From Deltaproteobacteria bacterium (GTDB lineage: Bacteria > Desulfobacterota > Desulfobacteria > Desulfobacterales > C00003060), in assembly GCA_019309815.1 (NCBI GenBank), contig JAFDFO010000004.1, positions 1-44,593 of the forward strand: a DNA stretch of 44,593 nucleotides, written 5' to 3'. The notes below the pieces were generated by a model, which was not told where the DNA came from, made no database searches, and saw nothing but the letters and a program-made list of their open reading frames with translations. The translations under genes were made by a program, and so were the position numbers. This document shows, piece by piece, positions 1-44,593 of this stretch (positions are counted from its first letter, which is position 1; each line of letters opens with the position of its first letter).

Positions 1-158
1 TTCTTTTTGGCTTTGGCTTTTCGCCATGCGCCATGCCCTATGCACTTTGCGCCACCGTGAACGGTGAACGGAAGGGCCAGCAGCCTCCCCTAACTTTAGG
101 CAGGCTCTAGGCACTTTAGCGCACTCTAGGCACTTCAGGCACTTTAGATCACTTTCGG
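1..158. repeat. Tracts of short (about 7 nt) tandem repeats (GCCATGC-, GTGAACG- and GGCACTT-type units)
   Basis: Direct reading: cgccatgcgccatgccctatgc, gtgaacggtgaacgg, and ctaggcactttagcgcactctaggcacttcaggcactttag. Related units recur at 22061-22126 and 31851-31895. Confidence 0.5.
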
Positions 159-464
159 TTAATCCCCAACAAGATGTCCCCTCACACTCTCCACCTTATC
201 CCTGGCTGATGCCTCTTTGTCCCTACGGTCATCGACCTTGATGGTCGTCACGACCCGAAGGGCACCTGCCTCGAACGGTACCTCGTGCATTCTTAGAACA
301 ACCTCGAAAAGCTCCCTTAGATCCCCCTCAACGATGGTCCCCATACCGTGTAACTCATAGGTGAAGCCGGATTCTTCCAGGACCTCGAGACACGCCGCAA
401 CATAACTGCTTACGCTGGTGGACTCCGTTCCGATCGGAACGATGCTTATCTCTGCTATGGCCAC
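159..464 (-). CDS. MTH1187/YkoF-like (DUF77) thiamine-binding family protein
   Basis: The translation MAIAEISIVPIGTESTSVSSYVAACLEVLEESG...HGMGTIVEG is typical of the roughly 100-aa MTH1187 family. I place the start at the GTG at 464, preceded by aaaaggaagggaaag (SD), rather than at the ORF-track start 515. Confidence 0.7.
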   Translation of the reverse strand: MAIAEISIVPIGTESTSVSSYVAACLEVLEESGFTYELHGMGTIVEGDLRELFEVVLRMHEVPFEAGALRVVTTIKVDDRRDKEASARDKVESVRGHLVGD

Positions 465-714
465 AGTCTTTCCCTTCCTTTTCGTTTTTCGGCTTAACTG
501 CAATTTTGAGCGCACTCCCTGTCCCGCCGTGGCGGGACTCCAGGGAGCTTCAGAGCCAGTGCCTGGGGAAAAGTATATTCATCGTAATCTAAGCGTCAAG
601 GGAAAAACTTAGCGCAATGTTCAACGGCGATTTCAGTTGACGTTGCTACCCCCACCGGGCACAATAAAGAATTCGACCGAAACCAAACAAACACAAAAGC
701 GGAGTCATTTAAGG

Positions 715-3543
715 ATGCCTGCAGACAACATCGCCGTCCGCGGCGCACGCGAGCATAACCTCAAGAACATTGATGTAGACATTCCTCGAAATCGACTCGT
801 TGTCATCACCGGTATTTCCGGCTCCGGCAAATCTTCGCTTGCATTTGACACGCTGTACGCTGAGGGACAGAGGCGATACGTCGAGTCGCTTTCAGCCTAT
901 GCCCGGCAGTTCTTGGAGCAGATGGACAAGCCGGATGTGGATAGTATCGAAGGCCTTGCTCCTGCCATTGCCATAGAGCAGAAGACAATCTCTAGGAACC
1001 CCCGCTCAACTGTCGGCACTGTCACGGAGATCTACGACTATCTTCGACTCCTGTATGCCCGCATTGGCGAGCCGCATTGCCACAAGTGCGGACAACCCAT
1101 CACAGCCCAAACCAGCCAGGAAATAGTGGATCGCCTCATGGCCCTTGAGCCCGGAACCAAGCTCGTCATCCTGTCCCCAGTGGTCACCGACGGGAAGGGG
1201 GCTCATCAAAAGCTGCTTCAAAGACTTCAAAAGGACGGCTTTGCGCGAGTAAAAGTCGACGGCAAGATGTTTGATCTGGATGAACCGATTGCAATGGATA
1301 AGAACAAAAACCACTCCATAGCCGTGGTGGTTGACCGTCTCGTTGTAAAGGAAGGGGCCAGGAATCGTCTGGCCGACTCAATCGAACTGGCCATGGGGCT
1401 TTCAGAAGGTGTGGTCACCGTTGAGCTGTTGGAGGGCGATCCACTTGTTTTTAGTGAGGAGGCAGTCTGCATGCGCTGCGGGATCAGCTACCCTCCCTTT
1501 ACACCAACCAGCTTCTCCTTTAACAGCCCGCAAGGAGCCTGTCCGGCGTGTGGTGGCCTCGGTTCAAAAATCGTTTTTGATCCAGATTTGATCGTTCCGG
1601 ATCCTCGCCTTTCTCTGAGAGAAGGTACGATTGCTCCGTGGGAAAACAGACATTCCGTTTACTTCTATCAGGTCTTGGACGCCATCACAAAACGGTTTCA
1701 AGTGAACGTCTATACCCCTTTCGACGATTTCCCCGAAGTCTTGAAAGATCTTCTCCTTTATGGGTCCAAGGGTCAGGACATTCCCTTCTATCTTGAGCGG
1801 GACGGGCGACGATATACATACTCCAGACCTTTTGAAGGGGTTCTTCCGAACCTGGAACGGCGCTATAGGGAAACCCGCTCACACCACGCCCGTGAAGGAA
1901 TCGAGCGGTTCATGAACGTGCGACCCTGCCCGGACTGCAGCGGTGCCAGGCTCAAACCAGAAAGCCTTGCAGTCAAGGTGGGCGGGCAGTCCATTCATGA
2001 GGTGTGCACACACGCCATTGCCGGTCTACTTGACTTCTTCACAGGGATTCCCCTCGGCTCCCGAGACAAGGTCATCGCCAATCCTATCGTCAAGGAAATC
2101 TGCGAAAGACTCCGTTTCCTGACCGAAGTGGGCCTGGGCTACCTGACACTCGGTCGGGCTTCCGCTACCCTGTCAGCAGGCGAAGGACAGCGGATTCGCC
2201 TGGCGACACAGATCGGTTCCAAGCTGACCGGCGTACTCTACGTTCTGGATGAACCGAGTATCGGGCTCCACCAGCGCGACAACAAGAGACTCTTTAGCAC
2301 CCTCCAGCAAATGCGGGATTTGGGAAACACGGTGATCGTGGTGGAGCATGACGCGGAATCAATCCTTTCAGCTGAGCATGTGATTGATATGGGGCTCGGA
2401 GCCGGTGTGGATGGCGGTTACATCGTCTTTGACGGGCCGCCCGAAGGCCTGCTTCGACACGAAACCTCTATTACGGGACAGTACCTGTCCGGTCGAAGAA
2501 CCATACCGGTCCCTCCAAAACGCCGCCCGCTGAAAAACGGCTTCTTGACCGTGGAAGGGGCGTCGACCAACAATTTGAAAGATATTACGGTTGGCTTCCC
2601 GTTAGGGTGTTTCGTGTGCGTGACAGGGGTGTCGGGCTCTGGGAAATCAAGCCTGGTAGTCAGGACGCTTTACCGATCCCTGGCTCGCCGCTTCTATCAA
2701 TCCAGAGGAACCGTGGGAAAGTACCGCAAGCTTACGGGGCTTGAAAAGATAGACAGTGTTGTCAACGTGAACCAGTCCCCAATCGGAAGAACCCCGCGAT
2801 CCAACCCAGTCACCTACACGGGAGTGTTCACAGACATTCGCGACTTGTTCGCAAGAACACCGGAGGCCAGGGCGCGAGGATACAAACCAGGACGCTTCAG
2901 CTTTAACGTAAAAGGGGGAAGGTGCGAGGCCTGCCGGGGGGATGGCATCATCAAAATCGAGATGCACTTCCTCCCCGATGTCCACGTCACATGCGATGTC
3001 TGCCATGGGAAACGATACAATCGGGAGACACTGGATATCAGGTACAAGGGAAAGAACATCGCGGAAGTTCTGGACGTAACCGTGAATCAGGCCATGGACT
3101 TCTTTGGGAAAATCAGGAAGATTAGGACCAAACTCCAGGCCCTGATAGATGTCGGTCTGGGATACATCCGCCTCGGGCAGCCGGCAACCACCCTTTCCGG
3201 CGGGGAGGCCCAGCGGATTAAGCTCTCAAGAGAACTTGGCAAACGGGCTACGGGGCGAACTGTCTATTTCTTGGATGAGCCCACCACAGGGCTACATTTT
3301 GCTGACATCCACAGACTCCTTGACGTCCTGGACAGGCTTACGGAGTCCGGCAATACCATCATCGTCATCGAGCACAACATGGATGTCATCAAGTCAGCCG
3401 ACTACGTCATCGACCTTGGGCCGGAGGGAGGAGATGAGGGTGGCCGTGTTGTGGGATGCGGTGCACCAGAGGAAATTGCGCAACTTCCGGCATCTCACAC
3501 GGGAAGCTTTCTGGGAAACGTTCTGGATTCTCACAAGGACTGA
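715..3543 (+). CDS. uvrA: Excinuclease ABC subunit A
   Basis: About 940 aa with two ABC ATPase modules ([10 protein letters not shown] and [10 protein letters not shown] Walker A; LSGGE signatures) and zinc-finger CxxC pairs. The ATG at 715 follows aagga, and [19 protein letters not shown] is a canonical UvrA N-terminus. The ORF-track start 637 adds 26 non-conserved residues. Confidence 0.95.
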
Positions 3544-3680
3544 ACGAACCTCCCAACTGGCGAGTATGGTGGTTGTCAAAAATATGTTCTGTTTACGGCA
3601 GAGTTTCTAAGTTGACAGGGGGTATCCTGTGCTTGATTCTTCAACCGGGGATATGTGTAGCAGAGGAGAACAAGCCAACA

Positions 3681-4361
3681 TCACTTTGGCGCTATAACCC
3701 ATCCAGACTTCATATGGACACGATGTCGTTTCGACTGTGGTGGGGTAAGTCTGTAAAAGAGTCGCTCCAACCTGAGGCCGAAATCAATGTTTTCGACAAA
3801 GATTTGGGACGGGCACTGAAGATGGACGGGGGCAAAATTCATGATACCTTTAACCCCGGCCTTGACGAGCAGGTCTGCAGTATCCTGAGCCCACGTCGGC
3901 TTTACGGCAATCACACCGATTTCCACGCCATTCTTCTTAACCAGACGACTCATGGCTTCCAGCGGTGAAACATCGACACCTCCAATAGTTGCACCGATTC
4001 TCTTAGGTTTGCGGTCGAATGCTGCCACAAAGGTGTAACTCCCGTGGATGAACTCGGCATGCCTTAGGAGAGCCGAGCCAAGGTTTCCTGCTCCCACAAG
4101 GCCCAAACGCCATTCTTTGTCCAGTCCGAGTATCTTCCTAATCTCAGGCAGGAGTTCTTGCACATAATACCCAACGCCCCTGACGCCGAATTGACCAAAG
4201 TAGGCCAGGTCCTTGCGGATCTGCGCCGGATTCACACCACAGATGTCGGCCAGGCGCCCTGAGGAAATGACTTCCACCCCTTTTTGGTCCAGGAGGTCAA
4301 GATTCCTCGCGTAGACCGAAAGGCGCGCGATGGCGATTGAGGGAATTTTCACAAATTTCAT
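3681..4361 (-). CDS. rex: Redox-sensing transcriptional repressor Rex
   Basis: MKFVKIPSIAIARLSVYARNL...AYFGQFGVRGVGY...GLVGAGNLGSALL shows the winged-helix plus Rossmann GxGxxG layout typical of Rex. The start ATG at 4361 has gaggaa upstream. Confidence 0.9.
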   Translation of the reverse strand: MKFVKIPSIAIARLSVYARNLDLLDQKGVEVISSGRLADICGVNPAQIRKDLAYFGQFGVRGVGYYVQELLPEIRKILGLDKEWRLGLVGAGNLGSALLRHAEFIHGSYTFVAAFDRKPKRIGATIGGVDVSPLEAMSRLVKKNGVEIGVIAVKPTWAQDTADLLVKAGVKGIMNFAPVHLQCPSQIFVENIDFGLRLERLFYRLTPPQSKRHRVHMKSGWVIAPK

Positions 4362-4444
4362 GGAAACAATTCCTCGCTCGATATTTGTCAAAACTGTTTG
4401 TTTATTGAGGGGTTTTCTTTGCGAGAAAGGGCTTGAACCAAAGC

Positions 4445-4497
4445 AAAAAAGAAACGGGGTTGCATACCGCCCGTTACAGGCGACTGCAACCCCGTTC
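4445..4497 (-). terminator. Intrinsic terminator downstream of atpE
   Basis: On the minus strand the stem is AACGGGGTTGCA ... TGCAACCCCGTT (12 bp), followed by TTCTTTTTT. It lies 14 nt after the atpE stop. Confidence 0.65.
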
Positions 4498-4510
4498 AGT
4501 TTCTGTTCAA

Positions 4511-4879
4511 TTAGTGACCGAACAGTGCTGCAATACTTTTCGACTGCGGATGTGCGTAAATCAAAATCAACGCAACAACCAGGGCGTAAATGACCAGGGA
4601 CTCGACCATAGCTAGACCGATCAACAAGGTCACAGTCACTTTACCCGAGGACTCAGGGTTTCTGGCAATGCCTTCAACCGCATTCCTGATGGCCCAACCC
4701 TGCCCGATAGCGCCTCCAAAGGCGGCTAAGGCGAGAGCGAAGCCGGCAGTGAACACTGATACCGTGAAGTACTTCAGGCCGGCCAGGCCAAGTTCATCAC
4801 CCGCTGCATAGGCCACTGTAGAAACGGCGCACAGCAAAAACACGGACGTTAGGGTTGAAAATGACAGTTTCTTGAACAT
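4511..4879 (-). CDS. atpE: F0F1 ATP synthase subunit c with a signal-peptide-like N-terminal extension
   Basis: The core [22 protein letters not shown]...[23 protein letters not shown] is the c-subunit hairpin with the carboxylate Glu. A strong SD (aaggaggaaag) precedes the ATG at 4879. The first 25 or so residues, [25 protein letters not shown], look like a signal peptide. Confidence 0.9.
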
Positions 4880-4949
4880 AGTCTCTTTCCTCCTTTTCTA
4901 AGATTTTTTTCTATGGGCTTCTTCCATGTGAAAAGCTTATCTTCATTTA

Positions 4950-5645
4950 TTAGTGGGCATGTTCCATTGAACCAGCAAAGTACATGATCGAAAGTAGAAA
5001 GAAGACGAAAGCCTGGACAACGCTCACAAAAATCCCTAATGCCATGATGGGGGCCGGGGCAAAAAACGCACCCGCCAGCAAGAACAGGATCCCTACCACC
5101 AATTCGTGACCCGCAATGTTTCCAAAGAGACGGATACTCAGGGAGAGAATTCGGGCTGTGTGGCCGATTAACTCAATCGGCAATATGAGCGGTGCCATCC
5201 ACCATACGGGTCCCAGGAAGTGTTTTATATAGCCAGGCCCGTGATACATGATCCCGATAATGTGGGTCAGCGGAACAACGACAAGCGCAACAGAGGCCGT
5301 CGTATTGACGGTAGCCGTAGGCGGGTAGAAACCCGGAATGAGACCGAAGAGATTGCATGTTAGAATGTAAAGGAACACGGTGGCAAGGATCGGAAAGAAC
5401 CGCCGGCCCTCCTCCCCGGCCACATCCACAACGAAATCTTCCATCCCGTTGATCATCAGCTCCAGGAAATTCTGGCCTTTGCCGGGAATCATGCTGACTC
5501 CCTTGGCGCCCAGACCCATGAGTACAATGAGCATGCCCATGGCCAGCCACGTGTACAGCACATGGGGATAGTGGTGCGCAAAATCTGCCGCCTTACCGCC
5601 AAACAAATCGAACAGCAATACGAGAAACAAGTGTGGATGTTCCAT
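4950..5645 (-). CDS. atpB: F0F1 ATP synthase subunit a
   Basis: Polytopic membrane protein containing LSLSIRLFGNIAGHE, the conserved Arg motif of subunit a. It lies adjacent to atpE. Confidence 0.9.
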   Translation of the reverse strand: MEHPHLFLVLLFDLFGGKAADFAHHYPHVLYTWLAMGMLIVLMGLGAKGVSMIPGKGQNFLELMINGMEDFVVDVAGEEGRRFFPILATVFLYILTCNLFGLIPGFYPPTATVNTTASVALVVVPLTHIIGIMYHGPGYIKHFLGPVWWMAPLILPIELIGHTARILSLSIRLFGNIAGHELVVGILFLLAGAFFAPAPIMALGIFVSVVQAFVFFLLSIMYFAGSMEHAH

Positions 5646-5646
5646 A

Positions 5647-6033
5647 CTATACGGCCTCCTTGAAAATGATTCTTCTTATTTCGTTAAACGTTGCTATGAA
5701 GATACTTGTCACCACCACCGATAGGCCGATGATGAGTCCCAAGGGGTTTACCCAATCGTCCGCTATGAGGACAAATATAATAACGGCGCTGGCCACGAAA
5801 CGAAGATAGTACTTGCCAAGAACAGCGCTCGTATTGCATTCGTGTGGCGACGTCAGGGTGCGCTTGAGGGATCGATACATAAGGTGGAAGTTGATGGTCA
5901 CGATCAGCCCACCAGCCAAAATTCCCCACGCAAAAGGCCCCGATGCCAGGACAAATCCGGAGATTGTTACCACAGAAAAAAGGATCCAGTTGGTCAACGT
6001 AATGAACCTTAGTAGCCTTCTTTCTATAAGCAC
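5647..6033 (-). CDS. atpI: ATP synthase protein I (AtpI-like membrane protein)
   Basis: 128-aa protein with 4 predicted TM segments, directly abutting the atpB start (1-nt gap). Position and size fit AtpI/UncI. Confidence 0.6.
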   Translation of the reverse strand: MLIERRLLRFITLTNWILFSVVTISGFVLASGPFAWGILAGGLIVTINFHLMYRSLKRTLTSPHECNTSAVLGKYYLRFVASAVIIFVLIADDWVNPLGLIIGLSVVVTSIFIATFNEIRRIIFKEAV

Positions 6034-6052
6034 GGCTTTACGTCTTCCTTTG

Positions 6053-6271
6053 CTAGAGTCTCCGGCTTCTCTCTACAGCCAAATATATGTTGCGAAACCC
6101 GGCAATCACCCCAAGGCCAAGAAAAATCAGCGTGAGCCACGGCGAGGTCTCAAACTTCGTGTCAAGCCAGTAGCCAATGCCCAAACCGATCACGATGGAC
6201 AGGGCGATTGAGAAGCTCAGGCTACTGTAAAACCATAGCTCCCTGAACAGTTTCTTAGTCTCTTTTTCCAT
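6053..6271 (-). CDS. atpZ: AtpZ/AtpI-family small membrane protein
   Basis: 72-aa protein with 2 predicted TM segments (SLSFSIALSIVIGLGIGYWLD...LTLIFLGLGVIAGF) at the head of the atp F0 module. Confidence 0.6.
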   Translation of the reverse strand: MEKETKKLFRELWFYSSLSFSIALSIVIGLGIGYWLDTKFETSPWLTLIFLGLGVIAGFRNIYLAVERSRRL

Positions 6272-6366
6272 GACAAAGAGCGCTTGGCCAGATAACCGTA
6301 TTCCTTAGAATATCCGGCTTCTAGCGAATAGCGCGTGCTATCATATGATAGCCGACAAGTCAATCC

Positions 6367-7656
6367 CTAAATCGTCAAACTATCAAGAATCTGTTTGGCT
6401 GCCAGGATCGTCGCCTGAATATCCCCTTCATTGTGGGCACTTGAAACGAAAAGGGCCTCGTACTGAGACGGCGCCAGATAGATACCTTGCTCCAACATCC
6501 CCTTATAATATTTGGTAAACATCCCGAGGTCGCTCGTCTGGGCTTCGGCAAAATTGGTCACACGCTGTTCGGTGAAGAACAGCCCCATCATGGACCCGAC
6601 CCGGTTTGTCACGGCAGGGACGCCTGCCATGCCAATAGCCTCCTCAAGACCCGATTCCAGCATAGCCGAGCTCGCTTCCAGGGTTTCATAGAATCTAGGC
6701 TGCTGCAAAGCCTGCAACGTCGCGATTCCGGCTGCCATAGCCACAGGGTTCCCGGAAAGGGTTCCGGCCTGATACACCGGTCCTTCCGGCGCCATGTTCT
6801 TCATGATCTCTTGTCTTCCGCCATATGCCCCAACCGGAAGTCCCCCGCCAATAATCTTTCCCATGCAGGTTAGGTCCGGCATCACATTGTACAGGGTCTG
6901 AGCACCACCATAGGCAACGCGAAAGCCCGTCATGACCTCGTCAAATATGAGGATGATCCCATATTCCTCTGTCAGGGCCCTCAAAGCTTCCAGAAATCCC
7001 GGCTCTGAGGGAACAAGGCCCATGTTTCCTGCCACAGGCTCAACGATGATGGCGGCAATACTATCGCTTTTCTCGGAAACCAGGGCTTTGACCCGATCCA
7101 CATCGTTGTAAGGGAGCGAAACGGTGTTTTTCACGAATGCTTCAGGAACCCCGGGACTCCCGGGAATGTCTAGCGTCGCTACTCCAGAACCGGCTGCCAC
7201 CAGCAGAGTATCAGCATGTCCATGGTAGCAGCCATCAAACTTAATCAGCAGTTCTCTGTCTGTGACACCACGCGCCAGGCGGATTGCGCTCATGGTAGCC
7301 TCTGTGCCCGAGTTGACCATCCTGACCATCTCCACTGATGGAACCGCTTCGATAACCATTTTGGCCAGTTCTGTCTCAAGGTCTGTGGGTGCCCCAAAGC
7401 TCGTGCCCCGCTCAAGAACACTTCGAATGGCTGCTACCACGTCAGGATGGCGGTGCCCCAAGATCATAGGACCCCATGAACCAACATAGTCGATGTAGGC
7501 ATTCCCATCGGCATCGAAGAGCCTGGAGCCTTCGGCCCGCTGGATGAAAACCGGCTCTGCCTCCACTGAAAGGCATGCTCGGACCGGGCTGTTCACCCCC
7601 CCGGGGATGACATTTCGAGCCTCTGCGAAGAGTTTTTTAGAACGATCGTGCTTCAT
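6367..7656 (-). CDS. hemL: Glutamate-1-semialdehyde 2,1-aminomutase
   Basis: 429 aa. [31 protein letters not shown] and the PLP-lysine context MGKIIGGG are classic HemL motifs. Confidence 0.95.
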
Positions 7657-7767
7657 TAACAGGAGTGCTCCCTTCCTGACTTATTCGAACCCCTCCTTTA
7701 GTGGTTAATGCCCAAAAAATCAAGTATTTTATCCACCTTCTCACCCCAATTACTTGGCTCCCGCCAG

Positions 7768-8006
7768 AAAGCACCAAATCACAAATTCCAAATAACTACT
7801 GTTCTCAAGGCGTCAGGCGCAACCGCGGCGCCAAAACACTAGAAGCCATCTCAAAAATCCCAATCTGGCTTCAGGGCCGAGACGGCAGACTAATTCCGGA
7901 GTGTTGGAGTACTGGAGTATTGGAGTGTTGGAGTGTTGGTTATAAAAAAAGCAGTTGTTCTTTCGTTCTTTTCCAGTACTCCATTACTCCATCACTCCAT
8001 TACTCC
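7768..8006. repeat. Composite repeat: conserved module (AAAGCACCAAATC..GTTCTCAAGGCGTCAGGCGC) plus a heptamer hairpin (GGAGTRT)n / (AYACTCC)n
   Basis: Left arm 7898-7939 is ggagtgttggagtactggagtattggagtgttggagtgttgg. Right arm 7973-8006 is ccagtactccattactccatcactccattactcc, its near reverse complement. The module at 7768-7820 recurs at 18190-18235 and, inverted, at 23301-23320 and 23527-23546. Confidence 0.8.
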
Positions 8007-8154
8007 CGCTCTTTGAGGCTTGCCGACAGGACTACCAAGCCTTAAATGTGTTTTTGAGATTAGGAATTTTTCAGTTAGATGACGGGTGGGTGCAAACTGG
8101 CAACAATGCGGATAGGGCAGAGATAGCCTTGTTTGGAAGTAGAAAGCGGGTCGT

Positions 8155-8925
8155 CTATGGTTCGAAATACGATTTCAACCTGGTGCGCAGTTTGGAAATG
8201 GCCTTTGTGTGAATCTGGGAGATCCTCGATTCGGTCAGACCCATGATCTCTCCTATCTCCTTTAACGTCAGGCCGTCATAATAGTACAGGGAAACCACAA
8301 TCTGATCTTTCTTGGGCAGGGCTTTGATCCCGCTGGCAATGACCTCTTTGAGTTCCCGGATCATAACGTGATCAACGGGACTGTCCTCTCCTCGAATCAA
8401 GCCCTTGTGAGACCTCTCGGATCCGGAATTGTCCTGTGCTCTCTCCACGTACTCGTCGAGACTCAAGACCTCAAGATCCCGGGCTGCATCAAACACATTG
8501 TAGTAGGTGTCCAGGTCAATACCCATCTGCCCGGCGATCTCCGAATCCCCGGCCGGTCGCCTCAGTTTCTGCTCAACCGCGGCTGTAGCCTGCTCCACCT
8601 CACGAACTCTTTTCCTGATCGAACGAGGCATCCAGTCCATACTTCTGAGTTCGTCTATAATGGCCCCCTTAATTCGGCATTCTGCATACGTCCTTAATTG
8701 GACTGCCCTGCCGGGATCGAACTTCTCAATGGCATCTAACAGCCCCAGACTCCCAGCACTGATCAAATCATCGATGGATACATTGGGAGGAAGACGCATT
8801 GCTATTTGGTTTGCCAGGAACTTCACCAATGGGGCGTACTCGGCAACCAGGGCATTACGCCCTGAAATATCCGTTGCCCCAGGCCGTTTGATATCGGTCT
8901 TTTCAAGGTGTTCTGTCGCTTGCAT
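8155..8925 (-). CDS. fliA: FliA/WhiG-family RNA polymerase sigma factor (sigma-28)
   Basis: 256 aa with sigma-70 regions 2, 3 and 4 (DLISAGSLGLLDAIEKFD; LTLKEIGEIMGLTESRISQIH). It lies immediately downstream of flhG, as in flagellar clusters. Confidence 0.9.
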   Translation of the reverse strand: MQATEHLEKTDIKRPGATDISGRNALVAEYAPLVKFLANQIAMRLPPNVSIDDLISAGSLGLLDAIEKFDPGRAVQLRTYAECRIKGAIIDELRSMDWMPRSIRKRVREVEQATAAVEQKLRRPAGDSEIAGQMGIDLDTYYNVFDAARDLEVLSLDEYVERAQDNSGSERSHKGLIRGEDSPVDHVMIRELKEVIASGIKALPKKDQIVVSLYYYDGLTLKEIGEIMGLTESRISQIHTKAISKLRTRLKSYFEP

Positions 8926-8989
8926 AGTGGGTATTCTCTACAACCTGTGCTGACACTGTTCAAAGGGCTGCTGTCACACCTAAAGGATA

Positions 8990-9880
8990 TCAGTGGCAGC
9001 TCATGAGCTTTCGCCAGAAAAACTTGATGTTCCCGTCAGAGGGTCCCTCCGCTGAACTGGTTAGCAAACGCTCAGCCAACTCACAAAACCCCTTGCTTGA
9101 CTTACAGTGTGGAAACCGTTGCAGCACGGGGCGCTGCTCTTTGGCAGCCTTCTCACAGTGTTCATCCTTGGGAATAAATCCAAGATATTCTATGGAAATG
9201 CGCCCCAGAAGCGGGGCAGCTTCATTACACAAGTTCTCAAAAACCAACCTCGCCTCCTGGGCGTCCTTCACCATGTTGGCGAGCAGCTTGAAGCGTTTGG
9301 TTCCGTGTTCGGTAAATATGACCTTCATCAGGGCACATGCGGACCGAATAGAACTCGGTTCGCAGGTAGCCACCACGATTCGTTCCTGGGCAGCGATATT
9401 AAAATAGATGATGTTCGAAGAAATGCCCGCTCCCGTGTCTATCAAGAAAATGTCAAAATCTTCATTCAATGTATCAAATTCGTTGAGAAGATTCAGTTTT
9501 TGCCCGTTGGTCAAATGGGCCAGGTCGTGCACACCAGATCCTGCAGGAATGATATGGATATCTTCGGGACCCTCGATGATCACCTCTGCAAGATCTTTTT
9601 CACCGCTCATCACATGTCTGATGTTATGCTTAGGATTGAGGCCGAAAATGAGATCTATGTTGGCCAGCCCCAGATCCCCATCCAGAATCAACACACGCTT
9701 TCCGAGTCTCCTGAAGGCTATGGCGAGGTTACCAACGACACTCGTTTTGCCCACACCACCCTTTCCGCTCGTTACGGCAATAACGCGAGGGAATGTGGGT
9801 TTCGTTGGCGTTTCCAGAATCCCGTCCATATTCTGAGGCCTCTTGTTAACCATCTCATTGAAAACACTTGCTTTATTCAT
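8990..9880 (-). CDS. flhG: MinD/ParA-family ATPase, FlhG (YlxH)-like flagellar number regulator
   Basis: Deviant Walker A SGKGGVGKTS, and position directly upstream of fliA. Confidence 0.8.
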   Translation of the reverse strand: MNKASVFNEMVNKRPQNMDGILETPTKPTFPRVIAVTSGKGGVGKTSVVGNLAIAFRRLGKRVLILDGDLGLANIDLIFGLNPKHNIRHVMSGEKDLAEVIIEGPEDIHIIPAGSGVHDLAHLTNGQKLNLLNEFDTLNEDFDIFLIDTGAGISSNIIYFNIAAQERIVVATCEPSSIRSACALMKVIFTEHGTKRFKLLANMVKDAQEARLVFENLCNEAAPLLGRISIEYLGFIPKDEHCEKAAKEQRPVLQRFPHCKSSKGFCELAERLLTSSAEGPSDGNIKFFWRKLMSCH

Positions 9881-9910
9881 GCCGGTTCCATCCCTTGCCC
9901 TTTATGTGTA

Positions 9911-9924
9911 GCAATTTGTGTGCC
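9911..9924 (-). promoter_or_regulatory. Candidate sigma-54 (-24/-12) promoter for flhG-fliA
   Basis: The minus strand reads aGGCACacaaaTTGCt against the consensus TGGCAC-N5-TTGCW. The GC element lies 31 nt upstream of the flhG ATG, and a sigma-54 activator gene lies directly upstream. Confidence 0.4.
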
Positions 9925-10160
9925 TTTTTCACGAGACTGGCGTTTTTTCTTGATCTCATTCGATTCGACGCCGAGGCTCGTGCGTAACTGCTTGACATCA
10001 CAAGAATATACGTTCTACGCGTGCTTATCGGGTCAGAGGACGATTTGCCAATGATGAAAAAGGGTGGTTTCCTTGGATTTTTTCTGTGGAATCTGTCAGG
10101 TTTTTGACCGCGGTGAGGGTCAAATGGCCGGCAGAAGAACTGAAGCAGGGGGTCTATGAA

Positions 10161-11552
10161 CTAAACGGCAGGCTTTTGCAGCTTCTTCTTCTTCATCTTT
10201 TCAATGAGAGTTGTTCGATTCATTTTGAGCAGTTTTGCCGCCTTGGTTTTGACCCAATTCGTCTCTTCCAAGGCCTGCAGAATCAATTTCTTTTCGTATA
10301 CCTCAACAGCATGGTCAAAAGGAATATCCCCCTTGGGCATGGCAACTTCAAACGACTCCATCCTCTTGGCCCGCTGTTTTATTGATTCAGGGATATCATC
10401 CAATCCAATCTCTTCACTATCTGAAAGGATAATAACCCTTTCGACCAAGTTCTCAAGTTCACGCACATTGCCGGGCCAATCATACTGAAAAAGCGTATCC
10501 ATTGATTCTTGTGTGAATCCCTTGATGCTCTTTTGCTTCTCTTTGGTAAACTTCTTGATAAAGAAATCCACAAGCAAAGGCGTGTCCGATCTTCTCTCTC
10601 TCAGCGGAGGGACATTTATTGGAATAACATTGAGCCGATAATAGAGATCCTCTCTGAACGTCGCCTTGTTCACCGCACTGAACAAATCCTGGTTGGTTGC
10701 AGCAATAACCCGAATGTCTACGCCGATCGTCCTTGTGCTTCCAACCCTCTCAAACTGCTGTTCCTGGAGAACCCGTAGCAGCTTAACCTGGAGGTTAGGA
10801 CTCATGTCCCCAATCTCATCCAGGAAAATCGTCCCTCCGTTGGCGAGTTCAAACCGGCCCATACGAGCTTTGTGCGCACCTGTGAAGGCTCCTTTCTCAT
10901 GTCCGAACAGCTCGCTTTCCAACAGCTCTTCAGGTATTGCCCCGCAATTGATGACAACCATAGGGTTGTCTCTTCGTTGGCTGTTATAATGGATAGCCTT
11001 GGCTATGAGCTCTTTTCCCGTGCCACTTTCCCCGGTAATAAGTATGGTGCTGTCTGTATCAGCCACCTTCTCTATGAGTTCGAACACCTCTTGAATCGGT
11101 CTGCTATCACCAACAAAGTTTTCAAATCGGTATTTCGTTTTCAGCTGTTGCTTCAGAAGGATATTTTCTCTTTCCAGAAGTTTGTACTTCAGGGCCTTTT
11201 CCACAACCGTCATGATTTCAGCAGACTTGACAGGTTTGGTAATGTAATGAAAGGCCCCTGCCTTAATCGCTTCAACGGCACCCTCAATGGTGCCATAACC
11301 TGTCAGAATAATGCACATCGTGTCAGGCGATCGATCTACAACGTGCTTCAGCACCATCATCCCATTGACCTCGGGCATCTTGAGATCGGTGATAACGAGA
11401 TCATAAGACTCGGTATCAATAGACCTTATCGCCTTGGTCCCGTTTGCGGCCGTGACAACAGTATAGCCCCCATCCCTCAATACGCTTGCGATTACGTCTA
11501 GTATCTTGGAATCATCATCTACAATCAGAATTTTTTGCAACGATTTGGACAT
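10161..11552 (-). CDS. Sigma-54-dependent response regulator (NtrC/FleR class: REC + AAA+ + Fis HTH)
   Basis: KILIVDDD receiver; GESGTGKE Walker A; the GAFTGA motif (HEKGAFTGA); a C-terminal HTH. The start is ambiguous (ATG at 11552 or 11582; the ORF track uses 11621). Confidence 0.9.
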   Translation of the reverse strand: MSKSLQKILIVDDDSKILDVIASVLRDGGYTVVTAANGTKAIRSIDTESYDLVITDLKMPEVNGMMVLKHVVDRSPDTMCIILTGYGTIEGAVEAIKAGAFHYITKPVKSAEIMTVVEKALKYKLLERENILLKQQLKTKYRFENFVGDSRPIQEVFELIEKVADTDSTILITGESGTGKELIAKAIHYNSQRRDNPMVVINCGAIPEELLESELFGHEKGAFTGAHKARMGRFELANGGTIFLDEIGDMSPNLQVKLLRVLQEQQFERVGSTRTIGVDIRVIAATNQDLFSAVNKATFREDLYYRLNVIPINVPPLRERRSDTPLLVDFFIKKFTKEKQKSIKGFTQESMDTLFQYDWPGNVRELENLVERVIILSDSEEIGLDDIPESIKQRAKRMESFEVAMPKGDIPFDHAVEVYEKKLILQALEETNWVKTKAAKLLKMNRTTLIEKMKKKKLQKPAV

Positions 11553-11802
11553 AACAGTCGCTTTTCCACGGTGGTTTTTCATTGGCCCCCTGGCCCGTGA
11601 ACGGAAGACAAAGTCTTGCAAGCCGTCAGGTGAAACGCGGGCATGCTTGAAGGTTATTAAACCAGATTCAATTATAATTCAAGCGGATTGTGCAGACGCT
11701 GGCTGTATGGTTATTTTTCTCAAAGGAGGAAAAAGAGGTGCCGAGTGCCAATTGCTCGTGGATGGTTTCGCCAATGCCCTGGTCTTGAACCTGTTTTCTC
11801 TC

Positions 11803-12636
11803 TCACAGTTTGCAGTATATGCTGGGCCTAATGTACGTGAATCGATGGTCAATACCGGTCAAGGTTTCTGAGTGCCCGACGAACAGATACCCTCCATCTG
11901 TGAGCGCGTCGTAGAACTTATTTACCAGGGCTGCCTGAGTGCTTCTGTCAAAGTAGATCATCACGTTTCGGCAGAGTATGAGATCAAAGCCCTCTTTGAA
12001 TACAAATGGCTCCATAAGATTGAGCCGCCTGAACTGAACAATTTCCTTCAATAACGGCTTCACCCTGAAGTGCCCTTCCTGCTTGCCATAGCCTCGATGG
12101 AAATACTTCCTGAGCAAGGCGTTTGACACGTTCTCAAGCCTCGCTGCTCGATATACTCCGCTCCTCGCCTGTGCCAAAACCGTGGCTGATATATCGGTTG
12201 CCAGAACCTTTATGTCATGGTCTGAACTGTCATCAAAGTATTCTAGCAGACACATGGATAGAGAATAAGGCTCCTCCCCGCTTGAACACCCTGCACTCCA
12301 CAATCGCCGTCTGCTGCGGCCCCCTGCTTCGCGATCTGCCACATAGCTCGGAAAGATGTTGTTCTGGAGAAAATCGAAGTGCCTCTCTTCTCGGAAAAAA
12401 CCGGTCAGGTTGGTAGAAATCGCATCCAGCATCTTCACGAGCTCATTACCGCTGTCGTCTTGGGTCAGGAATCGATAGTAGGACTTGAAGTCCTTAAACC
12501 CCCCCTCCCGCAGGCGTTTGCCAAGCCGCGCCCGAACGAGCTCCTTCTTGCCATGACGCAAATGAATGCCGCACTTCTCGTAGACCAGCGCGCTGAACCG
12601 TCTGAAATCTATGTCTGATAATTCCGCAAAAGTCAT
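11803..12636 (-). CDS. cheR: Chemotaxis protein methyltransferase CheR
   Basis: 277 aa with a CheR N-terminal helical domain plus a SAM-dependent MTase (RLWSAGCSSGEEPYSL; ILCRNVMIYFD). Confidence 0.9.
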   Translation of the reverse strand: MTFAELSDIDFRRFSALVYEKCGIHLRHGKKELVRARLGKRLREGGFKDFKSYYRFLTQDDSGNELVKMLDAISTNLTGFFREERHFDFLQNNIFPSYVADREAGGRSRRRLWSAGCSSGEEPYSLSMCLLEYFDDSSDHDIKVLATDISATVLAQARSGVYRAARLENVSNALLRKYFHRGYGKQEGHFRVKPLLKEIVQFRRLNLMEPFVFKEGFDLILCRNVMIYFDRSTQAALVNKFYDALTDGGYLFVGHSETLTGIDHRFTYIRPSIYCKL

Positions 12637-12828
12637 ACCCGTCCTACAGGAATTGGCTCACTGAAACCTTGACAACAGTGAAGACACTTGACCAACGCCA
12701 CTCTCTTGCATATTTACGCTGAGCTCAATAAACATATTGACAGCCTGAACAAAGTGAAGCTCCCCGCGGTCTCTCTGTAAGGGGGACAGGGTATTCTGGC
12801 GAAGACGAATTGACGCGAGACCTCCCCG

Positions 12829-13755
12829 TTAGTCAGACGAGTCGGCGTGAAAGGGAATCTGGGCTGTGAAGGTCGTCTGTCCAGGAACGCTTTCACATGC
12901 AATAGATCCTTTGTATTCCTCAAGCAACAGAGATACCAGCGAGAGGCCCAGGCCTGCATGCTTTGGCGACTGGCCTTCATTCTCGGTACGATTCTTCGTT
13001 GTGAAGCAGACTTCGTATATGTGTTCCCGATCTTGTTCGGAAATGCCGCAACCACTGTCTTGAATCCTGATCATCACCGTGCCTTCCTGACTGTATGTTT
13101 CAATCGTGACACGCTTGTCTTGAGCATCCACCATGGCTTCTGCTGCATTCTGCAGAAGACCTAGCACGATAACACAGAAGTCCGTTTTCCTGCCCCTCAA
13201 GACTGGAATGGCATCTTCCAGCTTGAGTGTCTTGCTAATACTGTGCTTGAAAAACATGTTCGCATTCAGAAGGATGAGACACTCCTCTACGATCTGATTG
13301 ATGTCAACGTCTCCAACCTCAGAGTACCCTTCAGTGACCAAATCACTCGTCAGGTGCTTCAGCTGGGCATCTAGGTCATCAAGACTGGTTAACGACGAGT
13401 TGATTTTTTCCTCCATGCCGGACAACAGGGCCTTGACTTCAGCGGACTGTTTTGATTCGGCCGCACCAATTAGTTTCTGAAGATTCTGCTGCAATTGTTC
13501 AGATCGTATGTAGATGATTTGAAGCGGGCCATTGAGGTTGTGGACGACCCCCTGGATGACTTGAAGCAGATGGAGTCCGTAATAGTTGTCCGCCATCTTT
13601 CTCAGCAGTGCACGTTCCGTCGAGGACGTCGTCGGAGGCGTCCATCCTCCGGAACCGTCTGTTTGATTCCCCATGCTCACCCCTTCGTCTCTCTGCAACC
13701 CCAACGGATCAAGGAGCCCAGTGGCAGATGCAGTGAAGCTCCGCGCCGTCCCCAC
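12829..13755 (-). CDS. Soluble sensor histidine kinase (HisKA-like H-box + HATPase_c)
   Basis: H-box VVHNLNGPLQ; N-, G1- and G2-like boxes (LLQNAAEAM, IRIQDSGCGI, GLGLSL). No TM segments. The start is uncertain (GTG 13755 or ATG 13674). Confidence 0.75.
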   Translation of the reverse strand: MGTARSFTASATGLLDPLGLQRDEGVSMGNQTDGSGGWTPPTTSSTERALLRKMADNYYGLHLLQVIQGVVHNLNGPLQIIYIRSEQLQQNLQKLIGAAESKQSAEVKALLSGMEEKINSSLTSLDDLDAQLKHLTSDLVTEGYSEVGDVDINQIVEECLILLNANMFFKHSISKTLKLEDAIPVLRGRKTDFCVIVLGLLQNAAEAMVDAQDKRVTIETYSQEGTVMIRIQDSGCGISEQDREHIYEVCFTTKNRTENEGQSPKHAGLGLSLVSLLLEEYKGSIACESVPGQTTFTAQIPFHADSSD

Positions 13756-13891
13756 ACTTGTCGGGGACGTGTTATCAAGCCATCATGATGATAACACATT
13801 TCATGTTGTTGGTGAAGCGGACCGTCCTTGACTCCCGTTGGGAATGACAATGGTAGCCAACCCCTGCGCATGGCCCAAATAACCTCCTGAT

Positions 13892-13920
13892 ATTATAATG
13901 TTATATTTTGCAGGGTGCAA
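13892..13920 (-). promoter_or_regulatory. Candidate sigma-70 promoter (TTGCAC-17 nt-TATAAT) upstream of the histidine kinase/cheR genes
   Basis: The minus strand reads TTGCACcctgcaaaatataacatTATAATatcAGGAGGttatttgggccATG. Confidence 0.45.
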
Positions 13921-13964
13921 CCATAGGACAGAAAGCAGTGGTATCTTACCTTACGGATAGAAAC

Positions 13965-14349
13965 GGTTCTTCTCCAACTTAATTGGAGAAGAGGGTCCAA
14001 GGATTCCAGGGGTCAAGGATTCAAGGGTTTGTTTTCTAAAGACTTTGTAAGCGCTTTCAACATCCTTTCAATTTCCGCTATGTCTTTGTTTAGTGTGCCC
14101 AATTCACTTTTTTCAATGAAGCCCAAATCTCCTGCCAACAAAATCTTGGTTCCTTCTTTTGAATATTTCTTTGCTTTTCACTTAAGTCCTTGGACCCCCG
14201 ACCCCTTAGATCCTTCAGTAGTTTTTTGAGCATTTGCACTCGAACCCTTGAATCCTTGACCCCTTGAACCCTCTAGTATCACACCTGCTCAATTGGAGAT
14301 GACACACTTATTTTACCCTAATTAACTACAACTAATCGGGAGATGATCC
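13965..14349. mobile_element. MITE-like non-autonomous element, copy A (imperfect TIRs, 8-bp target duplication, internal long hairpin arms, four-helix-bundle gene remnant)
   Basis: The left end GGTTCTTCTCCAACTTAATTG matches the reverse complement of the right end, GGATCATCTCCCGATTAGTTG (15/21). It is flanked by a perfect direct repeat ATAGAAAC (13957-13964 and 14350-14357). The internal arms GGTCCAAGGATTCCAGGGGTCAAGGATTCAAGGG and CCCTTGAATCCTTGACCCCTTGAACCC are complementary. Confidence 0.6.
14013..14177 (-). pseudogene. C-terminal fragment of a four-helix-bundle protein (23S rRNA intervening-sequence protein family)
   Basis: The minus-strand open frame has no start codon. It translates as KAKKYSKEGTKILLAGDLGFIEKSELGTLNKDIAEIERMLKALTKSLENKPLNP*, which matches the usual C-terminus of this family (..LLLARDLGYI..EE...L....EEI.KMLNGLIKSL). 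Confidence 0.6.
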
Positions 14350-14503
14350 ATAGAAACAGGCTTCGAGACTGACTGAGAACCAGCCCACCGGAAACTCGCG
14401 CGGGCAAAGACGAACAGGCGGGATGTGTCTTAGTGGCAGTAAATGAGGAGTTGCAGCAGACGTTGCCGACCCCGGGCCTGTTAAAGATCACCGTGAACGA
14501 ACA

Positions 14504-16078
14504 CTAGGTCATGCCGGTCTGCATAACTGCGGGTATCTGCGCAATTGAATCAACTTCGGTGCTGAATTCGCCTTTCTCATACAGTGACAGAAATGTTTCG
14601 ACGACTTGTACATCAAAGTCGACACCGGCACCTTCTCGGATCGTCTCGAGCACAACCTCATCAGCCAGCCTCTTGCGATAAGCACGGTCAGAGGCCATGG
14701 CATCGTAGACGTCAGCTACGGCAAGGATCCGGGACAGAAATGGAATCGATTCACCCCTGAGACCACCAGGGTACCCTTTCCCATTCCACCTTTCGTGATG
14801 ATGCAAGATAATTCTCTGCTCTCCGGTCAAAAGGCCCAGGCGCCCGACGATGTTGGCGCCAATGACAGGATGTTTCTTGATTGCCTTGAATTCTGTCGTT
14901 GTCAGAGGCCCCGGTTTAAGCAGGATGCTGTCGGGGATCGCAAGTTTTCCAATATCATGTAAGTGCCCGGAGAAAGTCAATAGGTCGATCTGCTCCTCTG
15001 AGCACCCCATGGCCTTGCCTATGCTGACTGCAAACTCAGTCACCCGACTTGAATGCTGCTTGGTGTATGGGTCTCTGGCCTCGATCGCTTCCACAAAGGC
15101 ATAGAGGGTTGCGAAGAGGTTTTCGTAGATGTTCTCGTAAAGGGCAACGTTTTCTATGACGAAGGTCGCCCTCTCAGCCAAAAAGTTGAGATAGTACAGG
15201 TCCTTTTCAGTAAAGGGGGCTGATCCGTTCCTAGCAATGGCAGACAACATGCCAAACAGCTTCTTTCGAATCCTGAATGGAATTGCAACCACCGAACAGA
15301 TGTTTGCATCTGAGAGGGCGCTTTCATGGCCCCCGTTAACGAGTAGCGGTACGCCTTCCAGTATCTCCCCTGCAAGGACCTCGGTGACATAGGTGTGGGT
15401 AGCTCCATCCGCAACCGCTCCCAAGGCGGGTTTAGGTCCCTTGCGAAAGCATGCGATGGGGATTGGCTTTTCCACACTTCCTTCCAGAACATGAAAGTGC
15501 ACTTCATCACAATTGGTTATGTCGGCAGACAGCCTGACAATCAGATCGAAAAGGTCTGAACTGCTTGTGACCCAGTCCACCCGCCTCAAGATCATGTTGA
15601 GTATGTTGAGGTCCCTGACCTTTTCTGAAAGCTCTTTGTTTAGCCGGTCGATGCGGTCCTTCCCTTTGACTTCCTCCTTCAAGAGCATGTTCTCAACCAG
15701 GAGGGTTTTCTGTTCCAATGCCCGCTTGATGGTTAGCTCTATGTCGCCAATATGAAACGGCTTCACCAAGAAATCGACCACGCCGTGTTTTAGGGTAGTT
15801 ATGGCGTTGTCCATGGACGGATATCCGGTCATCACCACCACCGGCAAGGTGTTGTCGAATTCATGAATTTTCATGGTGAACTCTACCCCGTCCATCCCCG
15901 GCATGTGCAGGTCTGTGAAACAGAAATCGACTTTCTTCTGCAGAATAATCTTGAGCGCTTCCGCACCATCCCGGGCAGTCAAGATCGAATATTCTTTCTT
16001 TCTCTGAAGAAAATCCGTGAATACCTGCAGGATCACTTCGTCATCATCAACAACCAGAATGTTTAATGTGTCACTCAT
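14504..16078 (-). CDS. Response regulator with GAF and HD-GYP domains (putative c-di-GMP phosphodiesterase)
   Basis: N-terminal REC (ILVVDDD...TDLHMPGMDG), a central GAF-like region, and C-terminal HD-GYP (HLHDIGKLAIPD ... HHHERWNGKGYPGGL). Confidence 0.9.
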   Translation of the reverse strand: MSDTLNILVVDDDEVILQVFTDFLQRKKEYSILTARDGAEALKIILQKKVDFCFTDLHMPGMDGVEFTMKIHEFDNTLPVVVMTGYPSMDNAITTLKHGVVDFLVKPFHIGDIELTIKRALEQKTLLVENMLLKEEVKGKDRIDRLNKELSEKVRDLNILNMILRRVDWVTSSSDLFDLIVRLSADITNCDEVHFHVLEGSVEKPIPIACFRKGPKPALGAVADGATHTYVTEVLAGEILEGVPLLVNGGHESALSDANICSVVAIPFRIRKKLFGMLSAIARNGSAPFTEKDLYYLNFLAERATFVIENVALYENIYENLFATLYAFVEAIEARDPYTKQHSSRVTEFAVSIGKAMGCSEEQIDLLTFSGHLHDIGKLAIPDSILLKPGPLTTTEFKAIKKHPVIGANIVGRLGLLTGEQRIILHHHERWNGKGYPGGLRGESIPFLSRILAVADVYDAMASDRAYRKRLADEVVLETIREGAGVDFDVQVVETFLSLYEKGEFSTEVDSIAQIPAVMQTGMT

Positions 16079-16439
16079 AATTCCCTCAACGTCTTAATCA
16101 GACGGGCATTAAAGTTGAAAACCTGGTCTCGAAGAAAAACGCCCTGGACTTCTGTCCTGACTCTCTTTCCTTTATAGTGAGCAAGGTTTGTGCCAACTTG
16201 GAGTGCATTTTTTTCATAAATGATTTCAGCCGGTTACTAATAGAGCCAGAAATCTTCGGGATAAAAAGTCAATTTTGTGACAGTAAGATACGGAGAACGC
16301 CTTTAAGAGACGAATCTCGCGAGTCGTCTGAGAGCTGTGCTGCTAACGTACCAGCGATCCCTTATTGGTTTTTTTCACCCGTTGTGTGTGGTATATGCTG
16401 GCTTCCAAAGAAGATTGCAAGCATAGGACGGCATCCTCT

Positions 16440-17237
16440 ATGAAAACCTGTTCCCAACACTCAATACTCCGTTACGGACTTGCCGTGATAACGGTGCTTC
16501 TCTTAGCCCTCGCATGTCCAATAATGATCCATGCCGGTGAGCAGTTTCCAAAGGCAAAAGGGATTGTCAACGACTTTGCTAACGTTATTTCGCCCCAGTA
16601 TGAACAGAAACTGACACAGGTAACCGGTGAACTCCTGAAGAAGACGGGTGTACCTGTTGTTGTGGTAACGGTACCGGACATTGGTGGAGAAGACTACAAT
16701 GAGTATGCCAGCCGGTTGTACGAAGCATGGGGCATCGGGAAAAAGGGAGACGACCGCGGCGTGCTTGTCTTTGTTACGCTCAAAGAACGCAAGATGCGTA
16801 TTGAGACCGGTTACGGCATGGAAGGCCTCATTCCGGATGGCTTGGCAGGCGAGATACGTGATAAATACATGATTCCCTATTTGAAGCAGGACCGGTTCGG
16901 GGAAGGGATCTTGAACGGCACACTTGCCATAGCCAACATCATTGCAGAAGATGCAGAAGTCAGCCTGACGGGACAGACGCCTGTGAAGCGACCCGCCAGG
17001 AGGCGCTCCCCCCTCTCGGCCCTGTTCCCCCTCATTATTTTCCTCTTGCTCCTCTTTGGCATGGGGAGGCGACGTGGGCGAGGGGGACTCTTGCCTCTTC
17101 TACTGTTGATGTCGATGGGCGGCGGCAGGGGTTATGGCAGTGGAGGGTTTGGCGGCGGTTTTGGGGGATTTGGCGGAGGCTTCGGTGGCTTTGGCGGCGG
17201 AATGAGCGGAGGCGGAGGCGCGGGCGGAGGCTTTTAG
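16440..17237 (+). CDS. TPM-domain (YgcG-like) membrane protein with a Gly-rich C-terminal tail
   Basis: Signal/TM segment, a TPM_phosphatase-type core (VNDFANVIS...VVVVTVPDIGGEDYNEYA...GVLVFVTLKERKMRIETGYG), one TM segment, then GGGRGYGSGGFGGGFGGFGGGFGGFGGGMSGGGGAGGGF. The ATG at 16440 is preferred over the ORF-track start 16365. Confidence 0.85.
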   Translation: MKTCSQHSILRYGLAVITVLLLALACPIMIHAGEQFPKAKGIVNDFANVISPQYEQKLTQVTGELLKKTGVPVVVVTVPDIGGEDYNEYASRLYEAWGIGKKGDDRGVLVFVTLKERKMRIETGYGMEGLIPDGLAGEIRDKYMIPYLKQDRFGEGILNGTLAIANIIAEDAEVSLTGQTPVKRPARRRSPLSALFPLIIFLLLLFGMGRRRGRGGLLPLLLLMSMGGGRGYGSGGFGGGFGGFGGGFGGFGGGMSGGGGAGGGF

Positions 17238-17238
17238 A

Positions 17239-17367
17239 GGAATGCGGAATGGGGAATTGGGAATGCGGAATGAAAAGAATAGTATGCGGGAGTTGAGGGT
17301 GAGGTCTTTCTGTTCCGCATTCCGCACTCCGCACTCCGCATTCGTTTCAATCTTCAATTTTCAATCC
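17239..17367. repeat. Heptamer hairpin repeat (GGAATGS)n / (SCATTCC)n followed by (TTCAATY)3
   Basis: Left arm 17239-17272 is ggaatgcggaatggggaattgggaatgcggaatg. Right arm 17313-17343 is ttccgcattccgcactccgcactccgcattc, followed by gtttcaatcttcaattttcaatcc. It starts 2 nt after the TPM stop codon. Confidence 0.8.
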
Positions 17368-17378
17368 TAGGGGGTTTC

Positions 17379-18125
17379 ATGTCCAAGGCTCCAAAAGATC
17401 CACAAGAGATATTTCCGGACATCGTCAAGGATTACATTGAGCTGTTTGCCGATGATCTGCTGTCCGTCATACTGTACGGGAGTGCGGCGAGCGGCGACTA
17501 TATTCCGGGCAGATCCGACATCAATTTCATGATTGTGCTCTCTGATGCGGGAATTGACCGCATTGACCAGGCCTTTGATCTAATTGCCAGGTGGCAAAAG
17601 CGCAACGTAGCCACACCTCTCTTTCTGACCGAAGCGTATGTCAATACATCCTTGGACGTCTTTCCAATTGAGTACCTGAGCTTCCAGAACAATCACAGAC
17701 TCGTCTACGGAAAGGACATCCTGGAGGACATCTCTTTTGACAGCGAGTTCGTGAGGCTGCAATGTGAAAGGGAAATAAAGGGAAAGATGCTCCTCTTGAG
17801 GGAAGGCTTCTTAGAAAGCAGGGGCAAGGGAAGAAACCTGCAGCCGCTCATTGCAAACTCCTTGGGTGCTCTGATTGCCATTTTTAACGGTCTGCTGCAT
17901 TTGAAAGGAAAAGAGCTTCCGCATCACCATCGTGACATCATCAAAGAGTTCTGCGAGGCCTTTGATATGGACGGGACGGTGTTTTCAAAGCTTCTTGACG
18001 TGAAGGAGAAAAAGGTTAAGCTCTCGGACAAAGACACGACCGGCCTTTTCAAAGACTATCTCAAGGAGGTTCAGAAACTCTGGCAGATGGTGGACACCTT
18101 GAACACAGAAGAAGGATCCGGCTAA
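17379..18125 (+). CDS. Nucleotidyltransferase-fold protein (minimal NTase N-domain with a helical C-domain)
   Basis: LLSVILYGSAASGDYIPGRSDINFMIVL fits the G-S...D-x-D NTase signature, but the second acidic residue is Asn (D-I-N). Confidence 0.55.
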   Translation: MSKAPKDPQEIFPDIVKDYIELFADDLLSVILYGSAASGDYIPGRSDINFMIVLSDAGIDRIDQAFDLIARWQKRNVATPLFLTEAYVNTSLDVFPIEYLSFQNNHRLVYGKDILEDISFDSEFVRLQCEREIKGKMLLLREGFLESRGKGRNLQPLIANSLGALIAIFNGLLHLKGKELPHHHRDIIKEFCEAFDMDGTVFSKLLDVKEKKVKLSDKDTTGLFKDYLKEVQKLWQMVDTLNTEEGSG

Positions 18126-18189
18126 ACCTAGCGTTGCGTACCATAGATTACTGGCATAATTCCCAGGATCGCATAGGCCCCAAAACCTG

Positions 18190-18350
18190 AAAGCACCAAA
18201 TCCCAAATAACTAATGTTCTCAAGGCGTAAGCCGCAAATAAATACCAATGACCAAAATTCGAATTTTCTAATGTTCTAAACATGTTTCGGTCATTTGAAT
18301 TTCGGTCATTCGATATTGTTTCGGATTTAGATATTCGATTTTCGGATTTA
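18190..18350. repeat. Composite repeat of the CCAAAT / AATGACCAAAATTC ... GAATTTCGGTCATT hairpin family
   Basis: It shares the module AAAGCACCAAATC..CCAAATAACTA.TGTTCTCAAGGCGT with 7768-7820, and the aatgaccaaaattc / tttcggtcatt pair with 20509-20674. Confidence 0.6.
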
Positions 18351-18488
18351 TAAGCTCGTCTTTGTGAGAGACGGACAGGCATGGAATTATATAAGTTATT
18401 TCTGAGACACGATACTAGATAGAACGGGTTCGAAACCCGCTCAATAAGACATCAAATCCAATTCTTCATAGACACCACAGGAGGCGAA

Positions 18489-19064
18489 ATGTCAAAAGGA
18501 CAGAAGACTACACTCATCGTCATCGGGATTGTTATCCTTGTCATTGCGATCCCGCTTCTATACCTGAAGGGGACCTACAACACTCTGGTCGCGATGGACG
18601 AGGGGGTAAAAGGGGCGTGGGCCCAGGTGGAGAATCAACTGCAACGCAGGTACGACCTGATCCCCAATTATGTGGAAACCGTAAAAGGATATGCCGCGCA
18701 CGAAAAGGAAGTGTTCCTGAAGGTGACCAAGGCCCGCTCAAAAGTTGGCCAGGCTGGCCCCATCAGTGACAAGATCGCGGCCAACAACGAGCTTTCTTCG
18801 GCCCTGGCCCGACTCCTGGTGGTGGTGGAGCGGTATCCTGATCTGAAGGCGAATACGAATTTCATCCGGCTCCAGGACGAACTGGCCGGGACTGAAAACA
18901 GGATAGCTGTGGAACGTCGGCGTTTCAATGAAACGGTCAGGGTTTTCAACACGAAGATCAGAAGCTTTCCAACCAACTTGATTGCCGGGATGCTGGGATT
19001 TGAAAAAGCGACCTTCTTTGAGGTGCCCAAGGAGAGACAAGAGGCCCCTAAGGTGAAATTCTAA
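18489..19064 (+). CDS. lemA: LemA-family protein
   Basis: N-terminal TM segment followed by YNTLVAMDEGVKGAWAQVENQLQRRYDLIPN...YAAHEKEVF...ERYPDLKAN...ENRIAVERRRFNE, a canonical LemA sequence. Confidence 0.9.
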   Translation: MSKGQKTTLIVIGIVILVIAIPLLYLKGTYNTLVAMDEGVKGAWAQVENQLQRRYDLIPNYVETVKGYAAHEKEVFLKVTKARSKVGQAGPISDKIAANNELSSALARLLVVVERYPDLKANTNFIRLQDELAGTENRIAVERRRFNETVRVFNTKIRSFPTNLIAGMLGFEKATFFEVPKERQEAPKVKF

Positions 19065-19360
19065 GGTTCTTCTCCAATTTAGTTGGAGAAGAGGGTCCAA
19101 GGATTCAAGGGGTCAAGGATTCAAGGGTTTGTTTTCTAAAGATTTTATCAGCGCGGCTAACATTACAGTCGAAGATTCCCTGTTGCTTGCTGCAGGGAAC
19201 TTCAATATTTTTTTGCTTTTCACTTGAATCCTTGGACCCTCGACCCCTTGGATCCTTCAGTAGTTTTTGAACCCTTGAACCCTCTGAGATCACACCTGCT
19301 TAATCGGAGATGACACACTTATTCTACCCTAATTAACTATAACTAATCGGGAGATGATCC
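19065..19360. mobile_element. MITE-like element, copy B (shorter, more decayed)
   Basis: It has the same ends as copy A (GGTTCTTCTCCAATTTAGTT ... CTAATCGGGAGATGATCC). It is inserted immediately after the lemA TAA. The flanking 8-mers are AATTCTAA and AGTTCTGA (6/8). Only about 18 codons of the four-helix-bundle C-terminus remain (..VMLAALIKSLENKPLNP*). Confidence 0.6.
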
Positions 19361-19421
19361 AGTTCTGAGGGCTATCAGCTCAGGCCCCCCGCTGTAACTC
19401 CAACAAATTCGAAACAGACGG

Positions 19422-20435
19422 ATGGGAAAAGAAGACAGGATACTACTCGATCATGGGAGTGGGGGCCGGGCCTCCCATGAACTGGTGCGAGAGGTGTTTC
19501 TCCCTCCATTAAGAAACTCCCTGCTGGCAGAGCTGGACGACAGCGCAGTGCTTGAAATTGGAAACCAACGGCTCGCTTTCTCCACGGACTCTTATACGGT
19601 GGATCCCATTTTCTTTCCAGGCGGAGACATTGGCTGTCTGGCGGTCAACGGTACCGTGAATGACCTTGCCATGCGAGGCGCCACGCCGCTTTACCTGAGC
19701 GCCGGTTTCATTATTGAGGAAGGGTTTCTAATCTCTGATCTCAAGCGGATTCTGGCATCCATGAAGGATGCGGCTATGACAGCGGGCGTGAAGGTTGTTG
19801 CCGGTGATACAAAAGTCGTGTATCGGCAAGACGTCGACCAGATCTTCATCAACACCTCTGGAATCGGTGTCATAGGGGTGAACACCAATATCTCGGGAAG
19901 CAGTGCTCGGGCCGGCGATTGCGTACTGATCAGCGGCACTGTTGGGGACCATGGCGTAACCATTCTTTCCAAGCGGGGCGAATTCAGTTTTGAGGCGCCG
20001 GTCCAGAGTGACTCCGCGCCACTGAACGGACTGGTGAGAGAAATGATGTCGGTGAGTGATCAGATCCACACCATGCGGGACCCGACCCGAGGGGGACTTG
20101 CCACCAGTTTGAACGAGATTGCCATCCAGTCGAACGTTGGGATTGAACTCCAGGAAGACTGCATTCCGCTTCACGACAGTGTGGTCGGGGCATGCGAAAT
20201 CCTTGGGCTGGACCCACTCTACATGGCCAACGAGGGAAAGCTCATTGCCATCGTCTCACCCGAGGATGCAGACAAGGTCTTGAATTGCATGAAGGCCCAC
20301 CCTCTCGGAAGCGAAGCTTCTGTGATCGGAAGGGTGGTTTCAGAAAACTGCGGCCGGGTCTTTATGAAGACTGAGATTGGAGGGACTCGGATCCTTGACA
20401 TGCTCGCCGGCGAACAGCTGCCGCGCATCTGCTAA
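19422..20435 (+). CDS. hypE: Hydrogenase maturation protein HypE (carbamoyl dehydratase)
   Basis: 337 aa with PurM-like AIR-synthase-related domains and the diagnostic C-terminal ...PRIC. Confidence 0.9.
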   Translation: MGKEDRILLDHGSGGRASHELVREVFLPPLRNSLLAELDDSAVLEIGNQRLAFSTDSYTVDPIFFPGGDIGCLAVNGTVNDLAMRGATPLYLSAGFIIEEGFLISDLKRILASMKDAAMTAGVKVVAGDTKVVYRQDVDQIFINTSGIGVIGVNTNISGSSARAGDCVLISGTVGDHGVTILSKRGEFSFEAPVQSDSAPLNGLVREMMSVSDQIHTMRDPTRGGLATSLNEIAIQSNVGIELQEDCIPLHDSVVGACEILGLDPLYMANEGKLIAIVSPEDADKVLNCMKAHPLGSEASVIGRVVSENCGRVFMKTEIGGTRILDMLAGEQLPRIC

Positions 20436-20508
20436 ATGGAGGCAGCGATCCTAGTGTTGGGTCTCATGAATAACTTACACAATTTTCGAGATAGCATGGG
20501 ACCCAAAG

Positions 20509-20674
20509 AGTAGAAGCTCCAAATTTCAAATAACAAATAAATCACAATGACCAAAATTCCAAATTCCAAACCTGTTTCCTCGGGCACGATGGCCCTTAGC
20601 CCTGTTTCGGTCATTGGGTATTGGAATTTGGAATTTGGTGCTTGGGATTTGGAATTTTCCAGTCTGCTTCTACT
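20509..20674. repeat. Long imperfect hairpin repeat built from (CCAAATT)n / (AATTTGG)n heptamers
   Basis: The outer stem agtagaagc (20509-20517) pairs with gcttctact (20666-20674). The inner arms are ccaaatttcaaataacaaataaatcacaatgaccaaaattccaaattccaaa and tttcggtcattgggtattggaatttggaatttggtgcttgggatttgg. Confidence 0.7.
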
Positions 20675-20742
20675 TTTGCAAACAACTTCCGGAACACGAC
20701 TTTAGGCTTCTTCCCTTGCCATGGAATCATCAATAATCACTG

Positions 20743-22044
20743 ATGGAATTCGTCGCTGATTTCCACATCCATTCCCATCTTTCACGGGCAACCGCCAGGA
20801 ACCTGAATCTGGAATACCTGAACGCCTGGGCCCAGTTGAAAGGGATCACCGTTGTTGGCACGGGTGACTTCACTCACCCCGAGTGGTTCTCAGAGCTGTC
20901 CCGGAAGCTCGAACTCGCAGAAGACGGCCTTTTTAGCCTGAAGTCTGAGCATGCTGCACAAACAGCTCACATGGTACCGGCCGGCTGCCAAGCGCCGGTT
21001 CGATTCATCCTGAGTGGAGAAATCAGCAGTATCTACAAGAAGGATGGAAAGACGCGCAAAGTCCACAACCTCGTCATGGCACCCACGCTTGAAGTGGCCC
21101 GGGAAATAAACCAGAAGCTTGCTCAGATCGGGAACATCGCTTCTGACGGCAGGCCCATACTGGGGCTTGACTGCAAGATACTCCTTGAAATTGTCCTTGA
21201 GACTTCCGAAGATGCTTTCCTGATCCCCGCCCACATCTGGACGCCATGGTTCTCCGTCCTGGGATCCAAGTCGGGCTTTGACTCAATTGAAGAATGTTTT
21301 GACGATCTCACACCACACATATTTGCCGCAGAGACCGGACTTTCTTCAGACCCCGCCATGAATTGGCGCGTCTCGTCATTGGACGGCCTCACCCTGGTAT
21401 CCAATTCTGATGCCCATTCTCCCGCAAATCTCGGAAGGGAGGCAAACCTCTTTGACACAAAGCTTTCCTACCCTGCTATCAGGGACGCTCTGCGGACGGG
21501 GGATCCGGACCGTTTTCTGGGCACACTCGAGTACTTTGCCGAGGAGGGAAAGTATCACTTTGACGGCCACCGGAAATGCGGGGCAAGGCTTTCTCCCGTT
21601 GAAACGATCGACAACGACGGGCTTTGCCCTGTCTGCGGGAGACCGGTGACCGTCGGCGTCATGCACCGCGTTGAAGAACTATCCACCCGAACAACGGGTG
21701 AGAAACCGCAAAGCGCCCATCCCTACACCAGCCTTCTTCCTCTGACTGATATCTTATCCGAGATCTTCCAGGTGGGTCCCAAGAGCAAGAGGGTGACCGA
21801 AGCGTATCACGCGCTCCTTGAAAAGTTTGGTCCGGAATTTCAAATCTTGAGAAAGATTCCAGTAAAGGCCCTTGACCGGGACGGTCCCCCCTTGTTTGCT
21901 GAGGCCGTGAAGAGAATGCGAAACGGCCAGGTCCACATTGCCCCGGGATATGACGGCGAATTCGGAACCATCTCTCTTTTTGAGGAAGGGGAACGCGGCA
22001 AAAACGTGCACAAAAAAAGAGGATCCACAATTGACTCTTTTTAA
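20743..22044 (+). CDS. Endonuclease Q-like PHP-domain protein
   Basis: N-terminal PHP motif FVADFHIHSHLSRA..., GTGDFTHPEWF, a later HIWTPWFS and SDAHSP, and a Zn-ribbon CPVCGRP. Size (433 aa) and layout match the EndoQ / TIGR00375 family. Confidence 0.7.
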   Translation: MEFVADFHIHSHLSRATARNLNLEYLNAWAQLKGITVVGTGDFTHPEWFSELSRKLELAEDGLFSLKSEHAAQTAHMVPAGCQAPVRFILSGEISSIYKKDGKTRKVHNLVMAPTLEVAREINQKLAQIGNIASDGRPILGLDCKILLEIVLETSEDAFLIPAHIWTPWFSVLGSKSGFDSIEECFDDLTPHIFAAETGLSSDPAMNWRVSSLDGLTLVSNSDAHSPANLGREANLFDTKLSYPAIRDALRTGDPDRFLGTLEYFAEEGKYHFDGHRKCGARLSPVETIDNDGLCPVCGRPVTVGVMHRVEELSTRTTGEKPQSAHPYTSLLPLTDILSEIFQVGPKSKRVTEAYHALLEKFGPEFQILRKIPVKALDRDGPPLFAEAVKRMRNGQVHIAPGYDGEFGTISLFEEGERGKNVHKKRGSTIDSF

Positions 22045-22060
22045 GATATGATAAGAAAAA

Positions 22061-22126
22061 GGCGCATGGCGTAAGGCAAGAGGCAAGAGGCAGATGACAC
22101 AAGGCGAGGGGCGAGAGGCAAGAGGC
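22061..22126. repeat. One-armed heptamer tract (GGCAAGA / GGCGAGG units)
   Basis: ggcgcatggcgtaaggcaagaggcaagaggcagatgacacaaggcgaggggcgagaggcaagaggc. The complementary-type units occur at 20-50 and 31851-31895. Confidence 0.5.
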
Positions 22127-22229
22127 TATAGGTTTTTTTGTTAGGTTATTCTTTTTTCGTGTTTTCTTCTTTTTTTCGTGTGTTGCGGCTGCGCCTTGAG
22201 AAGAAGCGTGATAATTCTTTGGTTTTCGT

Positions 22230-22625
22230 ATGGAAGAGAAACTCATCGACAAAATAGAACTCCAAAACGGCCTCACCCTTGAGCTTCACGACCGCTCAAG
22301 AAAGGTTGCTGGAGACAGGTGGCTGGTCTCTTTTGAGGCTCGGATAGACATTGAAGTGGACCCGCAGTACTTCGAAGGCCAGGATGCAGGAACTCCCCCT
22401 CTTGACGCCATTCAAAGGGCAGTGGGCGACAAAGTTACGTACTCCTATGAGAAGAGCCGGAACTTCATTGCCGCAACCGAAAAAGACGAGGTTTTCGAAG
22501 GACTGAAGGAGCGGTTCTTGACAGCAACCCTTCCCTACTTCTCCAGCGCCAACTTTCCTCGCAACATTATCCTGTCAGAATATCGAGCAGCGCAGAGATC
22601 TTCCAAGCTGTTGAACCAGCAATGA
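22230..22625 (+). CDS. Hypothetical protein (131 aa)
   Basis: Clean ORF with non-repetitive composition. I recognise no family. Confidence 0.45.
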   Translation: MEEKLIDKIELQNGLTLELHDRSRKVAGDRWLVSFEARIDIEVDPQYFEGQDAGTPPLDAIQRAVGDKVTYSYEKSRNFIAATEKDEVFEGLKERFLTATLPYFSSANFPRNIILSEYRAAQRSSKLLNQQ

Positions 22626-22631
22626 GGCGCG

Positions 22632-23153
22632 TCAAAGACGGTCCAACGTGGCTGAAAAAATCTCAAAGCTCGGTGTCCCGTGCAGGCAGAAGACAACCCT
22701 TTTCAGCCCTGTCTCTCCACTCAGGTAATCCACCACCGTCTGCAGCATGATCTCTGCGCAACGCTCCTTGGGAAAGCCGAAGATCCCTGTGCTGATAGCC
22801 GGAAAGGTGATGGTGGTCAGGTTATTATCATCGGCTACCTTCAAGCTGTTCAGGGTGGCATTCTTCAACTTCTCGTCTTCATTCCCTTCTCCCATCTGAG
22901 GGCCGACAGCGTGGACAACGTACCTGGCCTTCAGATTGCCTGCGGTGGTAATCACTGCACCCCCTACAAAGGTACCGCCAATGGCATTACATTCTTCCTG
23001 GATCTTTGGCCCCCCCTTTGTCTTGATCGCACCAGCGACCCCAGCACCCAGGATGAGCTGTGCATTGGCTGCATTAACTATCGCATCAGTCTCCATCTCG
23101 GTGATGTCACATTGGCTCACCTCGACGACAGACTGACCCACGTGTCTCTCCAT
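22632..23153 (-). CDS. Macro-domain protein (ADP-ribose / O-acetyl-ADP-ribose hydrolase type)
   Basis: DITEMETDAIVNAANAQLILGAGVAGAI...GGAVITTAGNL..YVVHAVGP...SIAFPAISTGIFGFP-type motifs (here TITFPAISTGIFGFP). Confidence 0.9.
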   Translation of the reverse strand: MERHVGQSVVEVSQCDITEMETDAIVNAANAQLILGAGVAGAIKTKGGPKIQEECNAIGGTFVGGAVITTAGNLKARYVVHAVGPQMGEGNEDEKLKNATLNSLKVADDNNLTTITFPAISTGIFGFPKERCAEIMLQTVVDYLSGETGLKRVVFCLHGTPSFEIFSATLDRL

Positions 23154-23168
23154 AAAAACCCCCTTCTG

Positions 23169-23572
23169 GATTGACGATTGACGATTGAAAATTACGTATT
23201 GAGCGCTCGCCTGTGGATTGACTATTGAAGATTGAAAATTGAAAATTGAAAAACAAGCACCCCCATTCCATGACGATATCGTTTTTCATTCTTTCCGCAT
23301 TGCGCCTGACGGCTTGAGAACATCACCGCACTCCGAACTCCGCATTCTGCATTCCGAATTCTGCACTCGTTTCGTTCCGCACTCCGCATTCCCCATTCCG
23401 CACTCGTTTCATTCCGCATTCTGCATTCCGAATTCTGCATTCGTTTCGTTCCGCACTCCGCACTCCGAACTCCGCATTCGTTCTATTCCGCATTCGTTTC
23501 ATTCCGCACTCCGCATTCGTTCTATAGCGCCTAGCGGCTTGAGAACATCACCGCACTCGAAACTCCGCATTC
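23169..23572. repeat. One-armed heptamer microsatellite array of about 400 bp: (GATTGAM)n, then about 25 units of (CCGCAYT/CTGCATT/CCGAAYT) punctuated by CGTTTCRTT
   Basis: Direct reading. It is bracketed by two copies of GCGCCT(GA/AG)CGGCTTGAGAACATCACCGCACTC (23301-23332 and 23527-23558). A higher-order period of about 73 nt is visible (23346-23391 vs 23419-23464). It fills the whole gap between two minus-strand genes. Confidence 0.85.
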
Positions 23573-24109
23573 CTAAGCCTTCTTTTCGATCTCCTGCAAA
23601 ACGATCTCCAGCCTTTCTTGTATGGACATCACGCCTATTCTTATTACATCATAGCCGAGCATATTGTAGCTCTGCTCAAGACCTTCGTCCAGCTTCATAG
23701 CAGTCTCTTTGTCCTCGATTCTGGCACGATCGGTCTTATACGGAAGGCAATCCAGCAAAAAAATCTTTCTGTATCGATTGCGAGGGCTTTTTTGAACCGC
23801 TTCCGTCTTATCAAGACCGGCTGCCCCAAAGTAGGCAATGCTGTCAGGGATAGCCCGATCAAAGACAATGACTTCATCTTTGGGCAGCGTCGCCTCTATA
23901 GCTACCTTGGCAGTCAGTATCCAAGTCTCGAAAGACCTCTTGTCCGCCCTGATCTCTTCCAGGGTTCGTCCTTGTTCCATTTGAGCTTCAATGTAGTCCC
24001 TGGCTACCTCATGGACGACCCGGTATCCAAGCCTCTCCAATTCCCTGACCAGGGTGGTTTTTCCTGAAGATGGCGCCCCTGTGACAACATACCAGTTTGT
24101 TTCACCCAT
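23573..24109 (-). CDS. AAA_28 / NadR-C-terminal-like P-loop ATPase (putative nucleoside/nucleotide kinase)
   Basis: NWYVVTGAPSSGKTTLVRELERLGYRVVHEVARDYIE resembles the AAA_28 (ribosylnicotinamide-kinase-like) family. The ATG at 24109 is preferred over the TTG at 24148. Confidence 0.65.
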   Translation of the reverse strand: MGETNWYVVTGAPSSGKTTLVRELERLGYRVVHEVARDYIEAQMEQGRTLEEIRADKRSFETWILTAKVAIEATLPKDEVIVFDRAIPDSIAYFGAAGLDKTEAVQKSPRNRYRKIFLLDCLPYKTDRARIEDKETAMKLDEGLEQSYNMLGYDVIRIGVMSIQERLEIVLQEIEKKA

Positions 24110-24330
24110 ATTCTCTTGAACAATAGGAAAACCGCCGGAAATGGTCAAGAAAAAGGCGGGTCGTCAGGCTGAACACAAAAGGTTTGCGGACTTCCTGCCC
24201 TTCTGCTATATTTATAATTTGTCGCTCGGACAGCCACTCTAAGCGGGCAAACAAGACAAGAAACTTCGAGTCTACTCTTCACAGTTTCGAGTGACACCTC
24301 AATACAGAAAGCGTTGAAAGGAAGATTGCC

Positions 24331-24579
24331 ATGCCTATATATGAATTCCGCTGTTCAAAGTGCAATGAGGTCTTCGAGATCTTACAGATGAGTGCTGAAG
24401 ATGAGGTGGAGATGAAATGCCCTCATTGCGGGTCTGAAAACTTCGAGCGTGTCCTGAGCACCGCGAGCTATGCCATGGGCGAAGGAAAAGGACAAGCTAA
24501 AGGCCGAACGGTCCAATCAAGGGAATGCGCTTCGGGAACCTGTTCCACCGTAACCTTGCCGGGTCACACCAGGGATTAA
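24331..24579 (+). CDS. FmdB-family zinc-ribbon protein
   Basis: MPIYEFRCSKCNEVFEIL....MKCPHCGSENFERVLS is the canonical CxxC...CxxC FmdB motif. Confidence 0.8.
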   Translation: MPIYEFRCSKCNEVFEILQMSAEDEVEMKCPHCGSENFERVLSTASYAMGEGKGQAKGRTVQSRECASGTCSTVTLPGHTRD

Positions 24580-24621
24580 GGGAAACAACCTCCACTCCGC
24601 CCTGGAATCTCAAAAAAAGAT

Positions 24622-24672
24622 TTGACAAGCTGTCGGTGCTGTACTATCTCTATTGTGATTCAATTGCAATAA
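24622..24672 (+). promoter_or_regulatory. Candidate promoter (TTGACA-17-TATCTC) with an AT-rich Fur-box-like dyad
   Basis: TTGACAagctgtcggtgctgtacTATCTCtATTGTGATTCAATTGCAATaagg lies directly upstream of the GTG start of the Fur-FeoA gene. Confidence 0.3.
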
Positions 24673-24684
24673 GGAAGAGTACCA

Positions 24685-25380
24685 GTGGACACGATTCACG
24701 ATCAGGAAAGAAGGCAGTTTAATAGGCTTTTCAAAGCCGAAGGAGTCGATCGGGTAGCGGACCGATTGGCCGTCCTGGAGGTCTTTCTGCGTATTGAGCG
24801 GCACATCAGTTTTCAAGAACTCATGGATGCTTTGCATGATAGTGGATACAGCTTTGAACCGGACTTCGTGAAGAAGACACTAAACCTTCTCTGCCGTTAC
24901 GGGTTTGCAGTCAAGAAGGAGTTTGAAGGACGCCCTCCCCTGTATGAGCACAGACACATCGGTTTTCACCATGACCATCTCATTTGCACGAAATGCGGGA
25001 AGATTGTCGAGTTTGAAAACAGCCAGATGGAAGGCCTTCAGGTTGAAATAGCCGCCTTGCATGGTTTCCACGTGCTTCAGCACAAAATGGAGATGTACGG
25101 CCTGTGTTCTGAGTGCCTGAAGGAGCGCGTTCGCTTGATGCCGCTTGCGGCTGCCCAGGAAGGTGAACGTGGTATAGTGGAAGAATTCATGGGACGCTCG
25201 GGCGCCCAGCTACGATTGGCCACCCTCGGGCTGAAAAAGGGCGACCAGGTGGAAGTCATAACCAACAGCGGTCAGGGGCAGCTTATCGTGGCTGCAAACG
25301 CCACCCGTCTCGCCATGGGGCGAGGTATTGCTAAGAAGATCCTGGTGAGACCCAATGGGCGCAGAAGGGACTTGCCTTGA
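24685..25380 (+). CDS. Fur-family regulator fused to a C-terminal FeoA (SH3-like) domain
   Basis: Residues 1 to about 150 are Fur-like (winged helix; HHDHLICTKCGKIVEF ... LCSECL, two CxxC pairs). Residues from about 155 to 225 read LAAAQEGERGIVEEF..GAQLRLATLGLKKGDQVEVI....GQLIVAANATRLAMGRGIAKKILV, which parallels the adjacent FeoA. Confidence 0.8.
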   Translation: MDTIHDQERRQFNRLFKAEGVDRVADRLAVLEVFLRIERHISFQELMDALHDSGYSFEPDFVKKTLNLLCRYGFAVKKEFEGRPPLYEHRHIGFHHDHLICTKCGKIVEFENSQMEGLQVEIAALHGFHVLQHKMEMYGLCSECLKERVRLMPLAAAQEGERGIVEEFMGRSGAQLRLATLGLKKGDQVEVITNSGQGQLIVAANATRLAMGRGIAKKILVRPNGRRRDLP

Positions 25381-25607
25381 ACCTGAGTGAACTAAAAGAG
25401 GGCCAGACGGCCACACTTCTCCGTGTTGGGGGTGAAGGGCCTTTTCGCAGAAGGCTCCTTGAAATGGGTTTCTTGCGCGGCACTGAAATCTACGTTGAAA
25501 AATATGCGCCCCTCAAAGATCCGATCGAACTCGTCCTGAAAGGGTACCATGTCTCGCTGCGCGTCGATGAAGCCTCCCACATCGAAGTCGAAAATATAAA
25601 GGGTTGA
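25377..25607 (+). CDS. feoA: Ferrous iron transport protein A
   Basis: 76 aa: LSELKEGQTATLLRVGGEGPFRRRLLEMGFLRGTEIYVEKYAPLKDPIELVLKGYHVSLR. The TTG start overlaps the upstream stop (TTGA). Confidence 0.85.
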   Translation: MNLSELKEGQTATLLRVGGEGPFRRRLLEMGFLRGTEIYVEKYAPLKDPIELVLKGYHVSLRVDEASHIEVENIKG

Positions 25608-25616
25608 ACATAACCC

Positions 25617-27806
25617 ATGTCCGGAACATCGATATCTATCGCCCTCGCCGGAAATCCCAATTCCGGCAAGAGCACGATCTTCAACAATCTCACGGGCACC
25701 CGGCAAAAAGTAGGGAATTGGCCTGGCGTGACCGTGGAAAAAAAGGAAGGTCGTGTCACCACCAACGGGTATGACCTCACCATTGTTGATCTGCCTGGCA
25801 CATACAGTCTGACGGCGTACTCCATTGAAGAAATTGTAGCCCGCAACTTCATCCTGGACGACAGGCCGGATGTCGTAGTTGCCATTATTGACGCGTCGAA
25901 TCTCGAACGCAATCTCTACCTTGCCACGCAACTGCGCGAACTCGACACAAAGGTCATCTTTGTACTCAACATGAACGACATGGCCAGAGATCGCGGCATC
26001 ATGATCGATGGGGACAAGCTTTCTGAGCTTCTTGATGTCCCCGTCGTCTTTACGGTCGGCAACAGAAACGAGGGGACAAAGAATCTCATTAGAGCGATTG
26101 TCACCATAGTCGGGGCCGAGGTAGAGCTCCCTCGCACGCGGCGCGTCTCTTACGGCAGAGATATTGAGAAGGCTGTAGGAGAGCTGTCAGAATTCATCAA
26201 AGAAAAGGTAGGGGAAAAGGCCCCCTACAACATCCGGTGGATTGCAGTAAAGCTTCTTGAAGACGACAGAATTGTAAAAGAGCGAGTAAAGCAAATCGCC
26301 GATCCCCAGGGGGGGGCCATACTCAAAGAAGCACAATTGCTGCGTGAAAGAATCCGGGACTTCTTTGATGAAGAACCCGAGATTGTGATGACCGACCATC
26401 GATATGGTTTCGTGGCCGGTATCATCAAAGAGACGATGAAGACAATTTCGGAGAGGCGGGTAGATGTGTCCCGGCACGTAGACCAGATCTTGACGAACCG
26501 CCTGCTGGGTCTGCCTATCTTTCTCTTCTTCATATGGGCGATGTTTCAACTGACTTTTTCATTGGGCACATATCCCATGGAGTGGATCGCCGCTGGTGTG
26601 GGTTGGGCAAGCCGGGTTGCCAGTCAAGTCCTGCCCGCGGGGCTCTTCGCGGATCTGATCGTGGACGGCATCATTGCTGGTGTTGGCAGTGTGGTCATAT
26701 TTTTGCCCAACATACTCATTCTCTTCTTCTGCATCGCCCTCTTCGAGGATACCGGGTACATGGCCCGCGCGGCTTTCCTGATGGATAAGGTCATGCATCT
26801 CATTGGACTTCACGGAAAATCCTTCATCCCGATGCTGATGGGTTTCGGTTGTAATGTTCCTGCGATCATGGCCACCCGGACACTCGAGAGTGAAAAGGAT
26901 CGCATACTGACAATTCTGATCAACCCGTTGATGTCCTGTTCAGCCAGGCTCCCCGTATACGTGTTGCTGGCCGGGACGTTCTTTGGAGCCAAGGCCGGAA
27001 ACGCCATTTTTTCCATTTATATCCTGGGCATCGTCCTGGCCATCTCAATGGGACGCCTTTTTAGATCCACGCTCCTCAGGGGGAAAGTGGCGCCCTTTGT
27101 GATGGAGCTTCCCCCATACCGGGTCCCCATGCTGAAGGGGCTGGTCATTCACATGTGGGATCGAAGTAAGATCTTTTTGAAGAAAATGGGAGGCATCATT
27201 CTGATCGGCTCCATCGTTGTGTGGTTCCTGAGTGCCTTTCCGCGGGAGCCTCAATTTGCCAGGGATTATGAAAGCGAGATGGCAACCCTCACCGCCCACT
27301 ACGAGGCTCGCGAAGCCGCGGCGCAAGATGATCGTCTGCAGGAACTCCTGAGGGAAAGAGACGAGGCCGTCTCATCCCTGCAAGCCGAGAGGGCTCAAGA
27401 AAGAATCAGCAACTCTTACATGGGCCGCCTGGGAAAGGTCTTCGCACCGGTCTTTGCCCCCATCGGGATTGACTGGCGCGGAAGCGTTGCCCTCCTGACT
27501 GGTTTTGTCGCCAAGGAGATCGTGGTGAGCACCATGGGGGTCCTCTACGCCATCGCCGCGGATGCGGACAACAGGAATGAGGCCTTCAAATCAGCCCTGC
27601 GAAAGTCCGGAATGACAGCGCTTTCCGCCTATGCCATGATGGCCTTTGTGCTTATCTACGTCCCATGCCTTGCCACGGTATCGGTCATCAGGCGTGAGAC
27701 CAATTCGTGGAAGTGGACAGCATTCAGTGTGGGCTACAGCACAGTTCTGGCCTGGATCGTTGCTTTTGTAATTTTCCAGGGCGGAACAGCGGTAGGGCTC
27801 GCTTAG
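25617..27806 (+). CDS. feoB: Ferrous iron transporter FeoB
   Basis: N-terminal G-domain (IALAGNPNSGKSTIFN, DLPGTYS, NMND) followed by a polytopic membrane domain; 729 aa. Confidence 0.95.
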   Translation: MSGTSISIALAGNPNSGKSTIFNNLTGTRQKVGNWPGVTVEKKEGRVTTNGYDLTIVDLPGTYSLTAYSIEEIVARNFILDDRPDVVVAIIDASNLERNLYLATQLRELDTKVIFVLNMNDMARDRGIMIDGDKLSELLDVPVVFTVGNRNEGTKNLIRAIVTIVGAEVELPRTRRVSYGRDIEKAVGELSEFIKEKVGEKAPYNIRWIAVKLLEDDRIVKERVKQIADPQGGAILKEAQLLRERIRDFFDEEPEIVMTDHRYGFVAGIIKETMKTISERRVDVSRHVDQILTNRLLGLPIFLFFIWAMFQLTFSLGTYPMEWIAAGVGWASRVASQVLPAGLFADLIVDGIIAGVGSVVIFLPNILILFFCIALFEDTGYMARAAFLMDKVMHLIGLHGKSFIPMLMGFGCNVPAIMATRTLESEKDRILTILINPLMSCSARLPVYVLLAGTFFGAKAGNAIFSIYILGIVLAISMGRLFRSTLLRGKVAPFVMELPPYRVPMLKGLVIHMWDRSKIFLKKMGGIILIGSIVVWFLSAFPREPQFARDYESEMATLTAHYEAREAAAQDDRLQELLRERDEAVSSLQAERAQERISNSYMGRLGKVFAPVFAPIGIDWRGSVALLTGFVAKEIVVSTMGVLYAIAADADNRNEAFKSALRKSGMTALSAYAMMAFVLIYVPCLATVSVIRRETNSWKWTAFSVGYSTVLAWIVAFVIFQGGTAVGLA

Positions 27807-28005
27807 TTCAACGTATAAGAGGAGAGGCATGAACCCATCTCAAAAATGTGGATCAGGGCTCAGGGCAAGTTGAAAATCCCGAGATTGCCGTCGGGAACGC
27901 GGGACGGCGAAAAGGCGGAGTCCCGCTACAAGCGGGATGAGCTTGAAGATTTTGAGCTGGCCCGCAACGCAGCCATGGGGCCTTAGACGCGTTTTTCAGA
28001 TGGGT

Positions 28006-28440
28006 TCATATGTGTACTTTACACTTAGGACAGTACCCAAAGACCTCCAGTTTGTGTCCCTTGACTAAAAAGTCATATTTCTCGGCCATCTTCCTTTCCA
28101 ACTTGTGCAGGGCCTTCTCCTGAAACTCCACTGTGTTTCCGCACTTCAGACATCGAAGGTGACAGTGGTGTTCATGCCCGTAGATATGCTCGTAGTGCCA
28201 GTGACCATCTTCAAAATAGGCCTCCTGGATAAGACCTGATTCCAGCAGGTACGGAATCAACCGATAAATGGAAGGCTTGGAGATCTTCTTCTTCTGGGCT
28301 CTCAGGCGCAGGTAGAGCTCATCAACATCAAAGTGATCGTGGGTAGCAAATATCTCTGCGATAATGGTTTCCCGCTCAGGGGTATTTCGAAGCCCCTTCT
28401 TGCGGATAAACCCTCTGAACACCTCGATTTCGCTTCTCAT
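28006..28440 (-). CDS. Fur-family transcriptional regulator
   Basis: LRNTPERETIIAEIF...HFDVDELY... HHCHLRCLKCGNTVEF ... GYCPKCK is a Fur fold with two CxxC pairs. The ATG at 28440 is preferred because the palindromic operator lies at 28454-28468. Confidence 0.85.
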   Translation of the reverse strand: MRSEIEVFRGFIRKKGLRNTPERETIIAEIFATHDHFDVDELYLRLRAQKKKISKPSIYRLIPYLLESGLIQEAYFEDGHWHYEHIYGHEHHCHLRCLKCGNTVEFQEKALHKLERKMAEKYDFLVKGHKLEVFGYCPKCKVHI

Positions 28441-28453
28441 GGTGACTACCTGC

Positions 28454-28468
28454 AATTGATTATCAATT
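28454..28468. promoter_or_regulatory. Perfect 7-1-7 palindrome AATTGAT-T-ATCAATT (Fur-family operator candidate)
   Basis: Read directly; it lies 14 nt upstream of the Fur paralog start. The 7-1-7 architecture matches classical Fur-family boxes. Confidence 0.5.
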
Positions 28469-28558
28469 TATTTAACAACACGTCAGCACCGTGTCAATAC
28501 CTAATCCAACTGCAACACAAATCCCTGCGTGTTCAACTGTGCCCGGAGGGTGAGACCG

Positions 28559-29398
28559 CTAATCTCTGGGGCCACGGAATCGAAAGGTCACCCCCTTGAG
28601 AATCGTGGCCAGAAGGTAGGCTATTCCTGCAACCACGATGATCGTCGCTCCGGCAGGAAGATTGGGCTGATACGATACAACAAGCCCCGTAGTCGTGAAG
28701 ACGGCCCCCAGAATGGAGGCCAAAACCATCATTTGAACCAGGCTGTGGGCGTAATACCTTGCAGTTGCTGCAGGTAGGGTCAGCAATGCAATCACCAAAA
28801 TAATGCCGACTACCTGAATGAGGATTACCACAGTGAGTGCGATGAGACAAAGGAGTAGCAGGTATGTCCCCACCACACCGACCCCTTGGAGTTGACTATA
28901 TTCCTCATCGAAGCACACGGCCAGGAAACGCTTGTAAAAAACAACGACAGAAACAATGATCAAGGCATCAAGATAGGCCAGCACGCGAATACTCTCACCC
29001 TGGACCATCAAGATATTGCCAAAAAGATAGCTCATCAGATCCACGTTGTAGCCGGGTGTCTTATAGATGAAAAGCAATCCCACGGCCATCCCCACTGCCC
29101 AAAGAGCACCGATCAGTGTGTCTTCGTGCTCGTGATAGTACACACTTACAAATCCGATGATAAGAGCGGCCGCAAGGGCTGACACCACAGCACCGTGTAT
29201 AGGATTGTGGCCATAGTAGTAGGCGATTCCCATACCCCCTAAGACCGTATGAGCAATACCGCCACTGATAAAAACGATTCGTCTCACAACCACATAGGTC
29301 CCCATAATCCCGCAGGCCACGCTGGCAAGCAAACCGATGACGACGGCATTTTGCATGAAACTCTGGTTTATGAAAACGTCAAGAAATTCGAGCATCAA
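28559..29398 (-). CDS. znuB: Metal (Zn/Mn) ABC transporter permease
   Basis: 279-aa polytopic protein of the ABC-3 family type, downstream of the matching ATPase and binding protein. Confidence 0.85.
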   Translation of the reverse strand: MMLEFLDVFINQSFMQNAVVIGLLASVACGIMGTYVVVRRIVFISGGIAHTVLGGMGIAYYYGHNPIHGAVVSALAAALIIGFVSVYYHEHEDTLIGALWAVGMAVGLLFIYKTPGYNVDLMSYLFGNILMVQGESIRVLAYLDALIIVSVVVFYKRFLAVCFDEEYSQLQGVGVVGTYLLLLCLIALTVVILIQVVGIILVIALLTLPAATARYYAHSLVQMMVLASILGAVFTTTGLVVSYQPNLPAGATIIVVAGIAYLLATILKGVTFRFRGPRD

Positions 29399-29456
29399 AC
29401 AATTTTCCCGTTAACTGAGTGGTTGTTAGAATAATGCCCTGTACCGGTAACAAACC

Positions 29457-29584
29457 GGAATATTGGAATACTGGAATATTGATAAAAGATTCTTTTTGTT
29501 TTCCATCATTCCATCATTCCATTATTCCATCTTGCCCGCCGTAGGTTTACCGAAGGCGGGTACTCCATCACTCCATTACTCCAG
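29457..29584. repeat. Heptamer hairpin repeat inserted between znuC and znuB
   Basis: ggaatattggaatactggaatattg ... ttccatcattccatcattccattattccatc, then a GC hairpin gcccgcc..ggcgggt, then ctccatcactccattactccag. It occupies most of the 199-nt intercistronic gap. Confidence 0.8.
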
Positions 29585-29597
29585 TCTCCTATTGTAT

Positions 29598-30338
29598 TTA
29601 GAGTTCACACGTATGTTTCAGCATATGCACGGGCCCACCATAGCAAGCCTCAATCACATCCCCCGTGATTTTCTCCGTGGGGTTGCATACAAGTCGCCGG
29701 TTTATGCAGGCGACACGGTTCACGTAGGTAGAGATGAACCCCAGGTCGTGAGAGACGAGCATAATGGTAACCTTTTCGTTGAGCTTCTTCAGGAGGTGAT
29801 AGATGTCTTGCTCAACCCTGCCGTCAATGCTCGCTGTCGGCTCATCCAACAGGAGCAATTCGGGTTGCCCCACCAGCGCTCTGGCCATGAGAACCCGCTG
29901 CTGCTGTCCGCCCGAGAGCGTGCCAAAACGCCTGTTGCAAAGATCATAGATTTCAGTCTCGCGCATCGCCTCTTCCGCTGCCTGCCGATCGGTTTTCCGA
30001 TACCGCCCCAGCACAGGGGCCTGACCCAATCGGCCTATGAGCACCACGTCTGTGACACTGATGGGAAAGCTTGTGTCCAGGTTTGCGTGCTGAGGAACAT
30101 AGCCGATGAAGTGACGCCCCCGCTCCGGGGACTCGTCGAACACCCGGACTTTCCCCCTTGTTGGATGAATGAGGCCTAAGATAATCTTCAAAAGGGTTGT
30201 TTTCCCGCTTCCGTTCGGGCCAACCACACCAAGGAAATCACCTTCCTCAACAGTAAGGGTGATGTCCTCAAGAACGAGATTCCCGTCATAGGCAAAATCA
30301 ATGTGATCTACTTCGACAACTACTTTTTTCCGGCTCAT
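29598..30338 (-). CDS. znuC: Metal ABC transporter ATP-binding protein
   Basis: Walker A GPNGSGKTT, signature LSGGQQQR, Walker B LLLLDEP. There is a 4-nt overlap with znuA. Confidence 0.9.
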   Translation of the reverse strand: MSRKKVVVEVDHIDFAYDGNLVLEDITLTVEEGDFLGVVGPNGSGKTTLLKIILGLIHPTRGKVRVFDESPERGRHFIGYVPQHANLDTSFPISVTDVVLIGRLGQAPVLGRYRKTDRQAAEEAMRETEIYDLCNRRFGTLSGGQQQRVLMARALVGQPELLLLDEPTASIDGRVEQDIYHLLKKLNEKVTIMLVSHDLGFISTYVNRVACINRRLVCNPTEKITGDVIEACYGGPVHMLKHTCEL

Positions 30339-31249
30339 TGCAGCACCTCTGCAAAGATTTGAGCGATCTTCTTCATGTTGTTCAGATAGTCCCTGGCCAG
30401 GGGGTCGATTTGGATGACCCTCCCGCCAATGGCGTTTGCCACGGTAGCGGCACTCTTCTCACTGAACTGTTTCTGGACAAATATGACCTTGATCCCTTCT
30501 TTCCTCCCCTCCTTAATAACACGAGCGAGGCCTTTGGCCGTTGCCTCTTTGCCCTCAGTTTCAATCGGTATTTGCTCCAGGGCGTAGTCCTGGGCAAAGT
30601 ATCCCCAGGCCGGGTGAAAGACCATGAATTTGCGGGTTGCGTCGTTTTTCACGATCTCAGCGATTTCTGCATCCAGGTCATCCAGGTCATAGTGAAATGC
30701 TCTCAGGTTGTCCTGGTAGGAAGATTGATGAAGCGGATCCTCAGAGACAAGGGCTTCATAGATGTTTTGAGCTACAGTCCTGGTCAGCCTCAGGCTCAAC
30801 CAGATGTGCGGATCCTTCAAACCTCCGTTCTGACGCTCGGCTTGGAATCCGGCGTGATTATGGCCTTTCATGGACATGAGTCCGATGCCTTTGCGCGTAT
30901 CTACCACCTTCATGTCAGGATTTGCTTTGCTGATACGCTCCATCCAAACGTTTTCAAACGGCACACCGATGCGGAAGTAGAGTTTCGCTCTACTCAGTTC
31001 CGCCATCTGCTTCGGCATAGGTTCATAGGTGGCCGGGCTGTGCCCTGGACCAACCATAACAGAAACATCGACCCGCCCGCCGCCGACACGCTCCACAAAA
31101 TAGGCTTGGGGAAGAATGCTGACAAAGACCCTGATTCTCTCATTCGCATCATCTAAGGGCTCTGAACAAACCAGCGCGGCCTTTAACAAGGCTATGGCCA
31201 AAACAACGGCCAAGCAAAGCCCTGTCCGTATACGGCCCTTCCCTGTCAC
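30335..31249 (-). CDS. znuA: Metal ABC transporter substrate-binding protein (ZnuA/TroA family)
   Basis: Signal peptide, the DPHIWLS motif, and a His-containing loop (MKGHNHAGF). It sits at the head of the transporter operon. Confidence 0.9.
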   Translation of the reverse strand: MTGKGRIRTGLCLAVVLAIALLKAALVCSEPLDDANERIRVFVSILPQAYFVERVGGGRVDVSVMVGPGHSPATYEPMPKQMAELSRAKLYFRIGVPFENVWMERISKANPDMKVVDTRKGIGLMSMKGHNHAGFQAERQNGGLKDPHIWLSLRLTRTVAQNIYEALVSEDPLHQSSYQDNLRAFHYDLDDLDAEIAEIVKNDATRKFMVFHPAWGYFAQDYALEQIPIETEGKEATAKGLARVIKEGRKEGIKVIFVQKQFSEKSAATVANAIGGRVIQIDPLARDYLNNMKKIAQIFAEVLQ

Positions 31250-31277
31250 TTCATTCTCCGTCTATTGCGAGGATCGC

Positions 31278-31290
31278 GCAACTCAGTTGC
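31278..31290. promoter_or_regulatory. Palindrome GCAACT-C-AGTTGC upstream of znuA (Zur-box candidate)
   Basis: Perfect 6-1-6 dyad, 29 nt upstream of the znuA start. The same dyad recurs at 31791-31805. Confidence 0.5.
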
Positions 31291-31335
31291 ATTGCAGGGC
31301 AAAAACCCGACACATGTATCTGCCTCGCCGCTGAG

Positions 31336-31770
31336 TTACTCATTTTGCAGGCAGCTTTCGCAGATCCCTTCAAACCGGAGTTCTACATTCTTGATAACCC
31401 GGTCACCTTTGCTCTGTAACTCCTTTACATTAGAAGGGAGTAAATGCGGCCCTAAACACTCCATGATCCCGCATGCACTGCACACAAAGTGAGGGTGATC
31501 GGGGTGGTGGCGTGTCTCTCCCATGCCATACCTGAACGCTCGATCTCCTGCTGACAGGCGCTTTACCAGGCCTTTGTCTACAAGGAGATCCAGAATGCGA
31601 TAAAGGGTGACCTTGTTGATGGACATCCGGTCTTGCACAGCCGCCATGATTTCAGCCGCTGACAGCGGTCTTTGCTCCTCTCCGACCGACCTGAGAACTT
31701 CCTCACGGAGCGGGGTCGGATCCACACCGCGAACTTCAAGCATCTGAGTGTAGTCACAATGTTTGCACAT
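31336..31770 (-). CDS. zur: Fur-family regulator, probable Zur
   Basis: LREEVLRSV...LSAAEIMAAV....INKVTLYRILDLLVDKGLV... HPHFVCSACG ... CESC. It lies immediately upstream of znuACB. The ATG at 31770 (SD gtgagggg) is preferred because the dyad operator sits at 31791-31805, inside the longer ORF-track version. Confidence 0.75.
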   Translation of the reverse strand: MCKHCDYTQMLEVRGVDPTPLREEVLRSVGEEQRPLSAAEIMAAVQDRMSINKVTLYRILDLLVDKGLVKRLSAGDRAFRYGMGETRHHPDHPHFVCSACGIMECLGPHLLPSNVKELQSKGDRVIKNVELRFEGICESCLQNE

Positions 31771-31790
31771 GCCCCTCACTTTAGTTCGAA

Positions 31791-31805
31791 TGCAACTGAG
31801 TTGCA
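31791..31805. promoter_or_regulatory. Palindrome TGCAACT-G-AGTTGCA upstream of the zur gene (autoregulatory operator candidate)
   Basis: Perfect 7-1-7 dyad, 21 nt upstream of the proposed zur start. It is the second copy of the dyad seen at 31278-31290. Confidence 0.5.
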
Positions 31806-31822
31806 AGCCCCAAATCGGCTAC

Positions 31823-31861
31823 AAAAAAAGGGCATGACGACAACAATGTCGCCATGCCCTT
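31823..31861 (-). terminator. Intrinsic terminator after the DapA-family gene
   Basis: On the minus strand the stem is AAGGGCATG ... CATGCCCTT, followed by TTTTTTTG. It lies about 35 nt after the stop at 31897. Confidence 0.7.
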
Positions 31862-31896
31862 TACCTTACGCCTTACGCCTTGTGCCCTTAGCCTGT

Positions 31897-32934
31897 CTAG
31901 TATGAGTCGTAGGTCAGCCCCGCCTGGAACGAATCGTCATGGAGTCTCGCTTCAACATCCACGTTAAAGAAATCCCCGATAGGCTGAAGAATCTCCGGAT
32001 TGTTCTTCCACACCGTGCGACCAGCCTCCAACACCACGTTTAGGCCGTTCTTGGTCATCTTCCCCAAGGGCTGGCGGCATGTTCCGGCCGACATTCCGAG
32101 CACCGCCATCAGGGTCTTCGTGCCAAGGGGGTTCCTCGCGCGGCACCCCACTGACCCTTGAGGTGTGTCTTCCTGGGTCTTTACGGTCACAATCCCAAAA
32201 AGCGGGCCCAGCGCCTTCATCAACTGCTCGCCCTCAGCTGTCTTCCCCTGGGCCAGCAGCGCGGTCATCTCCTGAACCGCCCTGGGCGCTATGTTTGAAG
32301 CAACGGAAATGACGCCGCTTGCCTTGACGGCAGGATCGGTCATCATGTCAAAGGTCATCCCATCATCACCGGACACGATGGTGAAGTCAGCCCCACAGCA
32401 CTCCCGCGTCCTTTTCATGTTGTCAAGGCTGGCTGTGGCCTCCTTGACATGGTTCACGTTGGCAAACTGCTCGTTGAGTATTTGAAGGTCTTCCGGCAAG
32501 AGCTGACACCCTGTGCGCCCGGGTATCACATACGGAATCAATTCCATCTGAGGAAACTTGGCAGCAACAGGCGCAACATACTCCCGTCGTATCTCAAGAG
32601 AGCTTGGCCCGTTGTAATAGGGATCGACGAGCAAAGCTGCATCTGCTCCTACATGAACGGCATGTTCGGTGCTTTGCAGTGTTTCACTGGTGTTGTTGCT
32701 GCCCGTACCTGCAATAGACTGGCACTTCCCCTTGCATTTCTCTGCAACGATCCGAACAACTTCATTGTGCTCTTCCCAATTCAGCGTGGGACTTTCACCT
32801 GTCGTACCCACAGCCAGAATCCCGCTCACACCGCCTGCAATCTGAAATTCAACCAGTTGTTCCAGACTCCCATAGTCAACATCATAGGCGTCTGTGAATG
32901 GGGTCATCAGTGCCGTATAACACCCGCTTAACAT
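31897..32934 (-). CDS. Dihydrodipicolinate synthase (DapA) family lyase, long form (345 aa)
   Basis: ALMTPFT...GILAVGTTGESPTL...AGTGSNNT...LVDPYYN...YVIPGRTG...VNHVKEA (Schiff-base Lys context). The ATG at 32934 has GGAGG 7 nt upstream. The ORF-track start 33102 would read through the riboswitch. Confidence 0.85.
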   Translation of the reverse strand: MLSGCYTALMTPFTDAYDVDYGSLEQLVEFQIAGGVSGILAVGTTGESPTLNWEEHNEVVRIVAEKCKGKCQSIAGTGSNNTSETLQSTEHAVHVGADAALLVDPYYNGPSSLEIRREYVAPVAAKFPQMELIPYVIPGRTGCQLLPEDLQILNEQFANVNHVKEATASLDNMKRTRECCGADFTIVSGDDGMTFDMMTDPAVKASGVISVASNIAPRAVQEMTALLAQGKTAEGEQLMKALGPLFGIVTVKTQEDTPQGSVGCRARNPLGTKTLMAVLGMSAGTCRQPLGKMTKNGLNVVLEAGRTVWKNNPEILQPIGDFFNVDVEARLHDDSFQAGLTYDSY

Positions 32935-32961
32935 GGTAACACCTCCTTGCTTTGCGTTCCC

Positions 32962-32992
32962 AAAAAAAAACAGCTGGAGACCGCTCCAACTG
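32962..32992 (-). terminator. Riboswitch expression-platform terminator
   Basis: On the minus strand CAGUUGGAG-cggu-CUCCAGCUG (9 bp, one G-U pair) is followed by U9. It lies between the aptamer and the DapA-family SD. Confidence 0.75.
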
Positions 32993-33000
32993 TGCCTTAG

Positions 33001-33171
33001 CCGAGAGAGCGCTCCACGGAGAAGCCGTGACAGTCCTGAGGATCTTATCCCCAAGCCCAAACTGCTTTTGCAACAGGACAAAAGCAGGCTTCGGCGATCC
33101 ACCCTTTCACCGCAGGATACGGGCCTGTCACCTCTTCTGCGGTTACTGATGAGGACCGCTCCTCAACTCCC
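33001..33171 (-). promoter_or_regulatory. Lysine riboswitch (L-box) aptamer
   Basis: The minus strand contains the conserved L-box blocks in order: GAGGAGCG ... CAGUAA ... GGUGAAAGGGUGGAUCGCCGAAG ... GGACUGUCACGG...CCGUGGAGCGCUCUC. The published T. maritima and B. subtilis consensus has AGAGGCGC, GAGUA, UGAAAGG..GCGCCGAAG and CUGUCACGG..CCGUGGAGAGC. Confidence 0.85.
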
Positions 33172-33229
33172 GTAACGACTTAGACTAGGCAAATAGCGAC
33201 GGAGTTGTCAAGGAAAAAGATGCTGCAGT

Positions 33230-33697
33230 TCAGCAGCGAAGTGTGGCGATCATTTTGGAAGGATCTAAGAGGATTTCAAATGCCTGGTTGATATGAGTGA
33301 CTACGATGTCTGCAGCCAGCATAGCCTGCAACGTGGCACCCTCCGCCTGAATGGTACAAATGGAAAGCCTGGCGGCCTTGAACATCTCCACGTCAATGTT
33401 GCCGTTGCCTACACACACTGTGTGCTCTGCGCCTATTGACTCAACAAAGGCCCTTTTCTCGTCAGCAGTTTTTGTGATAACCGCCTCGACGTCGGCAGGT
33501 TTTTCGAGGCCCTGCTTGATGGCTCCTCGCGTATCACCGGAAAGGACATAGATCCTGAATCCCTCAGCCCTCATCTTCTCCAGATAGTCAAGGACCCCAG
33601 GAATGAAATCTCCCGATTCGGTAAGTGTGCCGTTCAGATCGAGGACCAGGTTTTCCAGTTCGGCCGAACCCCAGCCAGGGACTGTGATTGTCTTCAC
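33230..33697 (-). CDS. HAD-superfamily hydrolase (COG4087 soluble P-type-ATPase-like)
   Basis: LVLDLNGTL (DxxGT motif I), VLSGD, and VGNGNIDVEM (motif IV-like); 155 aa. Confidence 0.65.
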   Translation of the reverse strand: MKTITVPGWGSAELENLVLDLNGTLTESGDFIPGVLDYLEKMRAEGFRIYVLSGDTRGAIKQGLEKPADVEAVITKTADEKRAFVESIGAEHTVCVGNGNIDVEMFKAARLSICTIQAEGATLQAMLAADIVVTHINQAFEILLDPSKMIATLRC

Positions 33698-33793
33698 TCC
33701 TTTGTTAAGCCCTCCTTATGACAACACTGTTTACCTCACCAACCACACATTGTCAATTTGTGGCACTCGGCGGAGGATGCAGAATGCACTCAT

Positions 33794-33872
33794 GTAGGGG
33801 CGGGGTTTATCCCCGCCCGGAAGTCCCATAATCCGGGCCCGATCAGTGGGTGGGGGTAAACCCCGCCCCTAC
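33794..33872. repeat. GC-rich nested palindrome (GTAGGGGCGGGGTTTATCCCCGCCC ... GGGGGTAAACCCCGCCCCTAC)
   Basis: The outer arms 33794-33809 and 33857-33872 are perfect reverse complements, and each arm is itself a small hairpin. It lies in the divergent intergenic region. Confidence 0.7.
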
Positions 33873-34054
33873 ACCTATTCTTGCTCACGGCGAGCAGAAG
33901 GTTCGGCTGTCAGCCATCAGCCTCATTTGCCATTGACCTCCTTTGGTCATTCCCCTATGTTAACCCTGCTTGCTTGCCCTGCCTGTCCGCCGAAGCCCGT
34001 AAGGGCGAAGGCGGAAGCACGTTAGGGCGGAAGCGAAGTCGAAGGGTTACTGAT

Positions 34055-34894
34055 ATGTACATCAAGTGCTGGGGATCAAGGGGTTCCATTCCTGTTTCCG
34101 GGAAGGAGTACATCAAGTACGGCGGCGATACCACATGCCTGGAAATCAGGACAAAAGACGATCGTCTCATCATCGTGGATGCAGGGACCGGTATTCGAAG
34201 GCTCGGAAACCAGATGGTCAAAGAGGGCCGTTACAAGTGCGACATCATCTTCACCCATGCACACTGGGATCACCTCATGGGTTTCCCCTTTTTCAAACCC
34301 GTTTATCTTCCGAGATGCGAAATCCAGATGCAGGGATGCCCGTTTGCTCAGAAGTACGTTGAAACCATGCTTACCAGGGTTATGTCTCAGCCCAACTTCC
34401 CGGTGAGATATGCGGATATCATGGCCCGAATTAGCTACGAACCTGCCTGTGCACCACACTTTGACATTGGATCCGTCACCGTTATACCGATCCGTCTGAG
34501 CCACCCAAATCAGGGAAGCGGGTACAAGTTCATTGAAGATGGGAAGACATTTGTCTTTCTCACGGACAATGAATTGGGCTATACTCACCGGGGCGGTCTT
34601 TCATTTGACAGCTACCGAGCGTTTTCAGAAGGGGCAGACCTTTTCATGCATGATGCCGAGTATACCGAGGAGGAATATAAGGTCACCAAACAGTGGGGAC
34701 ACTCTGTGTACACCGCCGCTCTGGAGCTGGCCATAAAGGCAAAAGTCAAAAAGTTTGGTCTGTTTCATCTAAACCAGGACAGGACAGACCAGGGTGTGGA
34801 TCAAATGGTTGAAGAATGTCAGCAGATTGTTGCCAAGAGGGATGCCAAGCTGGAGTGTTTTGCTGTTGGAGCTGACATGTCTTTTGTTTTGTGA
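34055..34894 (+). CDS. MBL-fold metallo-hydrolase
   Basis: MYIKCWGSRGSIPVSG..., THAHWDH (HxHxDH motif), and a later HD..Y pattern. The ATG at 34055 is preferred; the upstream 58 codons of the ORF-track version are translated repeat DNA. Confidence 0.8.
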   Translation: MYIKCWGSRGSIPVSGKEYIKYGGDTTCLEIRTKDDRLIIVDAGTGIRRLGNQMVKEGRYKCDIIFTHAHWDHLMGFPFFKPVYLPRCEIQMQGCPFAQKYVETMLTRVMSQPNFPVRYADIMARISYEPACAPHFDIGSVTVIPIRLSHPNQGSGYKFIEDGKTFVFLTDNELGYTHRGGLSFDSYRAFSEGADLFMHDAEYTEEEYKVTKQWGHSVYTAALELAIKAKVKKFGLFHLNQDRTDQGVDQMVEECQQIVAKRDAKLECFAVGADMSFVL

Positions 34895-34906
34895 CAGGGA
34901 AGAACT

Positions 34907-35842
34907 ATGGCCACCATCCGTCCGCTTGAGTTGGGTGACCAATCTCTTGTTGCGCAATACCTGAGGCGCTACCCCCCGAAGATTTCCGAGTTCACCTTCA
35001 CAAACCTTTTTGTGTGGCGCGGTTCCAGACCCATTTGGCTGGCAGAGGTAGAGGATTCTCTTGTCTTCCTCGCCAATGCCCGTGGGGAAAACGATGCAGC
35101 GAAAGTCCTTCTCGGCCCGCCCCTCGGTGAAACTTCTCCACTGTCTGTCTCTCAGGCCCTCGGCATTGACCTGGAAGTGTTTGTCCGCATTCCTGAAGAT
35201 ACAGCCAACGTCTTGCGCAATTCCGGCCTGAACGTCACACACGATCGGGACAATTCCGACTACGTGTACAAGGTTGCCGATCTGGCAGAGCTTCGGGGGA
35301 GGCGTTTTCACAAGAAGCGTAATCACATCAAGCAATGCCTTGCTGCCCACAGATGTGAGTATGAGCCAATAATCCCTGAGCTCGTTTCAGAGTGCCTCGA
35401 CTTTCAGGATCGATGGTGCCAGGCACGCGAATGCGGTAAGAACCCAGGCTTATGCAACGAGTATGTGGCTATTCGCGAAGCGTTCATTAACTATCGGGAT
35501 CTTCAAATCCTGGGCGGGGCAATACGCGTCGATGGAGCAATCGAGGCCTATGCCTTGGGTGAGGAACTGAATCCCAATACAGGCGTGTGGCACTTTGAGA
35601 AAGCAATCCCCGGCGTGCAGGGCCTCGGTCAACTTATCAACCAGTGGTTTTCCAAGCATGCCCTGAGCGGGTTCGAATACATCAACCGTGAGCAGGATCT
35701 TGGTATCCAGGGCCTGCGCCAGGCAAAGGAGAGCTACCATCCCGACCACATGGTTGACAAATTCACTGCTACCCTAAAGGAACCTACGGCCGAAACGCCC
35801 TCGCTCATGAATCCGCACGAGTGTGCAAAGCACTCACCCTAA
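34907..35842 (+). CDS. DUF2156 (phosphatidylglycerol lysyltransferase C-terminal-like, GNAT fold) protein
   Basis: The N-terminus ..YLRRYPPKISEFTFTNLFVWR.. and the later ..GKKFHKKRNHIKQ-like segment (RGRRFHKKRNHIKQC) are typical of DUF2156. It starts 12 nt after the MBL gene. Confidence 0.7.
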   Translation: MATIRPLELGDQSLVAQYLRRYPPKISEFTFTNLFVWRGSRPIWLAEVEDSLVFLANARGENDAAKVLLGPPLGETSPLSVSQALGIDLEVFVRIPEDTANVLRNSGLNVTHDRDNSDYVYKVADLAELRGRRFHKKRNHIKQCLAAHRCEYEPIIPELVSECLDFQDRWCQARECGKNPGLCNEYVAIREAFINYRDLQILGGAIRVDGAIEAYALGEELNPNTGVWHFEKAIPGVQGLGQLINQWFSKHALSGFEYINREQDLGIQGLRQAKESYHPDHMVDKFTATLKEPTAETPSLMNPHECAKHSP

Positions 35843-35880
35843 CATTAGGGTTCACTGGGCAAGGAATAGTACCAACCGCC

Positions 35881-36714
35881 CTACGACACCTCCCGATAGA
35901 ATGCCAGCTTGCTTGCATATGGTGTGAATCTCTGCACGAGTTCAGATATTTCTGCCTCTGACATCGGGCTGAAATCACGCCCGGCCTTTGCCAGGGAGTG
36001 AACCTCCTGCGGTTTTGAACAGCCCACTATAGCAACGGTAATGTCATGCGACAGGGCAAACCTGATGAGCATCTCGGGGGATGCACCCAGTGTCGGATGA
36101 AGGTAGTAAGAAGCCCCCAGGATTTTCATCCCAATGACTGCAATCCCCTTTTCCCTTGCCGCCGGCAGGGTCGAAGTCAAGAAACCCCCTACGACCGCTT
36201 CCACCGGATTCACGGGGATCATCACCGAATCCACAGGCCACGCTTCAACTGCCTTCGTCAAAATCTTGGGATCGTGGTGCCCGGTCACGCCGATAGATCT
36301 CACCTTGCCGGAAGACTTGGCCTCTAGAAAGGCCTCCAGAGCCCCTCTTGGACCTGCAATCGTCTCCAGTTCCTCTTCCGTTCTCACGTCATGGATCTGC
36401 CAGAGATCCAGATAATCGATGCCCATATTGGCCAGGGTATTCTCGAGGTCCGCATAGGCTCCGGCCATGGATCTGCTGGCTGATTTGCTCGCCTGAAAGA
36501 TTCGAGACCGCACCTGTGGAGACTCTGTCCAGACCGTACCATAATATCCTTCGCTGCCGGCATAGGCCTGCGCTGAGTCAAAATAGGTAATCCCGTGGGC
36601 AATGGCCTCGTAGATCACTTCCCTGGCCTGCAGTGTATTCATGTTAGTCCTGAGGACACCTTCTCCGCCTAATCCAACGCGGGTTACACTCCGGCCTGTT
36701 TGACCGAATGCCAC
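35881..36714 (-). CDS. Aldo/keto reductase
   Basis: GLGGEG...YFDSAQAY..SE...DLWQIHD...GVTGH pattern; 277 aa; GTG start. Confidence 0.85.
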   Translation of the reverse strand: MAFGQTGRSVTRVGLGGEGVLRTNMNTLQAREVIYEAIAHGITYFDSAQAYAGSEGYYGTVWTESPQVRSRIFQASKSASRSMAGAYADLENTLANMGIDYLDLWQIHDVRTEEELETIAGPRGALEAFLEAKSSGKVRSIGVTGHHDPKILTKAVEAWPVDSVMIPVNPVEAVVGGFLTSTLPAAREKGIAVIGMKILGASYYLHPTLGASPEMLIRFALSHDITVAIVGCSKPQEVHSLAKAGRDFSPMSEAEISELVQRFTPYASKLAFYREVS

Positions 36715-36759
36715 GGTAGGAATCTCACGACCTCCTGTTCACTCAAGGCACAAAGAAAA

Positions 36760-36840
36760 GGAGTATTGGAGTACTGGAGTATTGGAGTGTTGGTTTTCTT
36801 CCTCATTACTCCATCACTCCAATACTCCATTACTCCAATC
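36760..36840. repeat. Heptamer hairpin repeat (GGAGTAT)n / (ATACTCC)n
   Basis: ggagtattggagtactggagtattggagtgttgg - 11-nt loop - attactccatcactccaatactccattactccaatc. Same family as 7898-8006 and 29562-29584. It lies between the cupin stop and the AKR start. Confidence 0.8.
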
Positions 36841-36853
36841 GAAGCTGTGGCTT

Positions 36854-37189
36854 CTATTGATGACCATGGCCGCGACCCGAATGCCCCCCAGAGATGACGT
36901 AGATACCCTCTTCCCCGGAGTTGTTCTCAAGCATGCAGGTTTCATCACCCTTTAAATGGATAGCCTCCCCTTCTCTCAGCAACCCCCAGGCGTCCCCTGA
37001 AACCGAGAAATCCCCCCTCAAGGCAAGGATGAGCTCTTCGTGACCCTTTCCGGGTTTGAGTTTTCTCCCTTTCTCGTGCGGCTGCATCACGCCATAAATC
37101 AGATAGCAGGCATGGCTCCCAGTAGCGTCAACACCAAGAATGTATTCGCCGGAATCATCAACTTTCTCTCTCACTTCAAAGGGCTTCAT
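36854..37189 (-). CDS. Cupin-domain protein with a His-rich C-terminus
   Basis: 111 aa with a beta-barrel-like pattern (G.HEELILALRGDF...GEAIHLKGDE) and the tail GGHSGRGHGHQ. It starts 19 nt after the radical SAM stop, with a GAGG SD. Confidence 0.7.
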   Translation of the reverse strand: MKPFEVREKVDDSGEYILGVDATGSHACYLIYGVMQPHEKGRKLKPGKGHEELILALRGDFSVSGDAWGLLREGEAIHLKGDETCMLENNSGEEGIYVISGGHSGRGHGHQ

Positions 37190-37208
37190 TTTTTCACCTC
37201 ATTGCAAA

Positions 37209-38750
37209 TCATGTATTTTCCATTACACCATAAAGGGCGCACATGACCGGGTCTTTCCCCAAAAGGCCTTCCGCTCGGAATCGACATCCCCCCTTACAAT
37301 CCAGAAGATGGGAGCAGGAGGCGCATTCCAGATTGCTGAGGGAAACAGGGCGTATCCGCTTCCAGGAGGTCTCGAGCCCGTCTTTCAAGGAGCCCAAAGG
37401 CTTATCGAAAAAGCCGCACTTCAGAACAGCCCCCTCCGGCGTGACCGTGCACAGATGATACCCGCAAGCAAAGGGCTCATCCGCACCGTGATAGCTCCCC
37501 CCGGTAGCATATCTCAGAAAAGGGGCTGCTTCCTCCGGGGTTGGTAAGAAATCTAAGTTCTCCAGCAAACGGCCTGCAATACAAGGGACATCTATGCTCC
37601 ATTCAAGGACTTCTTGATCCCCAACCCATTTGGCCAGAGTTTCGAATTCTTCGAGGTTGTGGCGGTGCACCATGGTCGCAATCGAAATCGGGATCCCCTT
37701 TTCCCGGACCGCATCCATGCCATCCACCACAGTGTCAAAAGTCCCGGCGCCTCGTATCCGTTCGTGCCCTTTCTGGAGGCCGTCTAAGCTGAATTGGATT
37801 TCGTCAAAAAGGCACCAATCCGCATGGTTTTTCCTGCTGATCATGGTCCCGTTGGTCAGTAGAACCTTGCGCACCCCATATCGCGGCAGGACCGCGTTCA
37901 ATGCGCGAAGCTCAGCATACATGAGCGGTTCTCCGCCCGAGAAAAGCACCCTCAGCCCCTGCATTTGCTCAAATTCTTCCAGCACGGACAGCACTGCAGC
38001 CAGGGGCAAGTCTCTCTTTGTTGGTTCCCCCAGGTAGCAGTGTCCGCATTTCAGATTACATCGGCTGGTCAACTGAAGTTCAAGATATCTCAGGGAAGGA
38101 ATCGGAGATGGCCTGAGCTTGAAATGGCGCAAGTCCTTCCGAGGTCCTATGACAAGAAGGCCCTCTTTGAGACAGGTTTCCAGAAACTCCTTGTTAAAAG
38201 GGAACTCGGCCAGTTGCCTGCTCCCGTTGCATGCTGTCAGGAACTCAAATCCCTGCTGGTCCAGCTCGTACAGCTCGTCATTGGTTATGTCATACAAGTA
38301 CGGGCTTTCAAGATGCCTGAGAACACAATCATCTCGCAGGGCAATGTATCCCTGCTCAGAGATCAACGTCTCAGCCAGCTGGTTTTCGTGCATGATCGAA
38401 TGTTCAAGGAGGAGATCCGCTGCGATGTACCCGCCGCAGGGAAGAGGATCGCCGGTGCAGTTGGGATCTGTGAAATCACATCCATCAACGAGGAAATCAC
38501 AACGCTTGCACAGGGCATGGTACAGCAGGTGATGATAACAGTCTTTAAACGCGTAGCTCTGCTTTGGGCGAAGAGCGGCCAGGATGGCGGGAGTTTGACT
38601 ACTCAGGCGCTGGAAAAACTTGAAGCCCTCGCACGCTGTGTCTTCTTCCCGATCGGGTTTGTAGTAGGAACAGTACCTACTGCACACAGCTTCAACGACA
38701 AAGGCTTCCCTACTATTCATCCTTGGATTACAATGTCCTGCGGAGACCAA
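37209..38750 (-). CDS. Radical SAM / SPASM-domain enzyme with a PqqD-like (RRE) segment and a Cys-rich N-terminal extension
   Basis: CxxxCxxC is present at LTSRCNLKCGHCY. The SPASM motif CASCSHLLDCKGGC (CxxCx5Cx3C) has upstream CGYHLC..LKCGFF and a downstream C. The segment LYDITNDELYELDQQGFEFLTACNGSRQLAEF...FLETCLKEGLLVI resembles PqqD-type peptide-recognition elements. There are 9-10 Cys in the first 110 or so residues. The start is either TTG 38750 or ATG 38720. Confidence 0.85.
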   Translation of the reverse strand: MVSAGHCNPRMNSREAFVVEAVCSRYCSYYKPDREEDTACEGFKFFQRLSSQTPAILAALRPKQSYAFKDCYHHLLYHALCKRCDFLVDGCDFTDPNCTGDPLPCGGYIAADLLLEHSIMHENQLAETLISEQGYIALRDDCVLRHLESPYLYDITNDELYELDQQGFEFLTACNGSRQLAEFPFNKEFLETCLKEGLLVIGPRKDLRHFKLRPSPIPSLRYLELQLTSRCNLKCGHCYLGEPTKRDLPLAAVLSVLEEFEQMQGLRVLFSGGEPLMYAELRALNAVLPRYGVRKVLLTNGTMISRKNHADWCLFDEIQFSLDGLQKGHERIRGAGTFDTVVDGMDAVREKGIPISIATMVHRHNLEEFETLAKWVGDQEVLEWSIDVPCIAGRLLENLDFLPTPEEAAPFLRYATGGSYHGADEPFACGYHLCTVTPEGAVLKCGFFDKPLGSLKDGLETSWKRIRPVSLSNLECASCSHLLDCKGGCRFRAEGLLGKDPVMCALYGVMENT

Positions 38751-38795
38751 ACCAGATCTTTGGCCTGCAAGGTTTCGTTTCGTCGGGTAATAGAA

Positions 38796-38864
38796 TCAGC
38801 AGGAAGTCTTACACTTGCAAAGACCTTTTTTGATCTTTCTTACTTTTCTGATCTTCACTGACAT
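38796..38864 (-). CDS. Candidate 22-aa Cys-rich peptide (possible precursor): MSVKIRKVRKIKKGLCKCKTSC
   Basis: Unannotated small ORF read from the sequence, with gaaagggga directly upstream of the ATG and an in-frame GTG two codons in. It ends 45 nt before the radical SAM ORF. No homology evidence. Confidence 0.25.
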   Translation of the reverse strand: MSVKIRKVRKIKKGLCKCKTSC

Positions 38865-38923
38865 TCCCCTTTCTATTGAGGCGTGAATGGAGTCAGGACC
38901 TCGGAAATCGCCTGCAAGTCCTG

Positions 38924-39196
38924 TCAGTCTTGGCGGAGCATGAATCCAATTGCGGCCAAAAGAACAATCGCAAGGCCAAACCCAAAATAGGCTGCATCAA
39001 AATAGTTCAGGTTTTCGATTTCAGCTCCAACAAAGAGCTCTCGATTGGACACATAACCCCAGTACAGTGCAAAGAGGTAATTAACAAGAAGTGCCAGTCG
39101 CAACCTCCCAGCAAAAAGCGCCAGGGTGTTAAAGGCCAGGAGCATCGCAACGTGGAGAAGCGGCACACTGAGTGGCATCATTATCCAGGCTCCCAT
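38924..39196 (-). CDS. Small hydrophobic protein (90 aa, about 3 TM segments)
   Basis: The ATG at 39196 has a GGAGGG SD. The sequence is MGAWIMMPLSVPLLHVAMLLAFNTLALFAG...FGFGLAIVLLAAIGFML. The ORF-track N-terminal 166 residues are translated repeat DNA. Confidence 0.55.
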   Translation of the reverse strand: MGAWIMMPLSVPLLHVAMLLAFNTLALFAGRLRLALLVNYLFALYWGYVSNRELFVGAEIENLNYFDAAYFGFGLAIVLLAAIGFMLRQD

Positions 39197-39339
39197 CGAT
39201 CCCTCCTGTTGAATCGTATTATAGAAGTCTAGGAAATTTGTAGCATACGCATATTGTATAGGCAACTGGTTTTTTGGATATGGATCAGGGATCAGGGGAT
39301 AGGGGTCAGCTCTTCTGTGGGACCATAATGGCCTCCCGC

Positions 39340-39745
39340 AGGGCCTGCCCTGCTTGCCTGCAGTGAGCTTGTTTATCCTGAGCCTGCCGAAGGGCCTGTC
39401 CCGAGCTTGTCGAAGGGCCGAACTGCCTGCGGTGAGCCTGTCGAACCGTCCCGCCGCCCTGTCCGCCATAGCTTCGGCGAAGGCGGAAGTCTTGACGTAG
39501 GCGGAAGCTTTATGCAAAGGTAGAAGCTTGCTTGCCCTGAGCCTGCCTGTCCTGAGCGAAGTCGAGGGGCCTGTCCTGAGCGAAGTCGAGGGGCCTGTCC
39601 TGAGCGAAGTCGAGGGGCCTGTCCTGAGCGAAGTCGAGGGGCCTGTCCCGAGCTTGTCGAGGGGGTCGAACCGTCCCGCCGACCTGTCCGCCATAGCTTC
39701 AGCGAAGGCGGAAGCTTTGTGCGAAGGCGGGTCGAAGGGTCCGTG
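39340..39745. repeat. GC-rich mosaic repeat cluster (CCTGAGCCTGCC / GTCGAAGGG / GCGAAGGCGGAAGC modules)
   Basis: The modules ctgccctgcttgcctg..gtgagcttgtttatcctgagcctgcc and gtcttgacgtaggcggaagc recur at 42551-42720 and partly at 33960-34050. Direct repeats of about 80 nt (39398-39498 vs 39642-39719) flank the tandem array. Confidence 0.75.
39546..39665. repeat. Tandem repeat: 24-bp unit CCTGTCCTGAGCGAAGTCGAGGGG x4 perfect plus 1 degenerate copy
   Basis: Units at 39546, 39570, 39594 and 39618 are identical. A fifth copy at 39642-39665 is diverged (cctgtcccgagcttgtcgaggggg). Confidence 0.9.
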
Positions 39746-39768
39746 GTAAACCTAAAAGGAGGAGACAG

Positions 39769-40158
39769 ATGGAAGAAGAAGAAATAGTGTACTCGACCAC
39801 CAAGAGACATTTTAACTTGTTTTGCAAAGAAGTCCGTAAGTTTATTGATGTTTTTGGCCTCATGGGCTGGGAGGTCAACTTTGAACACAAGTTGTATCTA
39901 TACAATGCTCAGGCAGTCTGCATAACCGACCAGCAAGGTCGTACATGCACAATGGCCCTTGCAACAGAGTGGATCGCACTGAAACCCACAGATTTAGAAA
40001 TACGGAAGGCAGCATTTCACGAAGTCTGCGAATTACTGCTCTCGAGACTAAACACCTTTGCAAAATACAGGTTCGTGCGGGAGAGCCAAATAGACGAAGA
40101 GTCTCACAACCTTATCCGCATTTTAGAACGAGTGGTGTGGCAACAAACTCATAAGTAG
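39769..40158 (+). CDS. Hypothetical protein (129 aa)
   Basis: ATG with an aaaggaggag SD. No family recognised. It contains AFHEVCELLL (HExxE, not a canonical HExxH). Confidence 0.5.
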   Translation: MEEEEIVYSTTKRHFNLFCKEVRKFIDVFGLMGWEVNFEHKLYLYNAQAVCITDQQGRTCTMALATEWIALKPTDLEIRKAAFHEVCELLLSRLNTFAKYRFVRESQIDEESHNLIRILERVVWQQTHK

Positions 40159-40211
40159 GAGTTCGAGGCACCAGCTATGAGCTGCGAGCCTTCAAGGAAA
40201 GGAGGAATCCC

Positions 40212-41093
40212 ATGACAAAGAACTCGGCAAAGGCCAAAGAAGTCTTAAGGTATCTTTCTCTTATTGGTATCTGTCTTGTATTCTCATCTTCACTCGGTTT
40301 TGCCCAAGCTACGCAGCCTGTTGTCCCTGAGCACGCTTTCACAATTGCCCCCTCAGTCTTCCATTTCCTCTATGAGGAGCCGAGCATAGATATACAAGTA
40401 GATGGGGACATGTACGGAATCATGGGAAGTTACACGTACCATAAGAAGGCATTACTAAGCACAAGCATTGAGTACGCCCAGGGCGATCTCAAGTATGACG
40501 GATTCTTACAGGAGATTGGGGATGGCGAGGATGACGGATCCTCACAGGCGAGGGTTCCATTCCAGGGGGACACAGAGGACTGGATACTCGAATGGCGTGC
40601 TTTGCTCGGCCTCGATTTTCCTATGGGCAAGTGTTTACTGACTCCTTTCTCGGGCGTAGGCTATCGGTATTGGAACAATCAAGGTGAGGGAACCGGCTTT
40701 TACGAAAGAGAGATAACATACTGGTACTCTCCCATTGGCCTTGCTCTCTTCGGTGCCTTCTCCCCCAGGTGGACATTTGGGATAAGCGGAGAATACGACT
40801 TTCTCTGGAGCGCCAAGACCGAGACTGACCTATCCGATGTTCTCTATGGCCTGCCTCGCGTGCATTTGAGTGCCGAACAGGGAGGCGGATATGGCTTGAG
40901 GGGGTCTTTTTGGATCAAGGCGCAGCTTGCCAGATATTTTGCACTGTCTATTGAACCCTTCGTAAGATATTGGGACATAGACGAATCAAACCAGGTGCCT
41001 TTGACTTATTTTGGCGTACCAACCGGACTAGTCGTGATAGAGCCGGCAAATCGAACGACGGAATACGGACTTCTCCTGAACCTGATATTCTAA
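40212..41093 (+). CDS. Putative outer-membrane beta-barrel protein
   Basis: Signal peptide ending ..SLGFAQA, alternating beta-strand-like pattern rich in Y/G/W, and a C-terminal ...LLLNLIF with terminal Phe. Confidence 0.55.
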   Translation: MTKNSAKAKEVLRYLSLIGICLVFSSSLGFAQATQPVVPEHAFTIAPSVFHFLYEEPSIDIQVDGDMYGIMGSYTYHKKALLSTSIEYAQGDLKYDGFLQEIGDGEDDGSSQARVPFQGDTEDWILEWRALLGLDFPMGKCLLTPFSGVGYRYWNNQGEGTGFYEREITYWYSPIGLALFGAFSPRWTFGISGEYDFLWSAKTETDLSDVLYGLPRVHLSAEQGGGYGLRGSFWIKAQLARYFALSIEPFVRYWDIDESNQVPLTYFGVPTGLVVIEPANRTTEYGLLLNLIF

Positions 41094-41269
41094 GGACACG
41101 GACGAAATTGATGCACCCGGCCAATTCTCATAAACTGATACGCGCAATCGGAGAATACTTGCTACCAGAATCGAGCGGACCGGATATGATGCGAACCAAA
41201 GGGTGGGTAATACCTCGAAAGGAAAACTACCCTGTGTTGCCCTGCCAATTTTGATGGGAGGTTCTTTCC

Positions 41270-41944
41270 ATGCTTATTACAGCATCTGAAGAGTTTTATC
41301 AGGATGGCGACATCATAATTGAGGAGGGTTCTTCAGGAGACTGGGTCTACGTGGTCAACTCAGGGACCGTGGAAATTTCTAAGACGATTGACGGGAAGAA
41401 ATATATTGTGGCAAGGCTTGGGCCGGGTGAAGTTTTTGGAGAACTCGGTTTCTTGGGAAGTGTTCCACGGACTGCCACGGCGCGGGCTATTGGTGAAACT
41501 TCCGTTGGGATTCTTGATCGAACATACTTGGATACCGAATACAATAGGCTCTCTTCAGAGTTCAGGACCGTTCTCAGTGCCCTGGTCAAAAGATTCAAAC
41601 AGATGAATGATCGAGCCGTCGAGTATACATCGCGCAAAGAGTTCCGAACCCAGAAGACCTTGTCCCTGAACTATGCAGACAGGGCGGCCTTTGTCGATGC
41701 GCACACAGAGAACGTGGGAACCAGGGGTCTCTTCATCAGGACCGACAATCCATTCGAAGAGGGTGAACAGTTTCTGCTCGAACTCGTATTGCCAGGCCTT
41801 CCAAATACTATGGAAATCAAGTGTGAAGTGGTGTGGGCAAGGAAACAGGGGGAAGAACCGGGCCAGGCAAATGGAATGGGGGTCAAATTCGTTGAAATTA
41901 CAGAAGAAGATGAACAGACACTGAAGGATTATCTTAGTCCTTAG
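41270..41944 (+). CDS. Cyclic-nucleotide-binding domain + PilZ domain protein (paralog 1)
   Basis: CNB: GDIIIEEGSSGDWVYVVNSGTVEI...FGELGFLGSVPRTATARA. PilZ-like: RKEFR (RxxxR) ... ENVGTRGLFI ... MEIKCEVVWAR...GMGVKF. Confidence 0.8.
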   Translation: MLITASEEFYQDGDIIIEEGSSGDWVYVVNSGTVEISKTIDGKKYIVARLGPGEVFGELGFLGSVPRTATARAIGETSVGILDRTYLDTEYNRLSSEFRTVLSALVKRFKQMNDRAVEYTSRKEFRTQKTLSLNYADRAAFVDAHTENVGTRGLFIRTDNPFEEGEQFLLELVLPGLPNTMEIKCEVVWARKQGEEPGQANGMGVKFVEITEEDEQTLKDYLSP

Positions 41945-42083
41945 ACGTCAGCCCTGCAGCAAAAAATGACGATTTTGTGGCCGTTGCTTATTTCCCTTGT
42001 TTTTTAAAATATACTTGATTATACTAATGGAAAATAAGTGTGTGGCTGGGACATATTGTTGATTCCCCGATAGGGGGTGCGTT

Positions 42084-42485
42084 ATGGAAGAGAAGAAAGA
42101 AGGCAGAAGACACCAACGATACCAGGTTCCGGAAGGTTCGTTTGTTACCCTTGGTCCAAGCAATTCCATACTGGGTCAAATTCTAGATATCAGCATGGGT
42201 GGGCTTGCATTTCGCTATATCAACTCCCAGCCCGATGGGCCTACAGACCAATCATATTTGGACATACACTTGACAGAGGGTGATATGTGCCTGGGTAGAG
42301 TACCAATAAAGGCCGTTTCAGACCTGGAAACACCTGACACGGTTACATGTAAAGCAGATGGACCATTGCCGGTCAGCTGCAGAGCCATGAGACGATGTGG
42401 CGTACAATTCGGTGAAATGACCCAGGGCCAGATATCCCAGCTGGCAAGTTGTATCCAAACCCAAACAATCGGAGGGCTGCCTTAA
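42084..42485 (+). CDS. Stand-alone PilZ-domain protein
   Basis: Canonical RRHQR (RxxxR) and DISMGG (DxSxxG) motifs; 133 aa. Confidence 0.8.
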   Translation: MEEKKEGRRHQRYQVPEGSFVTLGPSNSILGQILDISMGGLAFRYINSQPDGPTDQSYLDIHLTEGDMCLGRVPIKAVSDLETPDTVTCKADGPLPVSCRAMRRCGVQFGEMTQGQISQLASCIQTQTIGGLP

Positions 42486-42516
42486 GAGCCAACCCAATAT
42501 TCAATCGTATAGAAGC

Positions 42517-42550
42517 AAGGCAGGGTCATTATTGACCCTGCCTTTTTTTT
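42517..42550 (+). terminator. Intrinsic terminator after the PilZ gene
   Basis: AAGGCAGGGTCA-ttat-TGACCCTGCCTT (12-bp stem) followed by T8. Confidence 0.8.
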
Positions 42551-42720
42551 GCCTGTCCTGCCTGTCCGACGGAGTCTTGACGTAGGCGGAAGCGAAGCCT
42601 AAGGGTCTGCCCTGCTTGCTTGTGGTGAGCTTGTTTATCCTGAGCCTGCCTGTCCTGAGCCTGCCTGTCCTGAGCCTGTCGAAGGGTCGAAGGGTCGAAC
42701 TGCCTGCGGCGGTTCCACAA
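42551..42720. repeat. GC-rich mosaic repeat (same family as 39340-39745)
   Basis: gtcttgacgtaggcggaagc, ctgccctgcttgcttgtggtgagcttgtttatcctgagcctgcc, (ctgtcctgagcctgc)x2, and gtcgaagggtcgaagggtcgaac. Confidence 0.7.
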
Positions 42721-42838
42721 ACTCGTCCCGACAAGTCGGGACTCAAACAGTGCGTAACCTTCATCCGCATCCAACCGCTGCGCTCGGCTGCGTTGAATGG
42801 GGTTGAGACCCATCCGCCACCCCGCGCGACTTTGTACC

Positions 42839-42866
42839 TTGACACACAACTGAAATTCTATCATAT
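42839..42866 (+). promoter_or_regulatory. Candidate sigma-70 promoter (TTGACA-16-TCATAT) for paralog 2
   Basis: ccTTGACAcacaactgaaattctaTCATATttag, about 140 nt upstream of the ATG at 43005. Confidence 0.3.
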
Positions 42867-43004
42867 TTAGAAGACTTTAGAACTGTGGATGGACACGAAG
42901 TGTGCGCATGAAAGACGAGTTGATGTTACACCAAGAACAAACCCTCAATGCAGGGAGAACATTTGCCGGCGTTGTCCTGCAAACTTTCATGGGAGAGTCT
43001 TGCT

Positions 43005-43679
43005 ATGCTTCCTACAGTAGCTGAAGAGGTTTATCCCGATGGCAAGACTATCCTTGAGGAGGGCACGTCAGGAGACCGGGTCTATGTAGTCCGCTCCGGT
43101 ACTGTGGAAATTTCCAAGACGATTAAAGGAACAAAGTGTATCATCGCAGAGATTGAGCCCGGGGACGTATTTGGGGAACTCAGTTTTTTCGAAGGTGATA
43201 GACGGACTTGCACGGCGCGGGCTGTTGGTGAAACTTGCGTTGAGATTATTGATAGCGCATATTTGAATAGTGAATTCGGCAAGCTCTCTCCAGAGCTGAA
43301 GGCCATTTTCGAGGCCCTGGTAAAGAGATTCCAACAGACGATTGATCGAGCCATCGAGTTTTCATCACGACAGGAGGCTCGAACCCGCAAGGCCTTGTCA
43401 CTAAAATACGCAGACAAGAAGGCCTTTTTCGATGCGCGCACAGAGAATGTCGGTAGCAGTGGCCTTTTCATTAAGACCGAAAATCCATTCCAGAAGGGCG
43501 AGCAGTTTCTGCTCGAACTACAATTACCAGGTATTCCAGATCCCCTGAAAGTCAAAGGCGAAGTGGTATGGGCAAGGAAAAAGGCGGGAGAAACGAACCC
43601 GCCCAATGGAATGGGAATCAAGTTTGTTGAAATTACGAAAGAGGATGTACAAACACTGAAAGAATATATCAATCAATAG
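43005..43679 (+). CDS. Cyclic-nucleotide-binding domain + PilZ domain protein (paralog 2)
   Basis: About 60% identical by eye to 41270-41944 over the full length (MLPTVAEEVYPDGKTILEEGTSGDRVYVVRSGTVEISKTI... / ...GMGIKFVEITKEDVQTLKEY). The ATG at 43005 with a gggagag SD is preferred over 42948. Confidence 0.8.
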   Translation: MLPTVAEEVYPDGKTILEEGTSGDRVYVVRSGTVEISKTIKGTKCIIAEIEPGDVFGELSFFEGDRRTCTARAVGETCVEIIDSAYLNSEFGKLSPELKAIFEALVKRFQQTIDRAIEFSSRQEARTRKALSLKYADKKAFFDARTENVGSSGLFIKTENPFQKGEQFLLELQLPGIPDPLKVKGEVVWARKKAGETNPPNGMGIKFVEITKEDVQTLKEYINQ

Positions 43680-43770
43680 AAGCCAGATGTGAGTACTTGG
43701 CCTCCAGCTTTGAACCTGCCATTTACCTGAACTCCCGTCTCCCCTGAAAAGATCATGAATACGTATAAGA

Positions 43771-43798
43771 TTGACTTCTCTTACTCACCCAATATAAG
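43771..43798 (+). promoter_or_regulatory. Candidate sigma-70 promoter (TTGACT-16-TATAAG)
   Basis: TTGACTtctcttactcacccaaTATAAG, 45 nt upstream of the ORF at 43843. Confidence 0.3.
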
Positions 43799-43842
43799 CT
43801 TAACCATATTAAGGCAAGCTGTTCCTAATAGGGTTTATCGCT

Positions 43843-44337
43843 ATGGCATGCGAAGAATCACAGTTTATGAAAAGGAACCTGCCTCGTCTTCTAGACAGGT
43901 TTGATATTTCCTACTTCAAAGAGGAAACTTGTGTCGAATACTTCATCGCAGACAAAAGCACGGCAGCACAAATTTCTTATGTGATTGTCTTATCCCTAGA
44001 CACGACTTCAAGAGAGATCCATGTCAGCAAATTCTACCCGGAGCTCCGCAAAGAAGGCAACGCCAGGTACCTTTCTGCTGCCTGTTTTTATCTCGTCGTA
44101 CATCACTTTGCGCATGTCTATCATCTCGACGAGAATTACAATATTTCTCTAGATACACTTCCTGCCACCTTCGAGAGATTCTTTTCGCGGCTCAAAGACT
44201 TCGATTTCCATGTTGAAGGCATCAAGCTTTGCAAGACCGCTGAACTATTGAGCAAATTTCTCCCGGTAGACCTTAATACTTCCGTGATCAGGAAGAAGAT
44301 CATAGAGAATCAAGACGTACCCTTCCACGTCTGGTAG
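43843..44337 (+). CDS. Hypothetical protein (164 aa)
   Basis: Clean ORF in a visibly more AT-rich stretch. No family recognised. Confidence 0.4.
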   Translation: MACEESQFMKRNLPRLLDRFDISYFKEETCVEYFIADKSTAAQISYVIVLSLDTTSREIHVSKFYPELRKEGNARYLSAACFYLVVHHFAHVYHLDENYNISLDTLPATFERFFSRLKDFDFHVEGIKLCKTAELLSKFLPVDLNTSVIRKKIIENQDVPFHVW

Positions 44338-44479
44338 TCCTCGGCAGGAATTGTCCCGAATTCTCTTCAGTATCAACCTCCCCTTTCGAATGCGGAATAA
44401 GAAACAACTCTGGGCACTGGCAATTCCGCCCATCTATCTGAGAGCGCCTTGGCATTACATTACGATACTCTCTTTTTAT

Positions 44480-44593
44480 GGTTCTTCTCCAATTTAGTTG
44501 GAGAAGAGGGTCCAAGGATTCAAGGGGTCAAGGATTCAAGGGTTTGTTTTCTAAAGACTTTATCAGCGCCGTTAACATTTTTTCGATTTCTGC
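44480..44593. mobile_element. MITE-like element, copy C (left end only; truncated by the window edge)
   Basis: GGTTCTTCTCCAATTTAGTTGGAGAAGAGGGTCCAAGGATTCAAGGGGTCAAGGATTCAAGGGTTTGTTTTCTAAAGAC is nearly identical to copies A and B. Confidence 0.6.
44528..44593 (-). CDS. Four-helix-bundle protein (23S rRNA IVS protein family), 3' end only; the gene continues beyond the window
   Basis: The minus-strand frame reads ...AEIEKMLTALIKSLENKPLNP* with the stop at 44528-44530. It is homologous to the fragment at 14013-14177, and whether it is intact cannot be judged. Confidence 0.5.
   Translation of the reverse strand, partial: AEIEKMLTALIKSLENKPLNP

Follow-up and report, generated by a model that had tools for sequence, protein, structure and literature searches.

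Organization of the locus

What does the radical SAM enzyme encoded in this stretch of DNA act upon, and which of the small genes surrounding it belong to the same system? An earlier note, made from the sequence of the window (the whole stretch of 44,593 nucleotides analysed here), had listed four co-directional minus-strand ORFs as a possible new peptide-modification system. Our reading of the window sequence confirmed all four (cupin-like, radical-SAM, mini-ORF and hydrophobic), as follows, with alternative start sites for two of them:

36751-36844, no strand assigned: long hairpin made of 8-nt units (GGAGTATT), with a U-rich run after it on the minus strand
36854-37189, minus strand: cupin-like ORF (111 aa)
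37209-38750, minus strand: radical-SAM ORF as first listed, start TTG 38750
37209-38720, minus strand: radical SAM/SPASM enzyme, 503 aa from ATG 38720
38796-38864, minus strand: mini-ORF as first listed, the 22-codon version from ATG 38864
38796-38858, minus strand: precursor-like peptide gene, 20 codons plus stop, GTG start, MKIRKVRKIKKGLCKCKTSC
38924-39196, minus strand: hydrophobic-protein ORF, ending at 38924, 90 aa from the last in-frame ATG (39196)

For the enzyme, the most likely start is ATG 38720 and not TTG 38750, because it fits the N-termini of homologues of 500-507 aa. Likewise, GTG 38858 (20 aa, MKIRKVRKIKKGLCKCKTSC) rather than ATG 38864 is the most likely start of the peptide, because 68 of 68 homologous peptide genes are 20-21 codons long and because a Shine-Dalgarno sequence (AAAGGGGA) stands 6 nt ahead of the GTG, whereas no spacer would separate it from the ATG. 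The Cys-rich mini-ORF, for which 22 codons had been claimed, is a real and conserved gene whose length required correction. The hairpin, an inverted repeat with arms of 29 nt that are 93% complementary, folds as RNA at -48.2 kcal/mol (z = -8.1) and, with its U-tract, marks the 3' boundary of the cassette. Further copies at 7890-8014 and 29488-29590 in the window identify it as a dispersed intergenic element.

A conserved 20-codon gene accompanies the enzyme gene

Comparison of 86 loci (85 fetched relatives and the window) revealed a homologous gene of 20-21 codons adjoining the radical-SAM gene, on the same strand, in 71 of them. The genetic linkage of a short precursor gene to an enzyme gene that is expected of RiPP systems is thus found across phyla, and the two genes are conserved neighbors whatever their order. 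The pair occurs in Desulfobacterota, Nitrospirota, Chloroflexota, Actinomycetota, Nannocystaceae and Ca. Methanoperedens. Its carriers are anaerobic bacteria and archaea of several phyla.

The 20-residue consensus reads M-K/T-I-K/R-K-V-x-K-x4-x-C-K-C-K-x-S-C. All 68 distinct gene sequences keep C14, C16 and C20, and 67 of them keep I3, K5, K15 and S19; codons vary synonymously, and a Shine-Dalgarno motif precedes the gene in 67 of the 68. Judged from these alignments, selection on the gene acts at the protein level. A strict regular expression for the peptide C-terminus, run in six frames over the 85 fetched loci and the window, returned matches on the enzyme strand only and none away from a radical-SAM gene, which places the mini-ORF far beyond chance. 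The peptide went undetected near the enzyme in about eight loci with full flanks.

Being very short and Lys-rich, and lying 75 nt ahead of the enzyme gene in the window, the mini-ORF might be put down to chance, to upstream regulation (a regulatory ORF or attenuator) or to a structured RNA of which it forms part, explanations that we find scarcely credible: the amino-acid sequence of the peptide is kept while its codons change synonymously, Rfam gave no match over the mini-ORF or the spacer, and the spacer between peptide and enzyme genes folds no better than shuffled sequence (z = -0.29). Moreover, the gene lies upstream of enzymes of ~500 aa (long form) and 10-150 nt downstream of enzymes of ~380 aa (short form), the latter in Nitrospirota and other short-form loci, and this change of side rules out a leader ORF. 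Codon-level conservation, the downstream position, the lack of an Rfam family and the unstructured spacer led us to reject all three possibilities.

The peptide matched nothing in Pfam or NCBIfam, including the NCBIfam peptide models, and ten versions of it were not found in a collection of 15 billion proteins. A full-text literature search with peptide sequence strings found no paper, a topical search found nothing relevant to the peptide system, and the compendium paper PMC10288494 makes no mention of the taxon and feature terms tried. In one locus a gene call had been placed in the wrong frame over the peptide gene. Gene callers do not report a gene as short as the 20 codons of the presumed substrate, which is why the system was missed in annotation.

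Domain architecture and family assignment of the enzyme

The enzyme has more than 2500 homologues, full-length relatives sharing 40-90% identity, and its AF2 model has a pLDDT of 89.5. Four segments were delineated:

38370-38720, minus strand: Cys-rich helical N-terminal domain, residues 1-117
38136-38360, minus strand: RRE-like segment (PqqD-type winged helix), residues about 121-195
37587-38105, minus strand: radical SAM core, residues about 206-378, with C221, C225 and C228
37233-37586, minus strand: SPASM domain, residues about 379-496, with C380, C419, C435, C466, C469, C475, C479 and C494

The CxxxCxxC motif noted previously (CNLKCGHC, 38037-38060) is invariant in 68 homologues, and PF04055 matches the enzyme at E = 8e-21 (75 bits against a cut-off of 29.5), making it a member of the radical SAM superfamily. 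Membership of the SPASM subgroup, defined here by the seven-Cys motif CX9-15GX4C ... CX2CX5CX3C ... C together with an HMM match, is equally clear: C419-x10-G430-x4-C435, C466-x2-C469-x5-C475-x3-C479 and C494 are invariant in 68 homologues, the domain's cysteines as a set, C380 included, are invariant or nearly so, and TIGR04085 passes its cut-off of 27 with 32.8 bits. The complete SPASM motif described earlier therefore holds, even though the Pfam SPASM model PF13186 did not match the window enzyme.

The PqqD-like RRE proposed just ahead of the core fared less well in HMM searches than in structure. PF05402 (PqqD) matched five of 20 homologous segments (best E = 7e-4) but not the window's own copy, and a PDB sequence profile search with the segment returned nothing significant. 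In the AF2 model, the segment forms a small beta-sheet followed by helices (E125-152, H155-163, H177-185), and the Foldseek alignment of the enzyme to the RRE-containing SuiB extends over 447 columns; the fold evidence thus supports the claim. Peptide maturases lead the structural matches of the enzyme, SkfB and SuiB coming first, followed by anSME (TM-score 0.48/0.61, rmsd ~4 A, the lowest among the best matches) and PqqE. By sequence, its best PDB matches are SkfB (6efn), BlsE, PqqE and CteB (5wgg).

The enzyme falls below every NCBIfam equivalog cut-off, by a margin stated as 5- to 8-fold. The top score was that of NirJ2 (89 bits against 500), and other families included AhbC (79 against 650), NirJ (77 against 515), StsB (NF045574; 77 against 625), MftC (TIGR03962; 69 against 265), SbtM (TIGR04082; 63 against 350, with the core aligned at profile positions 201-359) and PqqE (TIGR02109; 56.7 against 381). 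Neither a SCIFF-maturase nor an anSME model was among the best 25 NCBIfam families listed. Assignment to a named radical SAM family was accordingly rejected. With no equivalog cut-off reached and no peptide family or paper matched, the view of the earlier note that the locus fits no named RiPP class stands; and the high-scoring assignment to a characterized non-peptide family, which the same note had named as the result that would speak against a peptide substrate, did not emerge from the NCBIfam search.

That the top NCBIfam scores belong to the heme-d1 and heme-b enzymes NirJ2, AhbC and NirJ does raise the question of whether the true substrate is a protein or a cofactor intermediate, as it is for NirJ, AhbC/D and anSME, the 20-mer being an independent metal-binding or regulatory peptide that shares the operon. 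The loci without a peptide nearby and the lack of a conserved protease or exporter would fit such an arrangement. We nonetheless consider it improbable: the matches to the heme enzymes span the generic core only (77-89 bits against 500-650), an RRE-like domain precedes that core, peptide and enzyme genes stay adjacent across phyla and domains of life even where their order differs, and no heme or sulfatase genes recur in the neighborhoods.

A Cys-rich domain accompanies the enzyme

Overlooked in the earlier note, the N-terminal domain of roughly 115 residues carries a conserved Cys pattern (C13-x3-C17 ... C30 ... C71-x2-C74-x6-C81 ... C95) and always accompanies the enzyme, be it as an N-terminal fusion, as a separate gene or as a mini-version of ~55 aa. 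The separate gene of other lineages encodes ~100-130 aa and is adjacent or often divergent. A search of the full library with this domain yielded 165 representative matches, most of them stand-alone proteins. Pfam yielded no more than scattered noise at E <= 10, and a PDB profile search gave nothing, on which grounds an assignment to a known domain was rejected. In one lineage, a gene divergent from the maturase-peptide pair encodes the domain as a fusion with a response-regulator/PAS/HisKA_3 protein. Any role of the domain is a guess, and this fusion fits sensing at least as well as electron transfer.

The cupin and other neighboring genes

The cupin is a single-domain protein of 111 aa with a GGHS...H-rich tail. 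Pfam gave no match on the window protein; Cupin_2 was weak on the copy of one relative (L004) and is recorded for P0238. Its AF2 model (pLDDT 92) resembles TM1459-type metal cupins (TM-score 0.73), and by this predicted fold the protein belongs to the cupin superfamily. None of its 124 homologues has a name, and H26, C28, H50, E51, E52 and H103 are invariant. Of 85 loci, 25 have a cupin gene, which in most cases immediately follows a long-form enzyme gene. A cupin gene lies near 22 of 39 long-form loci; it is often located elsewhere in the genome or absent. The cupin that the earlier note had included in the cassette is therefore a frequent yet non-obligate partner. The loss of a conserved small ORF and cupin from the neighborhood of homologues, which had been put forward, together with a lack of HMM support for the PqqD-like segment, as grounds for abandoning the peptide-modification reading, was likewise not observed, the small ORF being kept in 71 of 86 loci and the cupin being frequent, albeit not obligate.

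Two other genes could not be retained as parts of the cassette, each having been found in one other locus only. The 90-aa hydrophobic protein, which matched no family in Pfam or NCBIfam, gave a tblastn match only in the closest relative of the window (L007; 58% identity, same position), and it is probably, as far as its distribution among the relatives suggests, a lineage-specific neighbor outside the core. The aldo/keto reductase, earlier mentioned as a possible member, lies near the enzyme only in L030 among the relatives, and in the window the stable hairpin and its U-tract separate it from the cassette.

Apart from the cupin and the Cys-rich protein, clustering of all ORFs within 5 kb returned nothing but synteny confined to particular lineages (rubrerythrins, a TPR lipoprotein, a 2-oxoacid oxidoreductase); no protease, exporter or second tailoring enzyme was conserved, and no other genes of the Pqq or Mft pathways were present. 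Rubrerythrin, flavodiiron protein, rubredoxin and desulfoferrodoxin are frequent neighbors of the loci.

Proposed modification of the peptide

On balance, we favor the view, which we hold to be reasonably probable, that the locus encodes a compact RiPP-type modification system in which the radical SAM/SPASM enzyme forms a Cys-centered thioether on the 20-residue peptide. The earlier suggestion of a new peptide-modification system is much strengthened, the Cys-rich mini-ORF being the conserved partner of an enzyme that joins an RRE-like segment, a radical SAM core and a SPASM domain, while the composition of the cassette had to be revised. The N-terminal half of the peptide (M-K/T-I-K/R-K-V-x-K) would act as a very short leader docking as a beta-strand on the winged-helix RRE. 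The CxxxCxxC cluster would cleave SAM reductively, the resulting 5'-deoxyadenosyl radical would take a hydrogen atom within the invariant C-K-C-x-x-S-C core, and the auxiliary SPASM cluster would handle the Cys thiolate and the electron. What results would most likely carry at least one intramolecular thioether between a Cys sulfur and a carbon of Lys, Ser or a neighboring residue, in the manner of sactipeptides and ranthipeptides. We infer thioether formation from the composition of the peptide and from the nearest relatives of the enzyme. The core has no aromatic residue, nor any Glu or Tyr; the absence of aromatic residues excludes the Trp/Tyr cross-linking chemistries. The Cys-rich domain is a probable carrier of a metal or Fe-S centre; it may supply the enzyme with electrons or keep the peptide in place. 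The cupin is probably a metal-binding protein that, in some lineages, works on the product or together with it.

The same components may instead support another chemistry, in which Cys is oxidized through abstraction of a C-beta hydrogen and the product binds metal with the His-tailed cupin as its metal partner. Precedents are provided by anSME (thioaldehyde, then formylglycine) and by SbtM, a radical SAM/SPASM enzyme of Geobacter and Desulfobacteria that makes a thio(seleno)oxazole from the Cys/Sec of a short peptide (PMC9204691). The alignment of TIGR04082 with the enzyme core, the low rmsd of the anSME match, the C-x-C and C-terminal Cys motifs of the peptide, the His-rich tail and invariant His, Glu and Cys residues of the cupin, and the rubrerythrin, flavodiiron protein, rubredoxin and desulfoferrodoxin often encoded nearby would all be compatible with oxidation or metal handling. 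We deem this alternative unlikely given that TIGR04082 scores far below its cut-off, that no anSME model was among the best 25 families listed, that the peptide in most lineages lacks the Gly-Cys motif of SbtM directly before the Cys and that it lacks the C/S-x-P/A-x-R motif of sulfatases.

As to the function of the thioether-bearing peptide that we favor, the lack of a conserved protease or exporter nearby suggests a possible intracellular role, like the one assumed for the housekeeping-like SCIFF peptides. One tentative reading, to which we give a rather small chance, is that anaerobes make from the peptide a conserved intracellular factor (a metal-binding or redox cofactor, or a signal) rather than an antibiotic-type product, with the Cys-rich domain as its dedicated binding or sensing module. 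Such a role would explain why this domain is found fused, stand-alone or joined to a response regulator, and why rubrerythrin, flavodiiron protein, rubredoxin and desulfoferrodoxin are such frequent neighbors.

Significance

The pair of peptide and enzyme looks like an undescribed system built on a known kind of maturase (radical SAM/SPASM). That it is conserved in lineages ranging from Desulfobacterota and Nitrospirota to Ca. Methanoperedens speaks for a physiological role in groundwater and anoxic sediments, and against a strain-specific antibiotic. The system also includes a Cys-rich domain without known relative. New Cys chemistry or a new peptide-derived factor could emerge from this pair, and conserved genes of fewer than 30 codons beside radical SAM enzymes can be mined for others.

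Comparison with known systems

Several characterized systems share parts of this architecture. Like the window enzyme, for which it is a good structural match, anSME is a SPASM enzyme, and it abstracts hydrogen from the C-beta of Cys; anSME has no RRE and acts on a C/S-x-P/A-x-R motif of sulfatases that is absent from the window peptide. SuiB, which makes the Lys-Trp cross-link of streptide on SuiA, consists of the three parts also proposed for the window enzyme (RRE, core and SPASM) and aligns over 447 columns, whereas the window peptide has no aromatic residue. SkfB (6efn) is the best match both by sequence profile and by fold, at about 18% identity. Sactipeptide maturases such as SkfB form thioethers from Cys; SkfB itself has a twitch domain in place of the full SPASM domain, and its precursor is unrelated to the window peptide and much longer.

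The PqqA/PqqD/PqqE and MftA/MftB/MftC systems resemble the window system in their very short precursors (PqqA has about 23 aa), in their combination of an RRE, putative in the window enzyme, with a radical SAM-SPASM enzyme and in their housekeeping-like distribution, and PqqE is a match of the window enzyme in both structure and sequence. PqqA carries a Glu...Tyr pair and MftA a C-terminal Tyr, neither of which is present in the window peptide, and the other genes of these pathways are absent from the loci. SbtM, a radical SAM/SPASM enzyme that likewise comes from deltaproteobacteria, has ~516 aa, of which ~200 residues form a long N-terminal extension, and acts on Cys/Sec in a short peptide (PMC9204691). 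The window precursor is of another family and shows no selenocysteine signal, and TIGR04082 stays under its cut-off on the window enzyme.

The system of SCIFF and its maturase CteB (5wgg), itself among the best PDB sequence matches of the window enzyme, likewise consists of one short Cys-rich precursor and one radical SAM-SPASM enzyme with an RRE (putative in the window enzyme), is widespread in anaerobes and highly conserved, and has no dedicated protease or exporter nearby. SCIFF peptides, which are ranthipeptide precursors of about 45 residues with six Cys, are found in Clostridia, whereas the window peptide has 20 residues and three Cys, its enzyme bears the additional Cys-rich N-terminal domain and stays below the cut-offs of the sactipeptide and ranthipeptide families (StsB among them), and the system occurs in Desulfobacterota, Nitrospirota and archaea.

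Organization of the cassette

The ORF listing of the window contains the four closely packed ORFs described in an earlier note made from the sequence alone:

36854-37189, minus strand, 111-aa protein (cupin)
37209-38750, minus strand, radical-SAM ORF
38796-38864, minus strand, 22-codon mini-ORF
38924-39196, minus strand, ORF that ends at 38924; its last ATG, at 39196, gives a 90-aa hydrophobic protein

Translation of the enzyme probably starts at ATG 38720, giving 503 aa, since homologues are 500-507 aa long and have their N-termini at that position. For the peptide, GTG 38858 is the probable start, because it yields 20 residues, as in all homologues, and lies 6 nt downstream of a AAAGGGGA ribosome-binding motif which abuts the alternative start.

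A conserved peptide gene accompanies the enzyme

The loci compared comprised five from exact-protein look-ups and 80 genome loci from a pattern scan with an enzyme-family alignment. A strict regular expression for the peptide C-terminus (C.C..[STA]C-stop), applied to all six frames of every locus, matched solely beside the radical-SAM gene and every time on the enzyme's strand, and a profile built from the peptides thus found detected the gene in 71 of 86 loci. Of the remaining 15, several stop at a contig edge exactly at the expected gene position; in about eight with full flanks the profile search detected no peptide. Across 68 distinct gene sequences the peptide is 20 residues long (with one extra C-terminal residue in Ca. 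Methanoperedens and a few others) and follows the consensus M-K/T-I-K/R-K-V-x-K-x-x-x-(G/T)-(L/T)-C-K-C-K-x-S-C, in which Cys14, Cys16 and Cys20 are invariant and Ile3, Lys5, Lys15 and Ser19 are retained in 67 sequences. Codons at the invariant residues are mixed (TGC/TGT, AAG/AAA, TCC/TCT/TCG/TCA/AGC), and a Shine-Dalgarno-like motif precedes all but one of the 68 genes. These comparisons establish the mini-ORF as a genuine, conserved gene that belongs to the cassette, as the earlier note had proposed.

Some loci carry variants or additional copies. The closest genome relative, L007, encodes a peptide (MKIRKVKHHLNGHCECKGSC; 7856-7927) that alone among the 68 has Glu for Lys between the first two Cys. 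Locus L035 carries tandem copies (7673-7753 and 7785-7919) differing at one core position (CKCKSSC vs CKCHSSC), and L052 two copies (1731-1820 and 3174-3263).

The position of the peptide gene varies with enzyme length: it precedes the enzyme gene by roughly 70-100 nt at loci with ~500-aa enzymes (mostly Desulfobacterota, the window included) and follows it by 10-150 nt at those with ~380-aa enzymes (Nitrospirota, Chloroflexota, Actinomycetota and most Methanoperedens). This arrangement excludes a leader ORF or attenuator. The mini-ORF and the spacer have no match in Rfam, and the peptide-enzyme spacer is no more stably folded than shuffled sequence.

A collection of some 15 billion predicted proteins lacks all ten versions of the peptide searched for. 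The peptide gene MKIKKVLKRVSLTCKCKSSC follows a 377-aa enzyme at the related loci L090 (4554-4619, minus strand) and L091 (716-781), and the public gene call over it in L090 is a wrong-frame 35-aa ORF (4531-4638). Standard annotation is effectively blind to this gene.

The radical SAM/SPASM enzyme

The radical SAM motif and full SPASM set first read from the sequence are both borne out. The CxxxCxxC motif CNLKCGHC (38037-38060) and the SPASM Cys set (C419-x10-G-x4-C435, C466-x2-C469-x5-C475-x3-C479, C494) are kept in all 68 aligned homologues, among which C380 is nearly invariant. Pfam Radical_SAM matches the enzyme (E = 8e-21), and within its last 134 residues the NCBIfam SPASM model scores 32.8 bits (cut-off 27); the Pfam SPASM model gives no match. 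The AlphaFold2 model (68 sequences, mean pLDDT 89.5) comprises:

residues 1-120, helical N-terminal region
residues 125-192, small sheet, then helices
partial TIM barrel and SPASM region

Foldseek placed the peptide maturases SkfB and SuiB at the top of the solved structures, followed by anSME, viperin, PqqE and MoaA, the SuiB alignment spanning 447 columns, that is, the whole RRE-core-SPASM protein. The best solved relatives by sequence profile (SkfB, BlsE, PqqE, CteB and anSME) align over the core only. The PqqD-type RiPP recognition element (RRE) suggested earlier is probable from predicted fold and position, and five of 20 homologous segments match PF05402 (best E = 7e-4), but the window's own segment does not; a profile of the segment found nothing among PDB sequences. 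No curated family takes in the enzyme: the highest-scoring NCBIfam equivalogs (NirJ2, ScmE, AhbC, NirJ, StsB, GeoRSP, WgkB, MftC, SbtM and PqqE) give 57-89 bits against cut-offs of 265-650. The peptide matches no Pfam or NCBIfam family. Both results agree with the earlier view that the cassette matches no named RiPP class.

A Cys-rich domain, fused or separate

Residues 1-117 of the enzyme form a Cys-rich helical domain (C13-x3-C17 ... C30 ... C71-x2-C74-x6-C81 ... C95), a component overlooked in the earlier note. The ~380-aa enzymes lack it, and their loci carry instead a separate gene or a mini-version. The separate gene encodes ~100-130 aa; it overlaps the enzyme gene start in locus L005 and is usually divergent, 70-170 nt upstream of the enzyme, in Nitrospirota. 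Methanoperedens, Chloroflexota and some deltaproteobacteria have the ~55-aa mini-version (C-x2-C-x-F-Y-K-E ... E-C-G-A-Y) immediately upstream.

Searched by itself against the full library, the window's domain matched 165 representative proteins. Nearly all of these stand alone (95-150 aa), and in a few the domain is the N-terminal part of a radical SAM enzyme. In P0319 (L090 6001-7425) the domain forms the C-terminus of a response regulator-PAS-HisKA_3 protein; such a fusion is the divergent neighbour of the 377-aa enzyme and peptide in both L090 and L091, and P0319 is flanked by rubrerythrins, a ferredoxin, a flavodiiron protein and a desulfoferrodoxin-N protein, an arrangement that hints at a sensing role for the domain. 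In P0344 (L088 6001-7251), which adjoins a NIL-ferredoxin gene with no maturase nearby, it is fused C-terminally to a class II aminoacyl-tRNA-synthetase-like catalytic domain (PF00152). The domain has no sequence relative in Pfam or the PDB; possibilities include a metal or Fe-S centre for electron transfer, peptide handling or sensing.

Cupin and other neighbours

The AlphaFold2 model of the 111-aa protein (pLDDT 92, TM-score 0.73 to Mn-cupin TM1459) bears out that it is indeed a small cupin; H26, C28, H50, E51, E52 and H103 are invariant, and the protein has a GGHS...H-rich C-terminal tail. Its family counts 124 matches, all about 110 aa and none specifically named. Its assignment to the cassette stands in part: 25 of the 85 loci (22 of 39 long-form) have it close to the enzyme, usually directly downstream, but homologues are also found in unrelated contexts, and we regard it as a common accessory gene. 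In two loci the cupin has another, shorter radical SAM (SPASM) gene beside it, which follows the cupin in L001 (9191-10333) and lies between main enzyme and cupin in L044 (9471-10442).

The 90-aa membrane protein and the aldo/keto reductase, the latter only a possible member in the earlier note, are not retained: a homologue of the former was found solely in L007, and a reductase near the enzyme solely in L030. The transcript probably ends at the hairpin between cupin and reductase (36751-36844; -48 kcal/mol, z = -8.1), which precedes a U-rich run. Two further copies of this dispersed palindromic intergenic element, built from 8-nt units (GGAGTAYT / complement), lie at 7890-8014 and 29488-29590.

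These palindromic elements yield spurious ORFs such as ...NTPILQYSNTP.... GC-rich intergenic repeats at 39340-39720 and 42600-42700 (a 24-nt unit five times at 39545-39664; related 15-nt and 49-nt units 3.2 kb away) likewise give long spurious ORFs (e.g. ...LRTGPSTSLRTGPSTS...) upstream of the membrane-protein gene, and further 95-114-nt repeat families (79-92% identity between copies) occur at 13965-14350, 19065-19361 and 44480-44593. Just past the cassette, on the plus strand, lie two paralogous cNMP-binding plus PilZ proteins, sharing a 300-nt direct repeat of 75% identity, and a stand-alone PilZ protein (41270-41944, 42084-42485, 42948-43679). A ZnuA-type periplasmic zinc-uptake gene (30335-31249) lies on the cassette's strand about 6 kb off, with no evidence of linkage.

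No conserved protease, exporter or additional tailoring enzyme emerged when every ORF lying up to 5 kb from the enzyme was clustered across all loci. Oxidative-stress genes recur among the neighbours (rubrerythrin, flavodiiron protein, rubredoxin, glutaredoxin and desulfoferrodoxin), an association that may partly reflect plain synteny within Nitrospirota.

Proposed chemistry and role

The compared loci demonstrate that peptide, enzyme and Cys-rich domain are genetically linked, and the alignments and model show the cluster-binding motifs and fold of the enzyme. We propose that the basic, beta-prone, conserved N-terminal half of the peptide would dock on the RRE, that SAM cleavage would generate a 5'-deoxyadenosyl radical abstracting a hydrogen atom in the C-K-C-x-x-S-C core, and that the SPASM auxiliary cluster would engage a Cys thiolate. 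Lys-Trp, cyclophane and Tyr-decarboxylation chemistries are excluded, as the peptide core has no aromatic residue. Judging by its nearest relatives, the enzyme would most plausibly form thioethers like those of sactipeptides and ranthipeptides. As the principal alternative, it may oxidize Cys at C-beta, as do anSME and SbtM, the latter of which forms a thio(seleno)oxazole within a short peptide in Geobacter and Desulfobacteria (PMC9204691); the product would then bind metal, which would fit the His-tailed cupin. A role inside the cell is suggested by the absence of genes for export and processing, by the very high degree of conservation and by the oxidative-stress genes that recur nearby.

Comparison with known systems

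Neither the peptide family, the Cys-rich domain nor the cupin family has left a trace in Pfam, NCBIfam or the literature searchable without subscription. In pairing a short peptide with an RRE-radical SAM-SPASM enzyme, the system resembles SCIFF/CteB, PqqA/D/E and that of SbtM; unlike in each of these, its enzyme falls outside the corresponding HMM definitions. We rate the peptide-enzyme system as apparently new, with a putative chemistry, but of the known short-peptide plus radical SAM type.
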